Source: a virus. From it: a DNA stretch of 64,000 nucleotides. The stretch's first letter is position 1. Each line of letters starts with the position of its first letter. The notes under the pieces were generated by a model. That model saw only the letters and a list, made by a program, of their open reading frames with translations. It was not told where the DNA came from and made no database searches. Of the stretch, positions 1 to 64,000 are shown piece after piece. The DNA lies in the IMG/VR virus record IMGVR_UViG_3300027970_000001, positions 64,001 through 128,000 of that record. One strand, written 5' to 3'. The position numbers and the translations under genes were made by a program.

Positions 1-1120
1 CGCCGCCCTCGACGTGCTTGATGATGTTCTTGGCGATGGCGTTGGCCTGGTCGGAGAACGTGCCGAACTCGTGGTAGCCCACGTACCCAGGCTCGCCTCT
101 GCACGCCGAAAGACGAGTCTGTCGCTCGTGGCCCTCCTGGCAACGCTCCAGAACCCGGTTGGCTACGTCCAAGATGTTCTTGCCGGAGCGGTAGTTCTGC
201 TCCAGTGGGATGACCTTGGCGTTGTCCCAGCGCTTCTTGAAGTTGAGCAGCCGGTCAGGTGACGCGCCTCGGAAACCAAAGATGGTCTGGTATGGGTCTC
301 CGACCGCCATGTAGTTCCGGTGCGTCTCGCACAGGTACTCTGCCAGGACGTTCTGCGACTCACAGACGTCCTGAGCCTCGTCCTGCATGACGAAGTCCCA
401 TACGCCCTTCCAGCGCCCCCTGATGGTCGAATCGGAGAGGAGCCAGCAGACGTCGTAGAGCAGCTCGTCGAAGTTGACCCACTTGACCATCTTGGGCGGC
501 TGCCCCGGAAGCGCCAGCTCCATGCCCGACTTGCGGTACTTCTCGTACAGCTTGTAGGCGTCCAGTAGGGCGCCCGTGCTGTTGCCCGAGCCAACCACCG
601 AGGCGGCCATTTCGGCCAGTTTGTCGTCTTTCTTGCCCAGGGCTGCGAGCAGCGGGTGAGTTCCGATGAAGTCGTTCTTGACGGCCGAAGAGAACGACTT
701 GAAGGTGTCCCAGTCGACGTTGCCGTCGATCTGTCGTGCCACACCGAAGAATGCCTGCCTGGTGAACGCGCCCGAGCTGTCGAGCAGGACGTCGGGGTCG
801 CCGGAGCTTCTGTGGATTTCAAGGGCGAGGCTGTGGAACGTCCTGAACAGTCTGTCCGTGTCCACGTGGGGCAGCCGCTCGTTGAGCCGCTTGCCGACCT
901 CCTTGGCCGCCGCTTGAGAGAAGGACAGCACCAGGATGCGTTCTGGCCGGATGCCGTGCTTGTTGACCAGCGTGGCGACCCGCTCGACCAGCGCGCTCGT
1001 CTTGCCCGTGCCTGCCAGGGCAGAGACAAATAGGGGCCCGTAGGCGTGGTCGGCGACTAGCTTCTGCTCCGTGTTCAACGACGGGGCCGCTGGCTTCTTC
1101 TTGTTGCTCTTCGCTGTCAT
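1..1120 (-). CDS. UvrD/PcrA-like superfamily 1 helicase (runs off the left edge)
   Basis: My translation from ATG 1120 gives ALAGTGKT (Walker A), MQDEAQD, VGDPYQTIFGFRGA and LEQNYRS. It is absent from the ORF track because it has no stop in the window. Confidence 0.92.
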   Translation of the reverse strand, partial: MTAKSNKKKPAAPSLNTEQKLVADHAYGPLFVSALAGTGKTSALVERVATLVNKHGIRPERILVLSFSQAAAKEVGKRLNERLPHVDTDRLFRTFHSLALEIHRSSGDPDVLLDSSGAFTRQAFFGVARQIDGNVDWDTFKSFSSAVKNDFIGTHPLLAALGKKDDKLAEMAASVVGSGNSTGALLDAYKLYEKYRKSGMELALPGQPPKMVKWVNFDELLYDVCWLLSDSTIRGRWKGVWDFVMQDEAQDVCESQNVLAEYLCETHRNYMAVGDPYQTIFGFRGASPDRLLNFKKRWDNAKVIPLEQNYRSGKNILDVANRVLERCQEGHERQTRLSACRGEPGYVGYHEFGTFSDQANAIAKNIIKHVEGG

Positions 1121-1202
1121 TCACCGGGTCTCGACGATGCCATGTTGTAGGAAAGCCCCGGATTGCCTGCCGGGGCACAGGTCGCCTTTCGGCGGGTCTA
1201 CA

Positions 1203-2093
1203 TCACTGGATGGCACCGAGGTCGCGCAAGATCTTGGCGAGTCCTGCGACCCGCTTGTAGGAGGTCCTCTCCCCCAAGATCCAACGGACCACAGCCTGCG
1301 ACTCGGGCGGAAGCTCCGTGAACCGGTCGTGGTCCGCCAGCTTCTTGAGCATGTTGCGCCCGATGGGCGCTCCACGCGCTTCCCCGTTGCTCTTGCCGCT
1401 CGTTCGCTCGGACCGCTGGCGCCGAGCCTCGCTCGTGGAGATGGTGACGCCAAGCTCACGGGCCTGGGCCAGGCGAGCGTCCTGGTCTTCGTGTGACAGG
1501 TCGGAGAAGGCGATGGCCGCGCTGGGCGTCAACACCCCATCCTTGACGGCCTTCTGCATGTCAGCCGAAAGCTCGGTGAGCTTCAGCCACTGCCTGACGG
1601 CCTCTGTCGTAACCCCGAACGCAACCGCGACCTCACGCTCGGTGTGGCCACGCGACACCATCCGCTTGGCCTTCTCGGAGCGCGTGAGCGCGTCGTCCTG
1701 CGTGCGGACGTTGTTCTCTGCTTCAATGACGCCGACCAGCATCTTCGGATCCATCTTGACGATGCTGTAGGGCACCTTGATGCGCGGCTGGTCGCTTCCA
1801 GATTCGTCCAGCAGCTTGTTGGCAGCCCGCGCCCACTTCACGCGCTGGCGACCGTACACGACCTCGGTGCGGCTCCCCTTGCCGACGGTGAACAGCCTCA
1901 CTCCGACGTCTTCGAGGATTCCATACGCAAGGACGTTCTGGACCGCCTCGTCTGAAACCTCCATCCGAGCCCGCTCATCGTAGAGAGGGTGATCGGGGCC
2001 CTCGTCGCCATCCAGGCCGACGATGTACAGGTTGGACGGATCCGCGTACGTGCGACCGCCCTTCGACTTCGCGCGCTCGGTGGATTCAGGCAT
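1203..2093 (-). CDS. ParB/Spo0J-family protein
   Basis: VVYGRQRVKWAR (ParB GxRR-like), ENNVRTQDD, then an HTH EREVAVAFGVTTEAVRQWLKL and GVLTPSAA. Confidence 0.8.
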   Translation of the reverse strand: MPESTERAKSKGGRTYADPSNLYIVGLDGDEGPDHPLYDERARMEVSDEAVQNVLAYGILEDVGVRLFTVGKGSRTEVVYGRQRVKWARAANKLLDESGSDQPRIKVPYSIVKMDPKMLVGVIEAENNVRTQDDALTRSEKAKRMVSRGHTEREVAVAFGVTTEAVRQWLKLTELSADMQKAVKDGVLTPSAAIAFSDLSHEDQDARLAQARELGVTISTSEARRQRSERTSGKSNGEARGAPIGRNMLKKLADHDRFTELPPESQAVVRWILGERTSYKRVAGLAKILRDLGAIQ

Positions 2094-2103
2094 CTTCTCC
2101 CCT

Positions 2104-2400
2104 TCAGAACTTGATCGTGACCTGCGCCGACAGCTTCAAAGGAAGCGGCTCGGCGCGAAGAACGATGACGTCCCCGCTTCCGCTGGCGTCAATGCCCGCC
2201 TTCGAGAGCACAGTGCCCACTTCCTTCTTCGAGTAGCACTTGTGAATCGAGTACGAAGACGCCCGCTTGAACTCGGGACCGTCGACAACCTTCACCGTCT
2301 CGTAGCTTGCCGGGATGGCAACCCAGATCGGCTTGCGCTTCTGAGAGCGCTTCTTCTTGGCGGCAGACTCGGTTGCCGCGACCACTTCGTTCTGATCCAT
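2104..2400 (-). CDS. hypothetical protein
   Basis: AAGGA SD, co-oriented and tightly packed. Confidence 0.6.
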   Translation of the reverse strand: MDQNEVVAATESAAKKKRSQKRKPIWVAIPASYETVKVVDGPEFKRASSYSIHKCYSKKEVGTVLSKAGIDASGSGDVIVLRAEPLPLKLSAQVTIKF

Positions 2401-2509
2401 CGCTTCGTCCTTGGCTATTTGCGGAGGTTTATCCGCGTGCCGAGCAACGTAGCGTCGAGATCAGGAATGGCAAGTCTTACTGACCAAACTCCAGAAACTT
2501 CGCCATCTT

Positions 2510-2707
2510 TTATACAAAGACGCCGTTCTTTCTTAGGAGCGATTTTAGGTTTTTCAGGCCCCTCCAATCGCTGGGACTGCTGGGCGCAACGATGAGCGGA
2601 ACTCTCTTGTCTGGCGATCTTAGCTGCCAGTGCCCGCCGTTGGTCTTGGTGACAGACCAGCCGGCCTTCTTTGCTGCGTCGAGGATCGCCTGGATGTCTC
2701 TGTTCAT
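2510..2707 (-). CDS. HicA-like mRNA interferase (no adjacent HicB)
   Basis: 65 aa, AKKAGWSVTKTNGGHWQLRSP...PSSPSDWRGLKNLKSLLRKNG; typical HicA-like pattern with the conserved His. Confidence 0.72.
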   Translation of the reverse strand: MNRDIQAILDAAKKAGWSVTKTNGGHWQLRSPDKRVPLIVAPSSPSDWRGLKNLKSLLRKNGVFV

Positions 2708-3258
2708 TCGGCTCCGATCCGACCCATGACCTCGGCAAGACGCTCGGCTGGCGTCCCCGGCATCAGCGGATACACGGGGACGTGCCCTGCCAGGCGGCAG
2801 CAGGCTTCGATCAGTCGGTCTTCGTACCTCTTGTGGTAATCACCGTCGGACACCCTGTCAGGGTCCCCGGCCGTGTCATGGAAGGACCCGATCGGGCAGA
2901 AGAACACGTGCGTGTAGATCTTACAGGCTTCGACCACCTCTTCGATGTACGCGTCGCTGGAGATCTCGGGGCAATGCAGCATCGAGTAGACGAGGTTGTC
3001 GAAGTGGGTGCGGTCCGTGACGAACGAGGCCCTGTCCATCTCCCACTCGCGCTTTTTGGAGAGCAGGAGCTTCTGGAACACCGGCCTCATGCCGGCAGAG
3101 TCAACGTCGTACGGCGAGCTGAAACCCAGGAGCTTGCAGACGGTGCGCGACCCGACGTCGCAGAAGTCGACCCCCAGCGCCTGGGCCAAAGGGACTGCCA
3201 CGGTGCTCTTGCCCGTGCCGGATGCGCCACAGAACGCCACGCGCACTTCCGACGCCAT
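2704..3258 (-). CDS. P-loop NTPase / nucleotide kinase (AAA_28-like)
   Basis: FCGASGTGKST and FVTDRTHFDNLVYS. Start placed at ATG 3258 (GGAGG SD, TAATG overlap). Confidence 0.75.
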   Translation of the reverse strand: MASEVRVAFCGASGTGKSTVAVPLAQALGVDFCDVGSRTVCKLLGFSSPYDVDSAGMRPVFQKLLLSKKREWEMDRASFVTDRTHFDNLVYSMLHCPEISSDAYIEEVVEACKIYTHVFFCPIGSFHDTAGDPDRVSDGDYHKRYEDRLIEACCRLAGHVPVYPLMPGTPAERLAEVMGRIGAE

Positions 3259-3545
3259 TACCCCTCCTCGGGGCGGCACAGCCAGACCGGCGTGTGCTCA
3301 CCCATCCACGCGCCCACCACATTGAACTCCATCCACTCGATGGCCTCTTCGTAGTCCATGCCCTGATCCATGAAGATCTTGACGCACTTCTCGTAGTCGT
3401 ACACGGCCAGCGTCGGCTGTCCACATCTCTTTGCGATACCGACAAGCGCCGCATCAAGCCCATCAGCGAAGAGAGCCTCCTCGTTCTCGTCGGCCAGCAT
3501 GTCGACCACAGGCCCCTTGTGGCGGGGCTCGTCCTGGGCGCTCAC
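3258..3545 (-). CDS. conserved phage hypothetical protein
   Basis: LFADGLDAALVG...AVYDYEKCVKIF...EEAIEWMEFNVVGAWMGEHTPVW, a pattern I recognise from uncultured phages. GTG start. Confidence 0.65.
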   Translation of the reverse strand: MSAQDEPRHKGPVVDMLADENEEALFADGLDAALVGIAKRCGQPTLAVYDYEKCVKIFMDQGMDYEEAIEWMEFNVVGAWMGEHTPVWLCRPEEG

Positions 3546-3823
3546 AGTCCCGCCCTCCGCAGCCCGTCGTCGATTGCCATGAGGCACGTCGCTTTGAGGC
3601 TCGGCAGCTTCCTGCGGATCTGCAAGGCCCTGAGGCGCTTGTACAGCGCCGCCGTAAGCTCGATGCCCACCGTCTTGGTCTTACCCTCCTCGGGCGGCTC
3701 GTTCTTCTGAGAACTCTTGCGAGCCTCCGCCGCCTTCTTCTTCTTGGCCGCGAGGGCGGCGGCAGCGTCATCGATGGACTTCTTGAAAGCTTCCTGGCTT
3801 CGGATCACCTGACTCAGCATCAT
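3542..3823 (-). CDS. small DNA-binding protein, ribbon-helix-helix-like C-terminus
   Basis: KTVGIELTAALYKRLRALQIRRKLPSLKATCLMAIDDGL. Confidence 0.5.
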   Translation of the reverse strand: MMLSQVIRSQEAFKKSIDDAAAALAAKKKKAAEARKSSQKNEPPEEGKTKTVGIELTAALYKRLRALQIRRKLPSLKATCLMAIDDGLRRAGL

Positions 3824-3933
3824 ATCAGCCCCCTGGCTTAGAGAAAAAAGAGGAACGAGACGTCACCATTAGCCATCGAAGACGGCTTGGCTAGTCCCAG
3901 CATTCGCACAAAATGTAACTACTACGGAGTTGT

Positions 3934-4350
3934 TTACTGCTTGTAAACAGCGTCTCGCACCCACAGCCCTGTGGCCGAGGTCACGACGACGGCGGCGGAT
4001 TCAATCTGACGCCACGGTTCCGAGCGAGAGACGAACCCCGCGTCTGACATGTGATCGTAGGTGACGGCGATCTCGCTGCCGGTGGTCCACCCGAGCACGT
4101 CGAGAGGGTCTTCGGAGTGCATGGCCAGCTCTCCCTCTGCGAAAGCATGGACGTTCTTGACCATCTCCCTCTTGGCGCGGGCCGCGCCCGAAGGCTGCAC
4201 GACAAACTTGACGTCCAAGATGACCGCGGCCGGAGAAACCGCCATCACCTTGCCGTAGGTCATGGGGCTGCTCCGGTCGAAGGCCATGATCGACCACATC
4301 CGATGCCCTCTGAACCCAGGGGAGAGGTTTCGGTAGAGGCGGACTCGCAC
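3934..4350 (-). CDS. conserved phage hypothetical protein
   Basis: VRLYRNL...WSI...VKFVVQPSG...KNVHAFAEG, a recurrent phage family pattern. Confidence 0.6.
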   Translation of the reverse strand: MRVRLYRNLSPGFRGHRMWSIMAFDRSSPMTYGKVMAVSPAAVILDVKFVVQPSGAARAKREMVKNVHAFAEGELAMHSEDPLDVLGWTTGSEIAVTYDHMSDAGFVSRSEPWRQIESAAVVVTSATGLWVRDAVYKQ

Positions 4351-4353
4351 CAG

Positions 4354-4590
4354 TCACTCCACGCTGTTGGTGATGTCCTGGTACCGGCCGTCCCTCGTGT
4401 CGTAGAGGCGGCGCCGGCCGCACACGTTGATCCAGTAGGTCCAGTCGCCGCCTTCGGCCTCGAACCGAACCTGTTCCCGAGGGCACCGGTGCTGCGTGGC
4501 GGCGACGCTCATCGTCCGGTCGATGGCGAGGTCTGTCAGCAAGCAGCTTCCGGCAAACGCGAAGGCGACCGGCACAAGCCTGAACTTCAT
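4354..4590 (-). CDS. small exported hypothetical protein
   Basis: Hydrophobic N-terminus MKFRLVPVAFAFAGSC. Confidence 0.5.
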   Translation of the reverse strand: MKFRLVPVAFAFAGSCLLTDLAIDRTMSVAATQHRCPREQVRFEAEGGDWTYWINVCGRRRLYDTRDGRYQDITNSVE

Positions 4591-4630
4591 ACCCACCCCT
4601 TTTGACAAGCTGCTTGACCGCAGCAAGGCT

Positions 4631-5050
4631 TCAGATGTCGGCGCCCATGCGGGACCGCGCCGCGCTGCACGTTTCCTCCGCGTTCAGGCTCAGCGCATCG
4701 TCGATGCACTGCCCCGCCCGCGTGCTGCTTCCGAGCTTACCAGCGACAGCCTCAAGAGCCCACCGTGCGCCACGCACTTCGGCCTCCGTTCGGCCGGCGG
4801 CGGAGGCAGCGAGCAGCTCGCTCATTTCCTTGAGCTTCTCGGAGAGCGTCCAGTTGTCCTCGATCGTGCCTTCGTTGAAGGCTTCGACGGCCCTGTCGAC
4901 GATCGATCGAGACTGGGCGTAGCTCTTCCATCGCTTCGCCCATGACCTGGCCGACTCCAGCGACGAGAGGAGCAGCTTCACGTCGGACTGGGTGACGGGC
5001 ACGTGGTTCTCGATTGCCAACCGGATTTCATTCTCGTCATCGCCCGTCAT
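4631..5050 (-). CDS. hypothetical protein
   Basis: Co-oriented ORF. Start uncertain (MTGDDENE). Confidence 0.5.
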   Translation of the reverse strand: MTGDDENEIRLAIENHVPVTQSDVKLLLSSLESARSWAKRWKSYAQSRSIVDRAVEAFNEGTIEDNWTLSEKLKEMSELLAASAAGRTEAEVRGARWALEAVAGKLGSSTRAGQCIDDALSLNAEETCSAARSRMGADI

Positions 5051-5227
5051 CGACGTTCCTCCCAGGCTCCCTGGTGCATGACTGACAGATCCCGCTCCCG
5101 CTGATATGGAGCCAGACCTCTTCGCTGCGACCTCCGCAGCGATCACACACTACCCCGTCCGCGCGGCTTGGTGACTTGGACTGACGTCTTTTGTCCCGCT
5201 CCAGGCGAACGTGGTCGATGTAGCCGT

Positions 5228-5779
5228 TCAAGCGTTGACCCTCCTGGCGATGGCGCAGACGGCGCAGTCGCACCCGGCAAGAGGCGATTGGCTAGACGGG
5301 GCCTTGGAAGCCTCGCATTCCGCCAGGCGGGCCCTGGCTTGATCACCATCAGCCTTCGCCGCCATCACGATGGACCTCACCAAAAACGGCGTCGCAGCAG
5401 GCTTTGAAGAGTCGAACGCGTCGCAGATGTCCTGCCCAGCCTTGCGCCAGTCAGACAGCTTGCGCTCGGACTCACGCATCCACTTGAGGTTGACACCCTT
5501 CCTGTCGCTGCGGCCCGTTCCCCAGCACAGGTCGCAAACGCCAGCCGTCATCGTCATCCCGCCGGCCCCTCCGCTGGAGCCAGATGAAGACGCGTAGGCG
5601 CTGGAGCCAGACCCCCTACACCTCTTGCACGAGATCCCCTTCAAAAGCCTGGCGATAATCGCAAGGTGCTCGGCGGCTTCCAGGCCGGCGTCCCCCTGGC
5701 GCTCAAAACTCTCCTCGTCCAGCACCATTCGCTTGGCCTGCTCGCACGCGTCTTCCCACACCTTGTGCGGCGTGCTCAT
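5228..5779 (-). CDS. hypothetical protein with two CxxCxGxG zinc-finger motifs
   Basis: CKRCRGSG and CDLCWGTG. Confidence 0.55.
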   Translation of the reverse strand: MSTPHKVWEDACEQAKRMVLDEESFERQGDAGLEAAEHLAIIARLLKGISCKRCRGSGSSAYASSSGSSGGAGGMTMTAGVCDLCWGTGRSDRKGVNLKWMRESERKLSDWRKAGQDICDAFDSSKPAATPFLVRSIVMAAKADGDQARARLAECEASKAPSSQSPLAGCDCAVCAIARRVNA

Positions 5780-6529
5780 TCGGACGCCCCATCGCCAAGC
5801 AGCTTTTGCACCTCGGCACGCAAAGCCTCCGCTTCCCACGCCGCCGCATCACGGTCGGCTCTGGCTTGGTGAAGCAGTCGCGTCGTCTCCCAAAGCACCT
5901 GGGAAGATTGGATCGCATGCGCGATGGCGTCCTCTCGGTCCCTGAGTAGCTTGAGCACGCGATCTTTGAGGCCATCTTCGGGATCGGCAGCCTCGTCAGC
6001 CACAAACTTGATGCCGTTCGTCACTCACCGCTCCCCTTCTTTGGCGACGCCCCGTAGGCCGCCCGCTTCGCTCCGTACGATACCGCCTTCAGCGTTTCCT
6101 TGATGACCTTCGAGCAGTCGGTGCAAAGCATCAGCCTGCCGTTTTCCCTGGCCATCGAAAGAGCATGGTTGGCGTCCGAAAACACCCACTCGTCTTTGGA
6201 GGCCCTGCCACACCATGTCTTCTTGGCGGGCAGAGCGCCCCCCTTGCCCGCGTCCGAGGACACCGCTGCGCAATGGACGTGGCTTGGACGCGTATCAGTG
6301 GGCCTCTTTCTGACAATCACCCTTCTCATCGACCTTCCCTGCGCTTCCTGTCCCGGCTGACCTCAAGAACAGAGTCCTCTGCCAGCTCCCTTGCCGACAG
6401 CATCTCCGCAATCGTCTCCGGCGCGAACGGGCACTTGCCCACCCACGGCATCACGGCCACGAGCCTTGCGAGGGGCTGGTCTCTCTCTCGACGGGCGTCA
6501 TCGCGCTCCGCTTTCAACTGCTCACTCAT
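5776..6529 (-). other. three overlapping small hypothetical CDS (5776-6024, 6021-6329, 6326-6529)
   Basis: Chain of 4-nt stop/start overlaps typical of phage operons. Confidence 0.55.
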
Positions 6530-7272
6530 CCCCAGAAGCCTCCGGTTTCACAAACGAGGCCCTTAGCCGACGTGCCGTCGAAGAGCGCGAGTTGCGCTCG
6601 TTCGCTGAGAGCCGCGGTCTTCGTGGTGTCACGCATCCGGAGACCGAGCTGGCAGTACTCCTCAGACCGCTCGATGCACACCGAGCGAACGCCATAGCGT
6701 TCGGCGACTCGTCCCGTGGTGAGGCTCCCGCCAAACGGGTCCAAGACGACGTCGCCGCGATTCAGGCGCGACACCAGCAGCTCGGGAAGCTCGTCGGGGA
6801 ACGGAGCAGTGTGTCCGTGCACGTTCTCGCCGCGAACCATCTTCATCACCGGCTGTTGCCGGAGGACGCGGCCGACCAGCTGGGCTCCGGCGTCGTCATG
6901 CTTGCCGTTGTGCTTGCCGTTGCCGTTGCTCTTCGACCCGTTGCGAGCGGGCTTTCTGAACACGAGGACATGCTCCCAGCAGTTGAACGGGGCCTGGTAG
7001 TACGGCGAGAAGTTCCCCGCATTGAAGCCCCGCTTCCCCTCGATGTCGCCTTTGTCCCAGACGACATTCCCGAGCAGGTCGAACCCGATGCGGCGGAAGA
7101 GATCGACGGTGTAAGCGGAGAGCACCATTCGCCGCTGGCCCATCGCCGAGAACACAACCGTGTTCTCGTTATCGAAGTAGTCGAACACGTTGTAGAGGTA
7201 GAGCGCGCCCGGCTTCAGCGTCCTGAACACCTCGGTGTTGATGTCGAGCATGTCGTGCAGGTGGCAGTACAT
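6526..7272 (-). pseudogene. N4/N6 DNA methyltransferase (beta class), N-terminally truncated
   Basis: LKPGALYLYNV, NVVWDKG, WEHVLVFRK, HTAPFPDELPELLV and VVLDPFGGSLTTG are present. The catalytic [DS]PPY motif is absent and an in-frame stop lies about 16 codons upstream of the ATG. Confidence 0.7.
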
Positions 7273-7477
7273 GTTGGGCCACGCTGGCGGCGCTCGGCGC
7301 GGAGGAGCCGGATCGACTCAAGCACGTCCTCGACGGTTCCAGGCGGCTCATGCCAATGACCCAGCGCACGCCAGATGATCAACAGATCGCGCTCGTGGGC
7401 GTTCGCGCAGTCCGAAAGCAGAAAGCGGAGCGGCTCTTCGGATTCACGTTGTGCAGGATAAGAGGCGACGTCTTCCA

Positions 7478-7783
7478 TCACTTGCCCTCCGGGCGACGCG
7501 ATTTCATTCGCGCGGACAACATATATTCGGCCATGCGCGAATGCTTCTCGTCACGGCTGTGCTCATGAGGAACAGCTCCGAACGGGCAAATCGCGTCGAA
7601 CGGCGAAAGCTCGACGTGCTCATCGGGACCGAGCGAGCGGAACCGCCCGCAGTTGACGCAGTAGTCGTCCTTGCAAGCTCCGCAGCCGCACTCGAAGTGC
7701 GAGGTCAGGTAGCACCCGCACCTTGGGCACGCGGGCTTGCAGACACTGATGTTCGCCGTGCGAGTCATTCCACGACCTCCCAA
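7478..7783 (-). CDS. Cys-rich hypothetical protein
   Basis: CPRCGC...CGCGAC...CVNCG. Confidence 0.45.
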   Translation of the reverse strand: MGGRGMTRTANISVCKPACPRCGCYLTSHFECGCGACKDDYCVNCGRFRSLGPDEHVELSPFDAICPFGAVPHEHSRDEKHSRMAEYMLSARMKSRRPEGK

Positions 7784-8010
7784 TCGTCAGAGAGCAGATC
7801 AGCCTGGGAGGCAAGCCATCCCGGCTGCATCGTGCTCTCCGCGGTCTTCATGCCGATGCACGACTGCATACGAAATCCGCCCGCTGTACTCGTGTGCATC
7901 GCGTTACCCGGATGGATCAGGACGATCCACATGCCTTTTCCGTTCCACCCGAGCCGCGCGACGCGACGTCCGTTCTTGAGAGCGTCCAGAGCCCTGCCGA
8001 AGTCCATCAC
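7765..8010 (-). CDS. tad2: Thoeris anti-defense Tad2 / DUF2829 family protein
   Basis: MDFGRALDALKNGRRVARLGWNGKGMWIVL...MQSCIGMKTA...PGWLASQADLLSDDWEVVE, the hallmark DUF2829 sequence. Confidence 0.85.
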   Translation of the reverse strand: MMDFGRALDALKNGRRVARLGWNGKGMWIVLIHPGNAMHTSTAGGFRMQSCIGMKTAESTMQPGWLASQADLLSDDWEVVE

Positions 8011-9655
8011 TTGTCCCCTTTTTCGAGGGACGCAGCCGCGAACCCCCGGTAGTACCCGTCAAGCTGCTTGGCAGACGGGTCGTCCAACGATCCGGCGACC
8101 ATATCGAACCCATCCGCGATCGCGCGCAGCGCGGCGCGCAGACGGTCGGTCTCGACGCGATCTGCATCGTGCTGCCGCGTCGACTCCTTGAGTCTCGCTT
8201 CGAGCATGAGCGCCTGTCGCTTGTGATGGTCGATCTCGCTCCGCGCCTCATAGAGATCGCGAGACGCTCGATCAAGGCACTCGTTGAGGCTCGCGAGGTC
8301 TTCGCGCCACGCCGCCGGAAGCTCGGCGTCGAGCTTTGCCTTGAGTTCGTCGCGCTCGCAACCGGTCGGCGGCTCCTCGCACGCCATCGACATGGACTCC
8401 TCCATGCTCTCGATGCGCGCCCTGAGCCGCGCCTGCTCGGCGCGCAGCAGGTCAATCTCGCCGAAGATAGAGGTGACGTAGCCTTCGAGCAGGCTGGCGT
8501 CTCCAAGGTAGGCCGCGTCAGCCGCGTGCCCCATGAACTCGTCGCGCGTCATCCGTCGTAATCCTCGTCATCGCGCAGCCACGCGCGCCCGTCGTCCACG
8601 ATCACTTCGAGCGGCGCACCGCACGCGCAGACGCCCGTGTCGCCCTCTTCCCACGTCGGATGCCCGCCGGGGTGTCTGGGAGGATAGGGCGGCATTTCCT
8701 TGCACGGATCGCCGCACCTCGGGCAGTCGAGGAGATTCCGCCAGCCGTCTTCGGTGTAGAGGATCATCCCTCGTGCTCCCCCTGTTCGATGCAGTTGGCG
8801 ATGGCGAGGGATGAAAGCATGAGGTGTTTCGCCCTAATCCATGCGACGATCCTCTGGCGCTCCATAAACGCCTCGTTGTGGACCGCTTGCTCCGCGTCGG
8901 CCTCAGCGTGCGCGAGGCGGGCTTTGAGTTCGTCACGAAGGAAATCGCGATCTTTGACGAGCTGCTGCACTTCGGCGGAAAGCGCTCGTTGCGCTTCGTC
9001 CCGTGCCCGGCATGCCTCCAAGTAGAGGCGCATGGCCTGGTCTCGCTCGCCCTTTGCTTGAGCAAGCCGCTTGTAGAACTCGTCCTCGTTCATCGGTCGC
9101 TCCTTGCGAGGCGCGTGAACAGCACGGTCGTGCAGTTGAGCCCGTCGTTGTTCAGGGGCCCCGCGTAGACCCGCCCGATTTCCAACAGCCGGTTGAGGAC
9201 CAGCTCGCGGTCGTTCTCCGTCTGCTCACGGCAGAAGGCGTACGTGTACGCCTCCATGTGAGGACCGCTCGCGGCGTCGCGCATGAAGCCGCATCCCGAA
9301 ACCAGAGCCGTTGCGGCGAAAGCCCACTTCTTCATGTTGTCCCCCACCTGTCCGTTCAGTTCGACTTGATGTCGCGGTCGATCCACGCGCGCAGAGCGTC
9401 GCGCTGCGCCCTGGTGTCCTTGAGGTCTTCGGCCAGCATGGCGACCTCGCGCTTCAACTCGTCCATCATCCGATGGGCCTCGTCCAACTCTTTCTGGGCG
9501 GCGGCCATGGCTTGCTGTAGACTGACGCCCTGTTCCGGCTTGTGCTCCATGCGGTCGAAGACGCCACGGACCACGGAGTAGTCGCCTGTCTGAAGGGCCA
9601 TGCGAACGAGGGCTTCGATGTTTGTCGCGTCGGTTGAATCCATGTCGAGCACCAT
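8007..9655 (-). other. five small hypothetical CDS (8007-8552, 8549-8767, 8764-9093, 9090-9335 lipoprotein-like, 9356-9655)
   Basis: ATGA overlaps; several are coiled-coil. 9090-9335 has a lipobox-like LVSGC. Confidence 0.55.
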
Positions 9656-9770
9656 TACACACGAGCGCCCAGGCGCATCTCATGTACTGTGAGTTGTCTC
9701 ATTTGTATCATTGTCAATAAGGTTCATTACCATCACCGATAGAACTAGGTTATAGCAGGTAGAGGTCCAG

Positions 9771-10439
9771 GTGTCCGACCAAAGCAGTAAAAAGTCGAAC
9801 AGGAGCCCCGTTGGTCGTCCAAGGGTGCCAGAGACACCTCACATCCCGCCGACGGGAAGCGAAAGGGCGTCGGGGTCGGTTGCCCGGTGCAAGGGAACGT
9901 GCGGACTGGAATGGGGCTTCAAGTCCCTGACCAGCGGCAGATGCCCGAACTGCCTCAGGGGGTGGTACCGGGAGCGGGCTTACGAGTGGAGGGCCAGGCA
10001 AATCCCGGGTTTCAACCGGAAAATGCTAGAAGAGGCGCTCGAATCGCAGGACAACAAGTGCGCCGTGTGCTCGGTCGAGTTCGATGCGGCCACGGTTGAG
10101 CGTCGTCCTCAGATGGACCGCGACCCTGGCACCGGATATTTCCGCGCGATGCTCTGTCGCCGGTGCGGATTCACGGTGACCTGGGGGCAGAACGACCCCG
10201 ACAGGCTGCGAAAGGCCGCCGACTACGTCGAGGACCAGGCCGAACGGTCCGCCAGGATGCCGCCTCCGTCGAAGGCGCTGTCCACGAACATGTCGCAGGG
10301 CAGGAAAAGCTCGGAGTTCTATGTCACCGACGCTGGAGAGAGCATCCCCATGAAGGAGCTGACCCGCAGGATGACAGACGATCCAGAGCTGAGCGCGGAG
10401 GTCGACCGGAAGCTTATGGAGCAGATCCGGGGGCGTTGA
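9771..10439 (+). CDS. recombination endonuclease VII-like HNH protein, apparently degenerate
   Basis: SQDNKCAVC...MDRDPGTGYFRAMLCRRCG aligns to the DHxHxTGxVRGxLCxxCN pattern, but the His and Asn residues are replaced. Confidence 0.65.
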   Translation: MSDQSSKKSNRSPVGRPRVPETPHIPPTGSERASGSVARCKGTCGLEWGFKSLTSGRCPNCLRGWYRERAYEWRARQIPGFNRKMLEEALESQDNKCAVCSVEFDAATVERRPQMDRDPGTGYFRAMLCRRCGFTVTWGQNDPDRLRKAADYVEDQAERSARMPPPSKALSTNMSQGRKSSEFYVTDAGESIPMKELTRRMTDDPELSAEVDRKLMEQIRGR

Positions 10440-10474
10440 CCCGTCGCTTCGCCCGACATACAACGAGGTCAGCC

Positions 10475-11575
10475 ATGCCGCGCAAGCTTCAACCAAACGA
10501 CCGTGGATTCCGATGGAATCGCGGAACGAAGGTCTACCACGCCACCTTGGCGCTCGATGCGGTGCTGTCCGAGGGGCTGAAGTCTCGTCGAGACCTATCG
10601 GAGCGAGTTCAGGCCACGGGCGGCGGCCCCGATGAGGCGATCAGCTTCACGACGGACATCAGGGTCGCCCGCGCGATCTGCGTGGGCCTCGTTACCCTAG
10701 CCAAGATCGCAAAAGGTCAGATGCTCCTCGGCGACCTGGTCATCTCGGCGAGCAACGTCGCGCCGGAAGCGACGCGGTTGACCCTTGCTGACATGAAGCT
10801 GCGGGAGATCGACATTGTCAACCGAGACCGCGGCCTCTTCCCCTTCTCCAGCAGCGCATGGTCCGCCGGGGAGAAGGTGGACGTCGACCTCGCGGTGGCT
10901 GAGATCGCGGCAGATCCTGCATCTTTTGAGGACGTGAAGACCGACTCGATGAACGACGGCGCTCCGTATGCCGTTTCAGGATGGTCCAAGGCCGAGGCGC
11001 TCAAGAAGATCTTGCGCCAGCCAGACCAGTTCAACCCGCGCTCCACCGCCAAGATCGGGTTCGAGTTCTACAAGAGGCACTGGCTACCCTACGCCTTCTG
11101 GGACAAGGCCGCCTACAACCCCGACTTCATCGGCACCTCCGCAAGCAAGATGGCGGAGGTCGACGAGTCTCAGATCGGCATTCTGGTCGCCACGCTCGAT
11201 GCGGACTGGGTCTGCACAGAGAGCAAGGCGGCCGAGCAGATGGGCTACTACGATGAAGCCCAAAGCATCCGCTGGGATATCGGAGACTGGGCGCACGATT
11301 GCGAGCACGCCCTTCGTTTCGGGCACAGGGTTCGGACCATCCCTCGCGGCACCGGATGGGAGCAGCCGGACCCCAAAGACACCGTCTACTACGTCTGGAA
11401 CCTGTCAGAGCCGCGGGTTTACGACAGCGGCATGATCCGGGGACTGAAGCTTGAAGAGGAGGCCGACGACGCGCTCTCCAAATGCGAGCAGGCTTGGTAC
11501 AAGAACGGCATCGAGCTGCAAGCCCCTCCGATCGCCCACCCTTGGTTCACGGAAGAAGCGCCGTACATGCGGTGA
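10475..11575 (+). CDS. ADP-ribosyltransferase-like protein
   Basis: VYHAT...VLSEGLKSR...GGGPDEAISFTTD. Paralog of 23344-24216. GAGG SD; N-terminal LQPN motif. Confidence 0.55.
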   Translation: MPRKLQPNDRGFRWNRGTKVYHATLALDAVLSEGLKSRRDLSERVQATGGGPDEAISFTTDIRVARAICVGLVTLAKIAKGQMLLGDLVISASNVAPEATRLTLADMKLREIDIVNRDRGLFPFSSSAWSAGEKVDVDLAVAEIAADPASFEDVKTDSMNDGAPYAVSGWSKAEALKKILRQPDQFNPRSTAKIGFEFYKRHWLPYAFWDKAAYNPDFIGTSASKMAEVDESQIGILVATLDADWVCTESKAAEQMGYYDEAQSIRWDIGDWAHDCEHALRFGHRVRTIPRGTGWEQPDPKDTVYYVWNLSEPRVYDSGMIRGLKLEEEADDALSKCEQAWYKNGIELQAPPIAHPWFTEEAPYMR

Positions 11576-11587
11576 GATGGAGATGAC

Positions 11588-12007
11588 GTGTCGGATGAAT
11601 CCGGTTTTTCTGTCGTAGACGAAGGAGACGAGCTGTCAGTACACGCGGCTGACCTCGGCTTTGCATCGTTTCTGTACGGGTCGACAAGACACGTTGTCGA
11701 GACGCTGCTCGCTGCGGAGCGCGCTGAGACGGCCGAGTGGGCAGCGGACGCTGGAGACGAATCAATTGCATGGCTGACCGGGATCGAGGTCGTGCCAGGC
11801 CAAAGGCGCTTGGGCCTCGGAAGCGAGATGCTGGTGCGCGGCCTTGAAGAGCTGGAGCAGAGGGGCGTGGCTCTCGTGTTCTTGAACTCGATGCCCGACT
11901 TGGGCTACGAGCGGAAGCTTCCGGCGTGGTATCGAAAGCACGGGTTCCGATCTGCCGGCAAGATGGACGGGACGACCGTTTACTTCCAGCATCTCTCGGG
12001 AGAATAG
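11588..12007 (+). CDS. GNAT acetyltransferase
   Basis: LTGIEVVPGQRRLGLGSEMLVRG...LPAWYRKHGFR. Confidence 0.85.
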   Translation: MSDESGFSVVDEGDELSVHAADLGFASFLYGSTRHVVETLLAAERAETAEWAADAGDESIAWLTGIEVVPGQRRLGLGSEMLVRGLEELEQRGVALVFLNSMPDLGYERKLPAWYRKHGFRSAGKMDGTTVYFQHLSGE

Positions 12008-12151
12008 GGACCCCGGCCAAGTTTGTCTTGCCATCTTGATCGAGGGGTGATCTAACGTGGACGTGCGGCGCGACACGACGGCAGAGGCAACGATCGTTGC
12101 CAAGTACGCTACGATGGAAGGCCTTCTCGACGAGCGAGGGCGCCGAGTTCG

Positions 12152-12523
12152 ATGCGATTTCCGATCTGGTCTACCCTCGCGATGCTGCCGACCACGTGGC
12201 TGCTGACGATCAACGCCAGCGCGCTGGCTTTGGTCTACTGCGCCAGCATGATGTTCACCTTCGCGTATCACGCGAGCGGAGAGCAGCAGTGGCGTCGAAT
12301 CGACCATGTTTTCGCCTACGGGGTGATCGGCTCCAATGCTTGGATGGCCTTCGAGACGCACAGTTTCGCATGGACGGCCGCGGCGCTGGCCATGGTGGTG
12401 ATCTCCTTGCGGTTCTACCACCTGGCCAAGACTCGACCTGACCTGTACGACTGGTGGCACGGCTGGTGGCACCTTGCTGCGGGGGCGGCAGGCTGGTGCT
12501 TCGCGTGCGGCTACTTGTCGTGA
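12152..12523 (+). CDS. small multi-pass membrane protein, CREST (HlyIII/ceramidase)-like
   Basis: TFAYH, RIDH and HGWWH motifs at the ends of hydrophobic helices. Confidence 0.55.
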   Translation: MRFPIWSTLAMLPTTWLLTINASALALVYCASMMFTFAYHASGEQQWRRIDHVFAYGVIGSNAWMAFETHSFAWTAAALAMVVISLRFYHLAKTRPDLYDWWHGWWHLAAGAAGWCFACGYLS

Positions 12524-12934
12524 TCAGCGCAGCAGCCTTTCGAGCGCGACCATAGGCTCCAGGATGCCTGGAACGAGGTCGAACTTGACGGCTTGCTTGA
12601 TGGGCACCCATCGCATGTCGCTGCTCTCCCACGTCATCTTCAGATCGCCGGTCCATCGGCGGCTGACGTAGAGGTGCAAGGTGCCCCAGTCGTGGTGAGT
12701 CACCGAGAGGATGGAAAGCCCGCGCGGCGTGACCGACACCTCCTCTTGCGCTTCCCTTACGGCTGCTTCGATGGGCGTCTCGCCGGGGTCGACCGTGCCA
12801 CCTGGCAGGTTCCACTTGCCTGGCATCCACGGCGCGGTCATCCCCCGCTTTAGCAGGAGGACCTCGTTTCTGTCGTTGACGAGGAACACGGCTGCGCCGC
12901 CGCCGACCGCGTTGCGAGTCACCAGCGGTTGCAA
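12524..12934 (-). CDS. Nudix hydrolase
   Basis: WNLPGGTVDPGETPIEAAVREAQEEV, a full Nudix box. Confidence 0.9.
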   Translation of the reverse strand: MQPLVTRNAVGGGAAVFLVNDRNEVLLLKRGMTAPWMPGKWNLPGGTVDPGETPIEAAVREAQEEVSVTPRGLSILSVTHHDWGTLHLYVSRRWTGDLKMTWESSDMRWVPIKQAVKFDLVPGILEPMVALERLLR

Positions 12935-12988
12935 TGGCTTACCTGTGTTTTCAGGGGCATTCCGCGGTCGCCATTGCGTGGCTTCAAA

Positions 12989-13231
12989 TCAGCGGATGAC
13001 GCGCAGCTTCCGGCCGTCCGCCCCACGGACCATGCTGTCGGGGGCGAGCTTCCAGTAGTTGCAGCAGCCGTAGGTCTTCACGGGCACCTTGAGGCCCATG
13101 CAGAAGCCGTCCTTGTCGCCAAGGTACTGGAGCTTCGAGCAAGTGCCGCAGAAGTATCCGGGGCCCGCGCTCGCGAAGCCCTCGACCTGTACGTATCCGG
13201 CGCCGTCCTTGATCTGCTTTTCGGTCTGCAT
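12989..13231 (-). CDS. small Cys-rich protein, HiPIP-like Fe-S candidate
   Basis: CGTC...FCMGLKVPVKTYGCCNYW. Confidence 0.45.
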   Translation of the reverse strand: MQTEKQIKDGAGYVQVEGFASAGPGYFCGTCSKLQYLGDKDGFCMGLKVPVKTYGCCNYWKLAPDSMVRGADGRKLRVIR

Positions 13232-13247
13232 GGGCCCCCGCGTTGGC

Positions 13248-13517
13248 TCAGCGACGCCGACGGCGTCCGTGTTTGTTGAGGCGCAGCGACAGGCCGGCGC
13301 CGCCGGGGCCGACGTTGAGGAACGAGCCGCCCATGCCTCCGCCGCCGCCGCCGAAGCTCAGGATGGGGAACTTGTACGCCAGGTACCCTAGGCCGCCACC
13401 GATGGCCAGAGCGCCAAGGCCAATTGCCATGGCCGTGCTGTCAGACATCGGCGTCGAAGTGGTGGTCGTGGTGGTCGAAGTGAACTGGCCCAGGCTGGGC
13501 GAGTTGAAGTAGCTCAC
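13248..13517 (-). CDS. small single-pass membrane protein with Arg tail (putative virion membrane protein)
   Basis: MSYF..SLGQ leader, TM AIGLGALAIGGGLGYLAY, tail LRLNKHGRRRRR. Confidence 0.6.
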   Translation of the reverse strand: MSYFNSPSLGQFTSTTTTTTSTPMSDSTAMAIGLGALAIGGGLGYLAYKFPILSFGGGGGGMGGSFLNVGPGGAGLSLRLNKHGRRRRR

Positions 13518-13774
13518 GAGTGCCTCCGATGGCGACGGCGGTTCTTCTTGAAGATGTGCTCGGTCAGGAGCCGATGCTGGCCCATGACGTTGCCGACAAT
13601 CGCCATGACGATGCCGCCGATGACGCCGCCGAACAGCACCGTCTTGGCTCCACCTGACATCTCAGGGGCGGGCGCAGCGGCGGGCGGGGCAGTGGCAGGC
13701 GCGACCTGGCCGAAACCGTTCATCACGATGAAGCGGGAGTCCAAGGACCTCCCACGGGTCGATAGGTGTTGCAT
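13514..13774 (-). CDS. small single-pass membrane protein with Arg tail
   Basis: MNGFGQ motif, TM segment, tail IFKKNRRRHRRHS. Confidence 0.6.
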   Translation of the reverse strand: MQHLSTRGRSLDSRFIVMNGFGQVAPATAPPAAAPAPEMSGGAKTVLFGGVIGGIVMAIVGNVMGQHRLLTEHIFKKNRRRHRRHS

Positions 13775-13820
13775 CGCCGTGACAGTATCACAGGTGAAAG
13801 TAGAGCGCCAGGCTCGGCGC

Positions 13821-14594
13821 CTAATCCACCGACAGCACCTTCACCGGAAGGTAGGCGTTGTCAAAAATCACGTACTCGTCCCCACCTGGCGAGTAGCCAT
13901 CGATGTGGAAGGCGCTGTACCCATGGCGCTCTGCAATCGCGGAGATGTCCGATAGGTCAAGCTCGGTGCCGAGGATGCGCTCCACCTCGGCATCGCGAAA
14001 CGCTTCGGCGTTCTCGACGATGCTATCCATGAGGGCTTTGATGCTGTCGGCAACTTGCTCGTCGAGACCTCCTTCGACAGCCTCTCCGAGGGGCTCTTCG
14101 CAGGCCTCGGTGGCCATCCAGTTGCCTTGGCGTAGCTCATCCATTGTGCCCTTGAAGCACTGCTCCACCAGCGGTCGCGTTTCCGTCGGCAACCGCCTCG
14201 CCTGCTCCAGCAGCTCGGGCGTCAGCTTCCATCTGTCCAGGGCCTGCACGCCGAGAGCGTCCTTGACCTCTCCCTCGCAGTCTTCGAGCACAGAGTAGCG
14301 GTGCAGCTCGCCTGTCTTCCTGTCCTTGATATTGAACGAGAAGGGAGATGACCCCGGCGTGTAGATCACCAGCGATTGGCCGCACTCGTACGTGTCCGGC
14401 CCGATCTGGGCGACCAGCTCATCGGGCACTGGCGAGACCACGGAGTGGATGTGCTTGCCGAAGACCGACGCGAAGTCAGGGTCGGACGTTAGGTAGAGGC
14501 CGTACCCCAGCGAACCCGTGTAGCCAGGATCGTTGCCGTCTAGCTCCTCAAGCTCCTCGCTTGAGCCGTGGTACATCACGCTGGGGTCGGCCAT
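13821..14594 (-). CDS. ART-PolyVal-like ADP-ribosyltransferase domain protein
   Basis: MYHGS...SLGYGLYLTSDPDFASVFG and C-terminal GYSAFHIDG...EYVIFD. Confidence 0.65.
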   Translation of the reverse strand: MADPSVMYHGSSEELEELDGNDPGYTGSLGYGLYLTSDPDFASVFGKHIHSVVSPVPDELVAQIGPDTYECGQSLVIYTPGSSPFSFNIKDRKTGELHRYSVLEDCEGEVKDALGVQALDRWKLTPELLEQARRLPTETRPLVEQCFKGTMDELRQGNWMATEACEEPLGEAVEGGLDEQVADSIKALMDSIVENAEAFRDAEVERILGTELDLSDISAIAERHGYSAFHIDGYSPGGDEYVIFDNAYLPVKVLSVD

Positions 14595-14601
14595 AGGTCT
14601 C

Positions 14602-14784
14602 CTAATATCCGCCTGACTTGAACCAGCCCTGGCCGTTCAGGACAAACGAGGTCTGCCCGATGAGGCGGTTGGGCTCACCGTCGCAGCCTTCGGTGGGGCA
14701 CTCTCTGAGAGGCGGGTCTGAGATCTTCCGCTTCTTCTCGAACTCGACCTTGCACTTGGGACATTCGTAGGGGTACGTCGGCAT
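14602..14784 (-). CDS. FmdB-family zinc-ribbon protein
   Basis: MPTYPYECPKC...CPTEGC...RLIGQTSFVLNGQGWFKSGGY. Confidence 0.85.
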   Translation of the reverse strand: MPTYPYECPKCKVEFEKKRKISDPPLRECPTEGCDGEPNRLIGQTSFVLNGQGWFKSGGY

Positions 14785-14802
14785 GATCGAGGTGTAGCTT
14801 GG

Positions 14803-15149
14803 TCAGTCGACCTTCACTGCGCCAGCGGCGATGGGGTCGAAGCCTTGGGGCCAGACGGTTTTGTCGTTCCACTCCGCGCCCTTCAGGTTGGCCCCGGTCA
14901 GGTCGGCATTGCGAAGGTCGGCATCGATCTCCCCGCCTGGAACATCTCACGCATCGCCCCCCGCGACGCTGACGCTTCCTCGGACGCCTGAGCGTAGGAC
15001 GCTTCTTCGATTTCTCGCCACGGCTCATCGATGCCGATGGTGTTGAAGATGACGCTCAATGTATCGAGCACCACCCACGGCTGCTTCTCACCGTAGAGCT
15101 TCTGGATGTACTTGAGACGGTCGATGGGCGGGTTCTGGGTCAGCATCAC
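14803..15149 (-). pseudogene. frameshifted gene: N-terminus paralogous to 28500-30221, C-terminal pentapeptide repeats
   Basis: Adding one G at the G4 run (14931-14934) joins MMLTQNPP...MREMFQAG to EIDADLRNADLTGANLKGAEWNDKTVWPQGFDP, with a stop at 14803. Confidence 0.6.
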
Positions 15150-16018
15150 TCGCCCTCCGTCTCAAACTTGGCGCCCTTCGGCATCTTTACCGGGAACGGG
15201 CTTTCTTTTGGCAGAAGTCCAGGGAACGCCTGCTCTAGCGCAACGCTGGAGGTGCCGTGGTACTCGATCTGAGCGGCTGGGTCGGCGCCTGCCGAGTAGA
15301 CGACGCGCTCAACCACGTTGCCATCGCTGGTCACATCGTCGAGCGTCCAGACCTGCCATCCAGCACCTTCCAAGCGCTCGATGTCGGCCTCCGCGTCATC
15401 GTCGTCGGGAGGGTACACAACCTCGTACCACCAGGGCTTGACGGCAGTGACCTGAACCACGCGGTCAAGATCGAAATCGTCCATGAACCTGGTCTGATCG
15501 ACGAGAATCATCAGGACGCGAGATGGAATCTTGCCCGATGACACCCAGTCCGAGATGACGCTGTCCGGCTCGATCCCGGCCTCGCCGGCGTACAACTCCA
15601 CTGCTTTCATCGGGAAGTTGCCCATCCGCTCGAACAGGAAGTCCGACGGGTGGTCCCCGACGCCAAGCTCGCTCATGAAGTCGTCGTTTTGCTCCATCGC
15701 GAGCAAGTCAGCGAACGTCTTGCCTTCCGACAGGCTCTTTGCCACGCCCCGGCGAAAGCCATCGTCCTTGAAGGTGTAGCCAGCCTGGATCATGGCATCG
15801 GCGTCCGGCAGAGGCACCAGCCCCCGCACATCGAGCGCGACGACCACAGGGTAGCCCTTGTTGGCGAGGTGATCCCACGTCGCAATCGCGTAGGCAGCCG
15901 CAATCTGCTTGTCGGTCGTCGTGTGAACCCCGGAGAAATACTCCTCGGGGAGTCCGAACTTCTTTTGCGGCTGGTGAAAGCTCTGCGGTGGCTTGGCCAG
16001 CAACGGGTTGCGACGCAT
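15146..16018 (-). CDS. ART-like protein with N-terminal MRRNP tag
   Basis: GVHTTTDKQIAAAYA near the N-terminus and EYHGTS near the C-terminus. Start moved to MRRNP, which has a -10 TAAGCT 7 nt upstream. Confidence 0.5.
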   Translation of the reverse strand: MRRNPLLAKPPQSFHQPQKKFGLPEEYFSGVHTTTDKQIAAAYAIATWDHLANKGYPVVVALDVRGLVPLPDADAMIQAGYTFKDDGFRRGVAKSLSEGKTFADLLAMEQNDDFMSELGVGDHPSDFLFERMGNFPMKAVELYAGEAGIEPDSVISDWVSSGKIPSRVLMILVDQTRFMDDFDLDRVVQVTAVKPWWYEVVYPPDDDDAEADIERLEGAGWQVWTLDDVTSDGNVVERVVYSAGADPAAQIEYHGTSSVALEQAFPGLLPKESPFPVKMPKGAKFETEGE

Positions 16019-16117
16019 GCCGCGGAGCTTACAACGGCAAGGGCCCGGAGCCAAGGCAAGAAGCCCAGCGGCGCGCACCGGAGGGGCGCCGTTGGGCTCC
16101 GTGACGGTCGGGCAGAC

Positions 16118-16441
16118 TCAGCGGCGCGAGGTCTTGCGCTTCGAGGTCTTCTTACGCTTCGACGACATCAGGCTCGATTCGAGCCGGCCACGACGCTCGG
16201 GAGCGGACTTCTTCGAGGTGCGCTTCTTCGAGGCAACCTTCTTGGAGGTGGCCTTCTTGGAGGTGCGCTTCTTGGAGGTGGCCTTCTTGGAGGTGCGCTT
16301 CTTCGAGGTCTTGCGCTTGGAAGCCCGCTCTGCCTTGCGCGAGGCGGCCTCCGCGAGCTGATCAACGCGAGCGAATAGACGCATCAGTTCCTGCATGCGA
16401 GAGATCAAGCTATCTTTCGAGGGCAACTTCTTCTTTGCCAC
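16118..16441 (-). CDS. histone H1/protamine-like basic protein
   Basis: Tandem [KR]xTSKK repeats; GTG start with GGAG SD. Confidence 0.75.
   Translation of the reverse strand: MAKKKLPSKDSLISRMQELMRLFARVDQLAEAASRKAERASKRKTSKKRTSKKATSKKRTSKKATSKKVASKKRTSKKSAPERRGRLESSLMSSKRKKTSKRKTSRR
16208..16312. repeat. 15-bp coding tandem repeat, 7 copies
   Basis: Unit cttcttsgaggtgsc/gcg, encoding xTSKK on the minus strand. Confidence 0.9.
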
Positions 16442-16525
16442 CGTCTTGCTCCATTCAAGGCGTCCGCAAGATGCGGCGCTCGGAGGCCCACCGTATCACA
16501 AAAGAGTCACGCATCAAACTCGGGG

Positions 16526-17026
16526 TCACACGATGAGCGCGTGCTGCGACCAGAAGTCCCTGGCCTCGGCCACGCCTTCCCAGTTCGGGATGGTCGTGTC
16601 CCCGGGTTCCCTCGGAGAGGCGGCTCCACCGTAGGCCGTGTAGAGGACCAAGCCCTCGTGGCCTCCTGTCGGACCGGCAAACACCGTCACCATGCGGACG
16701 CGCGGCTTGTCCCTGGAGTCCTTGAACACTCGGCTGGCGCACTTCCGGTTTCCACGGATGATGTACTTGACCTCCGACTCGTCCACGGGCGGCTCTCCCA
16801 CGGACGGGCCGACGAGCGCGCTCTCCACGGTGCCAAGCTCAGGCGGGAGCATCAGGGTCTCGATGAAGAACGAGTTGCGGTCTGCCACCTGCCCAAGCAC
16901 CCATTCAAGCTGCTCGGCGGTGAGCCCGTGGTCCACGTGACTCTCGGGGATGACCTTCACAGGATTCATGGCAAGGTGACGTCGCCTGCTGGATTTCCTG
17001 TCAGGCCGCTTGCTGGTGCGCTTCAT
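16526..17026 (-). CDS. hypothetical protein with basic leader MKRTSKR...LAMNP
   Basis: Globular domain SHVDHGL...LYTAYGGAASPREPGD...FWSQHAL follows the tag. Confidence 0.65.
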   Translation of the reverse strand: MKRTSKRPDRKSSRRRHLAMNPVKVIPESHVDHGLTAEQLEWVLGQVADRNSFFIETLMLPPELGTVESALVGPSVGEPPVDESEVKYIIRGNRKCASRVFKDSRDKPRVRMVTVFAGPTGGHEGLVLYTAYGGAASPREPGDTTIPNWEGVAEARDFWSQHALIV

Positions 17027-17035
17027 CCCGCAAGA

Positions 17036-17746
17036 TTGCTCCGCCTCAAGAGGACGGTCAACGCTCTCGTTGACTTCCTCCGCGGCGGTGATTACATCCG
17101 ACACACCAGCCAGGAGATCCCGTTGAGCGAGAACAAGAACCAGGCGCCCCGACGCAAAAAGAAGATCGGGGCCCGCCTGCCCGGACTGCGCCTGCCCAAG
17201 TGGGCATCCGAAGTCGAGACCGACACCTACAAGCGTTTGCGAGCGGCCGTCGCTGCTGCTGGAAACGAGAAGACTTGGTTGGACGCAGCATCGGAGCTTG
17301 CCCGCTATGCCAGGGACAACTTCGGCATGGATGCGGCGGACGCGCTGTGGACCGCGCTTTGGAACTACAACGCGACCCTTCCCGGTGCCAACGCCGCAGT
17401 CGTGACGTGCCCCAACTGCGGCAACCGAGACATGGATCTGATGCTCGTGGAGCGCGTCGAGATTCGCCACGCCAAGCTCACTCGCGCTGTCCGAGAGGAG
17501 AGCAAGCCAACCCAGGGCGTGTTCCAAAACTTCTTCAAGGACATCGAGCCGAAATACCCCGACTCGGCCCCCGTGACCAAGGGCGTCATCTGGCCCGAGG
17601 GATGCCGGCACCAGGAGCTTCGAGTCCGCTGCGCCGTCTGCGATGAGGCATGGGAAGGGCTCGACGAGGTCGACTTCGACCCCGGCTACAGCGGCAGCCC
17701 AGACCCGATGGAACCGAGGGCCACGCCCAAGACGATGCTGAACTAG
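17036..17746 (+). CDS. hypothetical protein with split zinc ribbon (start uncertain)
   Basis: CPNCG and C..H..VRCAVC; converges on the neighbouring gene. Confidence 0.5.
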   Translation: MLRLKRTVNALVDFLRGGDYIRHTSQEIPLSENKNQAPRRKKKIGARLPGLRLPKWASEVETDTYKRLRAAVAAAGNEKTWLDAASELARYARDNFGMDAADALWTALWNYNATLPGANAAVVTCPNCGNRDMDLMLVERVEIRHAKLTRAVREESKPTQGVFQNFFKDIEPKYPDSAPVTKGVIWPEGCRHQELRVRCAVCDEAWEGLDEVDFDPGYSGSPDPMEPRATPKTMLN

Positions 17747-19288
17747 CTATTGACCGAAGTTGATGCCCTCCCAGGGGCGCTCTGCGTCCTCCCCGAACTC
17801 TGTCTTGTACCTCGGGGCATCCATGATGACGAAGGTCTTCATGTCCTCCATCAGCACGCCAGGCACGATGAACACCCGTGCCTCGACGCTGCTGGTGCGG
17901 GACGCCTTTGGGATCTTCCAGCGCAGCCCCACCACGCACGGCTCCAGGTCGTACTCGCCCGTATCCAAGTTGTACGGCGCGTCGTACGGCCTGAAGTCGC
18001 TCTGGTCGCCGTCAATGACTTCAAGGCCGAGGAACTCCTTCGGCAGGCCCGTCCAGGTCTCCTTGCGGCGTCCAGCCATCGCCGCGCTCACGGGCCACGT
18101 CCTCTTGTCGTCGCTCTCCGGGTAAGGGGGCGTCTGAGGCACCCTGCTCTTAGTCCACTTGGAGTAGCCGACCATGGCAAACGTCACCGCCACGCGGCGA
18201 TGATTGCTTACCACCTCGTGGTTGAGGCGCTTCAGGTTCGCGGGCGTGCCGCGATAGCTGAAGGTGAGGTCGTAGTTGCTGGTGCCGTAGCTCTTTGTCT
18301 TTGGATTCCAGGGGTTGCGAGATGCGACCTTGGTGTAGTCGTAGAACCTCACCCCCGGGAAGGACTGGACGGTCCCAGGAGAGAGCAGGGCCCAAGGGAT
18401 GTCCGAGTAGACATTGAGCCGCACAAACGGGATGACACCGCTGTCGTTGCACTGCTTCTCGAAGGTCGCGATGTTCTCGACCAGCATCCGCAGGAACGCG
18501 TGGTTCTCAAAGAAGAACGACTGCGTCAGCGCGTACTTCTTGATGGTGTTGTAGCGGTCGTTGAAGTTCTGCCCGCTGAACACGAGGCACGCCTTTCTAC
18601 ACTCCGGCGTTGATGCGAAGCAGGTGGTGGTCCTCTTGTAGCCGGCAAACCTTGCGTCGATGTCGTTGGCGCGCTTGATCCCATAGTCCGGTGCTCGGCG
18701 GATAGTCTTCTTGACGTCTTGGTCTTCCTTGTCGAGTCGCCAGGACTGCGCCGGGAGCAGGCTCAGGCCGGTGGTCGCGCTCGGAGGCAGACCGGGCCTT
18801 GGGCCGCCGGCCAGCTTGTAGTTCTGGCCGAAGAAGCTCTCCGTCATGTCTTTTGGAGTTCTGTACGCTCCGATTTTAGTGACGCACTCGTCGAGCCCAC
18901 GCGTGCTCTTGTGGAGCCTCTGCGTCGGGAACATGTCGACCAGCCTTCGGTGAGCCTCGGTGAGGCTCATTTTCATCACTTCCTTGTACGGGATGGGATC
19001 GAGGCGCAAGACCTTGAGGGCCCACTCGGGGTCTTTGAAGACGTCGACAGGACCTTCGTCCTTTTCTTCCGCCTCCCTGCCGCCGACGACCGGCAAGGAC
19101 CGCTTGGCGTTGGCGGCCATCGGCATCGGGGCTTCGGCGTCCTTGATCAAGTCGTCGGAGCCGTCGTACCAGATCTTGGCTCGCGGCATCAGCTCCGAGG
19201 CTCGCTCCACAGCCCCGACGTATGAATCCGCAACTTCGACCACCACCCCGTCCTGGTCGATGATCGCGAACTTGTACCCGTAATCCAT
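17747..19288 (-). CDS. GP88-like phage protein
   Basis: CFASTPECRKACLVFSG, FVRLNVYSDIPW, RFYDYTK, NYDLTFSY. Confidence 0.7.
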   Translation of the reverse strand: MDYGYKFAIIDQDGVVVEVADSYVGAVERASELMPRAKIWYDGSDDLIKDAEAPMPMAANAKRSLPVVGGREAEEKDEGPVDVFKDPEWALKVLRLDPIPYKEVMKMSLTEAHRRLVDMFPTQRLHKSTRGLDECVTKIGAYRTPKDMTESFFGQNYKLAGGPRPGLPPSATTGLSLLPAQSWRLDKEDQDVKKTIRRAPDYGIKRANDIDARFAGYKRTTTCFASTPECRKACLVFSGQNFNDRYNTIKKYALTQSFFFENHAFLRMLVENIATFEKQCNDSGVIPFVRLNVYSDIPWALLSPGTVQSFPGVRFYDYTKVASRNPWNPKTKSYGTSNYDLTFSYRGTPANLKRLNHEVVSNHRRVAVTFAMVGYSKWTKSRVPQTPPYPESDDKRTWPVSAAMAGRRKETWTGLPKEFLGLEVIDGDQSDFRPYDAPYNLDTGEYDLEPCVVGLRWKIPKASRTSSVEARVFIVPGVLMEDMKTFVIMDAPRYKTEFGEDAERPWEGINFGQ

Positions 19289-19307
19289 GGGCGCCAGCCT
19301 AGCACGA

Positions 19308-19389
19308 TGCCGAGGGAGGGAGTCGAACCCTCACGTCCGATGGACACGCCGTCCTAAGCGGCGCGTGTCTGCCATTCCACCACCCCGGC
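19308..19389 (-). tRNA. tRNA-Leu (anticodon TAG), CCA not encoded
   Basis: GCCGGGG acceptor stem, TGGTGGAATGGCAGACAC D-arm, CGCCG-CTTAGGA-CGGCG anticodon arm, long variable arm, GAGGG-TTCGACT-CCCTC T-arm. Confidence 0.93.
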
Positions 19390-19393
19390 CGCT

Positions 19394-19762
19394 TCACATA
19401 CCAACGGGAACGAGCTTGGTTCCGCGCGCAACGCGGTGAGCCTCAGCCCAACCACGCGGGACTTCAAGCACAAATCGGTATGGACCGCCGGGCTCGATGC
19501 TGCGGTGGCTCATCGGCACCCCCTGCCTCACCGACACCACACGCCACATGGCGTCGATGAAGATGATGTCCAGAGGCAGGGGCGTGTCCTTCATCCAGAA
19601 CGCGCCTGAGGCGGCACTCGGGAAGGCGAACAGCATCCCGGTACCGGCGGGCAGCGAGCGGACGCCCATGAGGCCCTGGGCAATCTCGTCGGGCGTCGAG
19701 GCGACGCAGACGCGCACCGAGCCTGCCCCCGGCACCATCACAGACGGCGGCGTGTAGCTCAT
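19394..19762 (-). CDS. DUF192 family protein
   Basis: VASTPDEIAQGLMG...GMLFAF...FWMKDTPLPLDIIFID...VLEVPRGW. Confidence 0.9.
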   Translation of the reverse strand: MSYTPPSVMVPGAGSVRVCVASTPDEIAQGLMGVRSLPAGTGMLFAFPSAASGAFWMKDTPLPLDIIFIDAMWRVVSVRQGVPMSHRSIEPGGPYRFVLEVPRGWAEAHRVARGTKLVPVGM

Positions 19763-21216
19763 CGTCGGCTCAGCGGCTTGTACGGCTCATCGAACGAGCG
19801 GTTCGGCGTGAAGCGGCGCCGGCTGTTCTTGGCAAGCTCTCTGGCCGCGTCGAAGTCGTTCACGCTTGTTGGGTTGACGCCGATGTCGGTGAAGACTTGC
19901 TTCCAGAAGGTCACCTCTTCGGGGAACTTGAAGTTCGTACCGGATTCGTGCTTGCTGGCGTAGCCTGGGGTGCGGTTGGTTGCGCCCTTGATCTGCTTGA
20001 TGGCCTGGCCTCGGTCGAAACGTGCCAGCTCAGCCGGCGTTGTACCCAGGCGCTCCAGCTCCGCGCGACTTCGTGGCTCCTCGACCACGCTGTAGAACGA
20101 CGAGTCTACCTCAAGCGTGAAGCGAGGCTTGTCGTTTCTGTCTCGCAAGCTCCAAATCTCAATCCTGCCGTCGACCACGGCCTTGATGTAGCCCATGCCT
20201 TTGTCGCCTACGCAGTGCTTCATGCGCGTGCCCTCGGCCCGCAGGTCCGAGGAGCGCAGCTTGATGAGCCGCCAGGGCGCCTGCTCGATGAGGACGCCCT
20301 TGGTCACGCCCATCTGCCGAAGCTCGTCGGCGGAGAAGGTGGCGATCTCTTCTCGATCGATGCTTCCGCCGCCTTCGATGGCCTTGTAGTAGTCGCGGAT
20401 TTTCTCGACGACTTCCGAGCGGTCTTCGTCGTCGTCGGCCTCCGACCACGACGCGGCTAGCTCGATGAGATCATCCCTGGTCGGGGGCGTCAAGGTCAGC
20501 TTGCTCCTGAGCTGCTCCTTTTCGTCTTGAGCCACGATCTCGACGGCTGAGCTGATGAAGCTTCGGATTGCCTCGTCAGGGTCGCGCTTGATCAACTCAC
20601 GCAGGTAGTCCTTGATGATGTCGTGGCAGAACTCCTCAAAATCATTTTCTTTCGCCACGATTGAGACGGATTGGTACCCGTCAGTATGTCCGCCCTGCTC
20701 CTGGATGACGCTGGTGCCTTCTGACCAGTCGATGCTGACGCCGATATTTTCGTAGAACTCCTCGGCATACGAGGCCGGCACCATTCCACAGTTCTCAAAG
20801 AGTTGGCTCTCGTCGAGCCATACGCTCTCGCGTGGAGTGAAGCTCCACTCAAACCCGTATCCTGCCCGTCGCAGTCCCCCGTCGGATTTGAACTCGAAGA
20901 TTCCGGCCTCGCCCCGACGCCGCTGATTCATCCGAGCCTGGTATGCCAGCGCCTCCTTCACGCTGTCCTCGGGGACGTGGCTTAGGTCGGGACTGCTCTG
21001 CTCCATCACCTCATCGAAAAAGTTCGAGTCGTATCGGACGATGTCTTCGATCGAATACTCCTCGGTTTCGCAATGGAGTTGGTCCAGGTCCAGCCTTGGC
21101 GCGAACTCTTCGATCTTGCTCTCGATGTCCTCGCGTAGCTCTTCGTCGCCCGCGGCAAGAGCCGCCTCAACCTGATCTCTTGAAGTGGCATCGCTCAGCA
21201 GCATCACATCCTCCAT
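19759..21216 (-). CDS. PcfJ-like domain protein
   Basis: AEGTRMKHCVG...IWSLRDRNDKPRFTLEV; C-terminal LAKNSRRRFTPNRS tag. Confidence 0.7.
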   Translation of the reverse strand: MEDVMLLSDATSRDQVEAALAAGDEELREDIESKIEEFAPRLDLDQLHCETEEYSIEDIVRYDSNFFDEVMEQSSPDLSHVPEDSVKEALAYQARMNQRRRGEAGIFEFKSDGGLRRAGYGFEWSFTPRESVWLDESQLFENCGMVPASYAEEFYENIGVSIDWSEGTSVIQEQGGHTDGYQSVSIVAKENDFEEFCHDIIKDYLRELIKRDPDEAIRSFISSAVEIVAQDEKEQLRSKLTLTPPTRDDLIELAASWSEADDDEDRSEVVEKIRDYYKAIEGGGSIDREEIATFSADELRQMGVTKGVLIEQAPWRLIKLRSSDLRAEGTRMKHCVGDKGMGYIKAVVDGRIEIWSLRDRNDKPRFTLEVDSSFYSVVEEPRSRAELERLGTTPAELARFDRGQAIKQIKGATNRTPGYASKHESGTNFKFPEEVTFWKQVFTDIGVNPTSVNDFDAARELAKNSRRRFTPNRSFDEPYKPLSRR

Positions 21217-22304
21217 TCCCAGCCGGGACCAAGCGGCAGGTTGTCATACCGGGGGTCGACAATTAACAGACCTCGGTCTAGCGGGATGAGCCTGGCCGAG
21301 TAGCGTCCGGTGAGCGTCACAAGCTCGCGTTGAACGCCAGCGGCACGGGGCTGGATGCGGAGGAAGGCGGATTCAGGGAAGCAGATCTTCCCATCCGCAT
21401 CCACCGTCTTCACGGGAGGCGCAGCGCCGAGGTACCTGTAGGTCACCCGGCGATGGTATCAGAATCGATCGCTTGCGCGAGCCTGTCAGTCGCCTTGACC
21501 TCGCAGGGGATGGCTGCACAATCAATCGGAGACAACTCCCGCGGGTGATCTCGTCACCCTGCATCGGAGGCCCCGACTCCACCTGCCAGGGTGGGATCGG
21601 GGCCGTCTCATTTTTGGCGGTCAGAGTCCTGCTCGACATGCCGGCAGCATGCGGGGCAAGTGGGCCTTCGTCGCTCAAATCCGAGCTTGAAGTCCGCCCA
21701 GACCGAGCAGCTCGTGAAACAGCCCCCGCGCAAAATCTGGGGCGGAGTGGCCTGCTCCTGGGTCAGGTGCCACTCCTCTCCAAGCTTGACGCATTGGTAG
21801 TCAATCACGGGCCGCGCCCATCCGAGGTCGCCTGGACCGCTCTGATCATCGTGTTCGGAACGACTCGCCGCATCTTCCTGATGGGCGGCTCGCCCTCGTC
21901 ACGGAACACGTTGATCAGGGTTCCTGGCGCGACTTCGTACTCGATGGTCGCGGTGCCGTGAACGAAGTCGACCTCAAGCACATCAGCTTCGATCGGCTCA
22001 AAGAGCGGAGCGCAGTAGAGGAACTTCAACGGCGCCTCCCGCTGCCCTGGGTGAGCCATGCCGGAATCATCGGCTCCATCTTGGATTCGATGCCCAGCTC
22101 GACCAAGCGCTTTCGCTCGGCAAGCGCCTCAGCAAACGTCAGAGACGTCCGGTGGCGCTCCTGGCCATCCGGCGTTTTCCATACAATCTTCATGTCCCTC
22201 TTGTCGAACAAGCTCGCCATCGGTCGCTCCATGACTGGTCGTTGGCGTCGAGTGTGTCGCAAGTACATTGGTCGCGCAAGGGGGTCGATGGGTTGTCTTT
22301 GCAA
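21204..22304 (-). other. four small hypothetical CDS (21204-21446, 21608-21808, 21805-22059, about 22026-22304)
   Basis: Co-oriented short ORFs, some overlapping. Confidence 0.45.
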
Positions 22305-22318
22305 TCGCCGCTAGGCGC

Positions 22319-23236
22319 TCAGGTCCACCAGCCGTATCGGGTGGACCACTCGGCCATGACAGCGCGCTGGGCAGAGTCGGTGCTCTGCTCGGACCAAATG
22401 GCAGCGCCATTGAAGGCTGCCGGGGGTCCGCCAAGGATTCGCTGGATGTCGCCGTTGAGCTGAGCCGCTCCGGTTCCGGGGGACGTGGTGTCGTAGGTCG
22501 CCATCGAGGGCACGAGCGTCGGGAGCAGCTTCGTCCACTCGCTGACAGACTGGTCGACGCCCTCCTGAGTGCCTGCTGTGTTGTAGAGCATCGGCGAGCC
22601 CCAGTCGGCCTTCTTGAACAGGTCCCACGCCAGCGTCGGGTGGTAGGAGGGGATGGGGTAGCTGACCATTCCCAGCGTCCGGTTGTTGCTGAGACCTGCC
22701 TTGGTGGTGGAGATGAGCGCATCGAGCGCCTCGGGGTGGCCCTTGTAGGACGCCTCGATGTCCAGCATCACGCCGCCCGCGCCAATGGCCATGCAGTAGT
22801 TCAGAGCCTGGTTGGCCGCCGCGGTGCTCTGCGCCACGCTCGCTGCCCGCGCGTCACCGGGGAAGGTCCAGACCCACAGGTCGATTTCGGGAGACAGGAC
22901 GGCCGCGTACGCCTGGATGGCCTCGATGGAGACCGTGTAGCCGTCCGACGCCTCGACCATGAACGAGACCCACTCGGCCTTGGCCTCACGGCACCGCTGA
23001 AGCAGTGCCTGCGCCGCCTCGGTGCCTCCGCTGATGCGGCGAAGGTAAAAGCCGAATCCCTGCGGGCCAATCTTCGCCTTGGGAGGTGAGGCAGTCTGAG
23101 CGTCGTACAGGGCAGAAGCCCCGATCAGCTCGCCTGGGAGTGCTGCGCACATGTCGATGGCCTCGGCCTGCGAGGCCGCCTCGACCGTGAAGGCTTCGAG
23201 CTTGGTGGAGGAGCGCAGGACGCGGTACAGGGACAT
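22319..23236 (-). CDS. putative glycoside hydrolase (GH25-like TIM barrel), possible cell-wall enzyme
   Basis: WVWTFPG, GVMLDIEASY, DWGSPMLY, AAIWSEQ. The fold call is inference. Confidence 0.45.
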   Translation of the reverse strand: MSLYRVLRSSTKLEAFTVEAASQAEAIDMCAALPGELIGASALYDAQTASPPKAKIGPQGFGFYLRRISGGTEAAQALLQRCREAKAEWVSFMVEASDGYTVSIEAIQAYAAVLSPEIDLWVWTFPGDARAASVAQSTAAANQALNYCMAIGAGGVMLDIEASYKGHPEALDALISTTKAGLSNNRTLGMVSYPIPSYHPTLAWDLFKKADWGSPMLYNTAGTQEGVDQSVSEWTKLLPTLVPSMATYDTTSPGTGAAQLNGDIQRILGGPPAAFNGAAIWSEQSTDSAQRAVMAEWSTRYGWWT

Positions 23237-23343
23237 TGGTCAAGTCTACCAAAGCCGCGCGGCAATGGCAGCTTGACTGACGCGTGCGCCGCTTCGAGAA
23301 GACCGCGTCACCGACGGCGGCGCGAGGTGCGCCAGTCAGGCGT

Positions 23344-24216
23344 TCATTCATCGAACCTTGGGGGAACCGGGATCGTGTTGCCTCTGATCTGGCAGTCGAC
23401 GGCAACGAGCCGGATGTCATTCGATGAGAATCGCATCTCGCACTCTTGCGGGATGTCCTCGCTCCGCGCGCCCTGCTTGATAGCCGCCTGCACGATGCTG
23501 AACTGGCTCGGCGAGAGATTCAGGTACTTCTTTGCAGAAGCGGTGAAGCCGACCAGGGGCATGCAGACGCCGCCGTCCCACCAGTCGTCCACGGCGAACG
23601 TAGACCGCAGACGGGTCTCGACAAACTGAGCCAGCTCGTACCTGCGCTCGGGAGTGTTCCAGCGCCGGTTCAGGTCATCCCGCTGCTCGTTGACCATCTG
23701 CTTCCAAGGGCCTCCGTGCGAGAGCGACTGGATGTCATCAGGGGGCTCTACGCCTAGCGTTGCGCACAGGTCGCCGAGGTCTTCCGACGCCCGATCCCAT
23801 CCATCGGCTTCGGCATCCTCCCAGTTGTTTTCCCAGATGTCGCCGGGGAATCCTGTCCATTCGAGGGTCAAGAGCAGCACGTCCGACGCATCGCCGTCTT
23901 GGGCCGCAACGAGGAGTCCGCGCATCGACGAGAACAGCCACATGGCTCGCGAGCGGCTGATCACGAAGCTGACCCATTTGCCGCTCGGATCGCTTGGCCC
24001 TCCTCCAAGCCCCACGATCCCCGTCTCAGATCGAGACTTGAGCCCCTGCTTGAATACTCGGTCGCGGTTGGTGGTGACGTGGAAGAAGCCCGCGTCGTCT
24101 TCGGGGCAGTAGTCCTCTAGCACAGTTCCCTCGACCCAGTTGTATGGGTCGAGCAGGAACGTGGCGTCGCGAGGCGGGATCGGATTGCGGCGGGGCCGGC
24201 GCGAGGTGCGCTTCAT
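23344..24216 (-). CDS. ART-like protein with MKRTSRRPRRNP tag
   Basis: FFHVTT...VFKQGLKSR...GGGPSDP...VSF; paralog of 10475-11575. Confidence 0.55.
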   Translation of the reverse strand: MKRTSRRPRRNPIPPRDATFLLDPYNWVEGTVLEDYCPEDDAGFFHVTTNRDRVFKQGLKSRSETGIVGLGGGPSDPSGKWVSFVISRSRAMWLFSSMRGLLVAAQDGDASDVLLLTLEWTGFPGDIWENNWEDAEADGWDRASEDLGDLCATLGVEPPDDIQSLSHGGPWKQMVNEQRDDLNRRWNTPERRYELAQFVETRLRSTFAVDDWWDGGVCMPLVGFTASAKKYLNLSPSQFSIVQAAIKQGARSEDIPQECEMRFSSNDIRLVAVDCQIRGNTIPVPPRFDE

Positions 24217-24234
24217 GCCGACGAGGCTACCGCA

Positions 24235-26196
24235 TCAACGACGGCGGCGCGAGGTGCGCTTGGAGGTGCGGCGGTTCTTGGTGATGACCGGATCTGCCGG
24301 ATCGAACGTACCCTCGTTCGGCCCCGACCCAGCGATGACTTCGCCAGCCATCGCTCCGAGCCCCGACTGTTTGATGGGGCCAGCGGCGGCGGACTTCGCC
24401 TGCGTGGGACTGAACCACACGTAGAGCGTGGCCGACTTCTTACGGCCACGGCCGAAGTTGTCGTTGTAGTAGTCGACCACGTCGTGGACGATTAGTCCGT
24501 CAGCGCCCTGTTCGCGGGCCTTGGCGATCCACTTTTCGGTCCCTCTCCACTCCTTGCCGCCCCAGTCGATGGAGAGCGGGCTCTGGATCGACAGGTAGAG
24601 CGGGATTACTCCTGGCTCGGCGTTCTGGTAGTCCCAGGCCCGATTCGCATCGGCGTAACTTGCCGCCATCGCGTAGCTGTCCGTCGCGAAGAAGGCGTCG
24701 CCGCGCATTGGGCTGCGCCGGAAGCCCTCGGAGAAAATGCCCCGGCCGTCGGGCGTGCCGTGGTAGACGACCAGAGGCGCATTACCCTTGCGGCGGTCCC
24801 TGACCTTGCTGTCCTTGAACCAAGCCTTAAAGGATGGCGTCTCGGTCATGCCGGGGTTCCGCAGGATGCTCAAGTCGTCGGGATCGAAGGTGCCCACGTT
24901 GTCGGTGGCCGACTTGATCTGCCGAGGGTCGAAGACAACGTACTCGTCGTATCCGTGGACCGAAACGATCACGCCGTCGATGCCCGCAGCAGCCATGCCA
25001 CGGATGACGTCCTCTTCCGTAAAATAGACCTTGAACGCTGCGGAATCTGCGAGGAACAGGAACGCCCTGCTGGGGTCAGCGAGGCACTCGCGCATCAGGC
25101 GTCGATGGTCTTCCTTTGCGTCGTATCCGCTTGGGAAGCGAGTCGTCTTGATGGCAGAGAAGAACCGGCGGATCTGATCGGCCGTCATCTCGCCTCTTGT
25201 CGGCCGCTCGATTCGCAGGTAGGTGGCAATCTTGCGCCCGCTGTCGCCGTGGAAAGCCCTCAGCGTGGTGGGATCTGCGCTGAAGTAGAACCCAGGCCCG
25301 AACCTATCCATGCCAGGCGTCGCCGGTCTTTTGAACACGTCAAAGTCGCCCCGGGTGCCGTGGTACAGAACCAGCGGCTCACCGTTCTCATCAACGACCT
25401 TGCTGTCCCCGAACCAGCGGCGGAACGCCGGGTTGTCGAGCGGGCTCGGTCCGTTGCGATCCATCTCGTTTGAGGTGCCGATGATGAGCGCGTCGATGAA
25501 CCGCTGGCCGCGTTGGACAGCCAGCGTCACCCGATGATGCCCATCGTGGACGTACCACACGTCTTCGCCCACCACGGGGAAGTGCCCGTCGAGGAACGGG
25601 TACTTCTCCTCGGGGTAGTCGACTTCTTCGACCTCGCCGGGGCCGTCGAGGATAACTGGAGGCAGCTCGTAGCCCTCGTCCTCAAGCTCGGCCAGCTCGT
25701 CGATGCGCTCTTGGCGGATGGGGTTGATGAAGGGGGATGCGATCTGACTCACCGGCACGCGCTGGATAGCGAAACCCCGCGCGTACTGCGGGATCTGCCC
25801 GTACTCCTCGTCCCACGGAGGGTTTTTCGACATCGCAGACGAGCGGACCCACGCGGCGCCCGATCCACTCTGATCTTTGCTGGCCTCGATGGGTCCATAA
25901 TCTGCGATTGCCGCGGAAAGCAGCTTGGAGGCCACCCCCGTCCGCCTGAAGGAAGGAACCACGTACACGTTCGCTGCGATGGGCGCTTGGCCTGTTCGCT
26001 CCACAATCTGCAACGCTCCGATCGGCTCTCCATCCGCGTACATCACGTACCTGACGCTACGACCGAAATAAGAGTGCTCGCCCAGGAACTTGGCGATGCC
26101 GCGGGCCACAGGGCGGCCCTTCTCTTTTCCGATCTGAGCCACACCGCTCGGGCGACCGACAAGGTACTCAAGTCCTTCGTTGTACTCTTCGCTCAT
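24235..26196 (-). CDS. polyvalent protein: GNAT + ParB-like + two ART-PolyVal domains + basic tail
   Basis: VYVVPSFRRTGVASKLL; VHDGHHRVTLA; AFRRWFGDSKVVDENGEPLVLYHGT; SFKAWFKDSKV...PLVVYHGT; tail ITKNRRTSKRTSRRRR. Confidence 0.85.
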   Translation of the reverse strand: MSEEYNEGLEYLVGRPSGVAQIGKEKGRPVARGIAKFLGEHSYFGRSVRYVMYADGEPIGALQIVERTGQAPIAANVYVVPSFRRTGVASKLLSAAIADYGPIEASKDQSGSGAAWVRSSAMSKNPPWDEEYGQIPQYARGFAIQRVPVSQIASPFINPIRQERIDELAELEDEGYELPPVILDGPGEVEEVDYPEEKYPFLDGHFPVVGEDVWYVHDGHHRVTLAVQRGQRFIDALIIGTSNEMDRNGPSPLDNPAFRRWFGDSKVVDENGEPLVLYHGTRGDFDVFKRPATPGMDRFGPGFYFSADPTTLRAFHGDSGRKIATYLRIERPTRGEMTADQIRRFFSAIKTTRFPSGYDAKEDHRRLMRECLADPSRAFLFLADSAAFKVYFTEEDVIRGMAAAGIDGVIVSVHGYDEYVVFDPRQIKSATDNVGTFDPDDLSILRNPGMTETPSFKAWFKDSKVRDRRKGNAPLVVYHGTPDGRGIFSEGFRRSPMRGDAFFATDSYAMAASYADANRAWDYQNAEPGVIPLYLSIQSPLSIDWGGKEWRGTEKWIAKAREQGADGLIVHDVVDYYNDNFGRGRKKSATLYVWFSPTQAKSAAAGPIKQSGLGAMAGEVIAGSGPNEGTFDPADPVITKNRRTSKRTSRRRR

Positions 26197-26855
26197 CGGT
26201 CTGACCGCTTTAGGTTCTGCTCCCAGAACTCGTACCCCTTGAGGTACATGTCGACAGGCACGCCGTTGACGCCTACCAGGAACTCGGCGGGCACGGCCTT
26301 CCAGATGGCCACCACGCCACCAGGGCGCGGCGGGTCGTACAGCCCACGCCCGTGCCGGAAAGAGGCCCCCACGGCGCCTCCCCAGCCTTCCCAATCGTGG
26401 GGCACATCAAACACGACCCATGACGTGTACTTGTTGTAGCGCGCTCCAGGGTCGCTCGGATCGAACGCGACGAAGAACACCAGATCTGGCGCTTCGCTGT
26501 ATTGGCCCACGCCACGGGGTGAGGCGACGAGGCCCTTGGCGATGATCGAGGAGAGCACGTCGGACTCGGACTTCATGCCCTCGGGCAGCTTCAAGATGCT
26601 GTGAACCAGCCTCGTTGCGTTCGACGGCACCGGAGGCAGAAGAGCGTTCTCTTGCTGCGCATCCATGGCGCCTCGGAGCGCATCGATCATCTTGGTGTTG
26701 TCGAAAAGCTCGTCCTCGGTTAGCCCGAAGACGGGAGCGATGCGCTCGATAAGGTCAAGCGACTGCATCAGGTCGCCCTCGCCTGCCTGCCAGCCGGCGA
26801 AGATGGAAGCGAGGGTGTCGCGGGCGTCGATGTCGATGCTTGCCTGATCAGTCAC
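26193..26855 (-). CDS. hypothetical protein, weak ART-like signature
   Basis: RLVHSI...SIIAKGL...PDLVFF. GTG start overlaps the upstream stop. Confidence 0.45.
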   Translation of the reverse strand: MTDQASIDIDARDTLASIFAGWQAGEGDLMQSLDLIERIAPVFGLTEDELFDNTKMIDALRGAMDAQQENALLPPVPSNATRLVHSILKLPEGMKSESDVLSSIIAKGLVASPRGVGQYSEAPDLVFFVAFDPSDPGARYNKYTSWVVFDVPHDWEGWGGAVGASFRHGRGLYDPPRPGGVVAIWKAVPAEFLVGVNGVPVDMYLKGYEFWEQNLKRSDR

Positions 26856-28497
26856 GGTGGCTCTTGTTCGGGACGATCCGGCGCACATTCAAGCCAGAAT
26901 CCCACGTTCGGAAAGGAAAATCCTTCAAAGGCTCCAGAGGACTGACCGTGTACTTCTTCGGCAGGTCGTCGTAGAAGCTCTTGGGCGGAGTTCCGCCAAT
27001 CCGCTTGCGGCTGACGAAGTCGGGCACGAGAACCTGGCGGTACCGGTTCGCGAACGCCCACTCGACCACGATGTTCAGCGCATCCGAGGCGAACGTGGGG
27101 AAGTACATCTCGCGGAGCAGCTTTTGGACTGACTCTGGCTCATCAATAAGCCTGAACTCCATCCACGGCCTGTCAGACTGGATTTCGACGATCACCAGGC
27201 CAGTCGGCGGAGAGACCGCCATTCGCACCCATCCGATGGCGTACTTGACCCTCTCGTCAGGATGGCCGTCTTGTTTGAAGAATGCGTTGTGCAGGTTGTT
27301 CGTGACGTACTCGCGAGCGTCGTCAAGGTTTACGCGCCACGGCTTTTCAGTCGCCTGCCGCATGGCCTCTTCCGTCACCTCATCGATGACAGCGTTCGGC
27401 ACGGCCAGCACGAGCACGTCCTCTGTTTGAGGTCCGAGCATCTGCGTGCCGTGACCGGAGTGGTAGGTGATGCCGCCGAATACGTCGTACCGAGCGGGCG
27501 ACAGCGACTCGAAGCTCATTTCGACCAGCGCCTCGTCGGTCGCCGGAGGGGAGATGCGGAGCACCTCTTTGGTGACGGGATGCTCAAGCAGGTCCGGCCT
27601 GTGCTCGGAGACCAGCTTCTTCGTCAGCTTGCCGTCCTTTGACTTCAGGTTTGCGATGCGTGCCAGCTTGCTCAAGGCCCACGACCTGGCGGTCCCTGGC
27701 TGGAAGTCACTCAGGATGAGTTCCGGCGTGCCGACGGTGAGATCGTTTGGGCGGGCGCCCCACCATCCCGCGATCGGAGACGGCGTGTATGTCTCGCGAA
27801 GGCCAGCGGGCACGGGGAACTGTTCTTGACGGAAGCCTTCCTGCTCGTCGTCATCTTCATCATCCGGCGGTGCATCGCCATCTTCGTCTTCGCTTAGATC
27901 GTCGACAATCGTGAATCCGACGCGCGGTTCATCGCCAATGCCCTCGCGCCGCTGGCGGCTCTCGGCAGTAAAAGAGACTCCAGCGCCTTGCCGGACAACG
28001 GAGCGCGGTGGAAGGCGGGCTCCGCTTGGAACGTGGGACACGGCTCCGATGGTCGACTGAGCGCCGATCACGCATCCCGAGCCGACCTCGGCGCCATCGC
28101 CGATGGTCGTCATGTCCCCGATCTGAGCATCCTCTCCGACGTATGCTTCAGCCCCCACATCGACGCCCATGCCAATGGACGCGTCTTGGCCGATATCGCC
28201 GCGGATGTCTGCGTGAGCCTCGATGCGGGCCCCGTCGTGAATCACGCCTTGCAGAATCGCGGCGATCGCCACCACGCCATCGCCGATGGTGCAGGGCTCC
28301 ACGATGACACACTGTTCGAGACGGGAGTGGCCGATCGACACGTTGCCGTTCGGCGCGATGATGACGCACCGGTCAAGCTCGGCGCCCCATGAGACCTCTG
28401 CTGAGCCTTCGATGCGCTCCTCGAAGGGCATGGAGTATCGGCGGTTCCAAGCGGGGTCTCGCTTGCGGAAGTCTTCGATGGGGTTGCGGCGTGTCAT
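26848..28497 (-). CDS. MTRRNP-tagged protein with left-handed beta-helix hexapeptide repeats and a C-terminal polyvalent-type domain
   Basis: IGDGVV/IHDGAR/IGQDAS/VGAEAY/VGEDAQ/IGDGAE repeats; acidic linker; WVRM...VEIQSD motif. Confidence 0.7.
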   Translation of the reverse strand: MTRRNPIEDFRKRDPAWNRRYSMPFEERIEGSAEVSWGAELDRCVIIAPNGNVSIGHSRLEQCVIVEPCTIGDGVVAIAAILQGVIHDGARIEAHADIRGDIGQDASIGMGVDVGAEAYVGEDAQIGDMTTIGDGAEVGSGCVIGAQSTIGAVSHVPSGARLPPRSVVRQGAGVSFTAESRQRREGIGDEPRVGFTIVDDLSEDEDGDAPPDDEDDDEQEGFRQEQFPVPAGLRETYTPSPIAGWWGARPNDLTVGTPELILSDFQPGTARSWALSKLARIANLKSKDGKLTKKLVSEHRPDLLEHPVTKEVLRISPPATDEALVEMSFESLSPARYDVFGGITYHSGHGTQMLGPQTEDVLVLAVPNAVIDEVTEEAMRQATEKPWRVNLDDAREYVTNNLHNAFFKQDGHPDERVKYAIGWVRMAVSPPTGLVIVEIQSDRPWMEFRLIDEPESVQKLLREMYFPTFASDALNIVVEWAFANRYRQVLVPDFVSRKRIGGTPPKSFYDDLPKKYTVSPLEPLKDFPFRTWDSGLNVRRIVPNKSHRD

Positions 28498-28499
28498 GG

Positions 28500-30221
28500 T
28501 CAGCGTGCCTCTCTGCTCGTCCGGCGCTTCCGGTTCTTCTCGATGCCGCGAGAGCTGAGCCAGTCGAGGACATCCTGAAGGTCGGTCGACTCGTTGACAT
28601 CCATGCCCTCGGTTTCTTCGGGCGAGATGCCGCGATCGATCAGCCTGCGCACCGTCTCCGGCGTGAACTCGGTGTCCGACCCGTCCGCAGCATCCTCGGT
28701 CATCCACTCGAACGCCACGTCGGGAGAGATGCCCTGCTCCGCCCACTTCTTGACGTCTTGGTAGTCGAAGGTCGGGTCGACTTCGATGAATCCGGTCGCA
28801 ATCCAGTCCTCCGCAGGGAACACGAGGAGCCCCTTCGATCCCTCGCTGTCGGGGTAGAAGCCCTGGTGCCTCCACACATCGGAGATGGCTTTGCGCTTTT
28901 TGATCTGAGCTGCGCTCATCGAAGGCGGCGATACGTCTACGCCTGGGAGTGAAGCCTGACCGGCGGGCGAGAAATATGGCGCAGCGGCGGCAAGACTTGA
29001 TGCGATGCGGCCGGTCTTGATCAGACCTTCCGTCCTTCGGCCACCGTCGTCCTCTTCGATGGCTCTCTGCACCGCCCACGGGAAGTCGCGGAACTCTGCT
29101 GGCGAAACGTCTTCGCCAAGCATGCTTTTGACTGACTGATACGCCGTGAAATAGACTCCTTCGTCCATCCACTCCATGAAGTCAGAGACGTTGCGAACGA
29201 CCTCAAGCCACTTCGTTGCGTAGCCCTCAAGGTGCTCTTCGTCGATCCAGTCGACGTTTTTCTGTGCCCAGTCGACGATCGCTTGAATGTCAGGCGGGAG
29301 CTTCTTCACGTTCAGCGTCGCCATGAAGCTATCGACGTACTTCTTGTACTTCTCGGCAGGCGTCTTGTTCTGCTTGCCGAAGGTCTGGATGGCTTTGTTG
29401 AGGTTCTCGTTCCACTCGATCGTGACGTGCGGAAACCCCTTCGGGTCGCGGATGGAATAGAGCACCGAGTCGCTCATGCGAGCGCGACCGCAGTGCTGCA
29501 TTGCATCCTTCTCTTCTTCGCAGTAGGTGCCGGGAAGTAGCTGAACGGTCCAGCCGTCGTCGAAGGTGTGGGCAATCTCGTGCTGCGTGGGAGGCTTCTT
29601 GCCGGACGAGTCGAAGTCCTCGATCGCCTCCTTCACTTCGTCGAAGCTCATCGACGTGAGGTTCGGCTTTTCCTTCTCGGCCCACTGCCCGATCGCAGTG
29701 CCGCGCGTCTTGAAGAACCGAACGGCCTCAACATACTCGCGAGCCTCTTCGATGATGTGGGGCGCAATGCGATCGCCATCGTCTCGCCGCGTGGCCTGGA
29801 GGGCAGTCACGACAGGCTTGGCCTTGTCTGCCAACTGCTTGGACATCCAAAGGAACGTGCCCTCGGACTGGTTGCGCTCCTTGAAGCCTCGTAGCTCGGA
29901 GACCATCTCGACGAGGATTGGCGTGGCTTCGGCCACCTCGTTCTTGAGTGAGGTGAAAAGCGGTTCGGTTGTCGTGTAAATGACCCTCTCGATGAGGCGG
30001 CTGGCTCGGTATGCCGAGTTGATCTCAGCAGCGTCGTCGGACATGGCGGCTTCGCCCATCGCCTTAATGGCGGCGTCGGTGACGGCCGTCTTCCAGCCGT
30101 CTTCGCCGACGGTGTGGGCGATGACGTCGATCATGGAGAACGTCACAATCGGGTACTTCGCGTACTGCTTGGCGATGTACCGAAGCCGGTCGGCCGGCGG
30201 ATTCTGTTCAAGCCTGGTCAT
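28500..30221 (-). CDS. PcfJ-like domain protein, tagged at both ends
   Basis: EKDAMQHCG...LYSIRDPKGFPHVTIEW; N-terminal LEQNPP, C-terminal IEKNRKRRTSREAR; GAGGAGG SD. Confidence 0.7.
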   Translation of the reverse strand: MTRLEQNPPADRLRYIAKQYAKYPIVTFSMIDVIAHTVGEDGWKTAVTDAAIKAMGEAAMSDDAAEINSAYRASRLIERVIYTTTEPLFTSLKNEVAEATPILVEMVSELRGFKERNQSEGTFLWMSKQLADKAKPVVTALQATRRDDGDRIAPHIIEEAREYVEAVRFFKTRGTAIGQWAEKEKPNLTSMSFDEVKEAIEDFDSSGKKPPTQHEIAHTFDDGWTVQLLPGTYCEEEKDAMQHCGRARMSDSVLYSIRDPKGFPHVTIEWNENLNKAIQTFGKQNKTPAEKYKKYVDSFMATLNVKKLPPDIQAIVDWAQKNVDWIDEEHLEGYATKWLEVVRNVSDFMEWMDEGVYFTAYQSVKSMLGEDVSPAEFRDFPWAVQRAIEEDDGGRRTEGLIKTGRIASSLAAAAPYFSPAGQASLPGVDVSPPSMSAAQIKKRKAISDVWRHQGFYPDSEGSKGLLVFPAEDWIATGFIEVDPTFDYQDVKKWAEQGISPDVAFEWMTEDAADGSDTEFTPETVRRLIDRGISPEETEGMDVNESTDLQDVLDWLSSRGIEKNRKRRTSREAR

Positions 30222-30649
30222 GTCCGCACCTCCTCAACCTTGCGCAGCCCCTTGATGATGTCCGACACGCGCCACGCCCACTTGTACCGCTCGTAGGGGG
30301 AGTCGAGGTCGAAATCGTCTTTGATCAGGAGGACTTCGCCGTCGTAGCCAAGGCCGTTGACCAACCGTTCGACCGGCCCACGCAGCTTCATCGGAGCGAT
30401 GATGTAGGGCAGGTCGTTCACGGCCACGACCTCGGTGGCCTTGGCCTCGCAGTAGGCGTACTTGCTCGCGAAGTCGGTCATCCCCTCCGGCTTTGAGAGA
30501 ACGCCGAACTTCGCCTCGGTGATGTCTCGCTTCCACAGGCGCGAGATCTTCTTGGCTGCCGCTCCGAGCTGCGCCGTGGTCTCCAAGACCCGCATCAAGA
30601 TGGAGGACGTGTACCCATCCACCCACTTCTGCTGCTCTTCTGTGAACAA
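30218..30649 (-). CDS. hypothetical protein
   Basis: Overlaps the downstream start codon. Confidence 0.55.
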   Translation of the reverse strand: MFTEEQQKWVDGYTSSILMRVLETTAQLGAAAKKISRLWKRDITEAKFGVLSKPEGMTDFASKYAYCEAKATEVVAVNDLPYIIAPMKLRGPVERLVNGLGYDGEVLLIKDDFDLDSPYERYKWAWRVSDIIKGLRKVEEVRT

Positions 30650-30700
30650 GGTCGGCTCTCCGGGTAGTCGTCACGATGGGTAGCGCCGGGATGATAGCTC

Positions 30701-33700
30701 ATGTCATCATCATTGCCCATGGCTACCAAGCGTACGTCCCGTCGCCCCGTGTCCAGAAACGCCGACGGCGGCAGCCTCGCCGTGCCCCCCGATCCGGCTT
30801 TCATCGAACGCATCGAGAGCGTGGACGATCACCTTTCGACGCCGGGCCAGTATTACACGACGACCGGGCAGCAGGCGTACCTCGTCGCGCGCTCGATGAC
30901 CTGGCACCCGATGGTTGAGGCCGGCGAGGAGACCTACTTCGCAGAGGGGTCCGTCTTTCACTGGACGGTGCTGGCCGATGAGAAGTCGGCCACGTCCGAC
31001 GTGCTACCGGTCGAGCTTCTGAACGAGAAGGTCCAGATCGAGCAACTGTCTGATGCTGTGTCCAGGCTTGGAAAGAACGCCATGCGCCGAAACGGCGATG
31101 AAGGCGGCGAGGACTGGGGCGTCACGGAGAGCTACTTCCTCGACAAGCTGGATGCCTATGACCGATGGGAGTCGGCTTTCTGGCGCGAACTGCTGCAAAA
31201 CAGCAGGGACGCCGGAGCGACGAAGATCGAGCTTTCCTCCGAGGAGACGACCTATTCAGATCCGGCGACGGGTGAAGGTCTGCCGGCGGTGCTTTGCGTC
31301 TGCCGCGACAACGGCGTCGGCATGGACAAGGAGACGCTCAAGCGCGCCTTCTTCACGCTCGGCGGCTCGATGAAGCCGGCCGGCGCGGTGGGCGGGTTTG
31401 GGGACGCCAAAGAGCTGATCCTCACGCCGTGGTACCGATACGAGGTCCGCACGCGAGGCCTGCTGGCCATCGGGCAGCACCAGCGCCTCTTCGCCCCGGG
31501 GATTCGGAGCGGTGAGCCGTTCGTTCAGGGCGTCGAGATCCGCGTATGGATGCCGGTCCACAAGAGCACGAACGACAGCTACGCCGTCGGAGTGCTTGAA
31601 AAGAGCCACCTGATCGGCATTCGGGTTACGGTCAACGGGCAGCGAGTCAGCGCCGACCTGATTGGCGGCGACAAGGTCCGCGAGCATCCGATCACGATCA
31701 CCACGTTCACCGTGTCGTGGTCGGAGCGCGGGGAGGGGCGAACCCAGAGCTTCGCGTACAGCGACGAGTTCTACGAGTTCACCAATGGGCTGAGCCGCAA
31801 GGGCATCGCCTACGACACGTCCAGAGAGCAGAAGGAAGTCGGCAGGATGGAGATCTGGCGTCAGCCGCGCTCCAAGCGCAACGGCTGTTTCGTCCGAGGC
31901 TCCGGCGTGTTCATGTTCGAGAAGAGGGTCGACGCCAACATCAAGGGCGCCATCTTCGTCGACATCACCGCCCCGCCGCGCGGCGTTTTCACCCGCAAGC
32001 GTGACGCTCTCGCAGCTTCGTCCTCGGCATCAGGGTTTCTCAACGCCTACCTCGAAGAGCTTGCCGTCGATCCGATGAGCGCCCTGAAGAAGCAGCGGGC
32101 GGAGCGGGACAAGGAGCGGACGATCTACACGGGCAGTGGGCCCCTGGACGTCCGCAGTGGCGAAGGCGCAGCCGTTGCCGAAGAAGAGCGAGCCCGCCGC
32201 ATGGCCAAGGCTTCCAAAGTGGGAGCCGACCTCGCATCCCGTGTCGACCTGAGCAAGTCCAAGTCGAAGAAGGGCGGCGGCGTCGAGCTAACCGACCAGC
32301 AGTTCGATGCCATCTCCAAGGGCGTCAAGGAACAGCTTGAGCGGGACCAGGAGGAAGCTGACAGGCAGCAGGAGTCGCAGGGCGGGGAGCGCGGCCCTGA
32401 CCTTGTGCCGCTGCCTGAGACGTTCGATGCCGTCGCCAAGAACGTCACTTTCGTCAGCCATGAGCAGCTTGCTGGCGCGCTCCGGTTCGCGGCGTGGAAG
32501 CCCGACCTGTTCGTCTACCAGAACCTCGACAACTGGAAGATGCCCAAGGACTTCAATCCGCTGACGATGAAGCCGAAGTACCTGAAGCTCATCCGTCTGT
32601 GGTCGGAGCTGTGCAAGTACGCTCTCGTTCGGCTTGGCATGTTCAAGCCATTCGGCGTGGGCTGGATTTTCGATACGGAGCGAGACGAGTCCGGCAACGA
32701 GATGGTGCTCGGAGCGGGGTACCTGCGCGAGGCTGACACGGACTGGCTCCTGCTCAACCCGGTCAAAATCAGGCGCACGAACGCATCCTACGAGGAATAC
32801 CCCGACTACTCGGTGGAGTCCGACTACTACAACCTGAGCGACGATGCGTCGATCCGAAGGCTTTGCGCTAGCGTGATCCACGAAGTCACGCACATGCAGG
32901 GCTTCGGCAAGCACGACCAGAAGTACGCGTACGCCTTGACCGACAACATCGAAATCGCGTTCGGGATGGAGAAGGCCGCCAAGAAGATCTTGACCGGCGT
33001 CAACCGCGTCGTCCGCGAAGAGGTCAAGGAGCGCAAGGCGGCCAAGGAGGTCGAGTCTCAGATCCCGTGGGACGCGCTAATCGGCAAGGCCATCATGGCG
33101 GTACGAATCGGCCACAACGCCGGGTTTTCCTATTCGTCTCCCGAGGAGATCTCCAAGGGCAAGCCCAGCGTTGCCGAGCTTGTTCGTCTGCTGAGTCAAG
33201 GGCCGTCGAAGCTCGCCGACCCGTACCGAGCCGAGCGCGTGATCAACGAAGGGGAGAGGATCTACAGCTCGTCGGACGTCAACCCGCGCGTGTTCCTGCG
33301 GCTCTACGAAGCCCTCCGTGACAAGGGCCTGCTGCCAGCCGTCTCCAACGAGCAGGCGTCCCAGTACACCAAGAAGGCGTTCATTTACGGGTTCGATCTT
33401 CCCGACCCGCGCGATCGTGGCGAGGTCGAGGTTCCCTCCAGCGTGGGCGTCTACAACGTCACCAAGCGCACCAAGGGCGGCGAAACCCAGTGGGTGCTAC
33501 GCGAGGGCTACTCCGGCCTGCGAGGCAAAGAGATTGTGTCTGGCAAGCTCTGGGGTGGCGACCAGCTTGTCGATCGGTACCGCTACAACGACCACCTCTT
33601 GGCCGCGCGCCCCGACGGGCTGTGGGTTGTCTGGGCTCCCATCGAGGGCTCATCTACCGAGTACAAGGGCTTGCCTTCCGAAAAGCTGGAAAGGGTGCTC

Positions 33701-34150
33701 AGTATCAGTGCCTACGCTGACATCAACCTTTCAACCCAGGATAAGGCGAACTGGAACTTCTACACCTACGGCTGGAATGGCAAGATCGCGTCGCAATACT
33801 CCGGCGCTCCCGGCACGCCCTCGATGCTCTCGGCGGCCGAAGCTCAGGGCAACGCGATGACGCAGATCTCTGCGGCGATCGGCAAGACTCCACAGGCCGC
33901 TCGCATGCCCAGGGGAGCCTGGCGGTCGTCCGGGGGAGAGCACTTCTTTGGGCACGACGTCGAAGGAGAGAAGAGGGTCTCGCTCGGCGAAGTGGTCCGC
34001 GGCAATGACCGCCGCTGGCTCGCTTACATCTGGGCCGGCGGCTACTCCGATGACAATCAGGAAACCACGTGGAGCGAAGAGTACGACAGCCTGGAAGAGG
34101 CCAAGCAAGCCGTCGAACAGCAGTCGATGAAGCATCCGCTCAGGACCTGA
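30701..34150 (+). CDS. large GHKL (Hsp90/MORC-like) ATPase with HExxH metallopeptidase-like motif
   Basis: RELLQNSRDA, CRDNGVGM, GGFGDAKEL; VIHEVTHMQG; N-terminal KRTSRRPVSRNA and MRRNG tags. Confidence 0.85.
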   Translation: MSSSLPMATKRTSRRPVSRNADGGSLAVPPDPAFIERIESVDDHLSTPGQYYTTTGQQAYLVARSMTWHPMVEAGEETYFAEGSVFHWTVLADEKSATSDVLPVELLNEKVQIEQLSDAVSRLGKNAMRRNGDEGGEDWGVTESYFLDKLDAYDRWESAFWRELLQNSRDAGATKIELSSEETTYSDPATGEGLPAVLCVCRDNGVGMDKETLKRAFFTLGGSMKPAGAVGGFGDAKELILTPWYRYEVRTRGLLAIGQHQRLFAPGIRSGEPFVQGVEIRVWMPVHKSTNDSYAVGVLEKSHLIGIRVTVNGQRVSADLIGGDKVREHPITITTFTVSWSERGEGRTQSFAYSDEFYEFTNGLSRKGIAYDTSREQKEVGRMEIWRQPRSKRNGCFVRGSGVFMFEKRVDANIKGAIFVDITAPPRGVFTRKRDALAASSSASGFLNAYLEELAVDPMSALKKQRAERDKERTIYTGSGPLDVRSGEGAAVAEEERARRMAKASKVGADLASRVDLSKSKSKKGGGVELTDQQFDAISKGVKEQLERDQEEADRQQESQGGERGPDLVPLPETFDAVAKNVTFVSHEQLAGALRFAAWKPDLFVYQNLDNWKMPKDFNPLTMKPKYLKLIRLWSELCKYALVRLGMFKPFGVGWIFDTERDESGNEMVLGAGYLREADTDWLLLNPVKIRRTNASYEEYPDYSVESDYYNLSDDASIRRLCASVIHEVTHMQGFGKHDQKYAYALTDNIEIAFGMEKAAKKILTGVNRVVREEVKERKAAKEVESQIPWDALIGKAIMAVRIGHNAGFSYSSPEEISKGKPSVAELVRLLSQGPSKLADPYRAERVINEGERIYSSSDVNPRVFLRLYEALRDKGLLPAVSNEQASQYTKKAFIYGFDLPDPRDRGEVEVPSSVGVYNVTKRTKGGETQWVLREGYSGLRGKEIVSGKLWGGDQLVDRYRYNDHLLAARPDGLWVVWAPIEGSSTEYKGLPSEKLERVLSISAYADINLSTQDKANWNFYTYGWNGKIASQYSGAPGTPSMLSAAEAQGNAMTQISAAIGKTPQAARMPRGAWRSSGGEHFFGHDVEGEKRVSLGEVVRGNDRRWLAYIWAGGYSDDNQETTWSEEYDSLEEAKQAVEQQSMKHPLRT

Positions 34151-34163
34151 CGGCGACGGGCGC

Positions 34164-34670
34164 TCACCCCGCCTTCCGAGCCCACTGCTCTCTCACTTCT
34201 TGCATCTCGACCGCGTCCCTGGCGGCCCGCTCGAAGTGATTGTCGAGGTACGGCGCCCCTCCAAAGATCCACGCCACAAGCGACGCCCCCGAGTAGTTCA
34301 GCAGGGGCTGCAACAGCACAAGCAGCAGCCCGATCGACCAGTGAGCAGAAAAGCAGAGCGCCACAGCAGCCGGGATGGCCGCGATTGAGCCGGCCCTCGC
34401 CTGGGTGGTGTGCTCAAGCTCGTGCATCAGCGTCATCTCTCCCGCCGTGGGAGAGAGCATCACGCCGTAGCCCATCGAGAAGCCGGACCAGTGCTTCCAC
34501 CAGGTCCTGACAGGCCAGCTATTCTCGTCGAGGCGCACAATCGCGACGCCGTCGCTGATGGTCAGGGACTTGCCCCAGGCAGCCCTGACAAAGAGCGCGA
34601 ACAAGTAGCCTGCCACCACGCTGGGCAGGCAAAGAAGCATGACAAGCGCGATCCTGGCGATTCTGGGCAT
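34164..34670 (-). CDS. membrane protein with HExxH motif
   Basis: Hydrophobic segments, LMHELEHTTQ, and a downstream FERAA Glu. Confidence 0.55.
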   Translation of the reverse strand: MPRIARIALVMLLCLPSVVAGYLFALFVRAAWGKSLTISDGVAIVRLDENSWPVRTWWKHWSGFSMGYGVMLSPTAGEMTLMHELEHTTQARAGSIAAIPAAVALCFSAHWSIGLLLVLLQPLLNYSGASLVAWIFGGAPYLDNHFERAARDAVEMQEVREQWARKAG

Positions 34671-34895
34671 TCTCGAACCTTACGGAATCCAAGGGCCCAA
34701 GTCCACGCCGCGGGCTATCTACCGCGCAGCCATCGTCTCTTTGAGCCGCTGGAACAGAGAATCGAGCCTGTCGGCGGACCAGTCCTCGGGGTGCGTTCGG
34801 CAGTGCTCTGCGTACCACCTCTCCCACTCGACTGTCATCTCTCCAAGCAGGACGGTCAGGCGCCTGCGATTGTCATGGTCCACGGGATTCCTCGG

Positions 34896-36167
34896 TCAGC
34901 GGTCGTGTTCGTAATCATGGCCCGGCACGACGCCGCTGTCGCTGGCATTGCGAAGGTGCGGCTCGATCCAGATGACCCGGCGCAGCAGTCTTGCCTTACC
35001 GTGCGCCTGCCTGCGCCAATGCCCCCGCACGATGATGTCATGAGGCAGAGCCGCGCAAGAAAGCCGCTTGGACTTCCGTCCAACGTCCCAGGACGCGTAC
35101 TGACCAGCCCGGTGGTCGAGCCTGATCTTGACCAACGTGCGCTTGGACTCGGCCGCCTCGACCGCTCCTCCCCATGTCCCCTGGCCTCCCGATGATGGCT
35201 CGATGTCGGGGCTCGGGCTCGACAAGAACAAGCAGAAGTTCGCCATGAACTGACGCAGCATGCGACAGCCCTCTTCGTACCCATAGCTGCGCCCAAGGAA
35301 CCTAACGGCATCGTTCGAGGCCATGTCTCTGTGGATGGGGATGAGACGCTCGTCCACCGACTCGGCCAGCGACTCCAGCCCTTCGTACAGGCTCATGGAC
35401 ATGTGAGTGACGTTGTCGTCGCCCGTAGTGGCGCTGTCCTTCTTGGGTTCGCCCCAGAACACGCCGAAGAGAGACCTGCCCGACATATGCTCCCGCGAGG
35501 CCAGGTACCCGGGCACGTTGCCCTCAGACACGCCCACGAGAGTCACATCGTGATGACCCGTCGACTCGTTCTTGATGCTCAAGATCCCAGGGCTGAAGCT
35601 GATGTAGAAGCCCGGAAAAGGTAGCTGCACGTCCGACGGCTTCAGGCCCGCCACGTCGGTCAGCAGCAGGTTTTCCACCAGCGCGTCGGAGACGTTGAAG
35701 ACGTTCGGCCTGGAAAGCCGGTTGGCCCTTGAGAAAACGAACGACGCGTAGAGAAGCGGCTGAACCCCAGCGACCAGCAGGCTCATGGACTCCCAGGACT
35801 CGGGCATGTGCTGCTGAGCCTGAGGAATCATGGTCGTCATGCCGGCCGCTGCGATGTCGATGGCGGCGTCCTGGTGCTTCCATTGCCGGCTGACGATGTC
35901 GGGGGGACACTCGAAGTGTTTGTCGAACCCGACGATGCTCATGCCAGAAGCCTCCCAGACACTATTCATGTACTGGAGCTGCTGCTTTCTCTGGATAGAC
36001 TTTCCAGCCTTCCAGTCTCGCTCGATTTCATCGTGGGCGCGCATGATCTTACGGCGCACGCTTCGATCGTCGGTGTCGGCGAAGCACGAGAGCGGCTCCA
36101 TGCCCCTGGCCTTGCGGAGAGCCTTTTCCGTGATGGTGACGAGGACTTGAGTGTCGATCTTTTCCAT
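34896..36167 (-). CDS. conserved phage hypothetical protein
   Basis: C-terminal IVRGHWRRQAHG...RRVIWIEPH motif, recurrent in phage proteins. Confidence 0.65.
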   Translation of the reverse strand: MEKIDTQVLVTITEKALRKARGMEPLSCFADTDDRSVRRKIMRAHDEIERDWKAGKSIQRKQQLQYMNSVWEASGMSIVGFDKHFECPPDIVSRQWKHQDAAIDIAAAGMTTMIPQAQQHMPESWESMSLLVAGVQPLLYASFVFSRANRLSRPNVFNVSDALVENLLLTDVAGLKPSDVQLPFPGFYISFSPGILSIKNESTGHHDVTLVGVSEGNVPGYLASREHMSGRSLFGVFWGEPKKDSATTGDDNVTHMSMSLYEGLESLAESVDERLIPIHRDMASNDAVRFLGRSYGYEEGCRMLRQFMANFCLFLSSPSPDIEPSSGGQGTWGGAVEAAESKRTLVKIRLDHRAGQYASWDVGRKSKRLSCAALPHDIIVRGHWRRQAHGKARLLRRVIWIEPHLRNASDSGVVPGHDYEHDR

Positions 36168-36229
36168 GTCGAGTACGTCTGATGTAACGCACCCGCTGGA
36201 GAGCGCAAGGGCCTTGCGCTCTCATCGTC

Positions 36230-36892
36230 TCACGGAGCTTCTTTTCGTTCGCTGAGCCACGACTGATACGCGTCGGACTCGATGGAGCCATCGTCTTTGG
36301 TCCGGCTCCACAGGCGGCGCTCGCCGTGCCGGTGGTTCTGCTCGACGCTCATCCCGGCTGCGGTGGCCAGGACGTGCAGAGCCTCGTGGACGCAGAGAGA
36401 GCCGTGGGCGACGCGGATGAAGGACTCGCGGATGTAGAAGATGGGGCATCCGCTGCCGATGCGCTGAGGCGTGCGGGTCTGAAGCGCGTTGGCGTGGTCG
36501 GCGATGGCAGCCGTGCCGTCGAGCTGATCGAACAGCCGCGGCGACAGGAACACGACGCGGACTTCACGAAGCTCGTGGTGGGCGTTGGCCCTGGTCGAAA
36601 ACGGCGCGTCTGCTGGGTCCAACTGAGCCCTGGCCCAGGCTTCTGCCGCCTTCAGCACGGCGGCGTGGCAGTCCGAGGCCAGGTCCGCATCAACCTCCCT
36701 GTCCGGGTCGCCTGGAGAGCCGGAGAAGGGGTCTTTAGCCCAGAGCACGTGAAGGGTGATCCCGTCGCTGGTGACGGTTTGGGAGCTTCCACGAGGCAGG
36801 CGGGGAGTGAACCCGGTTGCTAGAAGCCAGACGATTCCGGCCACCGCGAGAGCGGCGGCGGCGACCAGGATGACAAGAGCGGGTAGGGGCAT
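36230..36892 (-). CDS. N-terminally anchored putative zinc metallopeptidase
   Basis: Signal/TM segment, then CVHEALHVL. Confidence 0.5.
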   Translation of the reverse strand: MPLPALVILVAAAALAVAGIVWLLATGFTPRLPRGSSQTVTSDGITLHVLWAKDPFSGSPGDPDREVDADLASDCHAAVLKAAEAWARAQLDPADAPFSTRANAHHELREVRVVFLSPRLFDQLDGTAAIADHANALQTRTPQRIGSGCPIFYIRESFIRVAHGSLCVHEALHVLATAAGMSVEQNHRHGERRLWSRTKDDGSIESDAYQSWLSERKEAP

Positions 36893-36899
36893 GGTTTCC

Positions 36900-45673: not shown

Positions 45674-46327
45674 CTATGCGTCTGACGGGGCAGGGATATC
45701 GGACGGGGCCCACGCCATCGAGAACTCCCGATCTCGGAACATCTCCGCGATGCCGGTGATTTGCCTCAGACGAAGCACCTCGTCCGGGTCCATCCCCAGC
45801 TCTTTCGAGATCTTCGCCTCGTCCCACCCCCGCTTCACCAACTCCGCCACGATGCTCGACATCTGCTCGACGCCATGCTTGCCTCGCGCGCGGTTGTGCC
45901 TGATGGTCGATGCCATCCGGTCATGCACGCCAACCCTGTCTGACCGAATCTGAACAATCGGCAGGTAGCCGCCCAGTTTGTCTTTGATCGGCCCCTTCTC
46001 TTTGCCAACGCACGACCGGTGGAAGCCGTCGACCACCTCGAAGCCGGTCGCCTCCTTGTTCACGACCACAGGCTGCGTGTATCCGTCTGATTCCACGGAC
46101 AGGCGAAGCAGGTCCATCTCCGGTGCGGCGACGCTGTTCGGATTATACGCGTTCGCCACAACCTCGGTCCCACGCACCCAAAGCACACAATCGACCGGCT
46201 CGGCAGCGAAAGGAGAGTGCTCCGAGAGGGCCTGCCTGATCTGATTGATGGCGTCGATGCGATCTGCCGTCGGCAGCTCACCGAGCTTCGCAAACAGCTC
46301 CCGGGCCTGAGCTACAAGATGTTCCAT
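45674..46327 (-). CDS. ibrB: IbrB/YbdM-like ParB-domain protein
   Basis: ANAYNPNSVAAPEMDLLRLSVESDGYTQPVV...VVDGFHR...RMASTIRHNRARGKH...ELGMDPDEVLRLRQITG. Confidence 0.88.
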   Translation of the reverse strand: MEHLVAQARELFAKLGELPTADRIDAINQIRQALSEHSPFAAEPVDCVLWVRGTEVVANAYNPNSVAAPEMDLLRLSVESDGYTQPVVVNKEATGFEVVDGFHRSCVGKEKGPIKDKLGGYLPIVQIRSDRVGVHDRMASTIRHNRARGKHGVEQMSSIVAELVKRGWDEAKISKELGMDPDEVLRLRQITGIAEMFRDREFSMAWAPSDIPAPSDA

Positions 46328-47526
46328 TCCACCCTCTTCCGCTTCATGCGGTCCATGTACGTGTCGTAGGCGCCCGACTTGTGCTGAGCGAATCCAAGGC
46401 CCTTGCACCACCAGTCGTTGCGCAAGATCGTCTTGCATACCCGTCGCCACGAGGGCGCCTTGCGGCTCGCTTCTTCCGCAGGAGGCGCCGTGTCAGGGAT
46501 GCCTTCGGGGTACCCACGCGCCTCGTACCACCTGATGAAAACAGAGATTTTGCTGCGGTAGTGCTCGGATGCGTGAGGAGGCAGGGACTCCAGCAGTGAC
46601 ATGGCGAAGTCTTTGTAGGACACGCACGACTCGGGCAGGCTGACAGCCCCGACGCCGTTGACGTTTCCCTTCTCCTTCACGTACAGCGCGCCTCCGTTGA
46701 CGCCAGCGACACGAGCCACGACGCGCGCCCAAGTTGCAGGCTCCATGATGTGGTAGAGCCACAGGCCCTTGCGCTGGTCGTCGCCGTAGGGCTGGCAGAT
46801 GCGCATCTGGTGCGGCGTCAGGCCAGCGGCGAACATCAGGTCGTAGACCTTGTTGTACGGGGCTCCGGTGACCGCGTGGTAGTGCCAGATGTCGTCAACG
46901 TGCCAGTCATAGATCGGATACGCGTTGTAGGCGTTCTCAGACAGCCTCGTCGTCCAGCACAGGCCCTCGTGCGTCTCCTTTTCATCAGAGGCGATGGTTC
47001 TGAAACGGTTGATTGACTCGTCCGTTCGGATGCCGACGAAACACGCCGTGTGCTTTCCATGCGCGTACCACTCGCCAAAATCAGCGATCAGGTCTTCAAA
47101 CTCCATCCCCCGCTTGAACCAGGGGAAGGTGCCCTCGTCCGTGATTGCGACACTCGGCGGCTGCCTGACCCACTTGTCCTTGGCAGACGGATCCCAGCAC
47201 GTCCACTTCGGCTCGAACACGCTCACCCCGTTGCGCAGGCCAATGGGCAGCGCAAGCCAGTACGGATCGACGATGTCGGCGTTCTTCTCGTAGCAGGACA
47301 AGACGAAGTCGACGGTGGCGGTGTACTGAGCTTCCAGGTCGATGAACAGCAAGCCGACCTTGCGCGACCTGGCCCGCGCCTCTTCCAGCACGAGGGCGAG
47401 CATGACCGTCGAGTCCTTGCCGCCAGAAAACGAGACGTAGATGCGCTCGAAGTCGTCGAATACCCTTGAAATCCTGCTCTTGGCGGCCGTCAGCACGTCA
47501 ACATCAAGCTGAGCCTTCTTCTTCAA
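46312..47526 (-). CDS. ibrA: IbrA/YbdN-like PAPS-reductase-domain protein with DUF3440
   Basis: SFSGGKDS, FIDLEAQY, VGIRTDES..R, YPIYDW, RICQPYGDDQRKGL, CKTILRNDWWCKGLGF. Confidence 0.9.
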   Translation of the reverse strand: MKKKAQLDVDVLTAAKSRISRVFDDFERIYVSFSGGKDSTVMLALVLEEARARSRKVGLLFIDLEAQYTATVDFVLSCYEKNADIVDPYWLALPIGLRNGVSVFEPKWTCWDPSAKDKWVRQPPSVAITDEGTFPWFKRGMEFEDLIADFGEWYAHGKHTACFVGIRTDESINRFRTIASDEKETHEGLCWTTRLSENAYNAYPIYDWHVDDIWHYHAVTGAPYNKVYDLMFAAGLTPHQMRICQPYGDDQRKGLWLYHIMEPATWARVVARVAGVNGGALYVKEKGNVNGVGAVSLPESCVSYKDFAMSLLESLPPHASEHYRSKISVFIRWYEARGYPEGIPDTAPPAEEASRKAPSWRRVCKTILRNDWWCKGLGFAQHKSGAYDTYMDRMKRKRVEWNIL

Positions 47527-49157
47527 GAGGGCGCCCCCTGAGACATCTCAAGGAAGAGCAGCGACGCGTCGGTCGCCGTGAGATAGTCCGCGGTCTTGAT
47601 GCGGTGCAGGAGCCCGTGGATGGCCCGCTTGTCGGCGCCTGGTGCGTAGCTTGCGCAAGCGAGGTCTGCTTCGACGCCCTTGACGATCAGGTATGGCCGC
47701 ACGGAGCGCAGGAAATCTGGCACATGAGCCTGGAGGATGCCGAAGGAGTGGAACGGCCGCGCCTCTCCGACGGGTGGCCGCGTGGTCACAGTCGTGCAGA
47801 TGGAGGGCCCGATGACCAGCCGCATGTCTTCGAGGGCATCGCGGTCTGCGGCGCCGAACACGACGGCCGTCTGGAAATACTCCGACTTGCCCCTGGCCTC
47901 CCTGAGCATGACGATGCTTCCATCTCCGTCGAGCATTCCAGCGAGCCACGCGCGGTGAGCCGACGACGGCTCGTGGGGCACCGCGGGGCGTCCGGCGATC
48001 TCTGCCGCCCTGGATCTTGCTTCGGAGTCGCCCTTCTTGATCTGGCTGGAGAGGCGTTGGATCTCGAAGTCAGCTTCCGTGGCTCGGTAGTGCGCAGCGT
48101 GAGCAGACCTGTTTGCGATCTCCAGGGCCAAGTACGCCTCCAGCCGCTTGCCGCGAAGCAAGGGGGCCAGGGCTCCAAGAAGCAGGCGTACCTTGTCCTT
48201 CCCAGACACGGTAATGGAGTAGAACTCCCTCTGCGACATCCGTTCGCTCGCTTTTGGAGCGCGGACGTTCATCGTCGGCGTGGATCCGATGATGCCGGTG
48301 ACGATCTGCGAGACGCGATCCATCGCAGGGCGGTTCACCAGGCCCACGGTCACGGTCACGATGACGTTGTTCGGACGGCTGGTATGCCGACGGATGTGGA
48401 AGCACCCCTCGGCATCCATCAATCCAGCGAACCATGCCATGTCGGCGTCGGTGTCCCCCATGGGGGAAGGACGTAACACCGAAGGTTGCAAACCGCAAGG
48501 GGCGTCTGTTTGCCGGGGGACCTTTCGCGGCTCACGAAGTGGCGGCCGGAACCCGGTTGCGAGCAACTGACGCCACTTGAAGGAATCGAGCCACTCGCCA
48601 AGGCGGACGACATCCGACTGATGGTTTACCGACACGTTCCATGTGCCGGACTTTTTCCCAAACCGCATTGTGGCAGTAATGCCTTGCGATTCGATCTGCT
48701 GCTTGACCCATGTCGACAGCACGGTGTCTTTTTGCGAGAAGACAAACAATCCCCAGCGTTTTCCTGGGTATCTGGCGTCTTTTCTCACCGTGAAGCAGCC
48801 ATCCGTCTCGACAAGTCCGCGAAGGAACTGACGACGGAACTCTGGCGAGTCGTTCACCCAGGCCGGCGGAACCATCGAACCGTCAGGAGACCTTTTGGAG
48901 GAGACCCCAAACACATCATGGACGTTTCTGACGTTGATGTAAATCTCGAAGAACGGTGTTTTTGTGGTCCTTTTCTGGCACTCGTTGAACCTGCCGAAGA
49001 CGACCGTGAACAGGCGTTTTATCTCAGCCCTCCACGCCGGATACTTGTCGCCGGAGCACATGGCGACGCGGTACGTGGACGCGCGCGGCACCGGGGTGAT
49101 GTAGCCATCGCCGTAGATTGCCCCGAGCAGAAGGGCCAAGTCGGCCGATGCAATCAT
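47523..49157 (-). CDS. free-standing LAGLIDADG homing endonuclease with four motifs
   Basis: LLGAIYGDGYI, FLRGLVETDGCF, WFAGLMDAEGCF, WLAGMLDGDGSI; no intein termini. Confidence 0.85.
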   Translation of the reverse strand: MIASADLALLLGAIYGDGYITPVPRASTYRVAMCSGDKYPAWRAEIKRLFTVVFGRFNECQKRTTKTPFFEIYINVRNVHDVFGVSSKRSPDGSMVPPAWVNDSPEFRRQFLRGLVETDGCFTVRKDARYPGKRWGLFVFSQKDTVLSTWVKQQIESQGITATMRFGKKSGTWNVSVNHQSDVVRLGEWLDSFKWRQLLATGFRPPLREPRKVPRQTDAPCGLQPSVLRPSPMGDTDADMAWFAGLMDAEGCFHIRRHTSRPNNVIVTVTVGLVNRPAMDRVSQIVTGIIGSTPTMNVRAPKASERMSQREFYSITVSGKDKVRLLLGALAPLLRGKRLEAYLALEIANRSAHAAHYRATEADFEIQRLSSQIKKGDSEARSRAAEIAGRPAVPHEPSSAHRAWLAGMLDGDGSIVMLREARGKSEYFQTAVVFGAADRDALEDMRLVIGPSICTTVTTRPPVGEARPFHSFGILQAHVPDFLRSVRPYLIVKGVEADLACASYAPGADKRAIHGLLHRIKTADYLTATDASLLFLEMSQGAPS

Positions 49158-49164
49158 GCCGCGC

Positions 49165-49193
49165 ACGCTACAAGCGATGCGGCGAGAGGTCAA
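49165..49193 (-). promoter_or_regulatory. sigma70-type promoter of the endonuclease gene (leaderless)
   Basis: TTGACC-17 nt-TAGCGT-7 nt-ATG. Confidence 0.7.
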
Positions 49194-49198
49194 CGCGG

Positions 49199-49237
49199 CA
49201 AAAGCAAAGCGCCCCCTCGGTTGCCCGAGGAGGCGCT
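49199..49237 (-). terminator. intrinsic terminator after the putative major capsid gene
   Basis: AGCGCCTCCTCGG-GCAA-CCGAGGGGGCGCT, a 13-bp stem followed by TTGCTTTT. Confidence 0.85.
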
Positions 49238-49273
49238 CTCTGACAGCGCTGTTAGGCGGCTGCCGCCGACGAC

Positions 49274-50068
49274 TCAGAGGACGTCGCGCGAGTGGATGCC
49301 GTCGATGAGGTACTTGATGTCCTTCTCGATGTCATCCGAGCCCTGGACCGACACGCCGGTGCCGGCGCCGTAGCCCACGTCGGTCGTCGGCGCGTTCTGG
49401 CCGATCGAGCCGGCGGGGCCGTTGTCCGGCACGAGGCCGTTGAGCTGCTCGATGATCGACGCGCCGACCGTCTGCCCGATGGGCGACAGGATCGCGACGA
49501 CCTGGAAGCCCTGGCGGGGCGGGATCAGGACCGGACGGGCCAGCCGCATGAGCGCCGACGACGTCGGAACGCCGTTGTTCGCGCGGGGCAGGCGGGTGTC
49601 CGCGAAGAAGCCGTCCAGGCCACCAGCGAACGGCGTGTACGCCGTGAAGGTGGTGAGCTGGGGCTTGTCACCGGCCGTGAGCTGCCAGAAGATCTGGTTC
49701 TCGGCCTGGTGGTACAGCTTGTGGACGCGCAGGACGCGGTCGGGGACCGTGCCGTTGACCGCCGAAGCGAGCGGCGCCGACGCGTTCGCGGCGCCGATGT
49801 TGTACTGCGCTTCCAGGTTGACCCGGAAGTACGTCCAGACGCGGACCGCGAGGGTCACGAAGGTCTGGTCGGAGGGGAAGAACCCGCCGGTGGTCAGGTT
49901 CGAGATGGAGACATCCGCACCCTGACGGGTGAAGAGCTGCATCCGGCCCTGCATCGCGCCGAAGAGACCGGCGTTGCGGCTGCGGAGGTTCTGATTGCCA
50001 TCCACGCGGATGAGCGAATCGTAGAAGGGCTGATGAACGCGCTCTCGGGTACCAACGATCTTCGGCAT
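49274..50068 (-). CDS. putative major capsid protein (jelly-roll type, inferred)
   Basis: 264 aa and beta-rich (RERVHQPFYDSL...SNLTTGG.FPSDQTFVTLAVRV...RLARPVLIPPRQGFQV...YLIDGIHSRDV). Codons end almost exclusively in G/C; structured leader and its own terminator. Confidence 0.55.
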   Translation of the reverse strand: MPKIVGTRERVHQPFYDSLIRVDGNQNLRSRNAGLFGAMQGRMQLFTRQGADVSISNLTTGGFFPSDQTFVTLAVRVWTYFRVNLEAQYNIGAANASAPLASAVNGTVPDRVLRVHKLYHQAENQIFWQLTAGDKPQLTTFTAYTPFAGGLDGFFADTRLPRANNGVPTSSALMRLARPVLIPPRQGFQVVAILSPIGQTVGASIIEQLNGLVPDNGPAGSIGQNAPTTDVGYGAGTGVSVQGSDDIEKDIKYLIDGIHSRDVL

Positions 50069-50261
50069 TGTCGTGTCTCTCTCAATGTCCTCGGTGAAGA
50101 CGCCTAAACAGGTTTATTCCGTCACCGAGTTAGCTCGTCCGCTGGGCGAGCACCCCGCTAGTTATCGTCACCCAGCCTCACCATGAGGAGAGTGACTGCG
50201 ACCCGATTCCCCGTAGCGGTACAGGGTTTTCGCCGGCCAAGCTATCGGGTCGCAGAGCTTT
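50069..50261 (-). promoter_or_regulatory. structured intergenic leader of the putative capsid gene
   Basis: 12-bp perfect stem 50196-50207 / 50244-50255 plus CCTCA/TGAGG and GCTCG/CGAGC hairpins. Confidence 0.5.
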
Positions 50262-50960
50262 TCAAAGTCCCGGGGTCGTAAACAGGTTCCGGGAGAAACT
50301 GCCGCCAGTCCAAAGCGGCTCTTGCGTGAACGGGATCGAGACCTTCTTGAACTCGGGCCAGTTCGTGGCAGGGACCGCGACGTCCGTCGGGATCACCGTG
50401 CTGAAAGCTTCGGGCTGGCTCTCCAGACCGAACGCCGAGACCTCATCGTTGCTACCAAGTCCCAGCATGCCCTTGTACGGAGCACCATAGTGACTGATAT
50501 CATACCCGATGCCAAGTCCCAAACTGCTCGGGCCGTAATATTGTCCAACGCCGCTCGTCGCGGGGGGCGAAACGGGGGCCGGCGTCGTGAGCGACGCGTT
50601 GACCTCGGCCTGCGCCACCTTGGTGAACTGCTGGAGGAGCGGAAGCGCCGCCGCCATCGTCGAGCCCACCAGGATTGCTTGAAGCGACTCCGCCACAAGG
50701 GACTCCTTGGACGTGTCGGCGAACCAGAGGGCCGTCAGCGAGGCCGCAACGGCCGCCGTGGTCACACCCGCCTGCTCGCTCTCACCCACAACCGGAAACT
50801 TGCTCTCGGCAACAAGGCCACCGGCCCACTTGGTGGCCAGGTAGGCAACGCTGCCCATGCTCACAGGCAGGAGAACCTCGCTGATGAGATCCTTGCCGAA
50901 CACCGGGTTCCGACGCATCTCGCGACGCGCGCGGCGAATGTTACGACGATTGGACTTCAT
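50262..50960 (-). CDS. putative virion membrane/core protein, paralog of the C-terminal part of 50992-53664
   Basis: Basic leader ending MRRNP, hydrophobic helices, STVIPTDVAVP; AGGAG SD. Confidence 0.65.
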   Translation of the reverse strand: MKSNRRNIRRARREMRRNPVFGKDLISEVLLPVSMGSVAYLATKWAGGLVAESKFPVVGESEQAGVTTAAVAASLTALWFADTSKESLVAESLQAILVGSTMAAALPLLQQFTKVAQAEVNASLTTPAPVSPPATSGVGQYYGPSSLGLGIGYDISHYGAPYKGMLGLGSNDEVSAFGLESQPEAFSTVIPTDVAVPATNWPEFKKVSIPFTQEPLWTGGSFSRNLFTTPGL

Positions 50961-50991
50961 GGTCTGGTTCTCCTGCCTATTCGCTTTCAGA

Positions 50992-53664
50992 TCAGAGGCC
51001 GCTCATGCCCGAGAAGATGGTCCCCGAGAAGAGACCCGACTCGTAGCCGCGCGACTCGGGCGTGACGATCGAGGTCTTGACCTTGCGGTCGTAGGGGATC
51101 GTCTTGGACACGGGCTCAGCGATGTCCGTCGGGATGACGGTCGACTCGAAGCCCACGGGGTTCCGGTTGTACATGGCCTCAAGCGACGCGTCCGCCTCGC
51201 CCTCGCCATACGCCACCGGAAGGACCTCGCCCATGCCGGCGGCGGCCTCGTTGAAGCCAGCGGCGGCTTCCATCGCGTCCATCAGGCCATCGGCGCCGGC
51301 CGCGGCGTAGAACGTCCCCATGCCGCTCATCGGCTGATTCACGTACTCGCCGATGCCCGCCGTCGCGTACTCGGTCCCCAGGCCGCTCATCGGCTGGTTG
51401 ACGTACTCGCCCACGCCCGCCGCAGCGTACATCGTGCCGAGGCCGCTCATCGGCTGGTTGACGTACTCGCCCACGCCCGCCGCAGCGTACATCGTGCCGA
51501 GGCCGTTCATCGGCTGATTCACGTACTCGCCGAAGCCGCTCATCGGCTGGTTGACGTACTCGCCCAATCCGGCGAGCGACTGCGCCCACGGCTGCGTCGG
51601 AGCAAGGCGCGCGAGGGCCATGCCCGCGAGCGACGCGCCCATGCCGGCCAGCGAGTAGCCGACGACCTGGCGGAACATCGCCGCGTTCTCGTCGGTGCCC
51701 TTGATCATCGGAAGCGCCGCCGCAGTGGCCGCGATGCCGACCGCGTTGGTCGCCATGCGGGTCTTCCACGCCGCATCCGCCGCCACGCCGCGATCAAGCA
51801 GGTTGCGGACGCCCTCGGACGAGGCCGCCGCGCCAGCGAGCACGCGAGCGATGATGACGCCCGAAAGCACGCCCACGCCCGGGACGAGGATCCCGCTCAC
51901 CACCGGCGTGCCGGCGATGGCAAGAGCGTTCCGGCGAAGCCGACGGTGGCCCTTGCGGCTGCTGCGACGATTCATGACGACGTACTTCGGGTTCTTCTTC
52001 ACGGCCTTCTTGCTCGTACGCTTGGAGGTCTTCTTGCGCTTCGGCGCCATCAGGCGCGAGGCGAGCCAGCCGCGGCGCTCGCCAGCGGGCATGCTGTGCA
52101 GGGCCTGGGCCGCGCCGCCGAACTTGAACCGCCGGATCGCCGCGTGCGGCAGGACCTGCGGAGACATCAGGACCGGGTAGCCGCCCTTGCCGTGCTTGTA
52201 CTCGATGACCTGGTGAAGCTTGCCGGACGCTCGCAGCTTGCCGCTCTTGGGAGCGCGGCTCACGCGCTGCGCCAGCACGTTCCGGCGGAGGCGACGGCTG
52301 CTCTTGCGGCTGTGCCGACGGCTGCTCTTGCGGCTGTGCCGACGGCTGCTCTTGCGGCTGTGCTTCCGCGACGTGCGGCGGCGGTTCATCACCACGTACT
52401 TCGGGTTCTTCTTCACGGCCTTCTTGCTCGTCTTCTTCGCCGAGGTCTTCTTGGCGGCGGGGGCCTGCTTGAACCTTCCGCTCATCACCAGGGGGAAGCG
52501 GGGGCCGTGCCCGAACAGGCGCGTCACGCGCGACATCGCCGGGATCTTGCCGCTGCGGAGCAGCTTCACGATCGAGGCTTCCTGACCGCGGCGGCGGCGG
52601 CCGAAAAAGCCGACCTTGCGGCTGGACTTCTTGCTGGACTTCTTGCTGGACTTCTTTGCCATGGACTTACTCTTGCTGGAGGTCTTCTTCGCCTTGGCCT
52701 TCGCCTTCGGCTTCGCCTTGCTCGTCTTGGCCTTGGCCTTCACCGTCGGCTTCGGCTTGCTCGTCTTCGCCTTGGCCTTCGCCTTCGGCTTGCTCGTCTT
52801 CGCCTTGGCCTTGGCCTTGGCCTTCGGCTTGCTGGTCTTGGGCTTGGCGGTGCGAGGGGCGCGAACGCGCTCCTTGATCTCCACTTCCACTTCCTCGACC
52901 TCAAGAGGTGCCGCCGACCGACGGCTCGACTTGACGGCCGCCCGAGCCGCAGCCATGCGCTGCTTGCTGGTCTTGGCGCGGGGGCCGGAGGGCGAGCGAT
53001 CGGCGGCCTCTAGCGCGGCCTGGCGAGCCCTTTCAGCCGGGCCCTCGTTTCCGTAGGCCATCGCACCAAAGCGAGTCGTCGCCTTGGACGGGTGAACGTA
53101 AGTGCCGCGACTCTCGGACGCCTTGCGTCGACCGGGGGAAGCGGCGGAAGCGCCCGCCGATCGCGCGTTCTGTTGCATGGCGCGACGCAGCGCCTCGATG
53201 TTGTACGCCATACCGTCATCTCCTCCGTTGCCCACAAGACGCTCAGGGTGAATCGGCTTGCCGAGCACCGTGCCCCGCTCGTCGACCGAATAGAGCCGAG
53301 CCCCCTTGAACTTGTCTGCGTTCTTCTGCCGCCACTTCGCGGCCGAGCCGACGCCTTGGTACGCGGGCGACACGTGCCGGTGCCCCATGCCGCGCCCCTC
53401 GATCCATTGGAACGGGTTCTGGCGCGGCTTGCCGGGGTTGATGACGGTCATGTGCGTCACGCCGCCGACATTGGGCTCCATGTTGTTGGACCGCTCGTAC
53501 TTGCGAGCGGACGACTTGGAGCTTTTGTTGTAGACTAGGGCCATTTTGGACGCACTTCGCCTGCTCGACCCTGTTCGCAGGCGAGGCGTGTGCCCCGGGT
53601 CTTCGAGCACAGGTTTTACCCTGCTCGCCTGCTTGGTGTCAAGCTTGATTCTGAACTTTTTCAT
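50992..53664 (-). CDS. giant histone-H1/protamine-like core protein with TM helices and repeats
   Basis: KAKAKTSKPK tracts, duplicated KKAVKKNPKYVVMNRR, RHSRKSSR x3, hydrophobic segments, EYVNQPMSGLG x5. Confidence 0.8.
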   Translation of the reverse strand: MKKFRIKLDTKQASRVKPVLEDPGHTPRLRTGSSRRSASKMALVYNKSSKSSARKYERSNNMEPNVGGVTHMTVINPGKPRQNPFQWIEGRGMGHRHVSPAYQGVGSAAKWRQKNADKFKGARLYSVDERGTVLGKPIHPERLVGNGGDDGMAYNIEALRRAMQQNARSAGASAASPGRRKASESRGTYVHPSKATTRFGAMAYGNEGPAERARQAALEAADRSPSGPRAKTSKQRMAAARAAVKSSRRSAAPLEVEEVEVEIKERVRAPRTAKPKTSKPKAKAKAKAKTSKPKAKAKAKTSKPKPTVKAKAKTSKAKPKAKAKAKKTSSKSKSMAKKSSKKSSKKSSRKVGFFGRRRRGQEASIVKLLRSGKIPAMSRVTRLFGHGPRFPLVMSGRFKQAPAAKKTSAKKTSKKAVKKNPKYVVMNRRRTSRKHSRKSSRRHSRKSSRRHSRKSSRRLRRNVLAQRVSRAPKSGKLRASGKLHQVIEYKHGKGGYPVLMSPQVLPHAAIRRFKFGGAAQALHSMPAGERRGWLASRLMAPKRKKTSKRTSKKAVKKNPKYVVMNRRSSRKGHRRLRRNALAIAGTPVVSGILVPGVGVLSGVIIARVLAGAAASSEGVRNLLDRGVAADAAWKTRMATNAVGIAATAAALPMIKGTDENAAMFRQVVGYSLAGMGASLAGMALARLAPTQPWAQSLAGLGEYVNQPMSGFGEYVNQPMNGLGTMYAAAGVGEYVNQPMSGLGTMYAAAGVGEYVNQPMSGLGTEYATAGIGEYVNQPMSGMGTFYAAAGADGLMDAMEAAAGFNEAAAGMGEVLPVAYGEGEADASLEAMYNRNPVGFESTVIPTDIAEPVSKTIPYDRKVKTSIVTPESRGYESGLFSGTIFSGMSGL
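51301..51567. repeat. coding tandem repeat (60-bp period, five core copies)
   Basis: gccgctcatcggctggttgacgtactcgccc at about 51323, 51382, 51442, 51502 and 51535. Confidence 0.9.
52292..52363. repeat. 24-bp coding tandem repeat x3
   Basis: cgacggctgctcttgcggctgtgc, encoding HSRKSSRR. Confidence 0.9.
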
Positions 53665-53894
53665 CCAGCGCGCTTCGTCTTGCCGGCGGAGATGGCGGCG
53701 GCCTGGTTTTCGATGGTGGCGCACGCTTGGTTCAGCTCGCTGAACCGCTCCATCATGGCGACGCGTGCGGCTTCGAGGGCCGCCTCAAGAAGAGCTGTGG
53801 TTTCATCCACGTGCATCGGAACCGGGGCACCGGGGCGGTACGAAGACCGGATCTGATTCAACAAAGCATCTCGTCTTGAAAGATTGGAGCGCAT
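53661..53894 (-). CDS. hypothetical protein
   Basis: ATGA overlap with the downstream gene. Confidence 0.5.
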   Translation of the reverse strand: MRSNLSRRDALLNQIRSSYRPGAPVPMHVDETTALLEAALEAARVAMMERFSELNQACATIENQAAAISAGKTKRAG

Positions 53895-53915
53895 GGTGTT
53901 TACCCCCTTGGACTG

Positions 53916-54233
53916 TCACTTGTCTTCGAGTCGGGCTACGGCCGTGGCCAAGTCTGCAACGGCGCGGCTGAGCCTGTTCTGAGCGGACAGGGACTCCTCT
54001 TGCATCTGCATCAGAGTCACGATCGTCTTCTGGGTATCCTCGACGCGAGCATCGTTGGCCCTGACGAGGTCTCTGCGAAGGCTGGCGATCTCAAAGTTCA
54101 TTTCGGCGCGGAGCTTGTCCTCGCGCTTGTATTGGTTGTTGATTGTCCACCAGTAGAGCAAGGCCAGGGCAACAAGGGATGCCCCGACTGGCCCGTCACT
54201 CATGAGGATGCCCAACGCCTGATCGATGATCAT
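53916..54233 (-). CDS. holin-like small membrane protein
   Basis: One TM (GASLVALALLYWW) followed by a coiled coil; BhlA-like architecture. Confidence 0.45.
   Translation of the reverse strand: MIIDQALGILMSDGPVGASLVALALLYWWTINNQYKREDKLRAEMNFEIASLRRDLVRANDARVEDTQKTIVTLMQMQEESLSAQNRLSRAVADLATAVARLEDK

Positions 54234-64000: not shown

Follow-up and report, generated by a model that had tools for sequence, protein, structure and literature searches.

Polyvalent proteins (Iyer, Burroughs, Anand, de Souza and Aravind, 2017; PMC5512222) are the closest described counterparts of the protein analyzed here and resemble it in joining unrelated effector domains in one virus-encoded polypeptide; their repertoire includes ADP-ribosyltransferase (ART) domains of the H-Y-D type, GNAT domains and the ParB/sulfiredoxin (Srx) fold. 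Processing of such proteins has already been proposed, and the release of their domains by proteolysis was attributed to embedded peptidase domains of the zincin MPTase or assemblin-like type (PMC5512222). In contrast, the present protein comprises 653 amino acids without a peptidase domain, and a short Asn motif that is found throughout its lineage stands at every seam between its modules. Further, basic tags bordered by this motif are also found on many proteins with a single domain.

Adenain processes core and precursor proteins of adenovirus on the DNA at (M/I/L)-X-G-X-G. The present system resembles that of adenovirus in its basic, putatively DNA-binding segments and in its motif, in which a hydrophobic residue stands three or four positions ahead of the presumed cut, but its host is bacterial and its putative P1 residue is Asn. 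T4 gp21 (L/I-x-E) and gp245 of phiKZ/SPN3US (A-X-E; PMC10052503) likewise act on many unrelated head and ejection proteins that share a short motif in which the P1 residue is fixed; the cargo is addressed through terminal peptides that can be removed, such as capsid-targeting propeptides, and multiple sites are present in some substrates. Trimming of head cargo under the direction of a sequence motif has a precedent in SPN3US gp245, for which nearly all identified cleavages give N-terminal propeptides, except the protease's own self-cleavage (PMC10052503). Here, in contrast, the putative P1 residue is Asn instead of Glu, the tags occur at both termini and are strongly basic, and the system is known from sequence alone. 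A literature search found no description of a P1-Asn maturation code in phages.

The window, a stretch of 64,000 nucleotides (positions 64,001 to 128,000 of IMG/VR virus record IMGVR_UViG_3300027970_000001), encodes the protein at 24235..26196 (stop codon included) on the reverse strand; the modules, seams, tag, 20-mer copies, GNAT cassette and downstream gene given below with window coordinates lie on the same strand. Uninterrupted translation gave one intact ORF, whose start ATG overlaps the stop codon of the upstream gene (ATGA), and contigs from two independent lake-water studies covered it at 99-100% identity. The neighboring genes include SNF2, PcfJ, GP88, NUDIX and DNA methylase genes, typical anti-defense cargo of phages. 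Relatives of the capsid-like gene of the window, 64-74% identical, were found in IMG/VR virus genomes of 150-300 kb, two of which have terminal repeats; the proteins of the capsid module had no matches in Pfam or PHROGs. The source is probably an uncultured freshwater bacterial virus of ~130-170 kb. We also considered the conserved N-terminal Asn of the capsid-like protein, which was uninformative since the surrounding stretch is generally conserved.

A sequence-only reading of this DNA had proposed the domain order GNAT, ParB-like and two ART-PolyVal copies, and this order was confirmed using Pfam for the GNAT and ART domains and AlphaFold and Foldseek for the ParB-like domain. The AlphaFold model used was built with an alignment; the model without an alignment had a pLDDT of only 32 and was unusable. 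Module 1 (residues 1-121; 25834..26196) is a predicted small GNAT acetyltransferase that is missing from the closest relatives. Pfam placed GNAT at residues 46-99 of the whole protein, together with the two ART-PolyVal copies, and the isolated module matched Acetyltransf_7 at 32.2 bits (cut-off 27), a partial match to positions 6-54 of 84, covering roughly the first 60% of the Pfam model. For residues 1-123, AlphaFold gave an unreliable, low-confidence model because the alignment contains few GNAT homologues. Module 2 (residues 128-240; 25477..25815; pLDDT 80-93) carries a DGHHR motif. Foldseek matched its model to sulfiredoxin, Noc and ParB with a probability of 1.0 and an rmsd of 3.6 A over ~100 residues (target TM about 0.6, range 0.5-0.66). 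The fold and the conserved Arg-containing motif, DGHHR being invariant in 11 homologues, place module 2 in the ParB/sulfiredoxin superfamily. Pfam gave no ParBc match in this part of the protein, and the ParB-fold alignment, used as a sequence profile against the PDB, returned nothing meaningful.

Module 3 (residues 256-440; 24877..25431; pLDDT mostly >90) is the first ART-PolyVal copy, which matched PF18760 at 86 bits over model positions 1-140 of 140. Module 4 (residues 455-604; 24385..24834) is the second, at 53 bits over positions 5-134 of 140; both scores exceed the gathering cut-off of 31.2. When read by eye, without alignment to the published active site, both copies have the His of Y-H-G-T, and at the place of the expected Tyr copy 1 has F-Y-F and copy 2, like several relatives, F-F. 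The best Foldseek row was a chain of the cyanophage A4 pre-ejectosome, a weak match (E 1.5e-3, TM 0.12-0.18) that is the sole pointer to delivery of the protein together with the DNA. A GNAT domain, a ParB/Srx fold and two ART-PolyVal copies in one polypeptide make this a polyvalent protein. Its product would be an anti-host effector that combines an acetyltransferase, a ParB/Srx-fold NTPase or nuclease and two ADP-ribosyltransferases.

The four Asn motifs were located by translation exactly where they had been reported, at N125, N248, N447 and N641, with a basic tail after the last. Seam 1 (M-S-K-N-P; 25819..25833) coincides with the gene start of relatives. Seam 2 (M-D-R-N-G; 25450..25464) lies at the only break with pLDDT<50 between modules 2 and 3 (residues 243-248); its N-G is conserved in five close relatives, and the preceding two residues are variable (DR, ER, KQ). 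Seam 3 (I-L-R-N-P; 24853..24867) ends the conserved, semi-ordered ART tail, where pLDDT falls to 73-76, flanked by blocks at 94-95 and 85-94; S-I-L-R-N-P is conserved in at least nine proteins and is followed there by unrelated modules. Seam 4 (I-T-K-N-R; 24271..24285) is located in the disordered tail (residues 605-653, pLDDT<50), and hydrophobic-x-x-N junctions likewise precede Arg tails in at least seven other proteins of the window. It is followed by a C-terminal basic tag of 12 residues (RRTSKRTSRRRR; 24238..24273) marked by [KR]TS[KR][KR] enrichment.

The predicted domain borders, as judged from Pfam on the separate pieces, gaps in the AlphaFold model and stand-alone homologues, agreed with the positions of the motifs, and each motif-delimited piece contained a complete or near-complete domain model. 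Motifs within folded domains would have contradicted this arrangement and were not observed, although seam 1 directly adjoins the C-terminal edge of the GNAT model, as extrapolated, with no clear linker there. We asked whether four Asn residues in linkers rich in Asn, Pro and Gly could simply be a coincidence. The loose pattern hydrophobic-x-x-N was indeed uninformative, since six of the 17 Asn residues of the protein have a hydrophobic residue at -3, as expected by chance, and the window showed no enrichment of NP and NG dipeptides as such (z 0.8 and 1.1, respectively). However, the tighter hydrophobic-x-[KR]-N occurs exactly four times in the protein, once in each inter-domain gap or tail, and these gaps total ~14% of its length (~1.5e-5 by post hoc arithmetic). 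Three of the four fit hydrophobic-x-[KR]-N-[PG], compared with ~0.07 expected for a protein of this size. Moreover, the seams are homologous to the tag borders of stand-alone genes, as described below, so that coincidence is hardly credible.

Comparison with relatives indicated how the protein was probably built. In the 95-97% identical relatives L006 and L007, the gene has no GNAT module and starts at seam 1, two residues before W128, and homology to both resumes at 25816, that is, at W128. In the homologue P0034, a tagged gene start, M-P-R-R-N-P-P, stands in place of seam 1. Stand-alone homologues of the ParB-fold module (132-135 amino acids) run from seam 1 to seam 2, with borders at W128 and at the residue equivalent to G240, where they terminate. 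Seam 2 corresponds to the start of the stand-alone ART proteins encoded by L007:11739-12923, L007:14009-14662 and P0009, the last beginning M-R-K-N. In L007, a related contig of 133 kb, ART modules are separate genes, each encoding a basic N-terminal tag that ends in RRN-P and, at the C-terminus, a tail in which I-T-R-N is joined to an Arg-rich run. Seam 4 and its tail form a C-terminal tag that five neighboring stand-alone genes of L007 also carry, and the DNA of the tag shares 93% identity with the tails of two L007 genes. Further, a V-R-N-G seam joins the upstream gene of L007 to another domain. Neither a protein search nor a PF18760 search found an orthologue of the 653-aa gene in five related complete genomes (G001-G005), and no close phage record contains it; the best tblastn match was ~35% identical over one ART domain.

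These alignments show, at the sequence level, that the four seams of the protein are tag borders. The two seams that begin with Met had been likened to gene starts, and M122 and M245 did align with the real starts of P0034 and P0009. These Met codons might be relic start codons of the fused genes from which separate products are translated, as the start of the L006 and L007 genes two residues past seam 1 would also suggest. However, neither is preceded by a ribosome-binding signal, a lack that is itself uninformative, as many genes of this virus have no recognizable Shine-Dalgarno sequence. Seams 3 and 4 begin with Ile instead of Met, and internal starts leave the Asn unexplained; we consider them very improbable as the source of separate products.

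All three differences between the window and its closest relative, L006, are whole cassettes, namely the GNAT module, a 290-aa gene and a 573-aa gene. In L006, L007 and runs X15 and X20, ~24-30 other letters stand in place of the GNAT cassette (25817..26207), with the joint at 25816/26214. The 290-aa gene lies downstream (23344..24216) and has an N-terminal tag ending R-R-N-P; the entire gene is a cassette (23333-24221) that is absent from L006 (joint 23294/24222) and is flanked on both sides by a 31-nt repeat of tag-coding DNA. The cassette of the 573-aa gene brings a four-residue RRNP onto the next gene. Forms with and without the cassettes were both found in lake metagenomes from separate studies.

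A tag-coding 20-mer occurs four times in the window (0.15 expected). One copy is in the C-terminal tag of the 653-aa gene (24242..24261), another in the downstream gene, within its N-terminal tag (24194..24213), and a relic copy in the spacer that follows the 290-aa gene (23315..23334) belongs to the right-hand member of the 31-nt repeat. The first two are 48 nt (16 codons) apart and in frame, as checked against the ORF translations; thus a single deletion would fuse the next gene to the protein. The proposal that the protein arose by fusion of tagged genes is therefore well supported, by the match of seams 1, 2 and 4 to the ends of stand-alone genes, by the cassettes and by the tag-coding repeats, and the separately tagged ART genes that such an origin predicts were found in L007. 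We consider modular fusion at tag borders very probable on these comparisons. The modules were very probably assembled through recombination in or beside tag-coding DNA, after which the internal seams lost their basic tracts and kept an Asn-[Pro/Gly] core.

The Asn border was not confined to this protein. Hydrophobic-x-[KR]-N-[PG] occurs eight times in the window compared with 2.2 +- 1.5 in shuffles, three of the eight being in the 653-aa protein, and [KR]TS[KR][KR] (10 versus 0.1 expected) and [KR][KR]NP (five versus 0.5) were also in excess. The sites LKQN-R, LRAN-T, LETN-P, LTPN-Y and PRRN-G, which the sequence-only reading had listed in other genes, are all present. Asn directly precedes seven of 19 RK-triplets in C-terminal tails (2.5% background), and it does so with differing codons. 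In a 31%-identical orthologue the Asn was retained although the tag was rewritten (M-R-R-N in the window, L-V-R-N in G001); tags were rarer in G001, the only related genome that was fetched whole. In related lineages, at least 10 proteins have a basic spacer with Asn on both sides at ART junctions, and gene 57310-57999 of the window contains such a spacer as well. Fusion of tagged genes yields double-Asn spacers automatically, and such spacers therefore do not count as separate evidence of cutting. The residue after the border Asn varies (P, G, R, A, V, M, Y and T); it is Arg at all C-terminal tags, and Pro is the most common at N-terminal-type and ART-tail junctions. As judged from these sequences, portable basic tags occur on many unrelated proteins of the lineage, and Asn is fixed at the border between tag and domain well beyond chance. 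The N-terminal form reads M-(basic)-R-N followed by P, and the C-terminal form hydrophobic-x-x-N followed by an Arg-rich run.

Fixation of Asn at tag borders is compatible with a P1-Asn processing code. The seams may be sites at which a viral enzyme would release the modules and remove the tag, whereas the one remaining C-terminal tag would direct the whole protein to viral DNA or to the particle; such a process would resemble the trimming of head cargo at a fixed P1-Glu by the prohead proteases of T4 or phiKZ/SPN3US. The location of the seam motifs, mostly in low-confidence gaps of the AlphaFold model, is in line with this reading, and a transglutaminase-fold Cys enzyme seen in relatives, where Transglut_core gave a sub-threshold match (a related copy of its gene is G001:47449-48066), is a candidate for the cutting enzyme. 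Against cleavage, Pro at P1' is disfavored by most endopeptidases. Pfam detected no protease or peptidase in the window, and a search of the five related complete genomes for two protease families, adenain (C5) and HK97-type (S78), found neither, unlike in the adenovirus and T4/SPN3US systems. We put the chance that the seams are actually cut at slightly short of even, and tagged-module fusion together with cleavage of the putative sites, the best explanation as a whole, likewise falls just below an even chance.

The lack of a protease match in these searches would also fit seams that are not cut. The seams may be hinges or docking motifs of a protein that acts at full length, as many polyvalent proteins do, with Asn-[Pro/Gly] forming turns at the borders of basic arms that were inherited with the modules or are recognized by a partner in packaging or DNA binding. 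In linkers, Asn-Gly and Asn-Pro commonly form turns or caps, which counts for this explanation, as do the moderately ordered state of seam 3 and the ART tail I-x-x-Z, which is family-wide and in which Z is often Ser (57), Gln (16) or Ala (12) instead of Asn (57). Further, N4 vRNAP, ArdC and TraC1 are delivered unprocessed (PMC5512222). A hinge or docking role explains the tag-border Asn equally as well as cleavage does. However, a plain hinge leaves unexplained why Asn stands at the exact borders of N- and C-terminal tags in dozens of unrelated proteins with differing codons, and why it survives where the tag has been replaced or, at the internal seams, deleted. Uncut hinges or docking motifs are thus a substantial possibility, but one that we would on balance not expect.

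Asn-dependent cleavage on assembly is recurrent in virus capsids (MEROPS families N1, N2 and N6-N8), and asparagine peptide lyases cut an Asn-Pro bond, as in N-P-T-H of YscU/FlhB and N42-P43 of reovirus mu1. Self-scission at Asn-Pro or Asn-Gly via a succinimide, slow or triggered inside the particle, would likewise require no protease, consistent with the negative searches, and the frequency of Pro after Asn at N-terminal-type and ART-tail junctions recalls the dipeptide at the scissile bond of these lyases. However, uncatalyzed Asn-Pro scission is very slow, and the known lyases need a folded, self-catalyzing environment, whereas the junctions here are in low-confidence linkers and tails of many unrelated proteins. 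The residue after Asn varies widely, many junctions being Asn-Arg (all C-terminal tags) or Asn-Gly, and no T-H follows Asn-Pro, unlike in families N6 and N7. We therefore regard self-scission as improbable.

A more far-reaching reading, which we consider rather unlikely, is that the Asn border marks the substrates of an undescribed virion cargo system and is recognized by a transglutaminase-fold Cys enzyme; the 653-aa protein would then be a true polyprotein of a bacterial virus, giving rise to four enzymes. The Cys enzyme would either cleave after Asn or carry out a sortase-like acyl transfer, so that enzymes and membrane proteins would be detached from DNA-binding Arg tags in the course of maturation. 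The tag-coding DNA would also serve as a recombination linker that shuffles cargo genes.

The assembly, loading and domain release of polyvalent proteins, which are supposed to be packaged arsenals, have so far been mostly conjecture. The natural variants described here reveal the route of assembly directly: tag-coding repeats served as the points at which whole tagged modules were inserted or fused, and the lineage-wide Asn signature persisted at the seams. Because its four modules are joined at Asn-containing tag junctions, the protein is a good test case for whether such junctions are cutting sites; it combines four candidate sites in one substrate of 72 kDa, whose expression and assay do not require the virus in culture. 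If the Asn signature is a cutting site, it would represent a new P1-Asn maturation code in uncultured large freshwater viruses and would provide a simple sequence rule for predicting virion cargo.

Positions 24235–26196 (minus strand) were occupied by a single unbroken open reading frame of 653 residues. Its ATG overlapped the stop of the preceding gene (ATGA); the longer, TTG-started version returned by an ORF finder was unnecessary. Pfam recognized a GNAT core (residues 46–99) and two ART-PolyVal domains. The second of the four modules, located between the GNAT and the first ART, carries an invariant DGHHR motif and was not recognized by Pfam, PHROG-style reasoning or a PDB sequence-profile search. 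Its AlphaFold model superposed on sulfiredoxin, Noc and ParB (Foldseek probability 1.0; target TM-scores 0.5–0.66), and the label "ParB-like" given to it in the sequence-only reading is therefore right as to fold. Where the first ART copy reads F-Y-F around the catalytic Tyr, the second (24385–24834, minus strand) reads F-F, as do several relatives; the second copy may be inactive or a variant form. The first-ranked match of a Foldseek search against the PDB was chain 9k3a_B of the cyanophage A4 pre-ejectosome (E 1.5e-3, low TM), which hints weakly that ejected phage proteins of resolved structure include modules of the ART type.

Translation placed all four Asn motifs where they had been located from the DNA: M-S-K-N125-P (seam 1), M-D-R-N248-G (seam 2), I-L-R-N447-P (seam 3) and I-T-K-N641, which is followed by a 12-residue Arg/Ser/Thr/Lys tail (seam 4). 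Each of the four pieces so delimited contained a full or near-full domain model; ART copy 1 covered positions 1–140 of 140 and copy 2 positions 5–134. In the AlphaFold model of the protein (45-sequence alignment, mean pLDDT 71), the ParB-fold domain and both ARTs formed confident blocks. Seam 2 (residues 243–248) was the sole break below pLDDT 50 between modules 2 and 3, pLDDT fell to 73–76 at seam 3 between blocks of 94–95 and 85–94, and seam 4 was within a predicted disordered tail (residues 605–653). The GNAT part was modelled poorly; its end, extrapolated from the partial Pfam match, is at about residue 125–128, so that seam 1 would abut the domain edge with no long linker there. Further, in stand-alone ParB-fold proteins (132–135 aa) the first residue is slightly ahead of the Trp that corresponds to W128, and the last corresponds to G240. 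Domain models, AlphaFold confidence and natural gene ends agree in placing the motifs, as had been proposed, at predicted domain borders and not inside folded domains, with seam 1 at a domain edge.

We compared two syntenic metagenomic relatives, the loci L006 and L007 (133-kb contig), with the window. The L006 protein (97% identical) is encoded by a 530-residue gene starting two residues upstream of the seam 1 Trp; this locus lacks the GNAT module and the downstream 290-aa gene. The L007 homologue consists of the ParB-fold domain, an ART and an unrelated domain, and is followed by separate genes bearing portable basic terminal tags. L007:14009–14662 encodes one ART with an N-terminal basic tag ending in R-R-N-P and a C-terminal I-T-R-N plus an Arg-rich run, and L007:11739–12923 resembles it; these are the kind of separate tagged genes that the sequence-only reading had proposed to look for. 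Three further L007 neighbours end in hydrophobic-x-K-N and the same tail. Among homologous proteins, M-P-R-R-N-P-P opens P0034 and leads straight into its ParB-fold domain, matching seam 1, and M-R-K-N opens P0009 and leads straight into the N-terminal helix of the ART, matching seam 2. In at least nine proteins S-I-L-R-N-P, the sequence of seam 3, ends the ART tail, and entirely different modules come next. The internal L-R-A-N seam reported in 55325–56536 was present before a NUDIX domain and equals the N-terminal tag border of P0013. At L007:8287–10008, the upstream 231-aa gene has a homologue that carries, by fusion, an additional N-terminal domain with its own basic tag; the V-R-N-G junction coincides exactly with the gene start in the window and L006. 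In module 2 homologues of other lineages (P0125, P0128, P0130, P0126 and P0134), a Gly-rich motif such as G-Q-G-L-G-A-A or L-G-L-A-G replaces Asn-Pro before the ParB-fold domain.

Three clean cassettes distinguished the window from L006: 28482–30214 (573-aa gene plus RRNP codons), 25817–26207 (GNAT module plus seam 1) and 23333–24221 (290-aa gene). The 573-aa gene, opposite L006:7720, has an N-terminus with Q-N-P-P and a C-terminal K-N plus basic tail. It is missing from L006 and L007, and its insertion gives the next gene, encoding a hexapeptide-repeat protein, four extra residues (12 nt), so that this gene starts with M-T-R-R-N-P in the window versus M-T in both relatives. On either side of the 290-aa gene cassette is one copy of a 31-nt direct repeat (29/31 identical) coding for the end of the basic tag and its stop codon. 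At 23295–23346 (minus strand) this gene ends with TGA and, four codons on and in frame, the spacer reads R-T-S-R-R-R-R-stop, a C-terminal tag cut off from its gene by the stop codon. This could be a remnant left when the cassette inserted, or an extension that read-through might add. A tag-coding 20-mer occurred four times in the window (0.15 expected); two copies, 48 nt apart in the same codon phase, belong to the C-terminal tag of the 24235–26196 gene and the N-terminal tag of the next gene. If the stretch separating them were deleted in one event, the protein would gain a fifth module, joined on by a seam of the type Asn–basic spacer–Asn-Pro. Double-Asn spacers are found at ART junctions in at least 10 proteins of related lineages, and similar to these is the spacer of the membrane protein 57310–57999 (minus strand), which reads TM helix, V-A-A-N, about 25 basic-spacer residues, L-T-P-N and next domain; the L-T-P-N seam noted earlier is its second Asn. 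Contigs from lake-water sequencing runs of different studies confirm that the fused and GNAT-less forms are both real: X10 and X12 carried the fused gene across seams 1–3 (99–100% identity), X15 and X20 the GNAT-less form, and X20 additionally a form without the 290-aa gene. With the gene borders in L006 and L007, the cassettes and the tag-coding repeats, the proposal that the protein was built by fusing tagged genes is well supported, and we regard it as very probable.

The loose motif was at chance level, with L/I/V/M at −3 in 6 of the 17 Asn of the protein. Hydrophobic-x-[K/R]-N had exactly four occurrences, each in a different one of the four gaps, which together make up about 14% of the chain (probability ~1.5e-5 by our post hoc arithmetic). 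Window-wide counts exceeded those of within-protein shuffles for hydrophobic-x-[KR]-N-[PG] (8, three of them in this protein, versus 2.2 ± 1.5), [KR][KR]NP (5 versus 0.5), N followed by three basic residues (9 versus 1.2) and [KR]TS[KR][KR] (10 versus 0.1). The NP and NG dipeptides themselves were not enriched in this comparison; the Asn signal resides in context rather than in the dipeptide. Within the last 22 residues of 72 proteins, Asn directly preceded 7 of 19 basic triplets (background, 2.5%); the codons of these seven Asn differ, and the pattern is therefore maintained at the protein level. Nearly every ART-PolyVal copy has a conserved Q-I-K-S-A and then a tail, G-x-F-D-P-x-x-P-D-I-x-x-Z, in which Z was Asn in 57, Ser in 57, Gln in 16 and Ala in 12 of about 190 cases; Asn-ended tails mostly continue with Pro and then often Arg runs. 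Since the tail is near-universal and Z variable, the tail itself is old within the module, whereas ending it in Asn-Pro is specific to the lineage. This can be read in two directions: it shows that a pre-existing linker was adapted to the motif of this lineage, but also that seams 3 and 4 were inherited along with the ART modules and are therefore not independent events.

Cleavage at the seams is plausible, at slightly less than even likelihood. In its favor, Asn is the constant border residue of N- and C-terminal tags alike across unrelated proteins, the residue that comes next is variable (P, G, R, A, V, M, Y, T), and Asn is retained both at internal seams despite loss of the basic tract and in a 31%-identical orthologue with a rewritten tag. 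Giant phages offer a precedent in the motif-coded trimming of head cargo (PMC10052503). Against it, Pfam found no peptidase in the window, and no adenain or S78 homologue was found in five related complete genomes, two of which had a sub-threshold transglutaminase-core match. Further, a Pro directly following the residue to be cleaved is disfavored by most endopeptidases. The polyvalent proteins that have been studied well are delivered in uncut form (PMC5512222). Separate products could also arise by internal initiation at M122 or M245, which stays a candidate because the ribosome-binding signals of this virus are generally weak, but is very improbable.

In the same window, 49277–50068 (minus strand) encodes a 264-aa protein of very high GC3 with no Pfam or PHROG match. 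Its relatives in IMG/VR contigs (loci L009–L015) are 64–97% identical; five of these contigs are rated as 90–100% complete virus genomes of 150–300 kb, two with terminal repeats. It probably serves as major capsid protein in a virus group that is as yet undescribed; terminase, portal and HK97-type protease were not recognized. The adjoining 47526–49193 (minus strand) encodes a 556-aa protein with LAGLIDADG/homing-endonuclease domains mid-protein. The orthologue in G001, one of the five complete genomes, spans 434 residues stop-to-stop versus 602 in the window, and the two can be aligned along some 200 residues close to the N-terminus; beside the capsid-like gene there may be a core gene interrupted by an intein.

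The 653-residue protein belongs among the polyvalent proteins. Two features set it apart: it contains no embedded peptidase, and it shares its seam motif, genome-wide, with single-domain tagged proteins. The nearest working parallel is the code by which T4 and phiKZ/SPN3US phages target proteins to the capsid and cut them with a prohead protease. The protein does not qualify for that system on the protease test, with no peptidase recognized in the window and no S78 homologue in the five related genomes. The protein is a compact, expressible substrate for testing cleavage.
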